A stretch of 64,000 bases of DNA from Cladosporium halotolerans (taxonomy: Eukaryota). Position numbers and translations under genes: made by a program. The stretch's first letter is position 1; the number at the start of each line of letters is the position of its first letter. The stretch spans positions 1 through 64,000 of the forward strand of contig NW_027191474.1 in assembly GCF_011745625.1 (NCBI RefSeq). Reading direction: 5' to 3'. Under the pieces are notes generated by a model, which saw nothing but the letters and a program-made list of their open reading frames with translations, had not been told where the DNA came from and did no database searches. Positions 1 to 64,000 of this stretch are shown in pieces.

Positions 1-4
1 ATTG

Positions 5-66
5 CTGATTGATTTCTGATTGAGCGCCCACCTGACTGATTTGATTCCTGATTGAGCTTCACCTGA
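5..66. repeat. Imperfect 31-bp tandem duplication
   Basis: ctgattgatttctgattgagcgcccacctga (5-35) is followed by ctgatttgattcctgattgagcttcacctga (36-66). Confidence 0.75.
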
Positions 67-320
67 TTCTGAATATTCAAGATTCAAGATCTATGGGTCA
101 AGCTGGGCTTGCTGGTTTCGCAGAGTCACTCATATAGGAGTAGATCAAGCACACGACTCCCGCACTAGGCGCGAACATGCTTTAACAACGCTTTGAGTGC
201 TTCTGCATTGCTTTCACCATGATTTCAGCCTCTGCGACATGGTCACAGTAGACCAGACTGTTCAGTCCACTTGCGCCCTCGAGGTCACGCAAAGGGCACC
301 GCAACCGGAGCCCGACATGA

Positions 321-380
321 ACAACCCCAGCGGCCGGGCGCCCGAGCTATACAACCCCAGCGGCCGGGCGCCCGAGCTAT
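321..380. repeat. Perfect 30-bp tandem duplication
   Basis: acaaccccagcggccgggcgcccgagctat occurs twice (321-350, 351-380). Confidence 0.95.
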
Positions 381-1476
381 TTCTCCAAGCAGTCCAGAAC
401 ACATGGTACACTACAAGAACACCTTTCCCAACGACCCACAAACGACAGTGTACTCTGGCCATGTTGGCATGTTCACTTACACCGGAACCAACTCCGAGGT
501 TGCTGACCGAGGCTCCACTTCCACAGCATCGAGATGCCGATACCTCCTGAACGCCCAATGATGCACGCGACGTCCGGACGACACGAGAAAACAAGCCCTG
601 GCACTACGTTCGCGCGACATGCTCCTGTCCGCCTCATCAGCACCGACTGGCAGCGAAGTTCATGCAACGAACGCCGAAACCCATTTGCGCATGCACCGCT
701 CACCGCGAAAAAAACAAGCAGTTCTGTAACTCAGTTCTCCAGACCCTTTACACGGACACTGCGAAGACCAACATTGGGAACACCAGGCGAAATCAGAGCG
801 TGCATCCTGGGCGCTCCACGGTAAGCAGAGTCTCGCACACAATCTGCTTCAAGCATGGCTTTTGCAACATGCGCAACCTAACCAAAACCACTCGCGCAGT
901 ACACTTCAGATTCACCGATCAATGTAGCAAAAGCCCCGGCCAAGCACATCGCCAAGAGTACAAGCAGCGCAAACATTGCTTCAGGGAGCTGTTGGCCTCC
1001 GGCAGCTCAGATTGCGCAGGACTACATCGTAGCGAGTCCCTTCTACATCGCCTACACAGCATCTGGCATGGCGAAGCAAGCTTCGACTTTGGACAACACC
1101 TTCACCGTCCGACTCCTTGCCAGCGTTGGACAAGCTCGAGAAGTGAGCGGCGCGCCTCGGCCATGACACTGCTTTCGCGATCCGAAGAAAAAGCGGAGCT
1201 TCGTCTTTCAGGCTGCAAGAGCGAGGTACGAAGCAGGAATAATGTAGCAGCGATACCTATGTATGCGTTGGGGCCCATCTCAAGAAGGATGTGGGGCTCG
1301 AACTATGGCATCTGCATGGCTCAGTGACTACGTGGACCGAGAAAAGAGTATTTTGGGCTAGCTCCAGATCTCAAACTCCTGTTTTGAGTAGCTCATGAGA
1401 CGACTTTCTTCAGTCTTCAAGAATTAGGACCTTCCAATTGGCGCCCATGATTCCAATGCTGTGCCAACAAGGACAA

Positions 1477-2246
1477 TTATCTCCTTGCATTGTATGGATC
1501 CTCCATGCCCGGCACCGGCGTACCTCTTCCCTCAAGATACCTCGGCGCCCTTAACCCAAGAAGCATGTTCGCTCGAGGATCACCCATCGGCGTACCAGGC
1601 AAGCGAAGCTTGCGTGGCATGATCCCAGGGCGATCAGCCCGGAGCTCGGGTCTGATACCGGAAGTAATGGACGGCGAAGGTCTGCGGATAGGATCAAAAG
1701 AAACACCAGAATTCCAGGCGTCCCTGTAACCTGGCTGCTCGATCGAATGGTGGACATGGCGAGGGAATTCGCGCTCGCTGCGGAGAAAGAAAGGCTCGCT
1801 GTGAGAGCGGCCGCCCGATGACCGGAGAGCATCATCGATCACGTCGCCTGTCTGGCGTCTCCATTGACTGGAGGGACCGTTCTCTGGGGGAGCGTACACC
1901 AAGCCGCGAGGGCGGCCATATCCACTATAAGCTTCTCGATTCACACTGACCTGTGGCACCGAGCGCTCGCGGGGCCTCATGGAGCGCTCGATGTCAGCGA
2001 ACATGCCCAGGTCATCATAGCCATATCCTGTCACCACGTCAACGCTGCACGAAAGTTGATAGAATTTCCAGGTTGCTCAAGCATACTGTCTCTCTCCGCG
2101 CTGATCCCAAACAGCTCTGCATGTTCACTCCGAGCATTGCGGCCATGAATATCCGGGTACGGATCTCTGAATCGAGGGTCTGGATTGATACCGCGTCTTG
2201 AAGATGGATGATTGTAAGAGTCCCGGGCGGCGTCGTAAAAAGGCAT
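1477..2246 (-). CDS. Hypothetical R/P/G/D-rich protein, ~236 aa, 2 exons
   Basis: ORFs 2031-2246 and 1477-2037 join in frame through a 59-nt GTATGC...TTGAC...CAG intron (2086-2028). No family recognised. Confidence 0.65.
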
Positions 2247-2694
2247 CTTGGGAGAAATAAGAGTGAGGCGCTTTTGACAGAGGGTGTTTCGAATTGGAGC
2301 AGCTGTCAGAACGGAGGGCTTTATGGGCGCGCCTAACGTTCAAGTTGTAGTGTATAGGGATCTTCGCAATGATAATGTCGTAGGCCTTCCCGTGAATGCA
2401 GCCTTCGCTTGTGATGTCTGCAAAGTCACATGTTGTGAAGCACATGTCAGTAGATACACTCAGAAGCCTTTCTACCATTCATTGACGAACACAAGCATGC
2501 CTTCTTTCGACCAGTATACCCTGCGCTGCTATCGAAAGCTACCAATCGATCAAAATACCTCACTTCATTCACGAAATCAGGACGATCGCGACGATCAACA
2601 CGAGCAGCAACACAAGCATGTCCCTCAACACCACAACACCACAAATCCACAGCGCCCAGTCCATAGCGCTGCTACCAGCCGCACCGCTTTCACC

Positions 2695-3156
2695 ATGACC
2701 GAAAGCATTGAAGGCGCAGGGGTAGACATCACAATCGGCGACATTTACCGTCGTCTACGCCAGGAGTTCGATGCCCTGTCCGAAGAAGAGGCGCGGGTAA
2801 GAGCCGCCATCAGCGACGAGAGAGCCGCGCACCAGGCTTATATCGCCGCTGAGTTCGAGCGTCTAGGCCGCAGCAGAGCCAGGCTCAGAGAAGAGCGCCG
2901 CGTTATGCGCGCTCAGTACTCGGCGGCCGTCTTCCAAGAGCGTGAGAACGCGGAAGACCGCCGGATCCTCGTCGCCCAGTACGGGGCGGCCGTTGTGCAA
3001 GAGCAGGTGAATGCGGAGGAGGGAAGACGGCTGCAGAAGCAGACCCAGCAGCTGCAGGAGGAGCGCAAGGAACTGTTGGAGATGAAGGAGGAGGTGATGG
3101 GGCATGGTCGAAGACTGCGTCGTGTTCCGAAGATGGAGAATCTCCGCGGATGCTGA
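2695..3156 (+). CDS. Hypothetical coiled-coil protein, 153 aa
   Basis: ATG in CACC context at 2695. E/R/Q/A-rich heptad-like sequence with an internal repeat (AQYSAAVFQE / AQYGAAVVQE). Confidence 0.65.
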   Translation: MTESIEGAGVDITIGDIYRRLRQEFDALSEEEARVRAAISDERAAHQAYIAAEFERLGRSRARLREERRVMRAQYSAAVFQERENAEDRRILVAQYGAAVVQEQVNAEEGRRLQKQTQQLQEERKELLEMKEEVMGHGRRLRRVPKMENLRGC

Positions 3157-4843
3157 GATCGAGAGCGTTGATAGCAGGTCACGATGAATCGAAAGGCACG
3201 AAGGAGGCTCAACAGCAGTTCTGAGAGCATAACTACGAACATATACCTACTCACACCTCCTTATGTCGTCCCCCCCTGCCCAAAGAGGCATCCTCAAGCC
3301 TTCCAACAGACAGACCTCATTCGAGCCTCCGTCCATCAAGCCCCGCTAAGCTCCGAGCCTTCCACGTGATTCTCCGGGCCCCGTTGGTGACGTCGCTCCT
3401 TCCTCTGCTGCTGCGTTACTGCCTGGTCTTGGCTCCAGCGCCGCCTTTACTTCACTGAGCCCGCTTTCTTCCTCTCTCTTCCTCCCACCACACACACCAA
3501 AACCATGATCACTCTTTTTCCGCCAACCACAAGCACGACAACAACGTCCTGCTTTCAAGAAGAAGCTGTTCAGCTTTTGACACGTGTGAAAGCGCGGTCG
3601 CCGCACCGGCATCGTAAGTCGACCTTGCTCCCCTGACTGACTCCTCACATCGGAGCAACACAATGCAGACGCTAACACATCATGCCAATAGACCGGTGTG
3701 GCGCCGCCTTCCTCGCCCGCCGTACCGGCGTGTCATCCCTGGCGGCAAGTACAGGCCCCTCTCGGCGGATTGGACTGTCTGTATGGACAGCTCCAAACAA
3801 CGCCTTGAGTCGGCCTGTCTTCTACTCACTTCACTGTGGGAACGTGGCACATTGCCAGACGTCGCCAAACCATCATGAACGAATACTTCGCAATGGAAGG
3901 CAAACAAACCGCACAAACTGGCAACCCGCCCCCAGTGCAGGGGGAGCCTAATTTCAGGACGCTGTACGTCTCCCTGAACCACTTCTCATCAATCACTTCA
4001 TCGCTAACCCGCTACAGCTCACTGCAACCGCACCGAGCGCCTTCGTAGCTCAGCAGGCAGCTCAGCACCTTCTCCCGCACTCAACTCAGCACCTCCGCAC
4101 CCTGTTCAGTACCAACAGCCGCCGGCTGTGGATCGACGAAGGGTGGATTTGACGGGAACTCCGGACATCAAGGCATGCAGGATGACTATGTGTGGGAAGG
4201 AATCACTGGTAGTTGACTGGGCTGGGGCGCCGGTCCCTCATTGAGGTATCTTTAATCACGAGTCAATGATATACACCCACCGCTGGGTGGTCATCCCAAG
4301 CAACTTGCTTCTTGCCTCTCAAGCTCGTGTTCCCTGTTCAAAATATGCTGCAGCAACCCAAGCCCAATCTCCACGCCGCCGTGATTTCACAGGTCGATCG
4401 CTTTGGTCTCTTTGGGGGTGCTATCTTGCCTCACATGAATAGGCTATGGTGAACTTCCCTCAAAGGCATCCTTAAGTTGTCGAGTTTATTGTCATCTATC
4501 GATGCGAGACGTGAGTCGAAGTCGGTGTGTTACGCCAACGTGGCAGCTTTCACACACCTCGAGTTCGATGTCGGGTGATAATCAGGAGCTTAACAGTTAG
4601 TACTTCACTGTCGTTGAATGCAGCCTGAGCAGCGGTTAGCCGAACCCAGCGCAAGTAGGTGACTTACCTTTCACCTCGCCGTTTGCAACGCTGACTCATG
4701 GATGAACAGACTTCACTGTCTACATCCGCGGGTCTGTATAAAGCTATCTTTCGCCCTCCGCTCAACTTCCCACTCACCAACACCACTCCCTGTCCGCAAC
4801 CCCTCGAGGTAACACCAAAGCCTTCAAGAACACACCCACCACA

Positions 4844-5401
4844 ATGTTCTGCACCACAAGCGACCGCCGCAACACGGTCGACTACGACCGCGTCGCCGAC
4901 GAGGACCAGCAGCGCCTCAACGCCATGTTCCGCACCATCACCAAGCACACGGCGATGTTCGAGCGCGTCGAGGCCGAGCTGCGCGCGGCGCAGGAGGAGA
5001 ACCGCAAGCTCATGGCGGGCATGCGTGAGCTGCAGTGGGACCGCGACGCGCACAAGCGCCAGCTCGTCAACGACCACCAGGCGGAGATCAGAGCGCTCAA
5101 GTCGGAGCATACCAAGGCCATCAAGCAGCTGAAGGCCGAACACGAACTCGCCCTGCTCCAGGCGCAGCTGCAGCAGCAGACCCAGCAGCAGCAACCTCAG
5201 CAGCAGTATCAGCAGCAGCGTTCCGCTCCGAGAGTGCTCACTACCACCACCAACAACTCAATTGATGGCCATGTCGATGGAGCGAACACGAACGTGCCGC
5301 CCGAGGAACCCGCTCCTTTCGTTGAGCAGACTTTCAATTACGGCGACGGCTGGAAGGTGCTTGGAAGGGACCGCACTGGCGGCGATTGGCTGTTGGAGTG
5401 A
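4844..5401 (+). CDS. Hypothetical coiled-coil, Q-rich protein, 185 aa
   Basis: Strong GC3 codon bias, helical E/K/R/Q-rich core and poly-Q stretch. ATG in ACAATG context. Confidence 0.7.
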   Translation: MFCTTSDRRNTVDYDRVADEDQQRLNAMFRTITKHTAMFERVEAELRAAQEENRKLMAGMRELQWDRDAHKRQLVNDHQAEIRALKSEHTKAIKQLKAEHELALLQAQLQQQTQQQQPQQQYQQQRSAPRVLTTTTNNSIDGHVDGANTNVPPEEPAPFVEQTFNYGDGWKVLGRDRTGGDWLLE

Positions 5402-5630
5402 TGAAATGGCGAGGTCGTTCGAAGAGCCTCTTTTCTTTTGTTCAAACAAAGCGACATTGAATCGCTCACAAGCATGGCGTTGACGCGGACTGGTCAGAGC
5501 TGCCAGGTGGGCATACAAGCATTCTGCCATAGCTAGATGAATACCAACTGATTCCAAAGCCCCTATGAAGTTGCCACGAGGTGTACAAAGACTCACATTA
5601 TTCCCAAACCATCCAACCAAAAGTCCGCAC

Positions 5631-6956
5631 TCAAGCTCCCACCTTCTCAGCAACATTGACCCCCGTCCCCTCATTGCCCATCTTGAACACCACCTTCGTA
5701 ACCTTCCTCTGCTCAAAATCCCTATACGCCTGCGGCGCCTCCTCCAACGACATCGTCTTACCACACAAGAAAGCCACCTTCTTCTGCTCCTGAACCAGCA
5801 GCTCCAGCGCCTCCTCGAAAATTGATCTGACCGGGCACCGGCCAAACGCCATGCTCACGTTCTTGCCGTACATTAGCAAGCCGTTCATGTTGATCATCTC
5901 CGTGTGCACGCCGATGGACGAAATGCAGCCCCAGGGGCGGATCATCTCGAACGCGAGCTGGAAAGCGTCCGCGTGCCCGACGACCTCCATCACGACGTCT
6001 GCGCCGCGGCCGTCGGAAGCGGCTTTGATCTTGCTGACCGGGTCGTCGTTGAGGTTGATGGGGATGGCGCCGATTTTCTCCGCCTCCTTGAGGCGCTCGG
6101 GGACGGAATCGACGACGTAGACCTTGTCGACCATTGTCAGGGCGGCTGTGATGGCGCAGATGCCTACGGGTCCGCAACCGACGCAGACGACAGTGAACTC
6201 CTTGCGGTCGCGGGCGGAGAGGTTCTTGAGGTAGCGCGAGGCGGCGAAGTAGCCTGTGGGGAAGATGTCGGCCATGAGGACGAGCATTTCTTCGGGGATG
6301 TTCTTGGGCGTGAGGACGAAAGTGGAGTCGGCGAGGGGGCAGCGGACGTATTCGGCTTGGCCGCCGTCGATGGTGTTGGCAGGCGCGGAGTTGCCGAAGA
6401 GCTCGCCTGGGGCTTGTTAGATTTGAGCTTGACGAGGAGAAAGGGAGCATACATACCTTTGGAGCAGCGAGATGCCTGGCCACGGACACAGTAGAAGCAT
6501 TCTCCGCAAGCAGTGTAGAAGGGCACAACGACCTGAGGTGCAACGTCAGCTTGTCTGATCCTCCCATGCTCTGCGCCTATTGCCTTGCCAGCAGTCCTCT
6601 GCCATATTGTCCCACCTGCTGTCACCTACCTTGTCCCCAATGTTGAACTTCTTCACATCGTCTCCCTTCTCCACAATCTCTCCGACAAACTCATGTCCGC
6701 AGATGAAATCCGGCGGGCATTTGAGATGTCCTCGGTAGAAATGCAAGTCGCTGCCGCAAAGAGCCGTGGAGGAGACCTTGAGGATGGCATCGGTAGGCTT
6801 TTTGATCGTAGGGTAAGGGCGGTCTTCAACGGCGACCTGAGGTATTGTATGTCAGTCTCATGATCCTTGTGCCCCGCGATCTTGACGTGTAGAAGAAGTG
6901 GGGCTTACGTCGAAGTCGCCCTTGAGAACAACGGCACGCATGGTCTTCGGAGGCAT
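5631..6956 (-). CDS. Zinc-dependent medium-chain alcohol/formaldehyde dehydrogenase (MDR family), 368 aa, 4 exons
   Basis: Exons 6956-6909, 6836-6630, 6532-6457, 6406-5631 with canonical introns. Motifs: LCGSDLH, GHEFVG, CGECFYC...C (structural Zn), DIFPTGY, VGCGPVG (Rossmann). Confidence 0.95.
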
Positions 6957-8436
6957 TTTGGCAATTGGACAAGTGTGTACTGAGGTGATTCACCTTGATG
7001 GCATTTGCGAACTACTTCTAGCGATCCTAAACCTCAAGGATGCTGTGCTCCGGTCGTCCAGGGTGAATGTAGATCTATTGATCAATACCCCGCATTGGTG
7101 GCATGCAGCCGCGGCATCCGACCGCGGGGTTTCCCTGATGCATCGACCCAATCATGGATCGTACCAGGCGAACAAAGAAAAGAGATGCGGGGAACAATGG
7201 AGACAGCTGCAAGGTAGTAGATTTTTGGGCAGTGGATGTGGGGAGATGCGGGTGGACTTGGAGGAGTTGGGGCTGAGCTTCGAAGTCGGACCCCGGAGGT
7301 TGCCGCGGCTCCAGTTCGCCGAGGCTTACCAGTATATCTGTTGCGAGAAACATGTCCCGCTAATATAGCAGTTGTCTTGCTGGAAAGTTGAGATGTTTAA
7401 TCCCCGAATGGAAGACAGCATTTCGATGCTTCGACTGACACGGTCGACTCGCAAACTCGTACGCATATGCCCGTCCCATTGTTCCTCGTTGCGACGGCCA
7501 AAGACAACCAATTAGCTGAGAGGCTGGCTGTATAAGGGACAGCGGGTGCATGGATCACCTACTTATAGGCAGAGCACTCCATAAGCGTGGCCAATCAGAT
7601 CTATCTTCGCTTGATACGTAAAGGTATCACACCGGATTCCTGATGATAAGGCCGGAAGGCTTGTAATTTAGGTTGATCGATTGTAAATAATCTGCTAAAT
7701 GATGCTCACCTTTACGCACAACATTTATTTCATTGTCTTCTGCCTCGGTCCCCCAGCTACATCGGGGATTTGGCGCCCTGCAAAGCCCATGCACGCTTTC
7801 CAGAACCGTGAGACTCCCTGCCCTGACGCTAACGAAATGACAAGGTCATAGACTGCATAACTTGCTCTTTCCAAAGATCTGAGACAAGCCATCTACTGTT
7901 GTAGAGATTGGCGAAGGCAGAAAGCCGTGAGAGAATGCTCGTGAAGTGGTGGCGACTTGCACTCATCAAGCCTTGAGAGGCCAGCCGCAACGTTCAGCAG
8001 CAGACAAATGACTTACGCTCACGCTGCTCGTAAGTATCACCACATTGGCCCTTGCTGTAGCCCTTTGATCGTCGAAAACGCATCCTCTGCCTACGCGACA
8101 GATTCCGCTCGCATCCTCGCCTCCGAAGCCGCGCTCTGTCACGGAAAAAGATACACCAGCGCGCCGCACTTCACATCACAAGAATGGCATTCACCTCAGT
8201 CATCTGCGCGCGTTCGATCGCGTCCAAATATGAAGTGAAGACTCGCCGCCAACGGCTGCTGCCTTGTCGCATGCCAACACCTGATCGTCCGCATCGACTT
8301 TTCTTCTCACCCACTCCTCCTCAATCACCGACCGACCTACCTTGCGGCCAACATCACCACCTCTCGCCTCAAACGCGAGATCCTCACAATCGCAACCTGC
8401 CACGGCACAGTCATCACAACAGCATTCTTCGGCAGC

Positions 8437-9420
8437 ATGATGGCCGCGCGTGATTTCCGCGATAACCGCGGCCGCACCCTCCGCCGCAGAGGCGAGAGCA
8501 ACAACAACAACGACGCGAACGCCTCGCAGCCCTCGTCGCCGCGCTCCGCACGCACCGTTGAGCCGCGCCTCGCTCGCCCCGGCCGCTCGCCGGTGCCCGA
8601 CGTCTATGCTCAATACACGATGAATCGCCGCGGCGTAAGGCGTACGCAGTGGAGGGAGCAGGGTAGTTGGGTGGAGAGTGACGCGGATGATGAGGAGAGC
8701 CATGAGGGATGCGAGATCCCTGAAGATGGAGAAAACGCTCCGGGGGAGGCTGGGGACGGAGCTGCCGAGAATGGTGGTCAGAACAACGATCGCCACCAAG
8801 AGGAGAGGCAGGATGGTGAGCAGCAGGCTCCGGAGGAGGGCAACGACGATGGCAAGAACGATGATGGAGAGAAGGCGCCTGATGGTGATGGCGAGAGAGG
8901 TCTGCGCTGGGAGGCTGAGGAGGCGGCCATGAGGGCGAGAACGTCTCAGCGCGTCGAGGCTTGGCTGAGCAACGTCGGCAATTCGACACCCCTGCTTCAC
9001 CCGGAGGCTGCCCCGTCACCTGACGCCGTTACCGACAATGGCGAGGACAGCGACAACGACAGCGAAGGTGGCGTGCCCATCAACGTCAACACTCTTCGCC
9101 AGGCTGCCCCGGTGCCGAATAGGAACGTCCTCATGCCGCGCCGCGGCGGGCCCACCAACATCAACAACCCTCGCAATGAGGTTGCCACGGGTCCGAATCC
9201 AAACGTCCTCATGCCGCGCGGCGGTTATCCGAATCTCCCACTAGCGGAAGGTACACGTTACCGGACGCGTTCTGTCACTCGCGCAGCAGCGGCGGCGGCT
9301 CAAGCTGCTGGTGCACGATTGGCTCCCGGTCAGGGGTATGTTGCAGTTCCGGTCGCGGAGCGGCACGCTGCTCAGCTTAGCTTCATGGCTGATGAGGATG
9401 AGCTTGATGATGAGGAGTGA
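8437..9420 (+). CDS. Hypothetical intrinsically disordered protein, 327 aa
   Basis: Long ORF rich in R/D/E/G/N, with internal repeat PNRNVLMPRRGG / PNPNVLMPRGG and an acidic C-terminus. No family recognised. Confidence 0.65.
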   Translation: MMAARDFRDNRGRTLRRRGESNNNNDANASQPSSPRSARTVEPRLARPGRSPVPDVYAQYTMNRRGVRRTQWREQGSWVESDADDEESHEGCEIPEDGENAPGEAGDGAAENGGQNNDRHQEERQDGEQQAPEEGNDDGKNDDGEKAPDGDGERGLRWEAEEAAMRARTSQRVEAWLSNVGNSTPLLHPEAAPSPDAVTDNGEDSDNDSEGGVPINVNTLRQAAPVPNRNVLMPRRGGPTNINNPRNEVATGPNPNVLMPRGGYPNLPLAEGTRYRTRSVTRAAAAAAQAAGARLAPGQGYVAVPVAERHAAQLSFMADEDELDDEE

Positions 9421-10711
9421 GAGGATTGGGAGAGGATACCAAGGGGATGGGTGAGAGCGTTGGACTTGGGAGTTGAGAGTTCTCTGGAAGGCGAAGGCTC
9501 ATGATGTTTTCACAAAACATTGTGGAGCTCTGGGGTTCTTGGGGTTTCTTGACGGCTGATGATGTTCTCTCAAAACATCTGTCGGCTCCCTGAGTTCTCT
9601 CAGCTCAATCCGGCTGGTACAATCAATCCGAACAAAATTGTGATCCGGAATCCGGACATACAACACTCCCGAACGGCGTTCTTACAGAACAATCATATCG
9701 GCACTGTCAAGCCCGAACCCAGCAGTTATCCCGAGGCGTTAGTGGGGCATGGGGCTCGTAATTTTCTCTTATGAAGCTCTTTCAGAGTCCACGGAGCTTT
9801 GATTTCCTTTGTCCGCCAGGTCGTACCTTCTGTAGCTTACTAGAGTCAGGCTCAACAACGGACATCACGTCCGGTAGCTAGACACTACAATAGCAGTAGA
9901 ACACGGTTGTTAACCTAAATTCCGTGCCATTTCCAATGTCAGTATCGTGCAGGATTACCACAACGGACTTTGCCATTCTGTTTGCGCAACGTTAATCTCT
10001 TGCAGCACTTCAATACCCATCATCCTTGACGTTCTTACCCTATTAACACTTGCAACTTGTAAGTGAGGTCTTGACGACCCCAGCGCAGCAGTAGAGCCAG
10101 CTCCGAAACAGCTCCGAGAGATTTCCCCGCAAAGCACCACGAGGCGAGCGGCCGAGCGCTGCCGCTTTGTCGATCGTCAGCCAGCCAGCCAGCCAGCCTG
10201 AGAGTGGACAATGGAAGCAAGTGATTTATCATAATGCATTTGATCGAATAAAGCAGCGATGCTGAATTGCGATGAGAGGATGCCCAACACGGTGGGACAG
10301 TAGCATTAATTTTGAGCTTCCGTAGAGGGCGGGCTGTTTCAAGTTCAAGGCTGCCTCAAAATTCGCAGAGCCGCAGAGCGTTTTGATGTATGATGAGTAG
10401 AAGATCGATCCCCATATTGACAAAGATCCAGGGCTGGCGAAGTCAGATTTTGTAAAATAACGGGAAAACTTTAAAGTCTTCAACATCCGCTCATCCAACG
10501 TCTGCTGCATGCTGCCTCAGTCTTGGGACGCTTGAACGATCAATCGATGTGCAGATATGCGAGCTCGTCCGCTGACACAGAGCCGAGCGGCAAAGACCCA
10601 AGCTTGCCCAAACCCCTCGTCCCAATTTCCAACGATATTTTCCCACTCCAGATCTTTTCTCGTGATCACCAGATGCCTTCCTACTCCCTCCAAAAAGCAA
10701 AAGAACGATCA

Positions 10712-10814
10712 TTCCGACGCGGGGAATTGAACCCCGGCCTTGTCGGCACTGATCTTAGTTCTTGACGAACCGAAGATTGAGAGCGACAAATCCTAGCCAC
10801 TAGACCACATCGGA
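10712..10814 (-). tRNA. tRNA-Glu(CTC) with 31-nt intron (10777-10747)
   Basis: Acceptor stem TCCGATG/CGTCGGA, D arm GTCTAGTGGCTAGGAT, anticodon stem TGTCG/CGACA with CTC, T arm GGTTCAATTCC, downstream T-runs. Confidence 0.95.
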
Positions 10815-12141
10815 GGTGAAGTTGTATGAGCAAAAGACAAAGATTTTGATTATACTTCTTACAAATTTTTGGAAAACGCGATTCAGCATGCCTTCGCTGC
10901 GAAATCAGGCGTACATACGGGCGGAAAAGTCACTGGAAGCCCACCAGCACCAAGAGCTACATCTTGTTAGCGTACCCGCAACAAACGATCAGGAACGCCA
11001 CCTGTAAATTCCGACCGCAACAAGAGCGACGAGAACAGGATCGCTGCGTCTGGAAAAGTCAGCTTTGCGATCGTCAGCATGGTCAGATTGGGAGGCCATG
11101 ATGACGCTTGTGTGAAGCTAGTGTTCGCCGTTCGCTTTCGACCGTCCCGCTGTGATCAATCCCAGGAGTTGTAGTCCCTCACAAGGCCGATCAGCTAGGC
11201 ACAGAATCCTTCTCCAGCTGCTTTTCGAACGAAGCTCGATTGCTTGATGCGTGGTACACCGCACTGTTGGTTCAAGTGCGTTATGCATGTAGTGATCAGG
11301 TAGATATATGCGAGAGTTGAAGAACTTGTGATGACGGCCACGCTCCTGTTTCGTCCGCGTGTTCTGACAATCGAAGTCAACCTGTGCGATCAAGACCAGA
11401 CGACGGTGTGGATTGTGAACGGATGTAGCTCATCAACGCCGAATTCACAGCAGTCCACGACTTCGACCCGCACATGGCACCAGCAGATCGATTTGAACAC
11501 AAAACGAGCTGTAAAATTGATAGAAATACGGAAGATTGATTTCAATCAACGAATGCCCGCCCCAAGACTCGCGAGCACGCAGCCGAAGAGTGTGGAGTGA
11601 TGATGCGCAAGCCCCAACCCTAACCCTAAGCAAGCAGAGCGCTCAGAATTTTATCAAGTCCGTTCCCTCGACGAGAGCGGCCTTGCAGCAATCCTCGAAT
11701 GCTGCACGGCTCTGGTGTCGCTCCAACACATGCCTAAGCGTCCATCGCATCTTTCAAGAAGGGATCCTGGATGTGACTTTCTTGGTATACGGCTTGCACA
11801 CCTCGTATCGCTACTCTGTGCCATAGACTGTGGTAGAATAGATTCAGCCGGCGCATCTCGCCGCAGCGCTGGGAGCGGGGAACCTTTTTCTACCATCCCA
11901 TCCAGCAAGTCACACTGCTTCGACACCTGTGTGCAGACATTCAGTAGCCATTGCTCTCGCTTGTGACTCGCTGTAGCTTTCAAGCTCCGATTTTCACACC
12001 TCAGTAGGTCGAGATGCGAACTTCGTCGTGCTGACCAGTACGAGCGGAAGCAATTTGCCATGGCATGGTTCACGCCAGCTGCACTAAAAAACAAGCAAAG
12101 TACATAATGAATACGAAAAGGGGTGGTCCCAACAATCAGCA

Positions 12142-12237
12142 TCCTCGCTGGCGCAACCGGTAGCGCGTTCGGCTGTTAGCGACTCTTCGGAGTTCCAGCA
12201 AACCGGAAGGTTAGTGGTTCGAGCCCACTGTGAGGAG
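12142..12237 (+). tRNA. tRNA-Asn(GTT) with ~23-nt intron (12179-12201)
   Basis: Acceptor TCCTCGC/GTGAGGA, D stem GCGC/GCGC, anticodon stem TTCGG/CCGGA with GTT, T arm AGTGGTTCGAGCCCACT, T-run at 12265-12275. Confidence 0.93.
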
Positions 12238-12956
12238 TTCCTCTCGGAAGAGGTGGACTTCATCTTTTGCTTTTTGGCCGAACTTGAGATGTTCGCGCAG
12301 CGATGTCTGGTGGGCGTGCAAGATTTTCTTTACCTGAGTAGATTGTGATTGAGCAATGAAAGAAGCGGCTTGGTGATGCTGGAGAGCGGCGAGAATTTCT
12401 ATTGGTCTATACACTACATATCCAAACATGTGCATACATGGCACAGAGATACTCGGAAATATCCTCCAATCAGTGCCTCACCGCTGCGTCGTTTCCTCAT
12501 GCATGGCCACCACGCAAAGCGCAGCGCTGTGCGTAGCCGCGACGTGCAGAGCCACGGCGGGCATCCGTGTCCAGCAGCAGCTGAAAGCCAGCACATCCGC
12601 ACCCTCCCGAGACCATATCAATGTCGCGCGATTCGGCCAGTCTGAAGGTTGGAGGCCGATTGCGCGTTGAAACATTCGCGCGCAGAGCAAAGTCTCCGAG
12701 GCGGAGTTGGGTAGGCGCTCGTGTGGCCGCAGAATGGCTGTTGCGTTCCCAGCAACCTGAGCGGCGGAACACCAGCATAGGTGGCGGCGATGCCTCATCG
12801 CAGCTTGTGTCCAAAATGATTCGGTTCTGTGACCGGCAGGAAGAGAGCGGCAGCTGTCGAAGCCGGCAGGCGGCGACTCGTCCCTACATGCAGCACACAT
12901 CCCCAATAATAAGAGGTGATGGAGAACCTTAGCAAGATTCCCGGCTCCTCCTCTGC

Positions 12957-14677
12957 TCATCCTCCAGTATTATCCTCCGCCATAATATCCAAGGTATCCA
13001 GCCTCCAAATCTCCACCTCCTTCACCAGCTTCGGATCCACCAACTCCACCTTCCGCCTCATCTCCGTCGACCCGTCCGCATAAACGTGCTCAAAAGCGCC
13101 GCCGCAACGGAAGATGAGTGCGCCAACACCGACCCACTTGACCGTAAAGTTCTGCGCAACGTACAAGTCGCGGCCCATGACGGCCACCATTTTCTCTTCC
13201 GGCACGAAAGGCTCCTCGCCTGAAGCCGTGCTCGATTCGTCTTTCAGGATGCGCAGAGCGTAGAGTTTAGGGAGGAAGGGCATCAGGAGGCGCAGGATTT
13301 CGTGGTTGGGGAAGCCGAGGACCATGCCTAGTTGTGTGAGATTGGGGCAGGAGCGGATGAGGTTTGTCAGGTCAATCTCGCTGAGGGGCCACTGATTCGA
13401 GAGCAGCAAGTGCTTGAGGGTTGAGCCGTGATGGGTGGTGAGTGCGCGGAGGTAGTCTCGACCGAGAGATGAAATTTCGTTGTTGCGCTCTGCAGTGTCG
13501 GGAGAAGTAGTTGAGGGCGAACGGTCAGGGGTGATGTAGTCCGAAGTAGGGCTCTGCGTCGTGGACATGGTCGGCTTGCCGGTACGGTCGTTGACGATGT
13601 AGCAGTATTCCAAGCCGGGGGACCTCTGCAACAGGGCCACATGCTGAGGTGCGAACTCGTTGAAACGGATCGTGTGGAAGAAAAGCTTCAAGTCGGCAGG
13701 TAGCTCTCTCCACGTATCGTCCACGTAGACATTCGCGCTGCCTCCTTGGGCGCCCCCGAAAGTATCCAGGAAAGTCATGCTCTTGCAGATCTGGTAGTCA
13801 ATGACCTCGTTGAACGACTGGGTATTGGGTCCAAACCAGTTTTGCATTGCAAAGTGCTTCAGCTTTGGCATATAGCCAGATTTGATGCAGCGCGAAAAGA
13901 AGGTACCCATGTTCAACGTGGGCTCGGCGTTTCTACGCATGCGCGGCGAGAAATGCAGGCGCAAGTCGCTGAGATTCTTGGAGCCTGCGATCAGGAAGGA
14001 GATGTCGTCGGGGTAGCAAAGCGGGTCGAAGTCGATCACCTTGAAGGTCCTGAGCTTCGGCATCGCCGGGATACAGACAGCAGGTCGGGGCACGCGTTTG
14101 AGGGGAATTTGATGGTGAGAGTCGTGAGGCTTTCGCTGGCAGCAAGCCCTTGGTAGAGAGCCTTCAGTGGCTTGCAATCCAGCTCCCAGCTGAAAGACTG
14201 CAGCCTCGTCATCCTATCCACACACACCCGCAGCATCATGTTCAGCAGCATGGAGTTGTCCGGTATCCGTCCTTTTGCGAAATCTTCCACTCCGACTTCC
14301 CTCCATTCCCCCCAAAGCCTGAAGTGTCGCACCACGCTTGCATGGCTCTTTGTTGACAGCCCGTTCAGCGCCATCATGAAGGGGCTCCCGCTGCCAAAGC
14401 CTTCGGGCCTGCCATTGACGAATCGGATCTCGGGATACGAGTGCAGGGAGACTTTCTGGTACAATTGAGGCAGGGTCATGTAGTACAGAAGCCGCGAGGT
14501 GCGCGTGACGCGCGCAATGTCGCCGACATCGTCCAGGTAGCTCACAATACGCGCGATGAGGTTGAGGGGGAGCGGCGAGCCACTGGTCTTCGGAGCGGAG
14601 GAAACGGGCGAGGTGTATTGCACGAAGGGCGGTATTTCTTGGAAGGTGTAGGATTGCGAGTAGTGTCGCGACGCCAT
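12957..14677 (-). CDS. F-box / LRR-like protein (~573 aa) split by an apparent 1-nt deletion at ~14097-14099
   Basis: N-terminal F-box-like LPLNLIARIVSYL...ARVTRTSRLLY, followed by LxxLxL repeats. ORFs 14036-14677 and 12957-14177 join as TIKFPS-x-RVPRPAVCIPAMPKL if one base is restored. No intron at the junction. Confidence 0.8.
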
Positions 14678-15953
14678 TATGGCGTGTGGGTCGGCGGTTC
14701 TCCTCTATGGTCCGGGGCTCATCGCTGGTATGACTTGTTGCGCGTGTGGATACACCGGGTCAATGTGTGAGAATGTTCCCTCGGATTCGCGTCCGGCCAG
14801 AATCAATGACGGGTCGGCGTCTCGGCGTTGTCAACTCTAATGATCCTCCACCCTGCATCGGCTGGCGCCCGAGTCAGCAATTCCTCCTGGCCACATGGCT
14901 GGAGCAGAAGCTTGACTGACATCGTCTCCAGTTCCGCGGGTGCGCGAGAAGTTGACCTCACCTCTCATATGACTGAACAAGGTGTTGTGTACTACGTGCT
15001 CAGCGGTTGCGTGGTTTCAGATCTGAAGATGTCCGCTGGTCTATTCAGAAAGTCTCCGCATGCTATCTTATTATTAGGTAGGTCCCATTTTCGTACGAAC
15101 ACTCCCTCTTTTATTTGACTTGCCGGACGCCATCAGGTGCAGCCTCGACACGCAAAACACAGGATCAGCGACACTACAAGTCACGCATGCAGAGCCCTCG
15201 TGTGTGCCACCTTACGAGTAAACTCAAATCGAGCGCGATCTGCTCTGAAAGTCAGAAGATTTAACAGCCACATGGACGATCTTCATCGTATTCGTGTCAT
15301 TTCAGCAAGGTTGTCAAAGCTAATTCTATTGTACACTCGTGCAGAAGCTTGATCCTGAAGTCGGCTACTTAGCATCATCAACTCTCAGTCTCTCGACCGA
15401 AGGCTTTCCCCATAGGCCCTCGATAATGCTGATCAGATATCTCAGTAATCTTGGAAAGAACTCCATATACGTCTTCGGCCGTGACGCAAACGTCTTCTAT
15501 CCGGGATAGCTTCTTCTCCCTTCAACCTCGAACGAGTTGGTGACTGGAAGGACGCTAATCTCGGCCTCTTGCTCGGTCTGGCAGAGCCCAGCTCTTTCCA
15601 ATGTCCGATTCATCGGTGTCTGGGGTCCAAGCCGTAGAACATGAGATACTTTCGGGAGTCGGCAAAAGTGCGATGAATGCTGAGGACCGGGATATCCTCT
15701 AAAAGCTGCAGAATATCCTTCTTGGCCATTGTGATTTATTACGCGGGAAGTGTGTGGCTCTGAGGTGAGTTTGGCGGGTAGATCTACAAGTCTGAGTTAT
15801 AGAAGAGATAAAACACAAAACGGTGGCGGTACGCTTTCAGGCAGATGGCGATCCGCCAGTGTCACACGCATGGGAGATTAGGCTGGGTAAGCATAGTATG
15901 AAGCGATCAAATATCCATTGTTGCAGTAAAATCAAAATATTGCTACATCTCTC

Positions 15954-17558
15954 TCACTCAGCCTTGCTGCCGTCAAGGCGACGAAAAACCATTGCACGAG
16001 TCAAACTTGATACCTTTGCAGGATCAGAAGAAGCGTCGGCATTCCACCCAAAAAACTTGCGATAGACGCCCGAGACGTCCATGTACCTGACACTCAGATC
16101 GGCATAACGACCGGCACCTCGCTTGGCATCGATCTTCGCCGTGACGGCAGAAAGCTTACTCTGACTGACCCCGTGCATGTACGAGGCGAGGCCCACAGCC
16201 TCAATGCCAGTGCAAGCCTGAAGTGCTATCTTGCTCTGCTCAAGCCAGAACTCGTCGTTAATCAAGGTTTGCATCGAGAGCTGCTGATCGTAGTAGGACA
16301 CAGTGTCCGCCGTCAAGCCGATGGCGTCCATGAACTGGCCAAGCTCAGACTCAGGATAGCCCGCCTTGGAACAGAGCTGCAGAAATTCCTCGTCAGACGC
16401 GTTGTGGCAATAGAGAACGAGGCAGCGCACGAGCTCGGCGTACGCGCAGACACGCTCTGAGTTGAGCGTACCAGCGTGTTGTCTAAACTCCAGCGTGTTT
16501 ACCCGGGTATCCGCCAGACCCTGGCGCTCAGGATACAAGTTGTCCACATTGACAGTGGCCCACTTACCATTGAGATAAGGGTCTGTCGGCTCATGCCTAT
16601 TGTCCATGAGATACTCCCAACGTGCAGGGTCCTCAGCCTCTTGATCATCATCCTCGTCACTGCGATCACCATCAATGTAATCCTGATGAAAACCTTCGTT
16701 GAAGATTGACTGCGACTCTTCCTCGGACATTGTCCCGGTTCCATCACCAGGCGTTCCGTCGATAAAGCCATCATCCGAAGTCCCTCTTTCGGAACTGTTG
16801 AGGAAGAGTCTACCAAGCTCTTCAAAAGTGGTGCACTTCTCAATGATTTCGAGCCAATGACAGAAATTCTTGGACTCATTCATGTCATTGTTCTTGGAGA
16901 AATGCCAGCCGAGGCTTGCGTTGAACATCCTGTCGGCAGGGAGTCCGGCATCTGGGTTCTGGTCAATTTGGGAGGAAGAGTGAATCTCGTCCAAGCGATC
17001 TTCGAATGCTGTGCACAACTGCAAAACGCTCTTTGCCGTGCGAAGTGGCATCTGGGTATCGCCAAAACCAATGTGGACGTGGAACTGTGTTAGTTCGTTA
17101 GTGATGATGCTGCAGCCCCTGGTTTCATAAGCTCGAATGGCCTCGAGGACTTGTCCGACCTCAGCTTGCCAATCCTCATCAACAGAAAACTTGCGAGAGC
17201 AGATCTTGATCTGCTGGACTGCGGGTGCTTCCTCCTCTCCGTCTTCTTCCTCTTCTTCATCTTCGTCAAAGATCTTGATGTACTTGGCCTCATCGGCGGA
17301 GAGAACGACGGTTTCTAACGTACGTCTGAGATACCATTTCTGGTAATTGTCGTGGTCGCAAACCCGTCCACTACCATCGATGCCACGTGCTGCCAGGTCT
17401 TTGCTGATCGTATCCAGGAGATAGTTCAAATTGCGCCGAGAATAGGTAGCACCAGGATCGGCAGCCAGGTTGAAGAAAAATCTCGCGGGAGAGACCACGA
17501 TGACTTCAAAGTCGATACCGAGAGTCATCCCATCGGAGGCATTCCTCTGAGGAGCCAT
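15954..17558 (-). CDS. Putative amidoligase enzyme (Amidoligase_2 / COOH-NH2 ligase fold), ~534 aa
   Basis: Motifs TLGIDFE, FHVHIG, AFEDRLDEIH, KWATVNVDNL and TLEFRQHAGTLN in the order typical of fungal putative amidoligases. First plausible ATG is at 17558. Confidence 0.8.
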   Translation of the reverse strand: MAPQRNASDGMTLGIDFEVIVVSPARFFFNLAADPGATYSRRNLNYLLDTISKDLAARGIDGSGRVCDHDNYQKWYLRRTLETVVLSADEAKYIKIFDEDEEEEEDGEEEAPAVQQIKICSRKFSVDEDWQAEVGQVLEAIRAYETRGCSIITNELTQFHVHIGFGDTQMPLRTAKSVLQLCTAFEDRLDEIHSSSQIDQNPDAGLPADRMFNASLGWHFSKNNDMNESKNFCHWLEIIEKCTTFEELGRLFLNSSERGTSDDGFIDGTPGDGTGTMSEEESQSIFNEGFHQDYIDGDRSDEDDDQEAEDPARWEYLMDNRHEPTDPYLNGKWATVNVDNLYPERQGLADTRVNTLEFRQHAGTLNSERVCAYAELVRCLVLYCHNASDEEFLQLCSKAGYPESELGQFMDAIGLTADTVSYYDQQLSMQTLINDEFWLEQSKIALQACTGIEAVGLASYMHGVSQSKLSAVTAKIDAKRGAGRYADLSVRYMDVSGVYRKFFGWNADASSDPAKVSSLTRAMVFRRLDGSKAE

Positions 17559-18392
17559 GCTTGAGATGTTTGGAGATGATTGGTTGTGTTCAGAGCTAGA
17601 GTTTTCTTGAGAGAGCTGGATGCTCAAGAGAAGAGCTGAAGTATGAAATATTGTACCCGGAAAATAATTTGCACCGTCTGGCATTGGCTCAAACACAAAG
17701 AGACTGTTCCATTCATAATAAGAGTTCAAAGCCACAACTTCACATTGTAAGCGAGCCTTTGTCCTGAAAGGAAAATGAAAACCAGACTACCTTTGTTTAT
17801 ACAAAGGGTGGTGCTATGCCGAATTGCGCATCGGCTTATGCAATGTCTCGTGGGAAGGCACGCAGACTTATATTAGGAGAGATCATGTGATTAGAAGAGC
17901 TACAACAGGCTCCAGAAGATCGCAGTTATGCAGATATTCGCCTTCTAGAGGGGCTCACCAGACGGTTTAGGCGAATTTGGGGGACCAAAACAATTGATTA
18001 TTTGTTTGAAGAGACGACTGCGCCGTCAGTTAAGCTATGCGTGATTAATGATCACCATCCATGAAACACTAACTTTGGCACATTTGTGCCTTCAACTGAA
18101 CCAACTCCGCAAGCAATGTCGCATCGGCCCTTCAAAGTAGAAACAATTTCCAGCGCATACGAACTCGCCAGTGCCATCCTTCTTGCCGTCTGAGTAGTAG
18201 CCGTAGCCAGATCAAGCTCAGTTTATGACTTTTTGCGAGATGGGCCGTCGTCAATTCCATTTTCATCGGGCTGAGAACGAACACCTTGGGTGCCAACATC
18301 TTCACCCTCAATTGCCGATTTGGTAGATTTGTCACACTGAACTCTCGTCGTGAATCCCAGACAGATCACCTCGGGAAAAGCAATCCGCCGTT

Positions 18393-19130
18393 CTACTCAG
18401 ACAGCGTAGCCGCTTCGGTACCCTCGTCAGACGCGTTATGATAGCCAGAGGCTGAGTACGAGGCCTCAGAGTTGCACGCGTGCTCGCTGTATTCCCCCAG
18501 AGATCCTTCTATAGCTCTCTCGCTGCTCCCATCGCTGGAACTGGAATACTCTTTCTCAGACTCATTGTTCTCCGCGTCAGCATCGGCCTCCTCGTCACTG
18601 CTCAGCTCCTCCGCCGGAATGGGATCCACGGGATCTGGATCCACCCAATCAGCCTCGTCCCAATCGCAGTCAGCCCCATCTTCGTCGTCCGTCGAAAGCC
18701 ATTTGATCAAGTTCTTCTCGTTGATAACCTTGATCTCGTCTTTGGAAGTAGACGATGGCGCATCCTCTAACCATATGCTGGGCTGAGTCCTGACAATCTC
18801 CGTGACGAGCCAACCGTCGGGATCAACAGGGCGGGCCATCGGTTTGTCGTGAGGCAGCCATGAAGCGCCGCCGGTGAAGTGCATCGCATCGTTCACATCG
18901 TCAAGGGACACGTCCTCCTCCATGACAGTACTGTAGACGCAGTTCCCATAAAAGATGGCGAATTCGAGCTTTGATTCCTTCTCGTCGTATGCAGCCCAAA
19001 GCTCGCGGACAGGTAGGGTGGGTTTGTCATCGCCGTTGACGCTGACGACGCGCATCAGAAGGCGATGTCCCTCGAGACAATCGATGGCGCCTGTGACATT
19101 TTCGAGCTTGATGCCTTGTGCACGAGACAT
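18393..19130 (-). CDS. Hypothetical protein with acidic C-terminal tail, ~245 aa (ORF open upstream to 19922)
   Basis: ATG at 19130 in strong GCCACC context. Globular-looking N-terminal half and D/E/S-rich tail. Confidence 0.6.
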   Translation of the reverse strand: MSRAQGIKLENVTGAIDCLEGHRLLMRVVSVNGDDKPTLPVRELWAAYDEKESKLEFAIFYGNCVYSTVMEEDVSLDDVNDAMHFTGGASWLPHDKPMARPVDPDGWLVTEIVRTQPSIWLEDAPSSTSKDEIKVINEKNLIKWLSTDDEDGADCDWDEADWVDPDPVDPIPAEELSSDEEADADAENNESEKEYSSSSDGSSERAIEGSLGEYSEHACNSEASYSASGYHNASDEGTEAATLSE

Positions 19131-21016
19131 GGTGGCTGTGATGCTCCAAGCGGATGGCAGGTTTCGAAGCGGAACCTTTTGACGTCTTTGTGAAAGTTGG
19201 TGATGTCCAAAGCCCTTCTTGCGATTTGTGTATCTGTGCAGGATGGACGGGTAGTGGACGGTGCTTGCCGACTTGGCTGGGGGTAGTTGAAAGATGTTTG
19301 TTGTCGTAGCTCCAAAGGAGCCAGCGCGTGGCTTTTGTAGGCGGCTGAAAGCGAATTGAAGTGAATCAATACTTGGAGCTCGGCGCTTAAACACGGTCAA
19401 TTCAGCAGAAGAGGGCATTGAAGACATGTCGGCGTCCAGCTTGTGTGGATGACAATCACTGCATGAAAATATAGACTTGGGGTCTGATCTCATTCGCGAC
19501 TTGCCGACTCGGGACGTGATACCAGACCGACTGGCGAGAAGATGACCGAGCTGCGCTGCGAAGGTGTCCTTACCACGTTCAGATCCAAGGCTTCTGACCG
19601 CCCACTGACCAATGTACTCCAACGTATCTTCTGTTACCAGCGTCATGCCAAAAAGCGAGCCCTGCAAAACAGCCAACATCATTGTTACGCGCGACTCCTT
19701 CATCCACGCTATCTGAGCATCTGTGCTGTAGGCTCTCGTCCACGCTTGTTGGGCAACCGAGGGCCAATCGCTGGCGACAAGGACCTTGTTGGCCTTGGGC
19801 GAGTAATAAATGCGTGGGGTGCGCCATGGTGCGGTCACAAAAAGGAGTAACGCTCTTGTTGGACCAAAGGGCGCGCTCGCCGAAGTTGCTTGTGCCAGTC
19901 GATGTCGCGGCGGCAGCAGCAATGCAACAGTCTGGCCCCATCTTTGGCATCAAGTCTGAAGAATCTGCCTTCCAGGATGAAGCCATCTCCATTGCGCTTG
20001 CACCGAAAACTGCTCGTCAAGCATCGTAGTCTGAATCCACCAGACAGCAAATCGGGAACGGCTGGAAGTGGAGAGACACCGAGCACAATCGCGAGTGTGC
20101 GACAAGTGGAATACCAGTTTCCTAGGATTATCTAAGACATTTGATGAGGTAGGATCTCTTATGCCCAGGTTGAGGCGAATTGTGGTCCTCGAGAAGGAGG
20201 AGTTGCACCCGGAGTGATCAAGGAAGTCCAGCGGGAAAGAGCCACCCGCATTGAACCAGACAGATAGTCAAGACATCTACCTTACCTTGACCGCAGCGCA
20301 TCCAAATCTTCCCGTTCTCGGTATAGCAGATACCGCGGCAGCTTGTGTTTCCATCTTGATCGACTGTGCTGACTTTCCGTACATGATCTTGCAAGCGACA
20401 GGTTCCAGAGCTAATTTAGTGATGGCGATGGCCTACTTTGATGGCAGAGGTCAGCAGCAGAGATCAAGTGTCGTATTATTCTCTAACCAAGGAGCAAGAA
20501 GATGGTGATTAGGCCTACAGGATTGCCATTCGCAAGGCCTGCTCTCATCGGAATGTCCGCAAAGCTTCGAGGTTCAGATTTAGCTCAAGCAAAAAGCATA
20601 ACGAGCAGCGACCAGAGTCAACACCAACACTTCCTCCACATGCCAGCTAATTGGAACCTTGTCTGCACAACTCCGCCATTGTTACATCTATCCCACACAC
20701 GGAGAGATGCAGAGTATCAAAGATGAAAGGGTTGCGGCCCTTATCGACGCCACCCGGGTATCGCGAAAGTGCAACGGCTCGCTTCGTGTTTTGGTGTCGC
20801 GCTAGAGTGCTCCACGGTGGGCCAGACCGAAACCCTATCCCTGGGGTTTCCTACCATGATTCTTCGCAGCCGCTGAGTTGTCTTTCAGCCGCATAGCAAA
20901 AGAAAGGTGAGCGTAGCGGCGTGGCTGGAGGACAGGCGAGAGAATATCCTTGGGGACACGGAAGCCCACCACCACCGGCATTTTCCACAGGGCTCTCATA
21001 TTAGCTCAGGAACAGG

Positions 21017-22156
21017 ATGCGAGGCGACAGATCATACTCTTCCACTGTGGACGAGCGCTCGCCTTTGTTGCAGGGTCCGACGAGCAACATTGACAATTCC
21101 AGCCAGGACTTCGACCACCACGTCCAGTTCTGCACTCTTGTTGGCGTCACACCTCACACCCTTCCTTCAGGCCACAACCACACGCCGCATCCTCAATCGC
21201 TGTACGCTCGTGCCCTCCAACGTCGCCGGAACCAATCCTTCCTCTACGCCTTTGCGGCAACCCTTATCAATGGACTACTGCTCTCTCAGGTCGTGCTCGG
21301 TGCGGCACTCACAGCGCTCGCGGCCAGCAACAGTAGCCGCGTACTCATTACTGTGTTCGGCGCTCTGAACACCGTCATCGCCGGCGTAATCGCCTTTCTG
21401 AAGTCGCGAGGCCAGCCTTTGCGCGCTCGCATGTTTCGCGATGATCTAGATCGCGTTGTGGACGAGATCGAGTCTTCCGCGGTGATGTGGCTGGGCATCT
21501 CTCAAGGAGTACACGGATACGACGCCATTGACACGGATGAGCAAGTCACTGTACGCAGCGAAGTGGCGAGACTCACGAGACTTTACGATCGCGCCGTCAA
21601 AGCCAACACAACGAATGATCCGGACTTGTACGCTGCCGGCGGACCAGGCGACTTTCACCATGCAGCCTTAAGAAGCAGACCGGGCCAGCCTCCTTTGACT
21701 GCGGCCGCGCCGCAGCCTGCACTCCCGCCTTTGCAAACTGTCATCCAGCCGGGCCCAACACCTGAGGTAGACGAGAGCCCTGCGACGAAAGCGCCAACTC
21801 CAGCACCCGCTGCTAAACCTGTAGAGGAGGCAAAGCCCACGGCGGAGGCTACGACACCAGCACCACCGCCTCCAGCAGAGCAAGAGCCGGAGACACCGGC
21901 ATCTACAAAGGATGAAAGCGGTACAGCGACACCAATAACTGTACAGACCATGAGTGAGGTCAAACCAGCAGAAGCCTCCGCGCCAGCAACTCCAGCGACA
22001 GAGGTTCATGATCCAGACGCGAGCCCGGCTACAGCTGTTCGTCCGCCGTTGAAGGATGAGAAGTCGGCTGATAAATTAGACAAGCCTAATAGGCTGGAAG
22101 AGCTGCGCAGAACCGGCGGCGATGCCCAGGCTTTGTCTCCGTTTCTGAACGTGTGA
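21017..22156 (+). CDS. SLATT (SMODS- and SLOG-associating 2TM effector) fungal-clade domain protein with P/A/T/E-rich tail, 379 aa
   Basis: Two hydrophobic helices INGLLLSQVVLGAALTALAA and LITVFGALNTVIAGVIAFLKSRGQP, then RARMFRDDLDRVVDEIE, matching the SLATT_fungal signature. Confidence 0.85.
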   Translation: MRGDRSYSSTVDERSPLLQGPTSNIDNSSQDFDHHVQFCTLVGVTPHTLPSGHNHTPHPQSLYARALQRRRNQSFLYAFAATLINGLLLSQVVLGAALTALAASNSSRVLITVFGALNTVIAGVIAFLKSRGQPLRARMFRDDLDRVVDEIESSAVMWLGISQGVHGYDAIDTDEQVTVRSEVARLTRLYDRAVKANTTNDPDLYAAGGPGDFHHAALRSRPGQPPLTAAAPQPALPPLQTVIQPGPTPEVDESPATKAPTPAPAAKPVEEAKPTAEATTPAPPPPAEQEPETPASTKDESGTATPITVQTMSEVKPAEASAPATPATEVHDPDASPATAVRPPLKDEKSADKLDKPNRLEELRRTGGDAQALSPFLNV

Positions 22157-22417
22157 GCCATGCTGATAGAGGGTGCGGCCCGCAAGGTTCGATGTGGAGG
22201 GACGTCAGATCTACGATAACGTGTTATATACCGGGGGCATGTGGTTTCTAGGGTTACTCGAAAGGCCTTGAAGACTGATGTGATCCTGCAACGATTGAGC
22301 ATCCGCTGCCCGCGCTCATGCGTTACATCTGTCGTCAGTTGACACAAAACTTGCACACATACAAGATAGCTCCTCGCTTGTGCTCTGCGCATGGTTCCAA
22401 GGCACAGTTGTTCGCGG

Positions 22418-22454
22418 CAGCCTTTGTACATACCACCAGCCTTTGTACATACCA
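22418..22454. repeat. Perfect 18-bp direct repeat (period 19)
   Basis: cagcctttgtacatacca occurs twice. Confidence 0.9.
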
Positions 22455-22883
22455 TGAATCATGACTCAATGCCTTCACAATAAATCGAGCATACCAGAAA
22501 TCTACCTCCGTTCGAAACAGCTTCGTCGCACAATCTCAGAGTCGCAGCCTTCTCCACCACCCTCCCCTGTCAATTGCAATCAAAAGCAAGAATATTAAGG
22601 TAAGGCGTCAAAGCCAGTCATTGCGGATAGTGACTGCTGAATTGGCAGTGAAGAAATCTCAAAGCTTCGACTTCACTGAATATCAAAGCTTGAAGACAAA
22701 GCCAGGAGGCTGGGCTCTAACCTACCGTGAAGGTGATCTCTCAAACACCCAACACGTTCTGTTACTCTCTACTTTCTCTTCTACATCAACCCTCCCATCA
22801 CCACCCACAACCTTCGAGCGTCTTCAGACTCAACCCGACCAAAAACCCATCCACGAATCCTACGCCAAATCAATCATCCAGCA

Positions 22884-23968
22884 ATGTATCACGGCCAGCC
22901 GCTGATGAGCGGAGGCATCGGCCATCGTACGGATCCATTAGCCATGCAATCTTCGCGTGTAAGAGCCAGGATGCTCCTTGCCGAGTGTGGGTCTGACGGC
23001 CGCCGTCCCGAGTCCGATTCTGAGAGTGGTAAGTCTCCCTTATCCCCGATCTTCAATGTAGTCCTTCCTCGCTGACAGACATTGCAGAAACTGACTCCGA
23101 TTTTCCTTTGCGTCGCTCTCGCGGCCAGTCTAGAACTAGGTTCACGGAGCGCATGCCGTTTACAGACATGATGGGCCGTAGCGGTAGAATCTTCGCGGAC
23201 TACGACGACATCTACCCCCTCGACAGCGCCTCCCGTCGTCCTCGCTTCCGTGCGCGCTCTCCCTCAAGCTACAACTACATCTACCCAGACGGAAATCCAT
23301 CACACGGCCTGTCTCGCCGCCCACACTTCCGTCGCCGCGACCTCGTATCTGAACTTGACGACGAGTCCTCCTTGGCCCCCCGCCGCCGCTCGTACATATC
23401 CGACCGCGACATCGAGGACCTGTACACGCCCGCCCGCCGCGATCGGTCTCGCCGCAACAGCCTCGACGGCTCCTCAGCAACTCTCTGGCCCAGATCCCGC
23501 GCAGCATCCCTAAACCCCTACAGCCGCCGCCATCGCTCGCCCTCACGCAGCCGCCACGAGCACTCGCACCGCTACCGCCGCTCCTCAAGCGGCCACAACG
23601 CTCGCGTCCGCGCCCCTCAAACCCACAACACCCACGCGCCCAACATCCACATCCACACCCACACCCACCATCACCACTACGACGACCCATACGCGAACGC
23701 CACCCAGACCCCTAACGTCCCGCACTATCTCCCGGGCACGCCCATCGGCCCACTAACAGCCGAAGAGCTCGCGCGCGCCGGCCACGGTCCCAGCGTCCGG
23801 CTGCCGCACGTGATGTTCGGGCGGACCGGAGTGCCGCCGGCGGGTGGGATGACATTCTATCCGACGGCTGATGGGACGAGGGCGGTAGCGGCGCCGGGGG
23901 TGGGGTGGACGGAGAGGAGGAGGAGGAGGGGGTTGGGGGAGGGGTTTGGTGGGTATCCTGGGTATTGA
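22884..23968 (+). CDS. Hypothetical R/S/H-rich protein, 341 aa, 2 exons
   Basis: Intron 23029-23087 (GTAAGT...GCTGAC...CAG, 59 nt) joins ORFs 22884 and 23108 in frame. Confidence 0.7.
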
Positions 23969-25178
23969 TTGATGGGTGAGAAGCGCTGAGCGGTCGTGGA
24001 GGGAGAGCTGGGGATGCCGGATTCTATCGACTGGGTGGAGGCTCTTGCTTTGCGAGTGTCTTTTGTTTCGCAGCAATGAGCGGGTGGGGAGATTTCTTTT
24101 GTTCGCAGCGAAGGGGAAACAGTCCCTTCAATACTGCCTGGCGCAATGACGTCGAGTCAGTATGCTTGGAGCTTCAGTCCTGGGGGAAGCTGGTCTGGAC
24201 GCTGTTTTGCTGTTGCTTCAGCTGCTATTACCCAACTGCAAACTCACAGCTCACGCCTCACGGCTTCGGGTGCTACTCAGGTGGACTCGGAATCGGCAGC
24301 TTTGATTCTTGATGTTTTGCTTTTGATCCAGTGGTACAGATCGCGATTCGTAGTACAAAATATGTGTGATTGTCAAAACCTGCGAGTCTTTTGAGTATCA
24401 AGACCTTCGTCCGTCCTACCTTCCGAACCTTGTGACCCAATCTCTCGTTTCTTCAGCAGCAGCTGACCGCTTGCGAGTTCTGAAGTCTCAACAAAACTGA
24501 GGAAAGCCGGTGAGCGGTGTGTGGTCTGCTCGCAGGTTCTTTGCATCCTACCGCCAGTCCTGTGCCGTGCCTCCGGAACGAGAAAGAGCAATCTTTTCCT
24601 TCTTAGAGCAGCAGTAACAGCAGCAGCACTCAGGAGTCGAATCTGGCACTCTCGTTTCCTCTCCCACTTGATCTCCACTCAACTCATCTATCAAGGTACC
24701 AGCCTGCTGGAATGCCTTAGTGAGACTACCGCTCTTCCATCCAGTCACTGCGAGTTCTCTGGGGAGAAGCGACATGATCGTAGCATACACGGTTCGCGCG
24801 GATACGTCTGAATTCTTGTTTTGCCGAAGTAGATGGTTTACTAGGATAGGTTATACTGGTGAGCATGAAGGCTTCCTGAAAATGTTGCTCAAAGGACCTG
24901 CTGCTCTGCGGAAATCATTCGTATATTCTGTGGCGCTCGCGCGGCCATATCGACGTCTAGATAGTCTCGGTCGTGAGCATGATCCTGCCCCGCGGACTCT
25001 TGTCCTTCTGTGTCCCTGTCTTTCCCATAGCGGTTCGTTCGTGGGGTATCGTACAGCCATACATCCATGCAAGACCGTCTGTCGGCCAGTCTTCTCACAT
25101 ATCCAATCGAATCGTCCAATCTTCCAGCCTCTGCCCATCCTGCTCTTTTCTCACGCAAGCCAAACAAAACAATCCAAC

Positions 25179-26117
25179 CTAAGCGACCGCCTCCCCCTCA
25201 CCTTCCTGCTTATCGCCAAAAACCCTAAACTGGACAAAAATAACCCCGTCCTCGACCATCGTGCCCAAGCTCCCCAACAGCCACGGCACATTCGTAACGA
25301 CATACCGCCTCTCCAGAGAATGGAACAGGATGCCGGCGCCGTACGTCGCGTTGCCCAGCAAGCTGAGCAGGAAGAAGAGCAAGCTCAGGCCCTCGCAGGA
25401 GCGGTCGCGCTGGTTCTTGATGATCTGCGGGACGCGGGCGCCGAGGTACAGCAGCGCGGAGCCGTAGCCGAGGATGCTGGCGCCGAGGGGCGTGGGCGGG
25501 GCGGAGGCGGGGTCTGCGAGCGGGACGGGGTGCCAGGCGCCGGTCTTGTAGGCTAGGAACCAGCCTAGGGAGCCCGCGAGGCAGATGGCGAGGATGGAGA
25601 GGGAGTTTTTGGCCCAGGCTGAGGAGCTTGTGGAGGGGGCAAGGGCGCGGGAGAGGGAGTCGCGGCGGTGGGAGGCGTGGGAGAGGGTGGAGCGGCGGCG
25701 GCGGGACTGGGAGGTGGTGGAGGATTTGCGGCGGGGAGGGTTGGCGGCGGCGGAGGCGAGGAGGGGGTCGGATTCGGTTGTGGTTGTGGTTTGGGCCGCG
25801 GCGGCGGCTTTGTCCTTCTTCGCGTTCAGGGTGTTGTAGTAGGTGCACTGGGCGATGAGGGCGCCGTCTGCGAAGCAGAAGTAGATCGCCAGAGCGATGA
25901 CGGTGGGGACGAGGCCGGCCCAGAGGCCGCCGGCGAGGGAGAGGATGTCGCCGGCGGCCCAGATGAAGAGGAAGGGCATGGAGATGCCGTCGGCGTGGCC
26001 GTTGGTGTAGTTCTCGACCAGCTGGGGCACGAGCAGGAAGATCCAGGCGGCCAGCGAGATGCTGCCGAAGATGCCGCTGAGGGCCTCGTTCCACGTGAGG
26101 GCAACGTCGGGAGACAT
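25179..26117 (-). CDS. PQ-loop vacuolar cationic amino acid transporter (Ypq1/PQLC2-like), 312 aa
   Basis: Two PQ motifs (LLVPQLVENY; GARVPQIIKN), 7 hydrophobic segments and C-terminal WLLGSLGTMVED. Confidence 0.93.
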   Translation of the reverse strand: MSPDVALTWNEALSGIFGSISLAAWIFLLVPQLVENYTNGHADGISMPFLFIWAAGDILSLAGGLWAGLVPTVIALAIYFCFADGALIAQCTYYNTLNAKKDKAAAAAQTTTTTESDPLLASAAANPPRRKSSTTSQSRRRRSTLSHASHRRDSLSRALAPSTSSSAWAKNSLSILAICLAGSLGWFLAYKTGAWHPVPLADPASAPPTPLGASILGYGSALLYLGARVPQIIKNQRDRSCEGLSLLFFLLSLLGNATYGAGILFHSLERRYVVTNVPWLLGSLGTMVEDGVIFVQFRVFGDKQEGEGEAVA

Positions 26118-28771
26118 GGTGGGCGGATGGCGGTCCCGGGGCCCTGTGTGGTTGTGGTGTTCGTGGGCGACCTGCGCCGGGGAAGAGGTGTTGGTGGTGT
26201 TTATATAGTCAAGGTATATAATAGACCAGGAAGAGGCCCACGATAAGAGTCGGCGAGTCGAGTCAACAAGCGGCGGCCGGCGAGAATTCAACCGCCGCCA
26301 AAACGCCAATGGCCGTCGCACCCATTGCCCAGTGCGCGAAAGCTTTGAAGGCGTTGCGCCAACTTTCGCGCGGTCGGGCGATGCGACGTCAATCCTCGGG
26401 CTCGGCTTGCCTCTTTCGAGTGGGGAGAAAATTCACCGGCCAAATCACAGCCGCCCGATTTCTCAGACTGTGGGTAATCAACAAATAAATAGACGTTGGG
26501 CGGGAGTCGGGGCCATTTGGGGGATGCCATATTGATGAGATTGTGGTCATACCGCTTTGTAACGATAGTGAGTATTGTATGCATTTATCTGTCAAGATCC
26601 TCACGCGATTTTCTGTAGAGTCATCATACAGGATGGAAAACGTCCAAGACTGCCGCGTCGACTTGGCTGCGTCGGTAAGGTACTGTTAGGCAAACCAATG
26701 GCTAGCTCTTTCTGGGTATGAGGATCGTGCCATTTGGTCGACACCGATCGCCGTGCAACGTAGATCGAACTGGTACGAGAGAGCTCGCTTTTGACCGCAA
26801 GAACTATGACACCGGAAATATTTTGCCGGCTGATGAAGTGCACTCCCGAGATGCTGGGTGACACTGGTCCGATATACCCTTAGGTACACCGCAATTCTGG
26901 AGATCGCCGGTACACCACACAAGGTAGATCAGAGACCTCACGCCTGAATTCTGGGAGCTGAAGACACAGTCTTCAAACAGCTGCCATGACCACGCGACAG
27001 AAAGAGCGAAGCTCGAGATTCGTTCACGGCAGGTAGGAAACCTCACAGATCACGATAATGATCAGAACTCTACGGCTCCAAAAGCGTGAGCATATCGTGG
27101 AATCGAGCGAAGAGAACCATCTTCCTGCGCAGATTTACGGCCAGAACTCACATCTGAATGTAACATGGCGCAGACAGCATGCCTTACGCTACCTGAGCAT
27201 TCTATTCCCGAAAAGCAGGGCAAGAGTTAGGCTCTCGACTTACTGGATCTGGACGCAATCAGCGTTATAGCGAAGACCGTGCAACCATGATGAGCCGATG
27301 CGTCTTCGAACGACAAGACTGGACTCTGCACATGCTTCTCGCACCGGAACAAACTGCTCACACCGGTACGGCGCATGGTCGTCTTCGGGTAACTGGAAAA
27401 GAAGGCATGCTCGGCCGCTTGGCTCGCTAGGTACGAACACCATAACAGTACGGATCTGGTGGCATGTCAATATTGTCATCGCTCCTCTAGACAGCGATCA
27501 AGCAGCCTCTTCCTCCGCCTCTTCCCCGTTCTCCCCGGATCCAACTGCTCGCTGTAGGACGATGCGGCCGGTATCAGCGATCTCCAGCCTGAGACGGACC
27601 TGTCCGGATACCTTGACAGACTTGTTGGCAGCGCCAACACGAACGCGGTCGGGCAGCAAACCGATACTCGGGGAGTGCTCTACACCCCGGAAGCCAGCTT
27701 TAGAGCGATTGACTGCCCCAAATGCACCGCAGGCGCCAGAAGGAGCCCGAGGCGCGCGGTGATCATTATAACGGTATACCTGCTGGCGCCCGGAGGAGAT
27801 CACCGCGCCCGCGGCGCCCGTGGGAGATGATGACTCCTATCATTTTGGCAGTACCAGTATCAGCTCGCTCTCGCGGTACGTTGTGAAGGGAGGGAGGGTT
27901 CTCAGGTCATTAATTGAGTATTGCTGAAACGTAGTCACAGGGAAGATGGTATGAGCATAGCGCGGTAGTTTATCAAAGAGCGATAGATGAATACCTCTCC
28001 TCAGACCTTTTTCCCCTCCTACATGTCGAGACAGTAGCACGACACGGGTGGAGGCTGCACATCACGGCATCGTGCCATGGGAGGACTGCCCAGATGTCAG
28101 TAGCAATTCGCCAGATCCTACGAAGGAGTGAAAGTGGCGTCGTTAGGCACCCTTCCTTACGGACAAGAAGTGTTCAAACTAGTTCAGGGCAGATGATAGC
28201 GGCACATTGGAGAACCTCATTCAGAAACGATGGATTATCTATTGGGCGTACTCTCATTGACACAAGCTGATCTAAATAGCCTGGTGCTGATATTAGCAGC
28301 ATGTCAGCAAATTGAATCACGGAGACTAGATGTTTGTCGAACGGGTTCTCCCGGGCAACCTCGTAAATATGACATACCGCAAATGGTAGTAGCATACGGC
28401 CGGACTATATCAGGGAGAACGACAGTCGAACATGTAATTACTCACATGCCATCTTCACAGCGCAAGTTACTGCCTTTTCTGCCTGAGGCTCTAAGAGACT
28501 CAGGGCCTCAGGCCGGGACCTGCAGCTCTAGTGGGGCTTTGAGTCCGGGGTAGCGCGCGTTTCGACGCGACCTTTATTGACCTGACTTCACAGCGCCCAC
28601 CACCAGCAATTGCGACCGCCGACACTTTCTTGACGACTTCTCGCTCTTTTTCTACACCACTTCCACCGCACACCTGCACCGCACACACACACACCGCACC
28701 ACCTTCGCACCCACCCACACCCGCACCCGCACCCACACACCGCGCACAAACCACCCGCACACGCACCCACC

Positions 28772-29152
28772 ATGGTCGCAACACGCCGCTCGCTCGGCGG
28801 CGGCGGCGGCTCCTCTCCCTCTCCCTCGCTCGCCGCGGACACCGAGCCGCTCACGAAAGCGCAGCAAGCCCAGCTCAAGAAGCTGAACATCTCCGGCACC
28901 GACGCGCTCAAGGGCGAGGACCTCAAGGCCGTGCAGGCGGCGAGAGAAAACCTGCCGACCTACCACTGGCGCGGAGCGTCCTACCTCCAGGACGAGAACA
29001 CCGACGTCGCTTGGGTTGACAACCAGCCCGAGCGCTACCTCAAGCGCTCGAGGGAGGCTGGCCTCGATGATGGCGAGGGCGTTGAGGGTAGGACCGCTAC
29101 GGCGGTGGAGGAGGACGAGGAGGAGGAGGATGAAGATGAGGATGAGGAGGAA

Positions 29153-29190
<38 letters not shown>

Positions 29191-29195
29191 TGAAA

Positions 29196-29229
<34 letters not shown>

Positions 29230-30682
29230 AGAGGAGGAAGAGGAGGCGCCGCCGCTCAAGCGCCGCAAGTTCGAGCAAGATCACGAGCTCGAGCCGTACA
29301 TGGAGGCGATCCGCAAATCACATGCGGATCGTCTCCACGCACATGCGGCGCGCGGCGAGCGCCTCCAAAAGCCTTCGAGGGAGGAAGCGGCGGCTGCGGT
29401 CGCAACATCATCACTATCATCAGCCAAGAAGGCTTCAAAAATCGCCGAAGACACCGGCGACAACAACATGAACACCGCCCGCAGCGACAACGCCGAGAAT
29501 GGCCGCGGAAAGAAGCGCACTCGCAAGCATAGCGCCGATGACGACGAGGAGCCCGAGCAGCCGACGAAGCGCAGAGCCAGCCAAAATGAGGTTCACGCCA
29601 GGTCGCTACCGAGCTCCGCCGACATCGACAGGATCGACAAGGAGAAAAAGCGCAGCAAGAAGGAAGCCGCGCGCAAGAACTTGAAGACCAAGCCTCTGCG
29701 CGAGGAGGACATGTACAGCGAAGGGGAGCAGCGTCGTCAAAAGGTCGTCAAGCTGGCTGAGGTGCAGAAAGAGCTCATCGAGACTACGGAGGACTGGCAC
29801 TTCGCGAAGGAGCAGCTGGAGAAAGCGAGGGCGTACAATGCCGCCCGGCGTGCAGCTCAGCAGGCAGGCGCCCAGGACACCCAGCAGCCTATCGACCTCA
29901 GCGAGGATGCGACTGAGCACGACAACCGCGATGAGGATATGGTTGATGAGCAGCTCGAGCGCGAGCAGCAGCAGCACAGCCGCAGCGCCTCTCAGGGTCA
30001 GCATGATGACGGCAGCAAGGCTGTCGACACCCCGCTTGACGAGGTGAACGATGAGGACTCGAGAGTGAACGTCGTCACAGAGGCTGAGCAAAATCTTTAC
30101 GCACCCACAGACGCATACGAGCAGCACCAACAAATTGCATATGTGACCATGGCCCCTCTCAGCGAAGCACACACTCATCCGTCCGAAATGAGCCCGCCAC
30201 CGCAGACCACGTCCGGCGCATCTCGCACTTCCCCTTCCGCGACACGCATCGAAACTCCCATCACGCACATGAACACCACGACAACATCCACATACCCCAC
30301 TGGCGCTAGCACCAAGCCCGGCCACACCCCTACCGCTCCCGCGCCGCTTGACACTCCCTCAAGCAACAGCAGCGCCAACAGCTCCAACGACAGCAAAACC
30401 AGCACCACCAGCGCCGAGCGCAACACCTTCGCCTCTCTTCCTCCCGGCGCCGAGCTTCCCACCACCAGTGCCGGCGGCGACCCTCTCCGTTGGACCATCC
30501 AGCAACGCCTGAGCGCCGAGACCGGCCGCGACCAGTACGCCCTCGACATGGGCCGCTTGCAGGGCGAGACCAAGCAGGCCCGTCGTCGCAGGATCGCCCG
30601 CGAGAGAGCGGTCGTTGGGTCCTGGGCGAAAATCACGGGCGCGGACATTGTTGAACTGAAAGCGGCTGGCAGTGAGGATTGA
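28772..30682 (+). CDS. Hypothetical disordered, probably nuclear protein with long acidic tract, 636 aa
   Basis: Long GC3-biased ORF, MVATRR start, 46-codon D/E tract, NLS-like PPLKRRK and GKKRTRK, S/T/P-rich tail. Confidence 0.8.
29108..29245 (+). repeat. Coding GAG/GAC/GAA low-complexity repeat (poly-E/D)
   Basis: (GAGGAC)n and (GAGGAAGAA)-type repeats seen directly. Confidence 0.95.
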
Positions 30683-31477
30683 GTGCCTCGGCTGGACATC
30701 ACAGGACAATAGCATTTGAAGAACTGGCAGACATCATGGAGAGGATCCCTAGTAGGGATGACACCGGCGGAGCTGATCACTAGCCGCGTGTTTCTGAACG
30801 CGCGCGCGACATCATGGCTTTTTCCTCGAGTCTTTGAGCTTTTGGTTATCGGTCTTCTGGCTTTCTGGGCTTTCCTCCTCACTTTCGGTTACGGCGTTGG
30901 CGCTGGCATTCCGGCTTTCCTTTCCTCTTTCTTTTTCCTCGACCGAGCGAGCGACACTCGGCCTCCGGCTTGTACGCCCGCATCACGAACTTCCGCACAC
31001 GCAACGCGACACGAACTCTCGCACGCCCACGCAGCAGCATACGCATCGGCACCACCACAAGCATTTGCATTAGCCCTAGCACCCGCTTCAACTCCACCGA
31101 AGCGCAGGGAGTTTAGAGATTTGCCTTGATGGCTTTGGCTGCATACAGCGATTGAGCGATATCACGGCTTCTTCTGAGCATTGCTCACATCATGAATTAC
31201 GACACGACTGGGAGCATGGTCAGCATCAGCACTGCATCATCAAAACAATCTGCACTAGCCCTAGCACCGCCTTCACGGCAGCGCAAGGAGTTCTGAAATT
31301 CGCCCACGCGCATGCAAAGCGCAAGCGGCTTTCCAGTTTCCTTTTCCTTTGACCGAGCGAAGTTGTTCTCAGCCATGAATTGAGAAATTAAGCGACACTG
31401 ATTGATTGAGATACCCCCCAAAATCACACGCCGCGCATCGACGCTGGCTTTTTCTGGTTACTTGAATGGATGGATGC

Positions 31478-31535
31478 GACAGGACATGGACAGGACACTG
31501 GTAGGACAGGACACAGGTAGGACAGGACACAGGTA
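31478..31535. repeat. GGACA-based minisatellite
   Basis: gacaggacatggacaggacactggtaggacaggacacaggtaggacaggacacaggtag. Confidence 0.8.
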
Positions 31536-32290
31536 GTTTTGGCCGAATGGCGTCAATTGAATGGAGAGCTTTGTTGTGCGATGGTTTCACGGGACTTTTG
31601 TCAGGTGAGGACGTGCGATGTTAATGCTTGTCTGTTTGCCTCTCATCTTTCCGTGACTCGAATTTACTCCCTCACTGGTGAAACATTACTGAAGAAGGTT
31701 ATATAAGATAATCTTCGTTCGCTCATTTTCATAGGCTCCACAGCACCCTGGCACACTTGCGCAGTCCCGTGCGACACTGTCTCGGCCGGCTGCTTGTGAG
31801 TGTTTCAAGGCTCGAAATGCTCTCGGTTTCCATCTGGGTCTTGACTCGAGATGTAGCTACAACTTCCGCGCAATCGAAGAAGCACGTACGACAGCTCCAG
31901 CCTGCCTGTGGCACAAACATAAGGCGATTTAGATATCGCACCCGCCTACAGCTTTTATTGTGAATGGAAATCGAAAAAGCAGAAAGCAGAGCTCGGCGTC
32001 AAGCCTCAGCTCGTTAAGACAAGCAGGCAGCAAAAAGTGTATACAGTGAAGCTATCCTCGCGCTCTCGAGACAAGGTAAGGTATATTACTAGTCGTCGCG
32101 CGGCCGGCCGAATAGCCATCCAACTCAGCCCGCATTCCCTCACAGCCGAATCCGGCACATTGCGTTGCTTCGTAAACGTGGACCCATAAAACCTATCCAT
32201 CCTTCCTAACCAACCAACCACAAAAAACGCCATCGCTTTCATTGCCTCCTTAACCCCTCAAACCCAGCCCCGAAAGAAACTCCTGGCCCA

Positions 32291-33514
32291 TCACCGCCTC
32301 CCCTCCCTCCCCCCCTCCTCAGGATCCCCAAACGGATCCCTCTCCCCCAACCACCCCTCCCCACTCCCCACCCTCACGCCCCTCCGCGCAGAATGCAAAC
32401 TCGCTGTATCAGAATACATATCGCTCGTCACACTCCTGACCGTCCCGGCACGACTAACCGCGGGCCTCGAAACCTCGCCCAACGCAGGCGAAAGACTATG
32501 CGCCGTGAAAGCCGTGTCTCTCCCGGAAAGGGCCGCGAGAGCAGCCGCGTGCGGGTTCGAGAGCGCGGGCGAGACGGGCGAGACGGGACTGTCGCCGGTG
32601 TGGGAAGGAGGGTCCATGAACGGGTCCGCGGCGAAGTGCAGGTCCGGCAGGGTGTAGGATGATCCGGGCGGGGGGTGCTTCGCGTACGCCGGGGGCGGGG
32701 GCTCGTAGAGGGTGCTGGCTGGGGCGCCGGCGGAGCGGGCGGAGTCGGCGCTGGGCCCGCGGGGCGTGGAGGATGTGGGCGAGGAGGGGAGGGAGAGGCC
32801 GGTGTAGTAGGCGTTGTTTGTGGCGGAGGAGATGAGGACTGGAGCCGGGACGGGGGCGGGAGGGTTGGGGCGGGGGCCTTTGAGCATGGCTACGCCTGCT
32901 CCGCCGGTGGGGCTGCTGGGCGGGCGGTCTTTCATTTGGTGGTGGCTGAGGTAGGGGTTTTGGAGGTCTTGGCGGGGCTTGCGGCGGGAGCGGCGGCGGA
33001 GGTAGAAGAGGCCGAAGGCGAGGGCGGAGAGGATGACGATGGGGATTATGACTGCGGCGGCGATTTTGCCGGCGGGTGGGCCGGAGGGGCCTCCTCTTTG
33101 TACGAAGTCGGGGAGGTTGGAGGGGTGGCGGTAGGGGGAATCTGTTGCTGCGTTGGATTCGGCTGCGCCGGCTGTGTTTATTGAAGTGGAGGTAGAAAGG
33201 GTGCTTCCTGGAGTTGGTGTTGATGAGGCGGATGATATGGTGTTGTCTGTTTGGGAGGCTGCATCGCCCGTAGGAGTTGCCGATACCGATCCGAATGTGA
33301 TTGTCGTCCCGCTACTGGACTCGAAACCGTACTCCTCGCTCTCATAGTCGTACGTATCAGAGTCATCCGTAGCCTGCGCCTGCTGTTCGGATGCTCTGCT
33401 GGCTTCTGCTGCTGACATTGAAGCCATATATTGGCTTCTCATCGACCTGAGACTCGCCATGTCACTCATGGCTGCTGGAGGAGGCTCGAACCTCGCGAGC
33501 AACGGATGTGCCAT
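32291..33514 (-). CDS. Single-pass membrane protein with S/T-rich N-terminal region (Mid2/Skg6-like architecture), 407 aa
   Basis: S/T-rich region, TM helix IAAAVIIPIVILSALAFGLFYL followed by RRRSRR, cytoplasmic PPPAY (PY) motif and DPF motifs. Confidence 0.8.
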   Translation of the reverse strand: MAHPLLARFEPPPAAMSDMASLRSMRSQYMASMSAAEASRASEQQAQATDDSDTYDYESEEYGFESSSGTTITFGSVSATPTGDAASQTDNTISSASSTPTPGSTLSTSTSINTAGAAESNAATDSPYRHPSNLPDFVQRGGPSGPPAGKIAAAVIIPIVILSALAFGLFYLRRRSRRKPRQDLQNPYLSHHQMKDRPPSSPTGGAGVAMLKGPRPNPPAPVPAPVLISSATNNAYYTGLSLPSSPTSSTPRGPSADSARSAGAPASTLYEPPPPAYAKHPPPGSSYTLPDLHFAADPFMDPPSHTGDSPVSPVSPALSNPHAAALAALSGRDTAFTAHSLSPALGEVSRPAVSRAGTVRSVTSDMYSDTASLHSARRGVRVGSGEGWLGERDPFGDPEEGGREGRR

Positions 33515-35257
33515 GTCGTCGATCCGGGGCTGATGGCGGTTTTGTGTGGCCCAGACGACGTTCTCAGCCGTGCTAGTGTGAAGGAGGGCGCAGCAGAGAT
33601 GAAGATGGTGTGGTGAGAAAGCTGGCGGTGAGCACTACAATGGCGTGGCGGCGAAGGAAACGAGAGGAAGTGAGGGCGCGAGTGAGACGGAGATGCGGCA
33701 ATGCTTACGACAAGGCGTTCAATAGCTCAGCTGGAGCCACGCCGGACACGAGCAGGGCAGGCTGCATCTACATGTACCTGTGCCTGGTACCGCGGCCTAC
33801 GGGGCGGGGGACTGCGCCATTAGGCACAGGTGGTGGTGATGCTGTGGCTCGACCTCCGCGTGGGGGAAGTCAACGTGCCGACGGCCCATGGTGCTCTTCC
33901 TGTCCCTCCACACACCATCGATGCCTCATGCGGGTAGCAGAAGCTTGTCTGCCGGATATGGAACGAGCCTGAACTGTAATCCGTCGAACCGCGGTTCTTT
34001 GTCTTTCAGACGTAGCCAACCGCGAGAGGCACTTGGCCATTCGAAAAGCCTGATTCGGCCAGGCCGTCTAGACTGACTGTGAGATGGTGGTGATCAAGGT
34101 GGTCAAATGTGGGGCTCAGGCAAGGAAGAAGCTGAGGTGCGTTGCCGGACGGTCAGTGAGGGGGATTTGCCGAAGGAACCGCTGCCTTCCGCCGCCCCAT
34201 GTCAGCAGAGTCTCGAAAGGGTCGAGAATGCGGAAGTCGGAATTGTGAACCGTGTGTTTGTTTGAGCCAGAGATCTGTTTTCTTCTGATATGATATGCGT
34301 ATATATCATGGCGCTACCACTCCGAGGAACAATGTTGTTGACGCTGACATTGGCAGTCCGATCTTGCAACCTCCAAATGCCACTCTCGGCCTCTCACCGG
34401 ACAAAGGCTGGATCGACGCCGCATCAGCCTCACCACAGACGCGCCCAATCCCAAGACACCACGCGAGACTTTGCTTCTAACCACATTCAGCCAGCAGGCT
34501 GTCCAGTGTGAAGAGAGAGGTAAAGGCTGCGCCTCACGACGTGGCAGACTTCCTCGCGTGCTGCCGACCAGTGCTGGTGGGCGGTGCGACGGCAGGCTGC
34601 CCGTGTTTGCAGTGGTCGGCAAGCATCTGTGGGAGTGTGAGACGGTGTAAGAGAAACGGTGGTAGTCGTGCGGTGCGCGCAGAGAGATTGTTTACACTTG
34701 AGGCTATATCTCGGGACGGTGTTGTATACTCCGGTGAGCTGCCAGCAAGAGGACGCCTTCCAAATCAGCGCCACGAAGCATGATGATCCACGAGCAGGTA
34801 AGCAGCGAGCATTCCAAGAATAGCATCACTCACCGACTTCACTTCTCTTGACAACACTGGATCCGTGGCGAAGGCCAAGACGTTTGCGATTCGTTTGCTG
34901 GACCCAAGCCGTGGCGTTGCGGCCTGAGAACTCCAGACCGCCTGTGAAGATTAGAGTGCTCGCGTGGCACTTCACTGGAAGCGAGCGCCATGGCGAAGTG
35001 ATCCCGCTGAAGACTGCGGACATTTTTCAGCCTCTTATGCAGGTTCGGCCTTTGTACTCAGATTTCGAGTTGCAAACACTAAAGACTTGGCTACTTTCGA
35101 TTCAAGCAACAGCAGCGCAGACTGGACGAGCGATGCGACCATCATTAAATTATTCCTCTTGTCGGACAAAGTTACGAATTAACACATTAATTCTTCCAGG
35201 CCACCAAGAGTGTCGTGTCAACTCAACACCCAGCACTGCAATCAATCCCTCCTAGCA

Positions 35258-36761
35258 TCAAACACCACTGCTCGCCGTCCTCGCGAACCGATTCCTCGGC
35301 ATCTGGCCCTGCGCAGAACCGGCCCACAGATCCCCCAAGCCCTCATTCGGCGCATCGTGGGACACAAAAACCGCGTCGGGCGAGGCAATCGCCGGGCTGT
35401 CCGTCCTCACCCCATTGCCACTGCCCGTGGAAGGCAGCTGCCTCCCCGCCTTGCCCAGATAGCTGTACCGCCCGACCTGGCCGTCCGTCGCCTGCGTGGG
35501 CGCCACGCCCGGCCGCTCAGGAGCCGTAGCCGTCTTGTCCGTCGAGCTGCTCTGCCTGAAACCCGTGCCGTACATTCCCTCCTTGTCGACGTCACTCCGG
35601 CTACGCCCCTGGCCGTTGGCGAGCACGCTCGCGTCCGGCCCGCCGTTGCCGAGGTCGACCTTCTCGCCTTTGCCCTCGACGGCCTCGACCTGCAGCTCCT
35701 CGGCGACCTTGTAGGCATCGACCTCGTTGATGCCGGCCTCCATCAACAGTCGCTTCTTCCTCTGCACCTTGGCCGCGTGGTCCATGTCCTGGTCCGGGTT
35801 GGCGGTCTCGTACTCGAGGATCTTGATGAATTTGTAGAAACCCGCCGCGACGATGGAGCCCAGCACGGGGCCCAGCCAGTAGATCCAGTGGTAGGAGACG
35901 AAGCTGGTGTTGAGGACGGCGGGGCCGAAGCTGCGGGCCGGGTTGAGAGAGCCGCCGGTGAAGAAGACGCCGGTCAGTTCGGCGACGAAGAGGGATAGGC
36001 CGATGCCTTTGATGGGTTAGTATGGGGGGGAGTGATGCGTGGTGGGGTTGAAGGGAGATGCTTACCGACAGGCGCGATGAAGGTACCCTTGTGCTTTTCA
36101 GCAGCAAGCATGAAAATGGTGAAAACCAGCTGGGCGGTCAAGAACATCTCGATGAACAAGCCCTGCGCAACAGTCGTGCCTCCGCCCAGCGTCGTCTGCA
36201 CGTCCAGCCTGCCGGGGAACATGCAGCTGACCAGTGCCGCAGCCGTCAAGCCGCCCAGAATCTGCGCGACGAACAGCAGCGCGCCTCTGACCCACGGCAG
36301 GGCCCCGATAAGGCACATGCCGAAGGTGACAGCAGGGTTGAACAGGCCACCGCTAATTCTGAAGAAGACCCAGGCGTTCACAGCGAGAGAAAAGCCGAAA
36401 CAAAGCGAAATGTACTGCAGCTGCTGAGGGTTGGAGCCCGTTTCTTCCACAGTGAGGCCTGCTGACGACGGTATGCTGTTTGCGACCTGTGCGCCGGAGA
36501 GGGCAAACCATAGAAAAAGTACGGTTCCAACGTATTCACCGCACATGGCTATGAAGTGATTGCGAAGGCTGTCGGGGATCTTGTTCAAGAGAGGAAGGCG
36601 GAGCTCGGAGTCGTCGAGCTCTGCATTGGGGTTTGCGGCTTTGGTGAAGGGAATGGCGAGGCCACGGCCTTGGAGGGGTTGCTGAGGGCTGTTAGATGAT
36701 GATGCTGATGGCAGGCCATGATCAGAAGATATCTTGAGGGTATACTCACGTTGATGTTCAT
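35258..36761 (-). CDS. Aquaporin (MIP family, classical fungal water-channel type) with long C-tail, 458 aa, 3 exons
   Basis: Exons 36761-36750, 36681-36066, 36006-35258. Motifs: GEYVGTVLF, SGGLFNPAVT, TGGSLNPARSFGP, WIYWLGP. Confidence 0.95.
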
Positions 36762-36963
36762 ATTGTTCTGCCTCGTCGCTCAGTAACGACCAAGAAAAGT
36801 GTGAGGGCAATATCTCCACTCGTGATAACGACTCTCAATAACGGTCGTCAATCGCGTACGTGAAAGATCAAGGGAACAGACAGGGCATATGCCTATCATA
36901 TACCAACTGCGTCCCCTCCTCTTCACGATCGCCCTACATCATCGCTCTCACGCCCGCATTGCT

Positions 36964-36987
36964 GACGACGACGACGACGACGACGAC
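36964..36987. repeat. (GAC)8 microsatellite upstream of the aquaporin
   Basis: gacgacgacgacgacgacgacgac. Confidence 0.85.
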
Positions 36988-37845
36988 GTTGCCATATCAG
37001 CATGCGCCACTGACACCAGACGCCCGATGAAGCCACATCAAACCTGCTGGTGATCGTGCGCTCAAAGACTGATATGTCGTCAGCCACGGCACGAACGCCT
37101 CAGATGAGCTGGTCGATGAGGCTAGTGGAAGTCAATTGAGGCGTATACTGTGGCTGGGCCGATCGTTTCCAACGGCGGGTGGGGTAGGCGTTGGGCCAAG
37201 AGGGCGAGAAGCGGGCTTGAAAGCAATCTCTGTCGCGTGTGAGCGGGTTGGTGACAACCGTGGAGGTTTCCCATGAGATTGAAGTTCGCTGAGGGATTTC
37301 TTCGTCATTTCTGCCTGTTTTACGGGGAGTGTGGCGCCGCGAAGTGAAGTCGTGTGTCGGCAGCCAGGGATCCTGGAGGGAGATCGCGTGGGTGAACCCT
37401 TGGCAGCAGCTGTGCCGTGTGCGGGCCAGATGGGACTCTGCGTCATAGATGGAGCTGCAAGGATGATGCTGGGGCTTCGATTCCTTTTGATGTCCGTGAT
37501 CTCGGGAGAGATGGCATTTCGATAGTGCGATGCGGATGCATTGGGAGGATGTCGCCTGGACCCGGTCCCGATGAGGGTCATCGCCTTCTCATCTCTTCCT
37601 CATCCGGAAATCTCTTCCCTACAAGATGTTTATACATGAGCAGACGAGAGGTAGATTCATGGACGGATGCTTGAATGATTACTGCCAGATGGCTCAGTGA
37701 TCAATGAAGCTCTTACATTCCTACCGCATCAACAGTCTTCTTGATCTGTCTCCAAAAAGAAACTCACCAGCTCAGATCATCTCAGCGTAAAAGCGAACAA
37801 ACCGATTTGCAATCTGATACACCAAGCCCTGCCGATCATCTTCAA

Positions 37846-38931
37846 TCAACGAGCAGTCAGCATGCCCGTATCCTCATGACAGCCAACATACTCAAGGTCC
37901 TGCTGCTCGGGCGTCAACACTAAGACCTCGTGAAACAACCTCAGCTGAAGATTGTTCTCCAACTCTTTGGCATACTGGTGGAACCTTCCAAAAATAGCGA
38001 GATGCGTCCTGTGCTTCTTGCTCCAAGCCTCGAGAGACGCGATATCGTCGAAGTAGCCCAGCCCGAACGTCTTCTCCATGCACCGGGAGGCGTCATCCGC
38101 ATCGATAACCTCCATGAACCGGTTGCTGAAGCATCCAGTCTCAGAGCCCTGATGCGTCAGGTATTCCATGCCTTTGATGAGCACTGGATGCATTGTCGTG
38201 AGGTACAACTCGCGTTCATGCGCATCCGTCCCAGACCAATCCTGGCCGGAGCGGATTATGGCCAAGTTCCGCCTGCCGGGAACTCGGATGCGCTGCGACC
38301 TTGTGTCCGTCACTTCGTCAACAGCGCTACGCTGATCATGATTGCCAACCAGAAGATCTGTCTGCGAGATAGGTAGCCGATCTCTCATGCTGCCCCAATA
38401 AACATGCTCTTGCAGCTCTCTGCTGACGCTTTCGCGCATGTGTGCAACGCCCTCGGGCACTTCGTTGTCTGAAAAGATGTTCTCAAACCTATCGATCGAG
38501 GGCGAGAAGGCTTCGCGGAACCAGCCGACGTCGCCATCAGGCTTGAGATCATCCCAGAAGGCGGCAAAACCGCTTTCAGCGAGCCAGGCTTCGTAGTCGG
38601 AAGGCGTCGCCCAGTAGGCGATGGCGGCGATGTTGTGGTAGCCTCGCTTGTCGATTACGGAGGACAGGTCCCAGTGCTTGGGAACAACATCGCCAACTTG
38701 CTGTCGCATGAAGCCAACGAGCTTCTTCTGGCAGTCCTCGAATCTAGAGTCTCGATCTTTGCTCTGGAACCCGATGACCGCTATCACTACGCCGTCGGCG
38801 CTTTTCGAAAATCTGGCGGCATAGGCAGGGAACGGCGGATGGTAGTCTGGAGGCAACCTCGACGGCAGCGTCCTCTCCGTCCTCAGGTGTTCGGGGATCG
38901 CTGGTTCGAGCACACTTTCATGCAGCGCCAT
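37846..38931 (-). CDS. oxd: Aldoxime dehydratase (heme-containing, phenylacetaldoxime dehydratase-like), 361 aa, intronless
   Basis: Oxd motifs YWGSMRDR, IRSGQDWS, HRTHLAIF (proximal His) and LRLFHEV (distal His), plus C-terminal EYVGCHEDTGML. Confidence 0.93.
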   Translation of the reverse strand: MALHESVLEPAIPEHLRTERTLPSRLPPDYHPPFPAYAARFSKSADGVVIAVIGFQSKDRDSRFEDCQKKLVGFMRQQVGDVVPKHWDLSSVIDKRGYHNIAAIAYWATPSDYEAWLAESGFAAFWDDLKPDGDVGWFREAFSPSIDRFENIFSDNEVPEGVAHMRESVSRELQEHVYWGSMRDRLPISQTDLLVGNHDQRSAVDEVTDTRSQRIRVPGRRNLAIIRSGQDWSGTDAHERELYLTTMHPVLIKGMEYLTHQGSETGCFSNRFMEVIDADDASRCMEKTFGLGYFDDIASLEAWSKKHRTHLAIFGRFHQYAKELENNLQLRLFHEVLVLTPEQQDLEYVGCHEDTGMLTAR

Positions 38932-39139
38932 CGCCACAATTCCGGCTTGTCTGAGTGCAAGGCGAATTGGACCTGCGCTCTGCCGAGGAGAAAAACCGAG
39001 CTTCAGGTTTCATGGCGCCTCCAGCAATCTGTTACGTACTTATCTTCAAGGACTTCTAACAACAATCTTTGCGCCTCCTACTGATGGTAAGGTGATATGG
39101 TGCACACGGTTGCGCCACCGAACGATGTGCAAGAAGACT

Positions 39140-39172
39140 GCGGGGCTCGACGGAGTCAGCCGCGGGGGTCGA
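39140..39172. promoter_or_regulatory. Paired 11-bp direct repeat in the oxd-nitrilase divergent promoter (candidate TF sites)
   Basis: GCGGGGCTCGA (39140-39150) and GCGGGGGTCGA (39162-39172), 22-bp period. Both contain SYGGRG (CreA-type consensus). Confidence 0.35.
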
Positions 39173-39558
39173 AGAACTCGGCAATCAAAGAGCACGAGAT
39201 CACGACGCGACGAAAAACTTTAGATAGAAGTCAGAATGCAGCATGAGAGGAGGCGGCCTTCTCATTGCGACTTCTAATGGATGAAAAGTGTCATCAGAGC
39301 GGCGACGGCGTTTCGAAACAAAGCTAGCACAATGCCGCGCTGTCGTTCCGAGCCCTTATCGCAGCGGGGTGTTGACCGATGTTGGATGCGCATCCACCAG
39401 GTAGGTTCCGGCCTGCATCTCTCGCGACCCTGGCAAGACCTCGGGGAAGAGTTAGCGGAGAATCAAATGGCTGCGAGCTGAGCTATTTAGTATGAAAGTA
39501 GCTGTGCCAGCATCGACTGCTTTGCAGCGGAACCTCACGCCATAATCAGGTTGTCGAA

Positions 39559-40725
39559 ATGGTTGCGTCTACCAACATTGTTCGCGTTGCCGTCTCTCAA
39601 CATGAGCCTGCGTGGCTCGACCTAGCTGAAGCTGTACGGAAGACGTGTGCCATCATCAAAGAGGCGTCTGAAGCTGGTGCGAAGCTTGTCGCTTTCCCGG
39701 AGTGCTGGATACCTGGTATGTCTCTTGATCGTTTACAAGTGCGCTGGGATGCTGTCCAGTGAGATACTTGGCCGAATGGAGCTAATATAATGTCACTGCA
39801 GGCTACCCGGCATGGATATGGTAACAGTTCACAGCGGTAAACTTGACAAGAATCTCGAGCTGACCATGATGAGGACTCGACCGGTTGACTTTGACCTCGG
39901 TGTCAAATACGTGCAGAACTGCCTTAGCGTCAAGAGCCCCGAGTTTGCAGCCATTCAAGCTGCCGCAGCAGAACACCAGATTGCCGTGTCTCTCGGTTTC
40001 TCGGAACGAGATGGAGAGAGCGTCTACATATCGCAAGCTCTCGTTTCTGCTGACGGCGTCCTCGCCATGAAACGCCGTAAAATGAAACCCACACACATGG
40101 AGCGGACGATTTTCGGCGATGCGACAGGCGGGGAGTGCTTGGCTGCTCCGGTAGATGTACCAGATGTCGGAAAAGTCGGCAGTCTCAGCTGCTGGGAGCA
40201 CATCCAGCCGTTACTCAAGTTCTGGACGTTCTCGCAGGGCGAGCAGATCCACGTCGCTGCTTGGCCGCCGTTAGATTCTTTCGCGAATGGCTCGCCCGGC
40301 TTCTACTCCATGAGCGATGAGGGCTGCTTGACGACGGCGAAGGTGTATGCCATCGAGAGCCAAACATTCGTCTTACACTGTGGCGCCTTGCTGACAAAGC
40401 CGGGCCTCGAGCTGATGGGTACCGTGGGAAGCCCGCTCATGGGCGCTACCGCGGTTGGCAAGTCGGCGATCTTGGGACCCGATGGTCGCTTGCTGGCGAC
40501 TACCAAAACAGGCGGAGAAGAGCTTCTCGTCGCTGATCTCGACTTGTCGCTGATCACCAAGACAAAGACTTTTGCTGATGCCTCCGGTCACTGTGAGTCT
40601 TTCCTTGTCTCAGCTTTCGCCAACCTCGTTCTGACTCGAGCCCAGATAGTAGACCCGACATGCTCTGGTTGGGCGCCGATCCCACTCAGAGACCGGTTGT
40701 TCGAACGGCAGCGGGAGGCTCTTGA
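39559..40725 (+). CDS. Nitrilase (arylacetonitrilase-like), 324 aa, 4 exons
   Basis: Exons 39559-39715, 39802-39820, 39874-40592, 40646-40725. Catalytic triad motifs [21 protein letters not shown] and LSCWEH, plus C-terminal GHYSRPD. Confidence 0.95.
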
Positions 40726-40860
40726 GAGTGTGATCGCATCAAAAAGCGTTCATGTCGTTGCGGGAACAGCAATTCAAGCTTTGAAAGTCAGCCTTGAAAA
40801 CCACCATGCTCAAGTAATTGTCAACGCAGCATTCGATGTGTTGCCCAGCCCTGGCCACAA

Positions 40861-43778
40861 CTAGAACCTCCCCGTGTTGCGCAGATTACGGTCCGCTTCT
40901 CGCCATTCTTCGAGCCAGCGTCGGCGCTTGATCGTGTCCGGATGTTCCGGCCCAAGTACATCCACAGAGACCGATAAAGTACCCTCCATCAGTAGGAGTG
41001 CGTCTTCCCTGTTGCCAAGGTCAAAGACTATGTCGGCGAGCAGCCACATTCGACGAAGAGACTCGGGGTGCTTATCACCGAGTTGCTCATTGTAACCATG
41101 TACCACCTCCAATTGGAGCTTCCGAGCTTGCAGGTGACGTTTCTGAGTCCAGTAGATTGATGCCAATTCGGATATCACGCTCAATGTCATCAAATCGTTG
41201 TCGCCAAATATCGTCCGACGGCGATCGATGACATCCATGTACAGCTCCTCAGCATCAGAAAGCCTGCGCATTCCACTGTAGACGCGAGCAAGCCTGCATG
41301 TGCTATCGACCGTCGACGGATGGCCGATTCCGTAATTGTCCTTGTGAATCTGGAGTATCTCCAACTCCAACGAGGCGGCCTTCTCAAATTGCCCGACGGA
41401 GCAATAGATATCACCGAGCGTTGACATGTAATACAACGTCTGCGGGTTGGTTGCCCCAAACATGTCTTTGATCTTTTCCACTACAAGGGCTTGCAGAGCC
41501 TCCGCCTCCTCGAAACGTTCCTGGTACGTGTATATGCTCGCAAGCGCGGTCTGTCCATCCAGGAGAAGTTGATGCGATTCGCCAACGACAGACTTGTACA
41601 TACCAACAACCTTGACTTGCAACCGCTCGGCTTCTTTCAATCGACCACTATATTGCAGTGTTCGTGCGAGATCCTGCATGCACATAAGGGTGCCGACATC
41701 TTTCTCGCCTGCTACCTCCTTCATTTTCTTGCAGACGAGTCGGGAAAATGCTTCCGACTCATTCCAGCGATTTCGTTGCCTGAGAACGCGGGCATAGTCG
41801 CTGAGAAATGCCAGAGTTATCTTGTGAGAGCGCCCAAGCCCCGTCTTACTCTTCTGATAAACCGCAAATCGCAGAGCTTCGGCCTCGGCCATGCGATTCT
41901 GATTGCTGTAGATTCTTGCCAGCCGAGATTCTCTGCTTAAGGTGACATAGTGGCTCTCTCCAAGGCTCCGCTGGGCGTTATTGATCGCGCGCACTTGCAG
42001 CAGCTCCGCTTGTTCCCACAATCCTTGCTCGAGCTTGACCACGGATAGCGTCTCCAGACAATCGGTAGCCTCGAGGCTCTCAGCGCCATGCTGTCCTTCT
42101 CGAGCCGCGAGGGAACACAGCAGCATCTCTTCAGCATCCGTAAAAAGCCCCTTGTGCCTAGCATACTCTGCGCTCCAAAAAAGCAGGGAAGCTTTCCTGA
42201 GGATGAAGTGGCGGTCTTCCGAATTCTCTTCGACCGCTCGTTTCGCGTGCGGGAAGAGCGGTTGGAATTGGAACCATTCCATGGCCCGGAACCCAGAAAA
42301 GGCTTTCTCAAGGTTTGCAACGAAGCGGAATCTCCATTTCTCGAGTTCCGCTTCGTTTTTCTCTAGCCATGTCCGTGTTGCTACCTGTACCAGTCGGTGC
42401 ATTCCAAAGCTGGAAGGTTCAGTTGTAGAGTGGATGAATGCATAGTCTCGTAGCATGCTGATGTCGTCTTCAAAATCGTCGTCGGCCGGCGAAGGAGCGT
42501 AGGGTGATGGCATATGCTTTGCAGAACTCGTGCTTGCGCCGTTTGGAGGCTCTGCCAAATAGCCGCTGACTTTTGGGACCCATTCTTCCTCCTTGCCATA
42601 CCCCCGATCTTCGAGTAGTGCTTTTGGCATTCCTTGCCTGTCAAAAAAGCTCATGAGGGATAGCAAGTCTGCAGCAGACGGCCTCAAGCTGCTAATGTGA
42701 TCAAAAGAGACTTCCCATGTTCGGATGATTGAGTTGCTAGCGTCCCTATCCCGTCGCAAATCTCCCTCATCCCGTCTTAACAGCCTGGTGCCCGATGGGT
42801 TATTTGCCTCTAATCTTCTGATGTAATCTTGAATCGAACAAAGGGGAGCACGGTGATTGATGTACGCGGCTGCCTGAACCATAGCGAGAGGCATGAAGTC
42901 AAGCGAGTTTGCCAAACGTATCAGATCCTCGCTCTGCTGAGGCTCTTCCAGCTTCTTGCTAAGCAGGGCTTCTGCAAGGTCTTCCCCCATTGGCTGTATA
43001 CCAACTACGTTCCGCCTCTCTGCAAGCTGTGTCGCTATTCCTTTGCTCCTGGAGGTGATAAGCGTGGTCCCCTGGCTACAGAATGGGAAATAGTCTATAC
43101 GTCGTTGCAGGCAGTGACTGTGGGAGCTTCCCGACTGTTCGGGAGTTGAAGGGAAGCCCAAAAGAACATCCGCATTGTCGACGTTGTCCAGAACAACGAG
43201 CCAGGGATTCTCCTTTGTATGCCGCAACCAATCTCGGAGAAGCATGAATGCGTCGACTTTCGGATCGTTGCGTCCCCGGACTTTGAGTTGGTTCAATAAG
43301 TCGCGGACGCTCTGCTCCAAGCGTGGCGCCGTACTGGCATGCAGCCATAGCACCCAAGTGTTTGGTGAGCTTTCTCTGATCCAGTAGGCGTATTGAATAG
43401 CGAGTTGCGATTTGCTGCAGACAATCAGCGCATGCAACACTTGCTGTCGTCCATGCTGATGGTTTCACCCAACGCCGCCCAAACCGACTAATGCAACACG
43501 CGCCGCCGGCGCCTTCAACTTCGTTCGGATTGCATCGAAAGCTGGGTGATGCACGTAGTCTGGGTCTTTGGTAAACGGGACCGTAGAGAACGGTTCAGGT
43601 GGAACCTCGTGCTGGTCTAGAGTCGGATAGGTGTTAGAATCATGCAAGAACGAAGTGAGCTCCGTGGCTTGTTACCAAAAGCATTATGATATTGAACATT
43701 GATGGGTCCAAAATTCTGTCCAACTTCGACGCCTAAATTGCCAGAGCCAAAGTTGATCTCAGTCCTTCCGCTGTCCAT
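40861..43778 (-). CDS. Fungal NLR (STAND): N-terminal PP-type amyloid motif + NB-ARC + TPR repeats (PNT1-like), 934 aa, 3 exons
   Basis: Exons 43778-43676, 43616-43469, 43414-40861, joined by canonical 59- and 54-nt introns. N-terminus MDSGRTEINFGSGNLGVEVGQNFGPINV. P-loop GLGGVGKSQLA spans intron 2. Walker B WLVVLDNVD, MPLAMVQAAAYI, MHRLVQ, and about 10 kinesin-light-chain-type TPRs (LGxxHxxTL pattern). Confidence 0.93.
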
Positions 43779-44148
43779 GTCGCACAAAGAAGACCCCTGC
43801 AGCCGACCCTGGCCAGATGGAATTACAAACGGAGAGTCCAGCGCTTGGAGCAGTGTAGAAATGTTGTGAATCGTCTTTGACGACTAGGCGATCCGGCTCA
43901 ATAGCACGCAGGAAGGTTGTCATTAGGGTTCCGAGTCTTAGTACTCCGCTTCCTGGTGGCGTGAGCAAAACGCAGCTGAGAATCTGGATCGTGCACGGAG
44001 TTGGTGGCTTGCAGCTTGGAGCTTGGAGGAAAGCTGACCTAAAGCTGAACGAGTGACCTGTCAGGCGAGATACAAAATAGTCGCAGTCGCCAACATTTGT
44101 TAGATCGATTCTCCGCCGCTTGCGCGATGGGATCAAGGCTCGCCCAAT
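43779..44148. promoter_or_regulatory. 370-bp putative bidirectional promoter shared by the NLR and the HeLo-like effector
   Basis: The two ATGs (43778 minus, 44149 plus) face away from each other with no room for another gene. Confidence 0.55.
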
Positions 44149-45067
44149 ATGGCAGAAACACTGGCCACAGCTGCTGCAATAGTGGGACTCATTGTGCCCA
44201 CACTTCACGGTATACGACTGCTGACAGACGATCTCAACAATGTCATCAACGCTCCTAGAGTCATCCAGAGGCTCACAGACGAGCTTCAGTCCGTGCATCT
44301 GAGCGTTGCGTGCCTAAAGGAGATCGACGAGGCGCAGTGGAAAGCCTTGGGTGAGAAAGTCGCAGAGCAATCGAAGAGAGCTCTAACGACTTGTACGAAG
44401 GCTTGCGACGAGGTGCGAGGCGACCTCCAGCGCTGGACCAGGCGCTCGAAAGATGGGCAAAGATCATGGCGAGAGCGGGCCAACGTTGGCTTCTTCAAGG
44501 AGAAGCGCATAACAGCCATGTTGGAGCAATTGCAAAGCTGCAAGATCTCTTTGAATACAGTCGCAAGTACTGCGAGCTTGTAAGTGCACGAAAAGACCAC
44601 CCTTTTTTGGATGTGGCAGCACGCTGACGGATTACAGCCATAGCTCGACCCGCAATTTCCGCAGCACTGAAGATTTGAAGGCGCAGCTCCTCGCCCGGCA
44701 GCAAGAAATGAACGAGATTGCTGTCGTCGCCGACGGACAAGCGACAAGTGTCGAACAGTCCCTCGGTGTGTTGCGCATCGCGGAGAAGCCGGAAGAGCAA
44801 CCCGGGAGCCGGGCCGAGAATCCCGAAGATCTCGAGGAGGACATTGAAGGCGCTGAAATGGCCATGGAGGACGAGCTATTGACATTGAAAGCGTTGCGCG
44901 GACTTATGGAGGAGTTGAAGGCAAGCATCGCGCTGACGAAGGTGGAAGGAAACGCTCCGCCAAAGGCCGGCTCAGTCCAGGTGAACTTCGGAGATCATAA
45001 CCATGGTGCGCAATTTGGAACTAACCATGGGCCGATTGGTGGTATCCAAATTGGCCAGAGGGGATGA
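44149..45067 (+). CDS. HeLo-like (HELL) cell-death effector with C-terminal PP amyloid motif (HELLP-like), 286 aa, 2 exons
   Basis: Intron 44580-44637 (GTAAGT...GCTGAC...CAG) joins ORFs 44149 and 44675. Hydrophobic N-helix MAETLATAAAIVGLIV and helical HeLo-like domain (NAPRVIQRLTDEL, CTKACDE, SWRERA). C-terminus VNFGDHNHGAQFGTNHGPIGGIQIGQRG. Confidence 0.9.
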
Positions 45068-45292
45068 ATTAGGATTATGGAGACGGAAATAGGGAGGAAA
45101 AGTAGGAGCTTTGATGAGTAAGATGTGCAATCATCGAACGTCTTTGCCAAGACTTTCGGGATTAAGCTTAGCGACCTTGACGAACCGTATCAAGACATCA
45201 CATTGTGCCAGAAGAGATTGTCTTTCTTGTATTGTGGAGACGAAAACCCGCCCGTTCACTCATGGTGGTCTTCCATGTCTGTACTCTTCAGT

Positions 45293-46351
45293 CTACTTCA
45301 CAACAGATGTAGGAGCAGGCGTAGCAAGCGCCACAGGTGTCATGTAGTACTGATCTTGCGTCTCCCTGCATCCGGCATTTTTCCACTCCTCTTCGAGATT
45401 CAGAATCTCCGTAGGTAAGGGAATAATGGGCGTGTAAGATCCTTGAATAGTCTTACATGCATCGTCAAATCGGCGGCACGACCTCTGCCTGTCCCAAGCG
45501 CTGGTCGGCACGGTATTGAGATCCGCGAAGTTAAAGCTGTAACTGGTACCGATCGAATAGCCGGCACTGTAGAAAGGCTCGGTGATGGGCACGATGAAGC
45601 TGGTATGGGCGGGCGGGCCACATTGGGTTCGCTGCGGGCGCCGACCGTGGAGCACGGCGGAGACGCCGTCAAAGGAGAGGTAGTTTGTTGGACTGGTGAA
45701 TGTGTAGCCGTCGATGACAGCTGTGTTGGGTTTCGGAGGACTGGTTGGCTCGGCGAAGACGGTGGAGCCATTCTGGGCGCAGAAGTCGCCAGACACCGTC
45801 GTTACGGGCCAGTAGTAGAGAGTCTTCTGGTTGCCGCCATAGATGAAGCAATAATCCGGATTGAGGCTGCAGGGAACGTATGAAGATGTTTGTGTGCAGT
45901 GTGGCTGGTCTGTCGGGCTGGGACCTTCGCCTGCAGAGTAAGTTGACAGCGCGGAAGACCACGAAGAAAGGATCGGTGTGCACGCAGTCTCGGCTATGGT
46001 GCAAGTCGGAGAGGGACCGGTGTACTCGACGGCATAGGTGGCAGTCTGTGGCGGGTCAAATGTTTCGGTGACCACATAAGTGGTGTCGGGATAGTCGCCG
46101 ATCAGTCTAGGCCTGCCGTCGCACAAAAAGGTCGTCAGCAGCGGGCTAGTCGTGATCACGTCGACGACAGTCCGGACGTAGGTGGAAGTGACCTCTGTCG
46201 TCCATGTCTGCTCACGGGTTTCCAAGAAAGTGTCGTGAGCTTGCAGAGAGGATAAGCATTCGAAGTCGTCCTCATTTGGATCCGCTGCAGGTAAAGCTGA
46301 TGTAGATAGGGCAAACGCCACAAGGTTCAAAACCGCCCTGTTGCTCAACAT
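45293..46351 (-). CDS. Secreted Cys/Thr-rich protein of unknown function, 352 aa
   Basis: Signal peptide MLSNRAVLNLVAFALSTSA, about 12 Cys, T-rich, with CFIYGG...LYYWP and FTSPTNYLSF motifs. Confidence 0.8.
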   Translation of the reverse strand: MLSNRAVLNLVAFALSTSALPAADPNEDDFECLSSLQAHDTFLETREQTWTTEVTSTYVRTVVDVITTSPLLTTFLCDGRPRLIGDYPDTTYVVTETFDPPQTATYAVEYTGPSPTCTIAETACTPILSSWSSALSTYSAGEGPSPTDQPHCTQTSSYVPCSLNPDYCFIYGGNQKTLYYWPVTTVSGDFCAQNGSTVFAEPTSPPKPNTAVIDGYTFTSPTNYLSFDGVSAVLHGRRPQRTQCGPPAHTSFIVPITEPFYSAGYSIGTSYSFNFADLNTVPTSAWDRQRSCRRFDDACKTIQGSYTPIIPLPTEILNLEEEWKNAGCRETQDQYYMTPVALATPAPTSVVK

Positions 46352-47426
46352 GATGCCAGACGTTACTTGAATATACCTGGTTGATGGACCTCCTTTCTGA
46401 AGCTTCGGTTGGGTCCTTCTTATACATACACTCTGCGACCCGTCTGATGACGGTCTAGCCCTCAGACCCGCTGAGGCGGACTCCGCAACATCAGCGTGCC
46501 TTGGAGAAATACGAACTGGCAGAATTATGTATGCAGCTGAGCCTCAATATATTGCATTACGAGCCCACACGAAACCTTTCTTTTGGGGTCTGAGCCCAAA
46601 AACGGCACGGAAGGATTTCTCGGCGGCAATGCGCCTGCCCAAAGCCGCTAGCGCTCGGTTACTCGTGAATACATTAAATACATTTCACTGCGGGTGATCC
46701 GATGGTTTGTGCATAGCGTCCTGAGAGACCATGCATGTCTTGTAACCGAGGCCATCTATGCCGAATGAAAGCGCAGGCGTGTTCCCCAAAGCGGGAAAGA
46801 GGCTCGGATCTTGGCCTTGTGGACGGTTCGTGCATTCATCCATAATAAAGCTGAAGCGTCAGCAAAAGGCTTCAGCATGCCCCAGAAGACTGGAAGTACA
46901 ATTAATCCAACCACGATGGTTGTCGACTGGATGATGGTCTTGCTCGGTGTCAGCTCCCAGCCACTTGTCCCTCTGCCGAGATCGGCGAGCCGGAAAGCGA
47001 GCAAACGCCGAGATGTGCCCATCACGACGACGGCAGTAGTCAAATGGCCAAACTGCCATGGCCCAGCACGATTCGAGCCGGAAAGCGTGGCGCATCCTAC
47101 ATTATTGACTTGCACATCTCCTCCGGCATAGTCGCTGATTTTCAAACAGTGCCAGCATGTAGCTTGAAGAAAAAGGATCCCACCGTCACTCATCCAGCCT
47201 CAGCGGCGAGAACTCTGCAGTCCGGCTCCTCATCTTCATTGGAGATTGTGCACGAACATGTACAGTTATCGTTTCAAAAAAGGCTACCCTAGGTATACAC
47301 TTCCGCCAATTCACAGCCTTTCAAACTCCAAACCCCAAAAGGAAAACCCTACCAGACGCCAAGCATTTCCTACAAAACACACTGCGTATGCCAGTCGTAA
47401 TCATTAAATCATCAAACACCAGACCC

Positions 47427-48608
47427 TCACGAAACAACCGCGTCCTGATTCCCCATCGCCTTCCAAGGCTGCACAGCCGTCAGATCTAGCCCGCTGAGAC
47501 TCGCATAGTCAGTCATGAAATCCGAGCGGTCGAAGCCAATGCCGCTCGTCAGGCGGCGTTTCCAGATGCGCGGTTCACGGCCAGGAGTAGTCTTGCCTTG
47601 CGTAGGCGAGGGCTCTTGTGTCAAAGCAGTCGGCTGGACGAATAGAGGCGCGGGATCGTAGGAGGTGAGGTCGAGGCCTTGGCCGATGCTTTTGTCGGAG
47701 AGGAGCTGTGTCCAGTCTGGCGAGAAGAGCTGCGGGTCGGAGAAGAGGGGTGGGATGGCGGTTGGGGAGGGAAGAGTGGTCGAGGTTGTGTCTGAGGACA
47801 AAGGCTGCAACGCCGGTGGCTCCGTGGGAATTGTGAGAGCCGGTGGCGGTGAGGGCTGGGAGGGTGCTTGCTGAGCAGCTAGTGGTCTGAGAGGTCTTTG
47901 GTCTGGTTGCGCTGGTTTCGGCAGCAGCTGTGGTGGCGACGATGTAATGGGATCCCGGGAAGAACCTTTTGTCATCGACGAAGAGAAGGATTGAGAAGTA
48001 CCTGCTTTCTGCTGGGAGGCGGGCGACGTAGAACGGCTTTGCTCCGAGTCGCTAGCAGAGCGTCGACGCTTCCTCTGCGGAGAGCTGTCGTAAGCAGAGT
48101 CGGAGTGTGGCGCGTCTTGGAGGTCTTCGAAAGACTCCATCTCACCACTTCCGTCGTTCTTGGGCTCCAGTAAGTCCAATGCCGCGAGAATATCATGGGT
48201 GAGGGGTGGCGAGCCGTGATGGTCTAACGGCTGACCCTCCCAAGCTGACGCTTTGCGCATCCTGCTGTACATCTCTTGGATGGCAGCCACGAGTTGCGCT
48301 TGTTGACGCTCGAGCATCTCTGCGTAGCCCTTCGGATGGCTTCTGTTGCTCATACGCTTGCCCTCGCTGTGGGAAGTCAGCAGAGGAACGCAAATAGACG
48401 GTTGCGGAGAACTCGCGCACCTGAAAAAACAAACAACATTGTCAACTTTGCAGCGAGAGCACGGATATGCTCCGTCGCACTTCCCCTTCTTCAGCCGACA
48501 TCTGTCGCAGGCTTTCCGCACCCGCTTCCGGATGGCTTCTACACTGCTGCTGGAAGACGTCGAGCTCAAAGAGGGCTTGTTCCACTCTACCGAAGCAGGA
48601 GTCGACAT
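47427..48608 (-). CDS. Zn(II)2Cys6 transcription factor (Fcr1-like short type), 375 aa, 2 exons
   Basis: RKACDRCRLKKGKCDGAYPCSRCKVDNVVC, then KGYAEMLERQQAQLVAAIQEMY and LTHDILAALDL. 54-nt intron 48420-48367. Confidence 0.92.
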   Translation of the reverse strand: MSTPASVEWNKPSLSSTSSSSSVEAIRKRVRKACDRCRLKKGKCDGAYPCSRCKVDNVVCFFRCASSPQPSICVPLLTSHSEGKRMSNRSHPKGYAEMLERQQAQLVAAIQEMYSRMRKASAWEGQPLDHHGSPPLTHDILAALDLLEPKNDGSGEMESFEDLQDAPHSDSAYDSSPQRKRRRSASDSEQSRSTSPASQQKAGTSQSFSSSMTKGSSRDPITSSPPQLLPKPAQPDQRPLRPLAAQQAPSQPSPPPALTIPTEPPALQPLSSDTTSTTLPSPTAIPPLFSDPQLFSPDWTQLLSDKSIGQGLDLTSYDPAPLFVQPTALTQEPSPTQGKTTPGREPRIWKRRLTSGIGFDRSDFMTDYASLSGLDLTAVQPWKAMGNQDAVVS

Positions 48609-50343
48609 TTTGGTTCCAGATCCTGCGAGGGCGTGGCAGTCAAGATACGTCTGCAAATGCCTGATGTAGAGATCGGTATTGGGTATGGAATATTGGACTG
48701 ATGCAGCGAGGAAACACAGAGGAAAGGGAAGTACAGACCAATGGGTCATATAGAGTCAATCGTCAGCCCTCCCAAGCACAATTTGACCAGGGATGGAGTG
48801 CGCCGCGGACTTTGGGCCGGACCAAATAGCGCAACGATGCCCCAACTACCTGATCGGTCACCAACCCTCGACGGATGGGTGAAAAGCTCAAAGCTGAGCC
48901 AGGATCTCCACCCCATGCGAATAAGTCGTCACACAATCATGACATAAGAATGCGGCCGACTTTGCCGTGCACGTGTCTGGGCTGCTAGCTTGGGCTGGGG
49001 AAGCAGAAGTAGTGCCATCCGCGCAGGTAAAGACTAGCGACGAAGTGCCGACGGCCATTGCGTCGCGACAGCCGTTGAATTTCGAAACACACGTATTCCC
49101 GGCGCTGTTTGTGCGATGCTGCCGATTGGTTGGTGGCACACTCGCATCGGCAGGTCGCCCAGGCCCGCGAGGTCAACGAAAGGTGTTTGCGCCGGCGAGC
49201 ATGTGACTGTTCTGAAGCCCAAGACCGAGCGTCAGTTGAGGCTTTGCATTCTCCTTCAGGAGAAATTGTTGGCCCAAACACCGTCTTTCGCACTGTCTCT
49301 CTCGATCCATGGATATACTGTGTTTCGACCGTTCCACTCAGCTTGGGTAGATCACTGATTGAGAAGATGGCGTGGAGCCGCATAACCTTCGGAGCTGGCT
49401 GCGAAACGTCCAACCCGCTAGGCAAGGATGCAGAAAGAAGACACGCATCCACCGGGTGGGTAGGGGAGAGAGCTCCATTGGCGAATGGAAAGGATTGAGT
49501 AGGCGGAGCAGTCTCCGCGAGAGCACTTCGGTTCGCTCAAGCTTTGCTAGGGATCGAGTCAGCGAGGAGAACGAAGGTGCAAGCGACCGGGGGTGGGCTT
49601 GAGTCCGCTCGCGTACACGGTTTGTCGGAGGCTCGGACTCGAGCCCGGATTACCTCGGCCGCTTTGCCATGTATGCCCCATGCTGATCTTGAGAATTTTG
49701 ATCGATATTTGTGGGGAGGACGGACTCGTCTCCGCGGTAATGCTCAATGCTCCCTCTTGTAATTTGGGTCCAGAGCGCGAAGAGCCGTTGGGTCCTGCAG
49801 CAGCGTCGAGCAAACCGCTTGATCGGTCGATGCAAGCCTCTGACGTCGCGAGGAGAAAAGCCCAATTGGTGCTGGATGTGAGGTTAGCTGTGGCATCCTC
49901 TTGCTAATTAGCTTTGGCATTACGGGCGACATGCTGGTACCGTGCTGCAGGATGGCTCGCTAACCCCAGAACGTGCGTCAAGTTCGCCATCATAGTGGAC
50001 TCCCAAAGCGGCAGTGAACTCTGTTCTGGCGGGCAGAACTGCGGTCGCTGTGGCTCGATGTCACGCCAACCGGAAACCCACAGTCAAGGATCGCTTCTCA
50101 GCTTGAAGGCACCGCGGGGCGACGGGCAAGAGGGAGCCTCGACCCTTTGAACGCAGATGACGACCCGCAGCCTGTATAGCCGCTCAGGCGTTCGGATCCT
50201 TTCTTAAGCTGGGGTGCAAAACCAGCCTCTGTCTTATCCTTGACTTGCACTTTCTCCATCGACCATTCTTCGGCTATTCGCTTTTGTGAACCCTACAGCA
50301 AATAATACACTGGCCCATTGGCCCTTCAACAACGGCATCAGCC

Positions 50344-51303
50344 ATGGAGACCTTGAACATGCAACCTCTCAACAATGTCGGCCCCTCGTCATTATATGAC
50401 GCCGGGATAGGAAGACAAGCGCACAACATGTTCCCGGACGTCAACGTCGGCGCTTTCGAACAAGAGCAGCTCAAAAACTCCATGATGTTCGAGCCAGCGG
50501 TGAACTGGCAAGCTCTGAGCGACGCTGGCCTTCCCAAGTAAGGTTATCAGCTTACACGGCTTCGTCGAGCCGCAGCTAACAATTTCTTCCGCAGCTTTCC
50601 TAAATCACAAACTCCTGGCCCCTCAACAACAGCACCCAGCACATTCGATCAGGACTTTGGAACGTTGGTGCAGACAGTCGACCCGACCGACTTGTGGTCT
50701 GACACGAGCGCCGCAGCCGGAGAGGTCAGCAACGGAACACCGCCAGCCTCGACAAGCGAAAGCAGCCAGGGGCGCATTCCGACTCAGTCGACCTCGCCGA
50801 CTTCACCTTCGAAAGCCAGCACACCCCCCAGCACAGGACCCAGCACCAGGTCTACCCGGGCGCGCAACGCCGCCAACCGAAGACACAGCAAAGCTAAAGT
50901 AGCGCGCAAAGACAGTCACCACGACGATGAAGGCAGTGCGGAGGCAGGCTCCGCCAGCCCTTCTGCCATCGACAGCAAAACGCAACGCCTCCGCGAGAAG
51001 AACAAGCTCGCGGCGGCCAAGTGTCGCTCGCGTCAGCGCAAGCAAGTCCAAACCATCGAGTCGAAATGCAACCATCTCAGCGCGGCGAACAGCGAGCTGA
51101 AACGACAAGTGCGCGACCTCGCCGGCGAACTCAACGGGCTCCGCGCCTTCGCGCTGCAGCATCAGGGCTGCAACTGCCAAGTGGCATCGTACAACCTCAA
51201 CCAGGCGAGGCGAGTCGCCGCGGATTTGCAGGCCTTCGGCACGACCGGGGTGGAGGTCCAGCAGAAGCAGCAACTGCGGAGGCAGAGCGGGCTTGAAGCT
51301 TGA
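50344..51303 (+). CDS. bZIP transcription factor (ATF/CREB-like), 300 aa, 2 exons
   Basis: Intron 50538-50594. Basic region REKNKLAAAKCRSRQRK followed by a leucine zipper and HQGCNC. Confidence 0.9.
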
Positions 51304-53590
51304 GAGCTGCTCACGGTGGATCGTGCGAGCGCGTCGACCAGGGACCACTGCTAAACCGTGGTTCTGACGGCGTTGCGATTCACGAATGAGGTTGGGAGAG
51401 AGAGGGGTGGGGTCGGAGCCAACACCGGGCCCTGGGCCGGCCAATGGTGGAACCCCAGCCCGGCGAGCAATGGCTTGTCTGATGAATTGACGAATGAGAG
51501 GGAACGCTGCCGGCAACCTCGTAGGTAACACAGTACTGTTCAGAGCCACTCGTCGCGTCCGCCACGATTCCTGCGCAACCGTCTCCAACCTTCCAAACAC
51601 TACACGAGTCCTCCAGCCTCCAGCAGCAGTGCACTCCGGCAACGCACGCCGGCCCCCTCCCGATCAGCTCGATCAACACGCCCCACACGCAGCTGTGAAG
51701 CTGCCAAAAACCCACCTGAGGTCTCGAGCAAACTTCGCAACCCGGCGGCTCCTTCGGCCGCGGAGCAACGGTCCGCAAAGCATGCACAAACACGCAACAC
51801 CTACCAGCTGCGACCGTCATAATGCGCTGCGCGACTCCACACCTGCCCACGAGCTCAAGGCCGCGTCCCCGACGAGCGCCTCAGAATAGCGGGCGCTGGC
51901 CGCCAATGGGCTCTCTCTCGCAGTCACCTCCGCCTGTCACTCTCGGCCTGCCCCGCCGCGCACGCCGTGACGCAGTTACCGCATGGGGAATGTGTCGCGG
52001 CACTGTCGACGATCAGGGTGTGGCGAATCCTCGCTGAACTTCGGCAGTGGTGGCCTACCCCGGCAACCACGCCGCACGGCCATGGGAGCCCTGCTGCTTC
52101 GACATGGCCGAGCAAACCCGCCCTTGTGTTGCGTCAGAAAATTCGCTGACCGGGGCCTTGGGTGAACGAGGTATTGCGTCGCGGATGCCTGGTGACGAAG
52201 CGGGCGAGACTACACGCGGCTCAGTGCCGGCCGTGTTGCCCCTGTCCTTGTTGTCTCGACCTCAACGGCGTAGTATAAGAGCTCTGCAGCCGCGGCGGGC
52301 CAGTTTCTCGTCCGCCTGTCCACAGCTGCCGTGCGGCCTGGCCAGCCAAATCCAGATGCCGTGCACAGTTACTTGAGAAGAATAGGTGCCGAGACGTGCA
52401 GAGGGTGTCACAAGCGAGCGTGGCAGGGTTCCACAGGGTGTAGCCGGCACACGAAGGCTTCGAACAAGAAAGCACCTTGTGCAAAGGCCTCCCTAACCGC
52501 CTGACAAAGTTGTCGAGGAGAGACGGGAGACATGATGTTTACACGGCAGAAGAGAGCCACAGATGATTCCAGATATTGTCATGTTAGTACATGCCGTATG
52601 CAATGATGGTTGTCAACCTCCACCACAGCGTTCAAACAGTTATTTCCGGTAGCCTTCCTCAGAAAGCCGTTGCAGCCTTGGCTACCTAAACGAGAATTCG
52701 GCAGGGGTGTGCAATAGATAACCAGATATCAGGCAGGCGATAGAAGCCAGGCGGGCTTCCATTTGCCACAACGGTCATGCACCGAAGCATGATAATGCAG
52801 GACGGGACTTGGCTGCCGAACATGCCTTCGACATGCCTTAGGCACTCCGAAAACACGTGCCCAGATTCACAAGCCCAGCGTTTTCGTCTCCTCAGGTTGC
52901 CCCGCTCTCGTCGACTCCACACGGATTTCCAGGTCAGACTTCAGGGCGGCCCAGTCCCTGTCCTTGGGCCCACATCTGCCGCCAAACACCACCAACACCA
53001 TCACCACCACCTCCAGCTACATGGCTTCTGACACCCCGATAAGAGCCAGGCGTCCATTCACAGCCGCCCCAACTCTCCAGCCCGTCAGCAACGACGCCCA
53101 TATCAAACACGCACGTGACGTCGACCTGGCCGTGGCACAGAAACCTGCATCCCAAGACGCCACGCAAAGCTACTACTCCGCGAGCAGTACCGATCGGCGG
53201 GCCCGAGGCTCGCATACCGCTGTCTCATAGGCTTATCGCGCGCACACGTGCTCGGCCGCCCACAGCGAAAGCGACCGTCCAAGATCCTGGGCCCCCCGCT
53301 AGGCGAGAGGTAAGCGTTGTGGTAATAATCTATGGTAGCATCCGTGGCGCTCGACGGGCGGGACGAAGGTGAGTAGCGGGCTGTCTGAGAAGGTGCCCGC
53401 GTGGGATAAGTTTTTCTGTGTTTCTTGCGCCGTTTTCCTCGTATGTTCTCTCCGCCGTTCACACCTGAATGCTGTGCTAGAACTCGTTGCACGAGACCGC
53501 CGGTAACAGCGCGACACGACACACGACACCACCGCCTGCGCTTCCAGGACTGGCCAGCACACGTAGCCGTCCATCAACCCACCTCAAACC

Positions 53591-55538
53591 ATGGCTTCCT
53601 CGCCCACCAAGGACGACAAGAGCGCAGCTCCAGTCGCAGTCCCGAGCCGATCCCCGCACGACGACGTCGACGATGTCTCCTTGCAGAAAGGCGACCTGCT
53701 CGACCTCGAGAGCATCGACCCGGTGCTGAACGCGAAGATGCGGCTGGTCAACGATGCCATTGATGAGATTGGGTTTACGGGATACCAGGCGAAGCTGTTT
53801 GTGCTGAATGGATTTGGGTAGGTCTCGTGCGTACTTTTTCCCTGGCACGTGTCTGGATGGTTTCGTCCGGGACTCTCTATGCACAGGAACTTTGCTGGCA
53901 ATACATGCATTTATTGCGTGGTCGGCGACAAGAGCATGGTATATGGTGTCAATGGATTTGAGAAGCACGGCAAGGCGGATATTGCGCGCCAGCTACGAAT
54001 CCGACAGAACAGCAAATTGACACTTTCTTAGCTACGCCGTGGACTCACTCATTCTACTCATCCAGTCAATCATCGCCACGAATGCCGCTTACGAATTCGA
54101 GCCCTCTTTCGACACCGGCTTGACAATCGCCGCCTACACCGGAATGCTGGTCGGCGCTCTCTTCTGGGGACTCAGCGCAGACGTGATTGGCCGCAAATTC
54201 GCTTTCAACGTCTCCCTCCTTTTGAGCAGCATCTTCGCCATCGTTGCTGGAGCCTCACCCAATTGGATCGTTCTCGGCCTGTTCATTTCGCTCGCTGCGT
54301 TCGGTGCCGGCGGAAACCTGGTCCTCGACACCGCCGTGTTCCTGGAGTATTTGCCCTCCAAGGATCAATGGCTGCTTACCCTCATGGCTGCTTGGTGGGG
54401 CCTCGGTCAGCTGGTGGCTGGTCTCTTCGCCTGGGCTTTCTTGCCTAACTTCTCCTGCTCAGGCCCAGAATCTGAGACTGGTGAGCCTTGTAATTGGGAC
54501 ACGAACCCCGGCTGGCGCTACGTCTGGTTCGCGAACGGCGCACTCGTTTTCGTGATGAGTATTTCCCGAATCACCATCATCCGTCTCCGCGAAACGCCCA
54601 AGTTCCTCGTCGGTGAAGGCCGCGACGCGGAGGTGGTCGATACTCTGCAGTGGATTGCGAAGAAGTACAACAGATCCTGCTCCTTGACTCTCGACATGAT
54701 GCAGGCATGTGGAGTCACTGATACCAACAATGGCCGTCGTGGCTCGGTATCAGCTCACGGCAAGAGCAAGTTCTCCTTCTCCGAGCTCACCGTTCACTTC
54801 AAAGGACTTTTCGCTTCTCGCAAGCTCGGATTGAGCACCTCTCTAATCTGGTTCAGCTGGGTGAGTCTCGCCAACACAAGAAATACAATTACGCACCGCA
54901 CGAGTCTGGCACTTACTAAAATCTTCCTCTCCAGCTCCTCATCGGCCTCGCGTACCCTCTCTACAACGTCTTCCTCCCAACCTACATCGCCACGCGCGGC
55001 GCACAGCTCGGCGGTCTGTCACCCAGCGAACAATGGCGCAACTACGCCATCTCGAATCTGAGCTCCATCCCCAGCCCCATCCTCGCAGGCTTCATGTGCA
55101 AGAGCCGCTTCTTCTGGGGCAGGCGAGGCACCATGATCATCGGCGCCCTGGTCACCATGGCCTTCTTCTTCGCCTACACGCAAGTGCGCTCGAACGCGCA
55201 AAACCTCGGCTTCACCTGCGCCATCAGCTTCTGCCTGGTATGTCCCTCCAACCCTCCCCATCTTACAGAGCCCCCAAACTAACACCCCCGCCCAGAACAT
55301 CTATTACGGCACGCTCTATGCCTACACGCCCGAAGTCCTGCCCTCCGCGCACCGCGGCACCGGCAACGGCATCTCCATCGGGCTGAACCGCATCATGGGT
55401 ATCGTGAGCGCGGGCGTCGCCACGGGTGCGAACACCGCTACGCCCGTGCCGATTTACATCTGCGCCGCACTGTATATTGTTATGGCGATTGTCGCGGCTT
55501 GTTTCCCCTATGAGCCAATGGGGAGGAGGAGTTCCTGA
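53591..55538 (+). CDS. MFS transporter (SV2/sugar-transporter-like), 533 aa, 4 exons
   Basis: Exons 53591-53817, 54032-54860, 54935-55237, 55296-55538. Motifs: WGLSADVIGRK, GGNLVLDTAVFLEYLP, ETPKFL, YTPEVLPSAHRGTG. Confidence 0.93.
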
Positions 55539-55816
55539 GCGACGCTTGGGGGAGGAGATGAATCGGCTGGGCGGCGCAGTGATGCGGAGCCCCGGAGCCG
55601 ACTGAGCATGGTTTGGAGAGGCTTGTGGCTGGGCTAATTTTCTCTTGATACCCATGACTTGCTTAACGAGCTTTGCAGATACCATTCCCAAAAAAATTCA
55701 CATTTACTTCATCCAGCGTTTGCAGAAACCCGGCCGCTGAGACTGCGTTCATTTTTAATTTCGCTGCTTTATTGTAGGCGGGTTCGACTTCAGCGTTCAG
55801 CGATACATTCCTTTCC

Positions 55817-56332
55817 TCACGCATCCGCAACAACCTCCAATTCAACCAACGCCCCCTCCTTCGCCAGCGCGCCAATCTGTCCCAGCCCATCAGCATGCAT
55901 CCTTCCAGCACCTCAACAAGAAGCCAAACTCACCTGAACACAAGTGCTCACCGGAAACGGCGGACCAACCCACTCCGCCCAAACAGCATCCACGTCGCGG
56001 AACTGCTTGATATCAATAATGTAAATCCTCCTGCGGACAATCTTATCCAGCGACGAGCCCGCGGCCTCCAGGCACGCACGGATGTTGCGCATCGCTTGGT
56101 GCTGCAGACCTTGTCAACACGTCTCATCTCGCTCACAGTTCGGAGAGAGAGGATGGCAGCGTACGGTTTGCCCTACGATTCCGCCCTCCACGATCTTCCC
56201 CGTCTTGGGGTCGTCGCCCATCCAGCCCGCGACGTGCAGGGTGGAGCCCTGCCGCACGGCGTGCGAGTAGTTGCCATTGGGCGCTGGGGCGCCGGGAGCG
56301 TGGACTGCTTGGCGCGTGTAGGGTTGGGACAT
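55817..56332 (-). CDS. Rid/YjgF/YER057c/UK114 family protein, 131 aa, 3 exons
   Basis: Exons 56332-56165, 56101-55934, 55876-55817. Motifs: APAPNGNYSHAV, NIRACLEAAGSSLDKIV, GALVELEVVA. Confidence 0.9.
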
Positions 56333-56805
56333 GGTTGTTTGCGGCGGTCAGTTCGTTTCGTCGATTTGCCGAGTTGGGTTGTGACGAGGTGCCGTTCTGG
56401 TCAACGTTAACGCCACTTGGGAGTCTACTCCGCGTTTGAGTGGAGTGCCGATTGCTGAAGGGCTCCAGTTTTGCTGTCTCCGCTTTTGGAGGTCAGGGTG
56501 AAGTCATACAGGGTCTGGTTTCGGGGTTGGGCCTGCTGGCTTGATGGGTTTGAATTGCGCGGCGCGGTCACTCTGGCATACTTCCAGCATCACAGCTTGA
56601 AGGTTGTAGATTGATCGCGAAGAGCTCCATCACGATAGCATACCACTGCCGTCACATCGGTAGAAGCAGCTTTACTCACGTAGCACATCTTCAGCATCTC
56701 AAACAGGTAGGTCAGAACTTCTCTCCTAGATCCCAACTCGTTCGCCCTTGCAATTTCTCCAAAGCAATACAGTATACATCTAAAACGACTCGACACTCGC
56801 CCATC

Positions 56806-57501
56806 ATGAAGAACGAAGACCTCTCCGCACTCCTCGCCACCCGCATCCAAGAACACCACGCCCGCCAACCCCCCAACCGCCGCACCCTCGTCGCCCTCGC
56901 CGGCGGCCCCGGAAGCGGCAAATCGACCATCGCGGCCGGAATCTCCGACGCCGTCTCGCAGCGCGGGCTCAAATGCCAAGCCGTGTCGATCGAAGGCTTC
57001 ATCAAACCCTCGCACGCGCTGACGGCCGAGCAGCAGCAGCGCAAAGGCAGCATAGACACGTTCGACGGCGAAGCGGTCGTGGCGTTCTTTGAGAAATTGC
57101 GGGAGCTGGGGCGCGGGCACGAGGTGAAGTGTCCCGGGTGCAATGAGGAAGGGTGCTTCGAGCCCATCCCGGACGCGGAGAGCGTGCACGCGGACGCGGA
57201 AGTGGTTATCTTCGAGGGGATCTATCTGCTCGCGGACCGAGAGCCGTGGAAGAAGCTGGAGCCGCTGGTCGATGAGAAGTGGTTCATCCATGTGCGGCCG
57301 GACCTGGTCAGGCGACGGGTCGCGGAGCGCAGGCTGCAGAAGGGTAAAGCGGGGAGCATGGAGGAGAGTTTGAAAAGCTACGACGAGGGGGATGCGAAGA
57401 ATAATGATTTCATTGCGGAGTGTAGGTATGAGACGGATCTGGTGATTGAGAGCAATGAGGAGCTGGCGATCAGGTGGCCGGACGGGAGAGTGGAAAGCTA
57501 G
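56806..57501 (+). CDS. P-loop kinase, phosphoribulokinase/uridine kinase superfamily (Yfh7/YggC-like), 231 aa
   Basis: LVALAGGPGSGKST, SIEGF, GSIDTFDG, VIFEGIYLL and DEKWFI. Confidence 0.88.
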   Translation: MKNEDLSALLATRIQEHHARQPPNRRTLVALAGGPGSGKSTIAAGISDAVSQRGLKCQAVSIEGFIKPSHALTAEQQQRKGSIDTFDGEAVVAFFEKLRELGRGHEVKCPGCNEEGCFEPIPDAESVHADAEVVIFEGIYLLADREPWKKLEPLVDEKWFIHVRPDLVRRRVAERRLQKGKAGSMEESLKSYDEGDAKNNDFIAECRYETDLVIESNEELAIRWPDGRVES

Positions 57502-58134
57502 GAAAATCGCTTGTGTCAGAACAGAAGGTGGTCGGAAATATCATGCCGTTAGCGAGAAGGGTTGACAATGGCTAAAGATGGCACTTGGACGCCTCATAGC
57601 TGAGATGCTAAATTCAAGATAATTTGCCCGGAGCTTCTGCAAGGCGAAGAATTTCCGTGGCGCTATACAAGCGTTCTTTATAGCATCAAGCCACGCGCTA
57701 CACCTCAAACCTACAGAGATCATCAGTGCATTCTTGGTCACTCTACAAGAAGCATAAGCGACCTTGGCGTTTCATGCGACTATAACTGTAAACGCTTCAC
57801 GTGGCCAAGCACGGTCGGGCCATCTCCTACCGAAAGCGCCTTCTCCGCATCACCGTGCATGGACGAGGGTATGAGACGGACAGGAGGATGTCAACTTGCA
57901 ACATAAGCGTGTCGCAAGGTTTACGGGGTTGGAATCTGTTGTGTTCCACGAATGGTTTTGCTAGGTGATCAGGGAGAAATGGCGAGCTTGGCGGGTTGTG
58001 GTCACGAACATATATGCTGTGAATGGGACGCGACATTGACGTTGGTTAAGAGACAAGATACCCTCTCTCTTTGAGCCACATCGTATCGATCATCCTCATT
58101 GTCACAGCATCCGGGGGCAACAAGCGCAACGAAC

Positions 58135-58954
58135 ATGAAGTACATCGTCACTGCCGCGGCCCTGGCCACGCTCTGCGAGCTAGCTCAAGCCACAGTATAC
58201 CTCGCCGGCGACAGCACCATGGCAAGAAACGGCGCGAATGATGGTGTGACTGATGGTAAGGGCTGCAACACACAGAAGCACATCCGTTATTTCTGATCGC
58301 TCTCCCACAGGCTGGGGACCTTACCTCGAGAGCTACCTCACCGGCACGACAGTCGTCAACAAAGCCATCGGCGGCCGCTCAGCCCGCAGCTATACGAACG
58401 AAGGACGCTTCGCCGAGATCGCAACCCTCGTACAAGCAAACGACATCGTCGTGATCGAGTTCGGGCACAACGACGGCGGCTCGCCCAACTCCGCCAGCGA
58501 CAACGGCCGCTCCGACTGCCCAGGCACGGGCGACGAAGTCTGCACGAGCGGCAAAGACGGCTCGACCGTGTACACCTTCGCGCGCTACGTCTCGGACGCG
58601 GCAGAGTCGTACATCGCGAAAGGCGCGTCCGTCGTCATCAGCAGCCAGACGCCCAACAACCTCTGGGAGGGCGGCGTGTACTCCGACTCCGCGCCGCGCT
58701 TCGTCGAGTACGCGAGGCTAGTGACGGGTGACATCGGCGAGAACGCGTATTACATCGACCACTTCCAGGCTGTCGCGGAGATGTACGAGAAGCTTGGGAA
58801 CGCGGAAACGAATGCGCTGTACCCGAAAGATCACACGCACACCAGTCCGGAGGGCGCGAATTTGTCGGCAAACGCTTTTGCGCAGGCTGTTAGGAGCGCG
58901 GAGGGCAATCCGCTGGCAGAGTTTGTGAGGACCGATATCCCGTTGGTGTACTAG
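58135..58954 (+). CDS. Secreted rhamnogalacturonan acetylesterase (CE12, SGNH hydrolase), 254 aa, 2 exons
   Basis: Signal peptide, TVYLAGDSTMA, GWG, AIGGRSARSYT, EFGHNDG and DHTHTS. Intron 58256-58310. Confidence 0.95.
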
Positions 58955-59368
58955 GAAGGATGTTCAAAAAGGTTACTGGTACTTTAGTAGAGACTGGGAG
59001 GAAAGTCAATCAGGCAGCTTGTCATTTGAAATTCCATTCTCACGAGTCAGTATCAAGTACGTGGAGACGACACGATCGACGGTAGTTAAACCCTGTGCCG
59101 CAGTAACAACTGCCTCGGCTAGGTGCCAGTGGAGATGGTGTAGATCGATCGTAAAGGCTCGTGTTGAGCGTTGGCCATGAAGGAGGGAAGAAAGAATGGG
59201 TCGCTTAAACGTTCACCACCAGCATGAAAGCCCGCCTCCCCGGGCGTCAAATTCTCACCAAACTCCAGCCCGCACAAGGGCGCAAAAAAAGTCAAAAAAG
59301 TGATGAACGATGCTGGTGAGCCGAAACCGGAAGACTTTGAGATCTGTAAGAGATGTCATTTCTGAGAT

Positions 59369-59441
59369 CTCCCCAACAGGGAATCGAACCCTTCATGGGC
59401 GAGATGACAAGCGGAAATCATAGCCACTAGACCATTGAGGA
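59369..59441 (-). pseudogene. tRNA-Asp(GTC)-like element with intact acceptor/D/T arms but a disrupted anticodon stem
   Basis: TCCTCAA TG GTCTAGTGGCTATGAT T TCCGC TT GTC A TCTCGCCCATGA AGGG TTCGATT CCCT G TTGGGGA G. The 3' anticodon strand (expected ~GCGGA) is absent. Confidence 0.75.
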
Positions 59442-59551
59442 AACTGGACGTCTGGAGACATCCAAGGGTATGGAGCTGGCTCCGGCTGTGCGGTCTGTAG
59501 AGGATCTGCATGCATTTTTGTATGCCTGTATGGAGTTGTCTATTCTTTTAT

Positions 59552-61601
59552 CTAGCTGCCGTCTATCTTCTCTCCCCTGGGTATCTCGACAGGTATCTGG
59601 GTGGTGTACCCAAGATCCCCGTCCAGCCCCTCCAGCTTTTTGAGCAGTTTGTTGGTCCACCTAGCCATCCAGGCGCCATCGACCTTGTCCACAGCAGTCT
59701 TCTTGAACTCACGGTGCAGGTTCTGCTTCGCATGCTCCATCGGGTGCTTCAAGACGTGGCTGAGCTGGCCGTGCGGCCGGAGCTTGTCGCGCAAACGCTG
59801 AGAGCGGGAGTCTGGATTCGAATGGGGCTCGTCGCTGGCCATATCCGTGTCGGGCGCAGGACGGATGGAGGAGTCCATGGAGTTCGAGCGGCTCCATTCC
59901 TCTTCGATGTCGAGCATTTGGCTTGTCTTAGACAGCGTTGTGGCGAACTGGAGGAAGGAGTCGGAGAAATAGGCTGGGAGCGAGGCGCGAACGGACATGG
60001 AGACGGGAGCTGTGTCTTCTCCAGGTGCGAGGTAGGAGTGCGATGGGAGGAGGCATGTCGGGATGGTGAAGTGGCCGTCTGCGCCGCTGAGCGAGGTGAC
60101 AAGGCCACTGTCCACCGCCTGCTCGCCGATCCGTGAGACAACGACTTGATTCGAGCGCACCTCCGTGGTGATGTCGTTAGATGTCAGCAGCGGAATTGAG
60201 GCGTGACCAATGATATTCGAAAGGGTGATGTAGACGTCTGCACTGGAGAGCCAGGTAGATACTTCTTGCTTGAGGGCCTCGATTCGCTGGTCATCTCCTA
60301 CGTATTTGCTGAATAGGCTTTCAAGCAATATATCGCCGAGGTAATGACCAGAGCCTGAGAAGCAGATTGACGGGCAGGTAATTTTGTGAGACTGGCTAAG
60401 GAACCACAGGGACAATCGCGAGACTATGGGGACTCGGTCGAGTTGCCGAGATATAGGCTCAAACAAATCGATCAGCTTCGTGAGTGATACCTTGCCTGTG
60501 CTGGGAACTTGCGGTGACTTCGCATTGCGTAGGTCTGAGCAAAGTAGTGGATGGTAATCGACTTCCTCTTTGAGGTTCGTGTCGCCAGTTTCGCGCGCTT
60601 TCTGGACCCGCGCTCTACTTTGATGTAGCCGGTTCCTAGTTCGTAGCTCCTCAAGGACATCCTCGTATCGCTGCTCGGCTTCGATGTCGGCGCTCGACAA
60701 AGTCACTTTGGCGCCAAGGCTGCGCTTGTCAATTGTCATGGGCCGGCCAGCTTTGATGGTTGGCTGAGCTCCATCGGCAAAGTCCGATGTGACTTTTTCT
60801 TTCAAGAGGTCTCTCTTGCGTGGCGCTGACTCGTCATCGCTGGCTCTGCCCAGGAGTCTGTTGCTCAAACTGTTGCTCTTGCTTCGTGAGAATTCGTCTC
60901 CGTTGAGATCATGACTGATGTGGGGCCTTTGTGATCCCACGCCTGTCGCCGGTGCAGTATACCAGTGGACCCCGTAGACCTCCTCGATGGTAATATCGCG
61001 AAACAGGCTGAACCTCAAGCCGTCGGTTTGGACAGAAAGTTCGTGTCCAGAGCCCAAATTCATCTCTGTGCAGCGAAGTTAGGATCTGTAGGCTGGGATC
61101 TGTAGCTTGCCAATGAGCAGATTCACACGTACCAAGTTCGATTGCATGGAAATCGATGGTCAAGTCCAGCAACGACACTGTGACTCCTCTCACCGTCAGG
61201 GAGCCATTTACCCCAGTATCCAGCAGTAATGCTGGCAGATTGAAGAAAGCAATACGATCCTTATGAAAGTGCGCAGATTTCCAGACGGTCCGCAGCCTCC
61301 CTCGCGTAATCCTCGACACAACCGCATACTGGACGAGACTTGTGACGAACACCAAAGGCCAGCAGCTCGCTGTAAACACCAGTCTGAACAGCCAGGACGT
61401 CGAAGCGAGCGCGTAGGCGACATGCAGGATGGCCAGTAGTGTGTATCGCGAAACAGACCAGTGGTGCGGAGGCCCGAGCAGGAGGAGCAGCGACTCTGCT
61501 GCGCAGCCTGATACCACCCAGTCACGGAACGATGATGATATGAGCCTCAGCAAGAAGGCGATCCAGGATGAGGGCTCGGGCGCTCCGCATGGGTTGTTCA
61601 T
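59552..61601 (-). CDS. Fungal membrane-anchored protein of unknown function, ~660 aa, 2 exons
   Basis: Intron 61132-61066 (GTACGT...CTAAC...CAG) joins ORFs 60909-61685 and 59552-61063 in frame. N-terminal hydrophobic helices are followed by a beta-strand-like region. Confidence 0.8.
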
Positions 61602-62536
61602 GGCGGCGGCTAATACCAACGGTGGCAAAGCTGGACTGAACAATGGCTTGCGGGCATGTCGGGCAGGCTTGGGTGATATTTGCAAGCCGGGTACGTTGCA
61701 GTCATGACTACCGAACTATCTCGTTCAAATGCCATGGATGCATTGCTAGCTTGGTCTTTTGACGCCGTCTGTCGCGTGGTCGAAACCTTGCGGATGGCCA
61801 TGGGGTCAAGCGCGATTTTGTCTTTCGTCATTGGTGGGGAAGTTCGAGAGAAGATCCGCGGACCCTCATACGTCACAGGAAACACCGGCGATAGGTTTTG
61901 TAGCCACTGCCAGAGGCAATTGATGCTCTTTGGGTGTCGTATGAGCAACATTCCGTCATTACCGTCGGCTTATTGAAACCGACTGAATCCAATTCTGTCC
62001 TCAGCTCAGCAGATGCTAGTCAAGCCTAAAGATCAACACGGTCAGAGTTCTCGAGCAGGTGTGCAAGCAGTGGGGCAAAATCACAGACTCGTTGTAAGAC
62101 CGGACCGGAACGACGCATATGACAGCAGGGTTTCGCTGGCGGCACGGCGCACTTTGATTCGAGCGCATGCTTCTGATGTTGTCAGAACCAAGGCTTGATC
62201 TCGTGGACCACGCTCCGCTTGCAGATCCGGTTGCAGAGCGAAACTCAAAATGTGGGCGTACATATTATATTCCAAGCTCCTTGCTCAGTACATTCCCTCT
62301 GCTCTGATTTTGTTGTCTGCAGAACCGTGTCATCTGTTCGCTGATACACTGCTGCATTGCTGCCTCTCAAGGCGATTCTGCGGTAGCCTCTCATTACGCC
62401 TGCCATCACTCCCGCTCGTACCGAAACCTTTGTCCTCCGGTCACACTGCTTCGATACTCTCTTGTTTCCCAGCCCAGGGGTGTGATAAGCTACGACAGCA
62501 GCACTACAAAAGACATGATTCGCGGGAGAGCAAAAA

Positions 62537-62633
62537 TGCATCGGCCGGGAATCGAACCCGGGGCTGGCCGACATTCGAAGTCCTGGAGGACTTCAGATGG
62601 CAACGGCCAATTTTACCACTAAACCACCAATGC
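62537..62633 (-). tRNA. tRNA-Gly(GCC) with 26-nt intron (62597-62572)
   Basis: Acceptor GCATTGG/CCGATGC, anticodon stem GGCCG/CGGCC with GCC, T arm GGTTCGATTCC, immediate T5 terminator. Confidence 0.95.
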
Positions 62634-62817
62634 TTCATGAATCAACCTTTTCTTGTGCAGTATATGACGCTAGTCGTGCGCCCTGCATGATGTGTTGAGA
62701 CGTGAGGAGACCAGAGTAAGATAGCAAGGTTAGTCTTCTTTCGATGAGTAAAGCAATCGAGTGCTTGCGAGATCCAGAGAGGGATCCAAGCCTTTCTTCT
62801 CTCAGTGCAACACTCTA

Positions 62818-64000
62818 TCATCCGCCGGCCCCAGCCTTCAACCCCAACTCCCTCCGATGCATAAACCACACGGCCCACGTTATGGCTCCCTGCGCCACGA
62901 ACATGACACTGCTAAACACAAAGCCCTTGTGAAACTCCGGCGCGTCAACAGCCGGGAAAATCAAGTAGGGCAACCAAGCATTGACCGCATAGCCCAGCGC
63001 GTTCATGATTCCCAGTACAATCGCACGCTCTTCCGCGTCGGCGCTACAGATCTCGCTGCACAAGAAGACAAGCATCAGCCATGTTCACCGGAGAGGAAAG
63101 GGAAGGAGGGGATGACTCACTTCGCCCACGCCATACTAATCGGCCCATACGGGACGTACGCTCTGAACATCTCGAACGCAAACCACTTAAGCCCATCCGG
63201 CACGGTCCAGACAGCCAGTACGACGGCGGTGAAGAAGCCCCAGAAAGTCGAGACAGACATCAGCGCAGGCCGATTACGCCAGCGGTCGGATAGGATGGCG
63301 AAAAGAACGGTAAGGACGAGCTGCACTGCGGATTGGGAGGTAGGGATAACGTTGATCAGCTCGATCGAGTATTTGCCTGTCGCTTTGAGCCAGAGCGTGA
63401 AGGGCTGGATGCTGCCGGAGGGTTGCTGTGGAGGAGATGTCAAAATGCGGCTTCTAATAAGGCGGAGAGCGAGACTCACAGCATTGATGAAGATGATGTA
63501 CAGCACGGAAAGGAAGTAGACATGCCAGCGGCCGAAAATGCGTTTCCAAGCAGACCAGCCGAGTCTCGATCGTGGCGCGCGGCCGACGTCGTCCATTCGC
63601 TTGACCGCGAGCTCGACCTGGTCTTTCCGCAGATAGAAAGCGCGCGTGTTTTCCGGCAAGTCCGGGATGAGGAATCTGCCGGCGATGGCGATGGGCAGGC
63701 TGATGACGCCGTCCATGACGAACAGCCATTTCCAGCCGGGCAGCCCGTGAAGACCGTTCATGCCATTGTAGACGCCGGCTTGAAGGTAGCCGCTGAACAT
63801 CGAAGCGGCAGCGGAGGAGGCGTGGAAGATGCAGGCGCGCTTAGCAAGCTCGGAGGGCTTGTACCATGATCCGAGGATCATATGGGCGGCTGGGTAAAAG
63901 ATGGACTCGAGCAGGCCAACAAAGAAGCGGATGGCAATGACGTGGTTGGACGTCGACACGGCAGCGAGGCAGAACGTGAGCATTGTCCAGAGCAGCTCGC
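62818..64000 (-). CDS. MFS anion:cation symporter, pantothenate transporter (Liz1/Fen2-like), 5'-truncated by window edge
   Basis: RFFVGLLES, LGSWYKPSELAKRACIF, FSGYLQAG, GWKWLFVMDG and EICSADAEERAIV. Introns 63479-63426 and 63120-63056. Confidence 0.92.

Follow-up and report, generated by a model that had tools for sequence, protein, structure and literature searches.

A divergent NLR/HeLo-like effector gene pair of Cladosporium halotolerans that very probably belongs to the PP-motif amyloid signalling systems

Background

In Cladosporium halotolerans, a receptor (NLR) gene and an effector gene with a HeLo-like domain lie head to head within the stretch of 64,000 nucleotides analysed here (the 64-kb window), and the two products have a short Gly/Asn-rich motif in common. 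The question raised by this locus is whether the two genes form an amyloid signalling pair of the kind reportedly found by Daskalov et al. in 2016 in the CgPNT1/CgHELLP/CgSBP cluster of Chaetomium globosum. The initial annotation had assigned them to the PNT1/HELLP architecture, and this assignment held: PF17111 is matched above its cut-off by the effector, TPR_10 and TPR_12 are matched strongly by the receptor, PF17046 is the sole (sub-cut-off) match of the motifs, and the layout recurs in relatives. The pair is very probably a PNT1/HELLP-type PP-motif amyloid signalling pair, a further example of a known system, and at the level of its sequence it is both intact and complete.

Gene models and layout

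The receptor gene starts with an ATG at 43778 on the minus strand and is spliced from three exons into a product of 934 residues; the effector gene starts with an ATG at 44149 on the plus strand and is spliced from two exons into a product of 286 residues. All three introns are canonical (GT..AG with a branch site), and the reading frames run on across them. The distance of 370 bp between the two start codons, given in the initial annotation, was reproduced.

43676..43778, minus strand: NLR exon 1, 103 nt (34 codons plus 1 nt), Met1 to Phe34, including the PP motif
43617..43675, minus strand: NLR intron 1, 59 nt, GTAACA...CTAAC...CTAG, with GT..AG ends and a CTAAC branch site
43469..43616, minus strand: NLR exon 2, 148 nt, a linker and the beginning of the P-loop (GLGGVG)
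43415..43468, minus strand: NLR intron 2, 54 nt, GTGAAA...CTGAT...GCAG, within the P-loop between GVG and KS
40861..43414, minus strand: NLR exon 3, the remainder of the NOD, DUF7779 and the TPRs, with the stop codon at 40861-40863
43779..44148, no strand: divergent intergenic region, 370 bp, common to both genes
44149..44579, plus strand: effector exon 1, the helical HeLo-like domain (PF17111), whose N-terminal helix is hydrophobic
44580..44637, plus strand: effector intron, 58 nt, GTAAGT...CTGAC...CAG, with a CTGAC branch site
44638..45067, plus strand: effector exon 2 including the stop codon, an acidic helical linker followed by a Gly/Asn/Gln-rich tail

The spliced receptor is identical, letter for letter, to the NCBI entry 'hypothetical protein WHR41_06554 [Cladosporium halotolerans]' (P0009), so the public model already contains the 103-nt first exon. 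The statement that this exon is missed by the open reading frame track is therefore true of a plain list of reading frames and not of the public protein. The order described earlier, with the motif-bearing exon 1 ahead of GLGGVGKS and WLVVLDNVD, was recovered in the 934-residue product. The expected misnaming as a kinesin-light-chain/TPR protein applies to relatives, which are called kinesin, TPR-like or nephrocystin-3, and not to the receptor itself, a 'hypothetical protein' with correct exons. Both receptor introns are conserved in position: related contigs have gaps with intron hallmarks at the same protein position as intron 1 (L002, L004, L014 and L022) and gaps at the position of intron 2 (L023, L026/L027, L028, L035 and L037/L038).

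Effector exon 1 aligns with residues 1-136 of an annotated 277-residue protein of Cadophora (P0003) and the first residue of exon 2 with its residue 145, the exons being colinear with that protein. Among the contigs of four runs checked at both genes, none bridges an intron; those of run X2 (library kind not on record) are unspliced through NLR intron 1 and the effector intron, and RNA-library contigs (X9, X13) cover no more than portions of the effector exons and of the sequence between the two genes. The effector protein was sought in a public protein collection and not found; the annotation predicted for the two genes is only partly right. Because the effector gene is seemingly absent from public protein sets and many of its relatives are on record only as 144-residue stubs that end at the conserved intron, catalogues of fungal cell-death effectors are probably undercounted. 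A 7-bp sequence present three times was also noted within the intergenic region (44007-44028).

Domains of the receptor

42946..43500, minus strand: NOD or P-loop NTPase module, residues ~74-240, coordinates computed from the gene model across intron 2
42352..42696, minus strand: DUF7779 (PF25000), residues 324-438, 31.4 bits against a cut-off of 27
40993..41925, minus strand: TPR sensor region, residues ~581-891, with TPR_10 and TPR_12 matches

The receptor contains GLGGVGKS, LVVLDNVD, FMPLAMVQAAAY and MHRLVQ, all in conserved columns of the homologue alignment (A3), and these are the Walker A, Walker B, GLPL-like and MHD-like motifs of the NOD. The NB-ARC domain claimed for this region was not recovered by the receptor's own Pfam score (PF00931, 20.6 bits, under the 23.5 cut-off), which is slightly exceeded by that of NACHT (23.2 bits, itself under the cut-off of 26.7). 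Homologues at 42-47% identity do exceed the NB-ARC cut-off (P0051 with 41.9 bits, P0107 with 36.3 bits), and a profile of 16 NLR homologues searched against the PDB retrieved ZAR1 (8.6e-5), Sr35 (0.014) and Apaf-1 (0.34), with no NACHT protein among the 28 matches listed. On the evidence of the homologues and of this profile search, the NOD is regarded as probably NB-ARC-type. The TPRs were found as claimed, with TPR_10 scoring 166-168 bits over nine stretches and TPR_12 144-145 bits.

Domains of the effector

The HeLo-like character proposed for the effector N-terminus was confirmed by an HMM search, in which residues 2-136 matched PF17111 with 43.2 bits (cut-off 27.2; E 3.8e-11). This family represents the HeLo-like domain, formerly under the name Helo_like_N (as in PMC9815663) and now under that of PigL_N, and it is present in all 38 close effector relatives among the matches listed, except P0158. 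The hydrophobic N-terminal helix was likewise recovered: the highest Kyte-Doolittle windows of 19 residues begin at residues 1-8 (1.63-1.73), and the AF2 model of exon 1, an all-helical bundle with a pLDDT of 83.8, has a helix spanning residues 2-30. In the homologue P0003, modelled at full length, the last ~35 residues, which bear the motif, are coil with a pLDDT of 53-63.

The suggested modelling against the MLKL four-helix bundle gave an alignment (Z 9.6 for each of 6ux8 and 4btf; rmsd 2.6 over 99 residues), but unrelated helical bundles reach the same Z. The VIA-align scores of the Rx coiled-coil domain (Z 10.4, rmsd 3.4, 104 residues aligned) and NRG1 CC-R (Z 9.1) are also equalled by unrelated helical proteins, a Z below ~13 being non-discriminating for helical bundles. 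A Foldseek search with the N-domain model returned nothing at E <= 0.001, and the effector sequence profile gave weak rows against the PDB, for example the MLA10 coiled coil at E 0.0086. The model-based fold searches single out neither HeLo nor MLKL for this domain.

Conservation of the pair in related loci

Related environmental (metagenome) loci were examined for the gene arrangement, those with 1200 bp or more of sequence on the upstream side of the effector being counted as informative (n=19). In 15 of these 19 an NLR match lies upstream on the opposite strand. A minus-strand motif upstream together with a plus-strand motif downstream was found in 12 related loci, and every minus-strand motif upstream of effectors in such loci has a central Gln; three pairs of near-duplicates are present among the related loci. 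In the wider sets of homologues, the pattern N.G.[QENH].G occurs within the first 80 residues of 46 of the 120 NLR homologues among the matches listed, of which 10 have a precomputed PF17046 match, and 18 of 43 effector relatives of 250-330 residues end in N.G.[QE].G.

The shared motif and its alternative readings

43701..43757, minus strand: PP-type motif of the NLR, INFGSGNLGVEVGQNFGPI, residues 8-26, with the core N-L-G-V-E-V-G-Q-N
44981..45037, plus strand: PP motif of the effector, VNFGDHNHGAQFGTNHGPI, with the core N-H-G-A-Q-F-G-T-N, ending 9 residues before the stop
45041..45055, plus strand: second G-I-Q-I-G segment (RHIM-type core), directly downstream of the effector PP motif

Thus the motif lies near the N-terminus of one product and near the C-terminus of the other, encoded by adjacent, divergent genes; published PP motifs mostly begin at positions 5-9 (PMC9815663). 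The effector ends in VNFGDHNHGAQFGTNHGPI followed by GGIQIGQRG, and no second G.Q.G downstream of the PP core was found in the other effector tails of the set. The claimed gap-free alignment with 10 of 19 residues identical (53%) was reproduced. A search for PP profiles gave a divided result: PF17046 (Ses_B), which represents the PP motif (bioRxiv 10.1101/2020.01.06.895854), is the sole Pfam family matched by both motif peptides, but the scores of the NLR motif (16.8 bits, E 0.0064) and the effector motif (17.5 bits, E 0.0039) are below the cut-off of 23.2, as is that of the closest full-length effector homologue (P0001, 22.0 bits).

The pseudo-palindromic core of the PP motif is given as NxGxQxGxN (PMC9815663). 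The effector core matches it exactly, and that of the NLR matches it except at the central Gln, here Glu. In the 47 N-termini of homologous NLRs that contain N.G.x.G, the central residue is Gln in 43, Glu in three and Val in one. The central Glu is shared by the full-length NLRs P0078 and P0122, which indicates that the variant has been tolerated in evolution. A charged residue within the predicted amyloid core of the receptor could weaken templating. The Glu core of the receptor, together with GAQFG followed by GIQIG in the effector, raises the unlikely alternative of a PP-system variant whose amyloid chemistry is altered. If so, a two-rung or RHIM-like heteromeric amyloid could result, protonation or charge pairing along a Glu ladder, for example, might act as a gate on its nucleation, and it might be orthogonal in specificity to the many PP-tagged NLR paralogues that Cladosporium has. 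Either way, the natural Gln-to-Glu core and the extra GIQIG are ready test cases for the specificity determinants of PP/RHIM amyloids.

Quite improbably, the pair descends from a PP signalosome and signals no longer, the locus being a relic or otherwise used, with the Gln-to-Glu replacement (GVEVG) blocking nucleation or templating or with the effector as an inactive HET-s-like variant. Such a loss would fit the rarity of the central Glu, the uniform central Gln of the minus-strand motifs upstream of related effectors, and the sub-cut-off PF17046 scores of both motifs; however, neither reading frame is interrupted (934 and 286 codons), the splice signals, P-loop and Walker B are intact, the central Glu recurs in P0078 and P0122, and the motif identity of 53% exceeds the 32-48% given in PMC7885112 for working PP pairs. 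It is very unlikely that the two genes are a non-exclusive pair, in which the NLR mainly or additionally drives other PP-tagged proteins (such as a lipase resembling the SBP of Chaetomium) or the effector answers another NLR. The C. globosum NLR is described as controlling two effectors (PMC7885112; PMC5485727), and related Cladosporium genomes encode many PP-tagged paralogues of the NLR; against this, the pattern N.G.[QENH].G.N has just two occurrences across all six frames of the window, in the NLR and effector motifs, no third PP motif was found there, and the head-to-head linkage is kept in most informative loci. Hardly credible is a chance likeness of Gly/Asn-rich low-complexity stretches in functionally unrelated neighbours, which the biased composition of both peptides and their low Pfam scores would permit, but none of 200,000 composition-preserving shuffles reached 10 identities (maximum 9), the motifs are reciprocal best non-self 19-mer matches in the six-frame window (next best 8 and 7), and the motif pair occurs at the same positions in the 12 related loci.

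Proposed mechanism of the PP-motif pair

Under the preferred reading as a PNT1/HELLP-type signalling pair, the course of events can be proposed by analogy with the Podospora and Chaetomium proteins. The receptor would oligomerise once its TPR part binds a ligand, and the gathered N-terminal motifs would nucleate a cross-beta fold, which would serve as a template for the homologous motif at the effector's C-terminus. Conversion of the effector tail would free the HeLo-like helical domain, and its hydrophobic N-terminal helix would enter the plasma membrane, leading to cell death. Relocation of the effector to the membrane and killing when it meets the aggregated NLR motif have been shown only with the proteins from P. 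anserina and C. globosum (PMC7885112), and by the same analogy a role in immunity or allorecognition may be supposed in Cladosporium.

Comparison with known systems

The closest likeness is to PNT1/HELLP of P. anserina, a cluster of two genes whose NLR combines TPRs and an NB-ARC-type NOD with a PP motif at the N-terminus, and whose effector of ~270-290 residues joins a HeLo-like N-domain to a PP motif at the C-terminus (Bardin et al. 2021, PMC7885112). The motif identity within the Cladosporium pair is in or above the range published there. The Cladosporium pair differs in its host, which, judged by the species name on the identical NCBI protein, belongs to another class (Dothideomycetes), in the Glu of its receptor core and the extra GIQIG of its effector tail, and in being known from sequence alone. 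The numbers of pnt1 repeats vary among isolates (PMC7885112), whereas no tandem DNA repeats were found in the TPR-coding region of the Cladosporium receptor. In C. globosum, too, a PP motif is common to an NB-ARC/TPR NLR (CgPNT1) and an adjacent HeLo-like effector (CgHELLP), and the cluster has a third gene, for the PP-tagged lipase SBP (PMC7885112, PMC5485727), unlike the Cladosporium window. Functional work on PP pairs has so far concerned two Sordariomycetes, and none of the amyloid-signalling papers listed in a literature search mentions Cladosporium; the locus adds an apparently intact, clean PP-motif NLR/HeLo-like pair from the Dothideomycetes, of an architecture that will not surprise specialists, since this kind has already been studied in other moulds.

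In NWD2/HET-S and FNT1/HELLF of P. anserina, an N-terminal amyloid motif of the NLR likewise acts as the template for a prion-forming domain, which lies at the C-terminus of an adjacent pore-forming effector with a HeLo or HeLo-like domain. Unlike the Cladosporium pair, these systems use HET-s/HRAM motifs, repeats of 21 residues of which the effector carries two copies; NWD2 has a NACHT/WD architecture, and the HET-S domain belongs to PF14479 rather than to PF17111. The RHIM of RIPK1 and RIPK3 has the core G-(I/V)-Q-(I/V)-G in common with the PP motif (PMC7885112), and the Cladosporium effector tail contains a literal GIQIG. In mammalian necroptosis, however, it is kinases acting upstream of MLKL that the RHIM connects, and the executioner lacks it; as noted above, MLKL aligns with the effector domain no better than unrelated helical bundles do. 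The bacterial Bell/BASS3-NLR pairs described by Dyrka et al. (2020 bioRxiv) also combine an NLR with an adjacent small membrane-targeting effector through a common short G-phi-Q-phi-G amyloid motif, but they are prokaryotic and have a Bell domain and another motif consensus.

Gene models of the receptor and effector

All sequence parts needed by the amyloid signalling model are present, open and conserved in the divergent NLR/effector pair of Cladosporium halotolerans, a Dothideomycete. The 103-nt first exon of the NLR, the distance of 370 bp between the start codons of the two divergent genes, and the ungapped match at 10 of 19 residues between their pseudo-palindromic (PP) motifs, all proposed in the initial annotation, were reproduced in the sequence. 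The features of the pair are:

43778-43676 (-): NLR exon 1, 103 nt, with the start ATG at 43778
43757-43701 (-): 19-residue PP motif of the NLR
43725-43727 (-): codon of Glu18, central residue of the receptor core
43616-43469 (-): NLR exon 2, 148 nt
40861-40863 (-): NLR stop codon, at the end of a long last exon that starts at 43414
44149 (+): effector start ATG, opening an exon 1 of 431 nt that ends at 44579
44981-45037 (+): 19-residue PP motif of the effector
45041-45055 (+): second, RHIM-type core of the effector tail
45067 (+): end of effector exon 2, which starts at 44638

Intron 1 of the NLR (59 nt, GT..AG) contains a CTAAC branch site, and intron 2 (54 nt, GT..AG) splits the P-loop. The spliced product of 934 aa is identical at every residue to an NCBI protein, P0009 ('hypothetical protein WHR41_06554 [Cladosporium halotolerans]'). 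Thus the 103-nt exon is indeed missed by a plain ORF list, as had been noted for the ORF track, but not by the public annotation. The expectation that the pair would be misannotated as a kinesin-light-chain/TPR protein plus a hypothetical protein was borne out in relatives of the NLR, which are named 'putative kinesin', 'TPR-like protein' or 'Nephrocystin-3', whereas the NLR itself is a 'hypothetical protein'.

The effector product of 286 aa requires removal of a 58-nt intron (GTAAGT...CTGAC...CAG). Residues 1-136 of P0003, an annotated 277-aa homologue from Cadophora, align gaplessly with effector exon 1, and residue 145 of P0003 is matched by the first residue encoded by exon 2. Many metagenomic gene calls of the effector family (P0129-P0144 and others) comprise just 144 aa and break off precisely at the end of exon 1, consistent with a conserved intron having been read as a stop; gene callers that ignore introns have cut these entries short, and their PP tails are therefore missing from the database record. 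The closest full-length relatives of the effector, from Leotiomycetes and metagenomes, have only 45-55% identity. No protein identical to the effector was found among candidates of 252-2000 aa and 78-251 aa in a collection of 5.8 billion proteins, and the effector is therefore probably unannotated. By eye, an out-of-frame ATG was noted at 44127-44129 (+), 22 nt 5' of the effector start, that would open a short upstream ORF within the 5' leader, and the intergenic region common to both genes contains 3.1 copies of a 7-bp unit, GCTTGGA, at 44007-44028.

Comparison with relatives provides independent support for both gene models. When the NLR was searched by tblastn against related metagenome contigs, the alignment was interrupted at both intron positions of the protein (intron 1 in L002, L004, L014 and L022; intron 2 in L023, L026/L027, L028, L035 and L037/L038) by gaps of 43-95 nt with GTAAG or GTGAG starts and CTAAC- or CTGAC-type branch sites. 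The order of motif, linker ending in E-x-P-P-x-P, P-F-x-x-D-P-D-[FY] block and P-loop is kept in 14 of the 16 NLR sequences of alignment A3, the exceptions being one N-terminally truncated sequence and one that lacks part of the linker. Truncation like that of the effector stubs is also seen in the database protein P0010, which begins within intron 2 of its own NLR.

Coverage by contigs from two RNA libraries is limited to parts of the effector exons and of the intergenic region (run X9, 44127-44424 and 44695-45100; run X13, 43967-44185), and contigs of run X2 pass through introns unspliced. Among the contigs of four runs, none joins across any intron of either gene, which is no proof either way.

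The PP motifs

The 10 identities between the two motifs were equalled in none of 200,000 composition-preserving shuffles, of which the best gave 9. Among all 19-mers in the six reading frames of the window, the motifs are each other's best non-self match, the next best having 8 and 7 identities, and the pattern N.G.[QENH].G.N occurs in the six frames of the 64 kb at two sites only, which are the two motifs. For the PP motif, the core given in the literature is NxGxQxGxN (PMC9815663), with a G-phi-Q-phi-G centre described as common to RHIM (PMC7885112; Dyrka et al. preprint). The effector core is N-H-G-A-Q-F-G-T-N, and the receptor core is N-L-G-V-E-V-G-Q-N, with Glu in place of the usual Gln at its centre. 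The Pfam model cited for the PP motif, PF17046 (Dyrka et al. preprint), is the sole family match of both motif peptides, at 16.8 and 17.5 bits, below the cut-off of 23.2.

The PP motif is typical of both the NLR and the effector families. Within the first 80 residues, 46 of 120 NLR homologues contain N.G.[QENH].G, the remainder often being N-terminally truncated gene calls; the 43 effector relatives with lengths of 250-330 aa include 18 that end in N.G.[QE].G and 24 that end in G.[QE].G. When the 47 NLR N-termini that contain N.G.x.G were compared, 43 had Q at the centre, 3 had E and 1 had V, and so the Glu of the receptor is rare but recurrent. Directly after the PP motif, the effector tail has its second core, G-I-Q-I-G; of all the effector tails in the set of proteins and loci examined, only this one has another G.Q.G after its core.

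Domains and predicted structure

In line with the HeLo-like nature proposed for the effector N-domain, exon 1 matches PF17111 at 43.2 bits (cut-off 27.2). This family, named PigL_N in the Pfam copy used, is Helo_like_N, a HeLo-like domain, in the fungal NLR literature (PMC9815663). An AF2 model of exon 1 from a 71-sequence alignment (pLDDT 83.8, pTM 0.77) is all helical (2-30, 37-56, 61-67, 69-102, 108-114 and 118-142), and the 19-residue windows of highest hydrophobicity in the effector begin at residues 1-8. The best 50 of 48,161 chains in a VIA-align search with this model include Rx-CC (Z 10.4), NRG1 CC-R (Z 9.1), AtMLKL3 (Z 7.7) and, twice, the MLKL N-domain (Z 9.6; 4btf with an rmsd of 2.6 over 99 residues), although Z at these levels is non-discriminating according to the tool's own warning, and unrelated helical bundles reach equal values. 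In a full-length model of P0003 (pLDDT 81.7), helices extend to about residue 242; searches with this model by VIA-align and Foldseek were just as unspecific. The HET-S HeLo domain was not among the best 50 VIA-align chains for either model, which does not exclude likeness to it, and Foldseek gave no PDB match at E <= 0.001 for either. The only PDB matches to a sequence profile of this N-domain were weak ones to coiled coils. The last ~35 residues of the P0003 model, comprising the PP region, are predicted as coil (pLDDT 53-63), in keeping with a prion-forming tail that is natively unfolded.

The NLR has strong matches to TPR_10 and TPR_12 and a match to DUF7779, in agreement with the TPRs of the initial annotation, but its NOD, described there as NB-ARC, is ambiguous when taken alone (NB-ARC 20.6 bits, cut-off 23.5; NACHT 23.2 bits, cut-off 26.7). 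Homologues with 42-47% identity exceed the NB-ARC cut-off, PF00931 is present in many of the NLR homologues listed, and a PDB search with a profile of 16 NLR homologues matched ZAR1 (8.6e-5), Sr35 (0.014) and Apaf-1 (0.34), with no NACHT proteins among the 28 matches listed; these scores and matches together point to a NOD of NB-ARC type. The conserved columns of A3 hold the Walker A, Walker B, GLPL-like (FMPLA) and MHD-like (MHR) motifs of the NLR.

Conservation of the layout

When metagenome contigs were scanned with an alignment of 15 effector N-domain sequences, 55 loci were found, six partial matches (L050-L055) being left out before loci were counted; an earlier scan with P0001, the closest full-length effector homologue, as query had found no relative. 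Where at least 1200 bp lay upstream of the effector start (19 loci), an NLR match was found upstream on the opposite strand in 15; three of the others have no NLR match, and L006 has an alternative to the head-to-head layout, with effector and NLR homologue on one strand and the NLR homologue downstream (L006:6001-8173). At 12 loci, a minus-strand PP motif ~230-430 bp upstream of the effector start is accompanied by a plus-strand PP motif ~400 bp past exon 1. NLRs were counted by tblastn and motifs by a strict pattern, a relaxed regular expression having given false positives in helical linker segments. Independent loci are fewer than these counts, because L007/L008, L026/L027 and L037/L038 are near-duplicates.

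Proposed mechanism and comparison with known systems

By analogy with the model outlined for HET-S/NWD2, HELLF/FNT1 and HELLP/PNT1 (PMC7885112), binding of a ligand by the TPRs would cause the NOD to oligomerise, and the N-terminal motifs thus clustered would nucleate a cross-beta fold, which would convert the C-terminal motif of the effector; the HeLo-like domain might then be set free, its N-terminal helix entering the plasma membrane, with cell death as the outcome. The closest known system is the two-gene PNT1/HELLP of Podospora anserina, followed by the three-gene cluster of Chaetomium globosum with the lipase SBP. Unlike these, the pair is found in a different host class, with Glu in the receptor core, an extra GIQIG in the effector tail and TPR-coding DNA without tandem repeats; there is no lipase partner in the window, nor was a third PP motif, as in an SBP-like lipase, found in its 64 kb. 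The literature searched does not link Cladosporium with HeLo-like or amyloid signalling; specialists would expect such a pair.

Neighbouring genes

Just upstream of the NLR 3' end is another divergent pair, consisting of a haem-containing aldoxime dehydratase at 37849-39009 (-) (PF13816, E 6.5e-106) and a nitrilase-type CN hydrolase at 39791 to about 40730 (+) (PF00795, E 2.1e-32), which make up a fungal aldoxime-to-nitrile-to-acid pathway pair. Judged by eye, the nitrilase gene is interrupted by an intron near 40592-40645, and about 130 bp separate its end from the NLR stop. The downstream neighbours of the effector are a 416-codon open frame without a Pfam match at 45296-46543 (-) and a Zn(2)-Cys(6) transcription factor (PF00172) at 47430-48755 (-).
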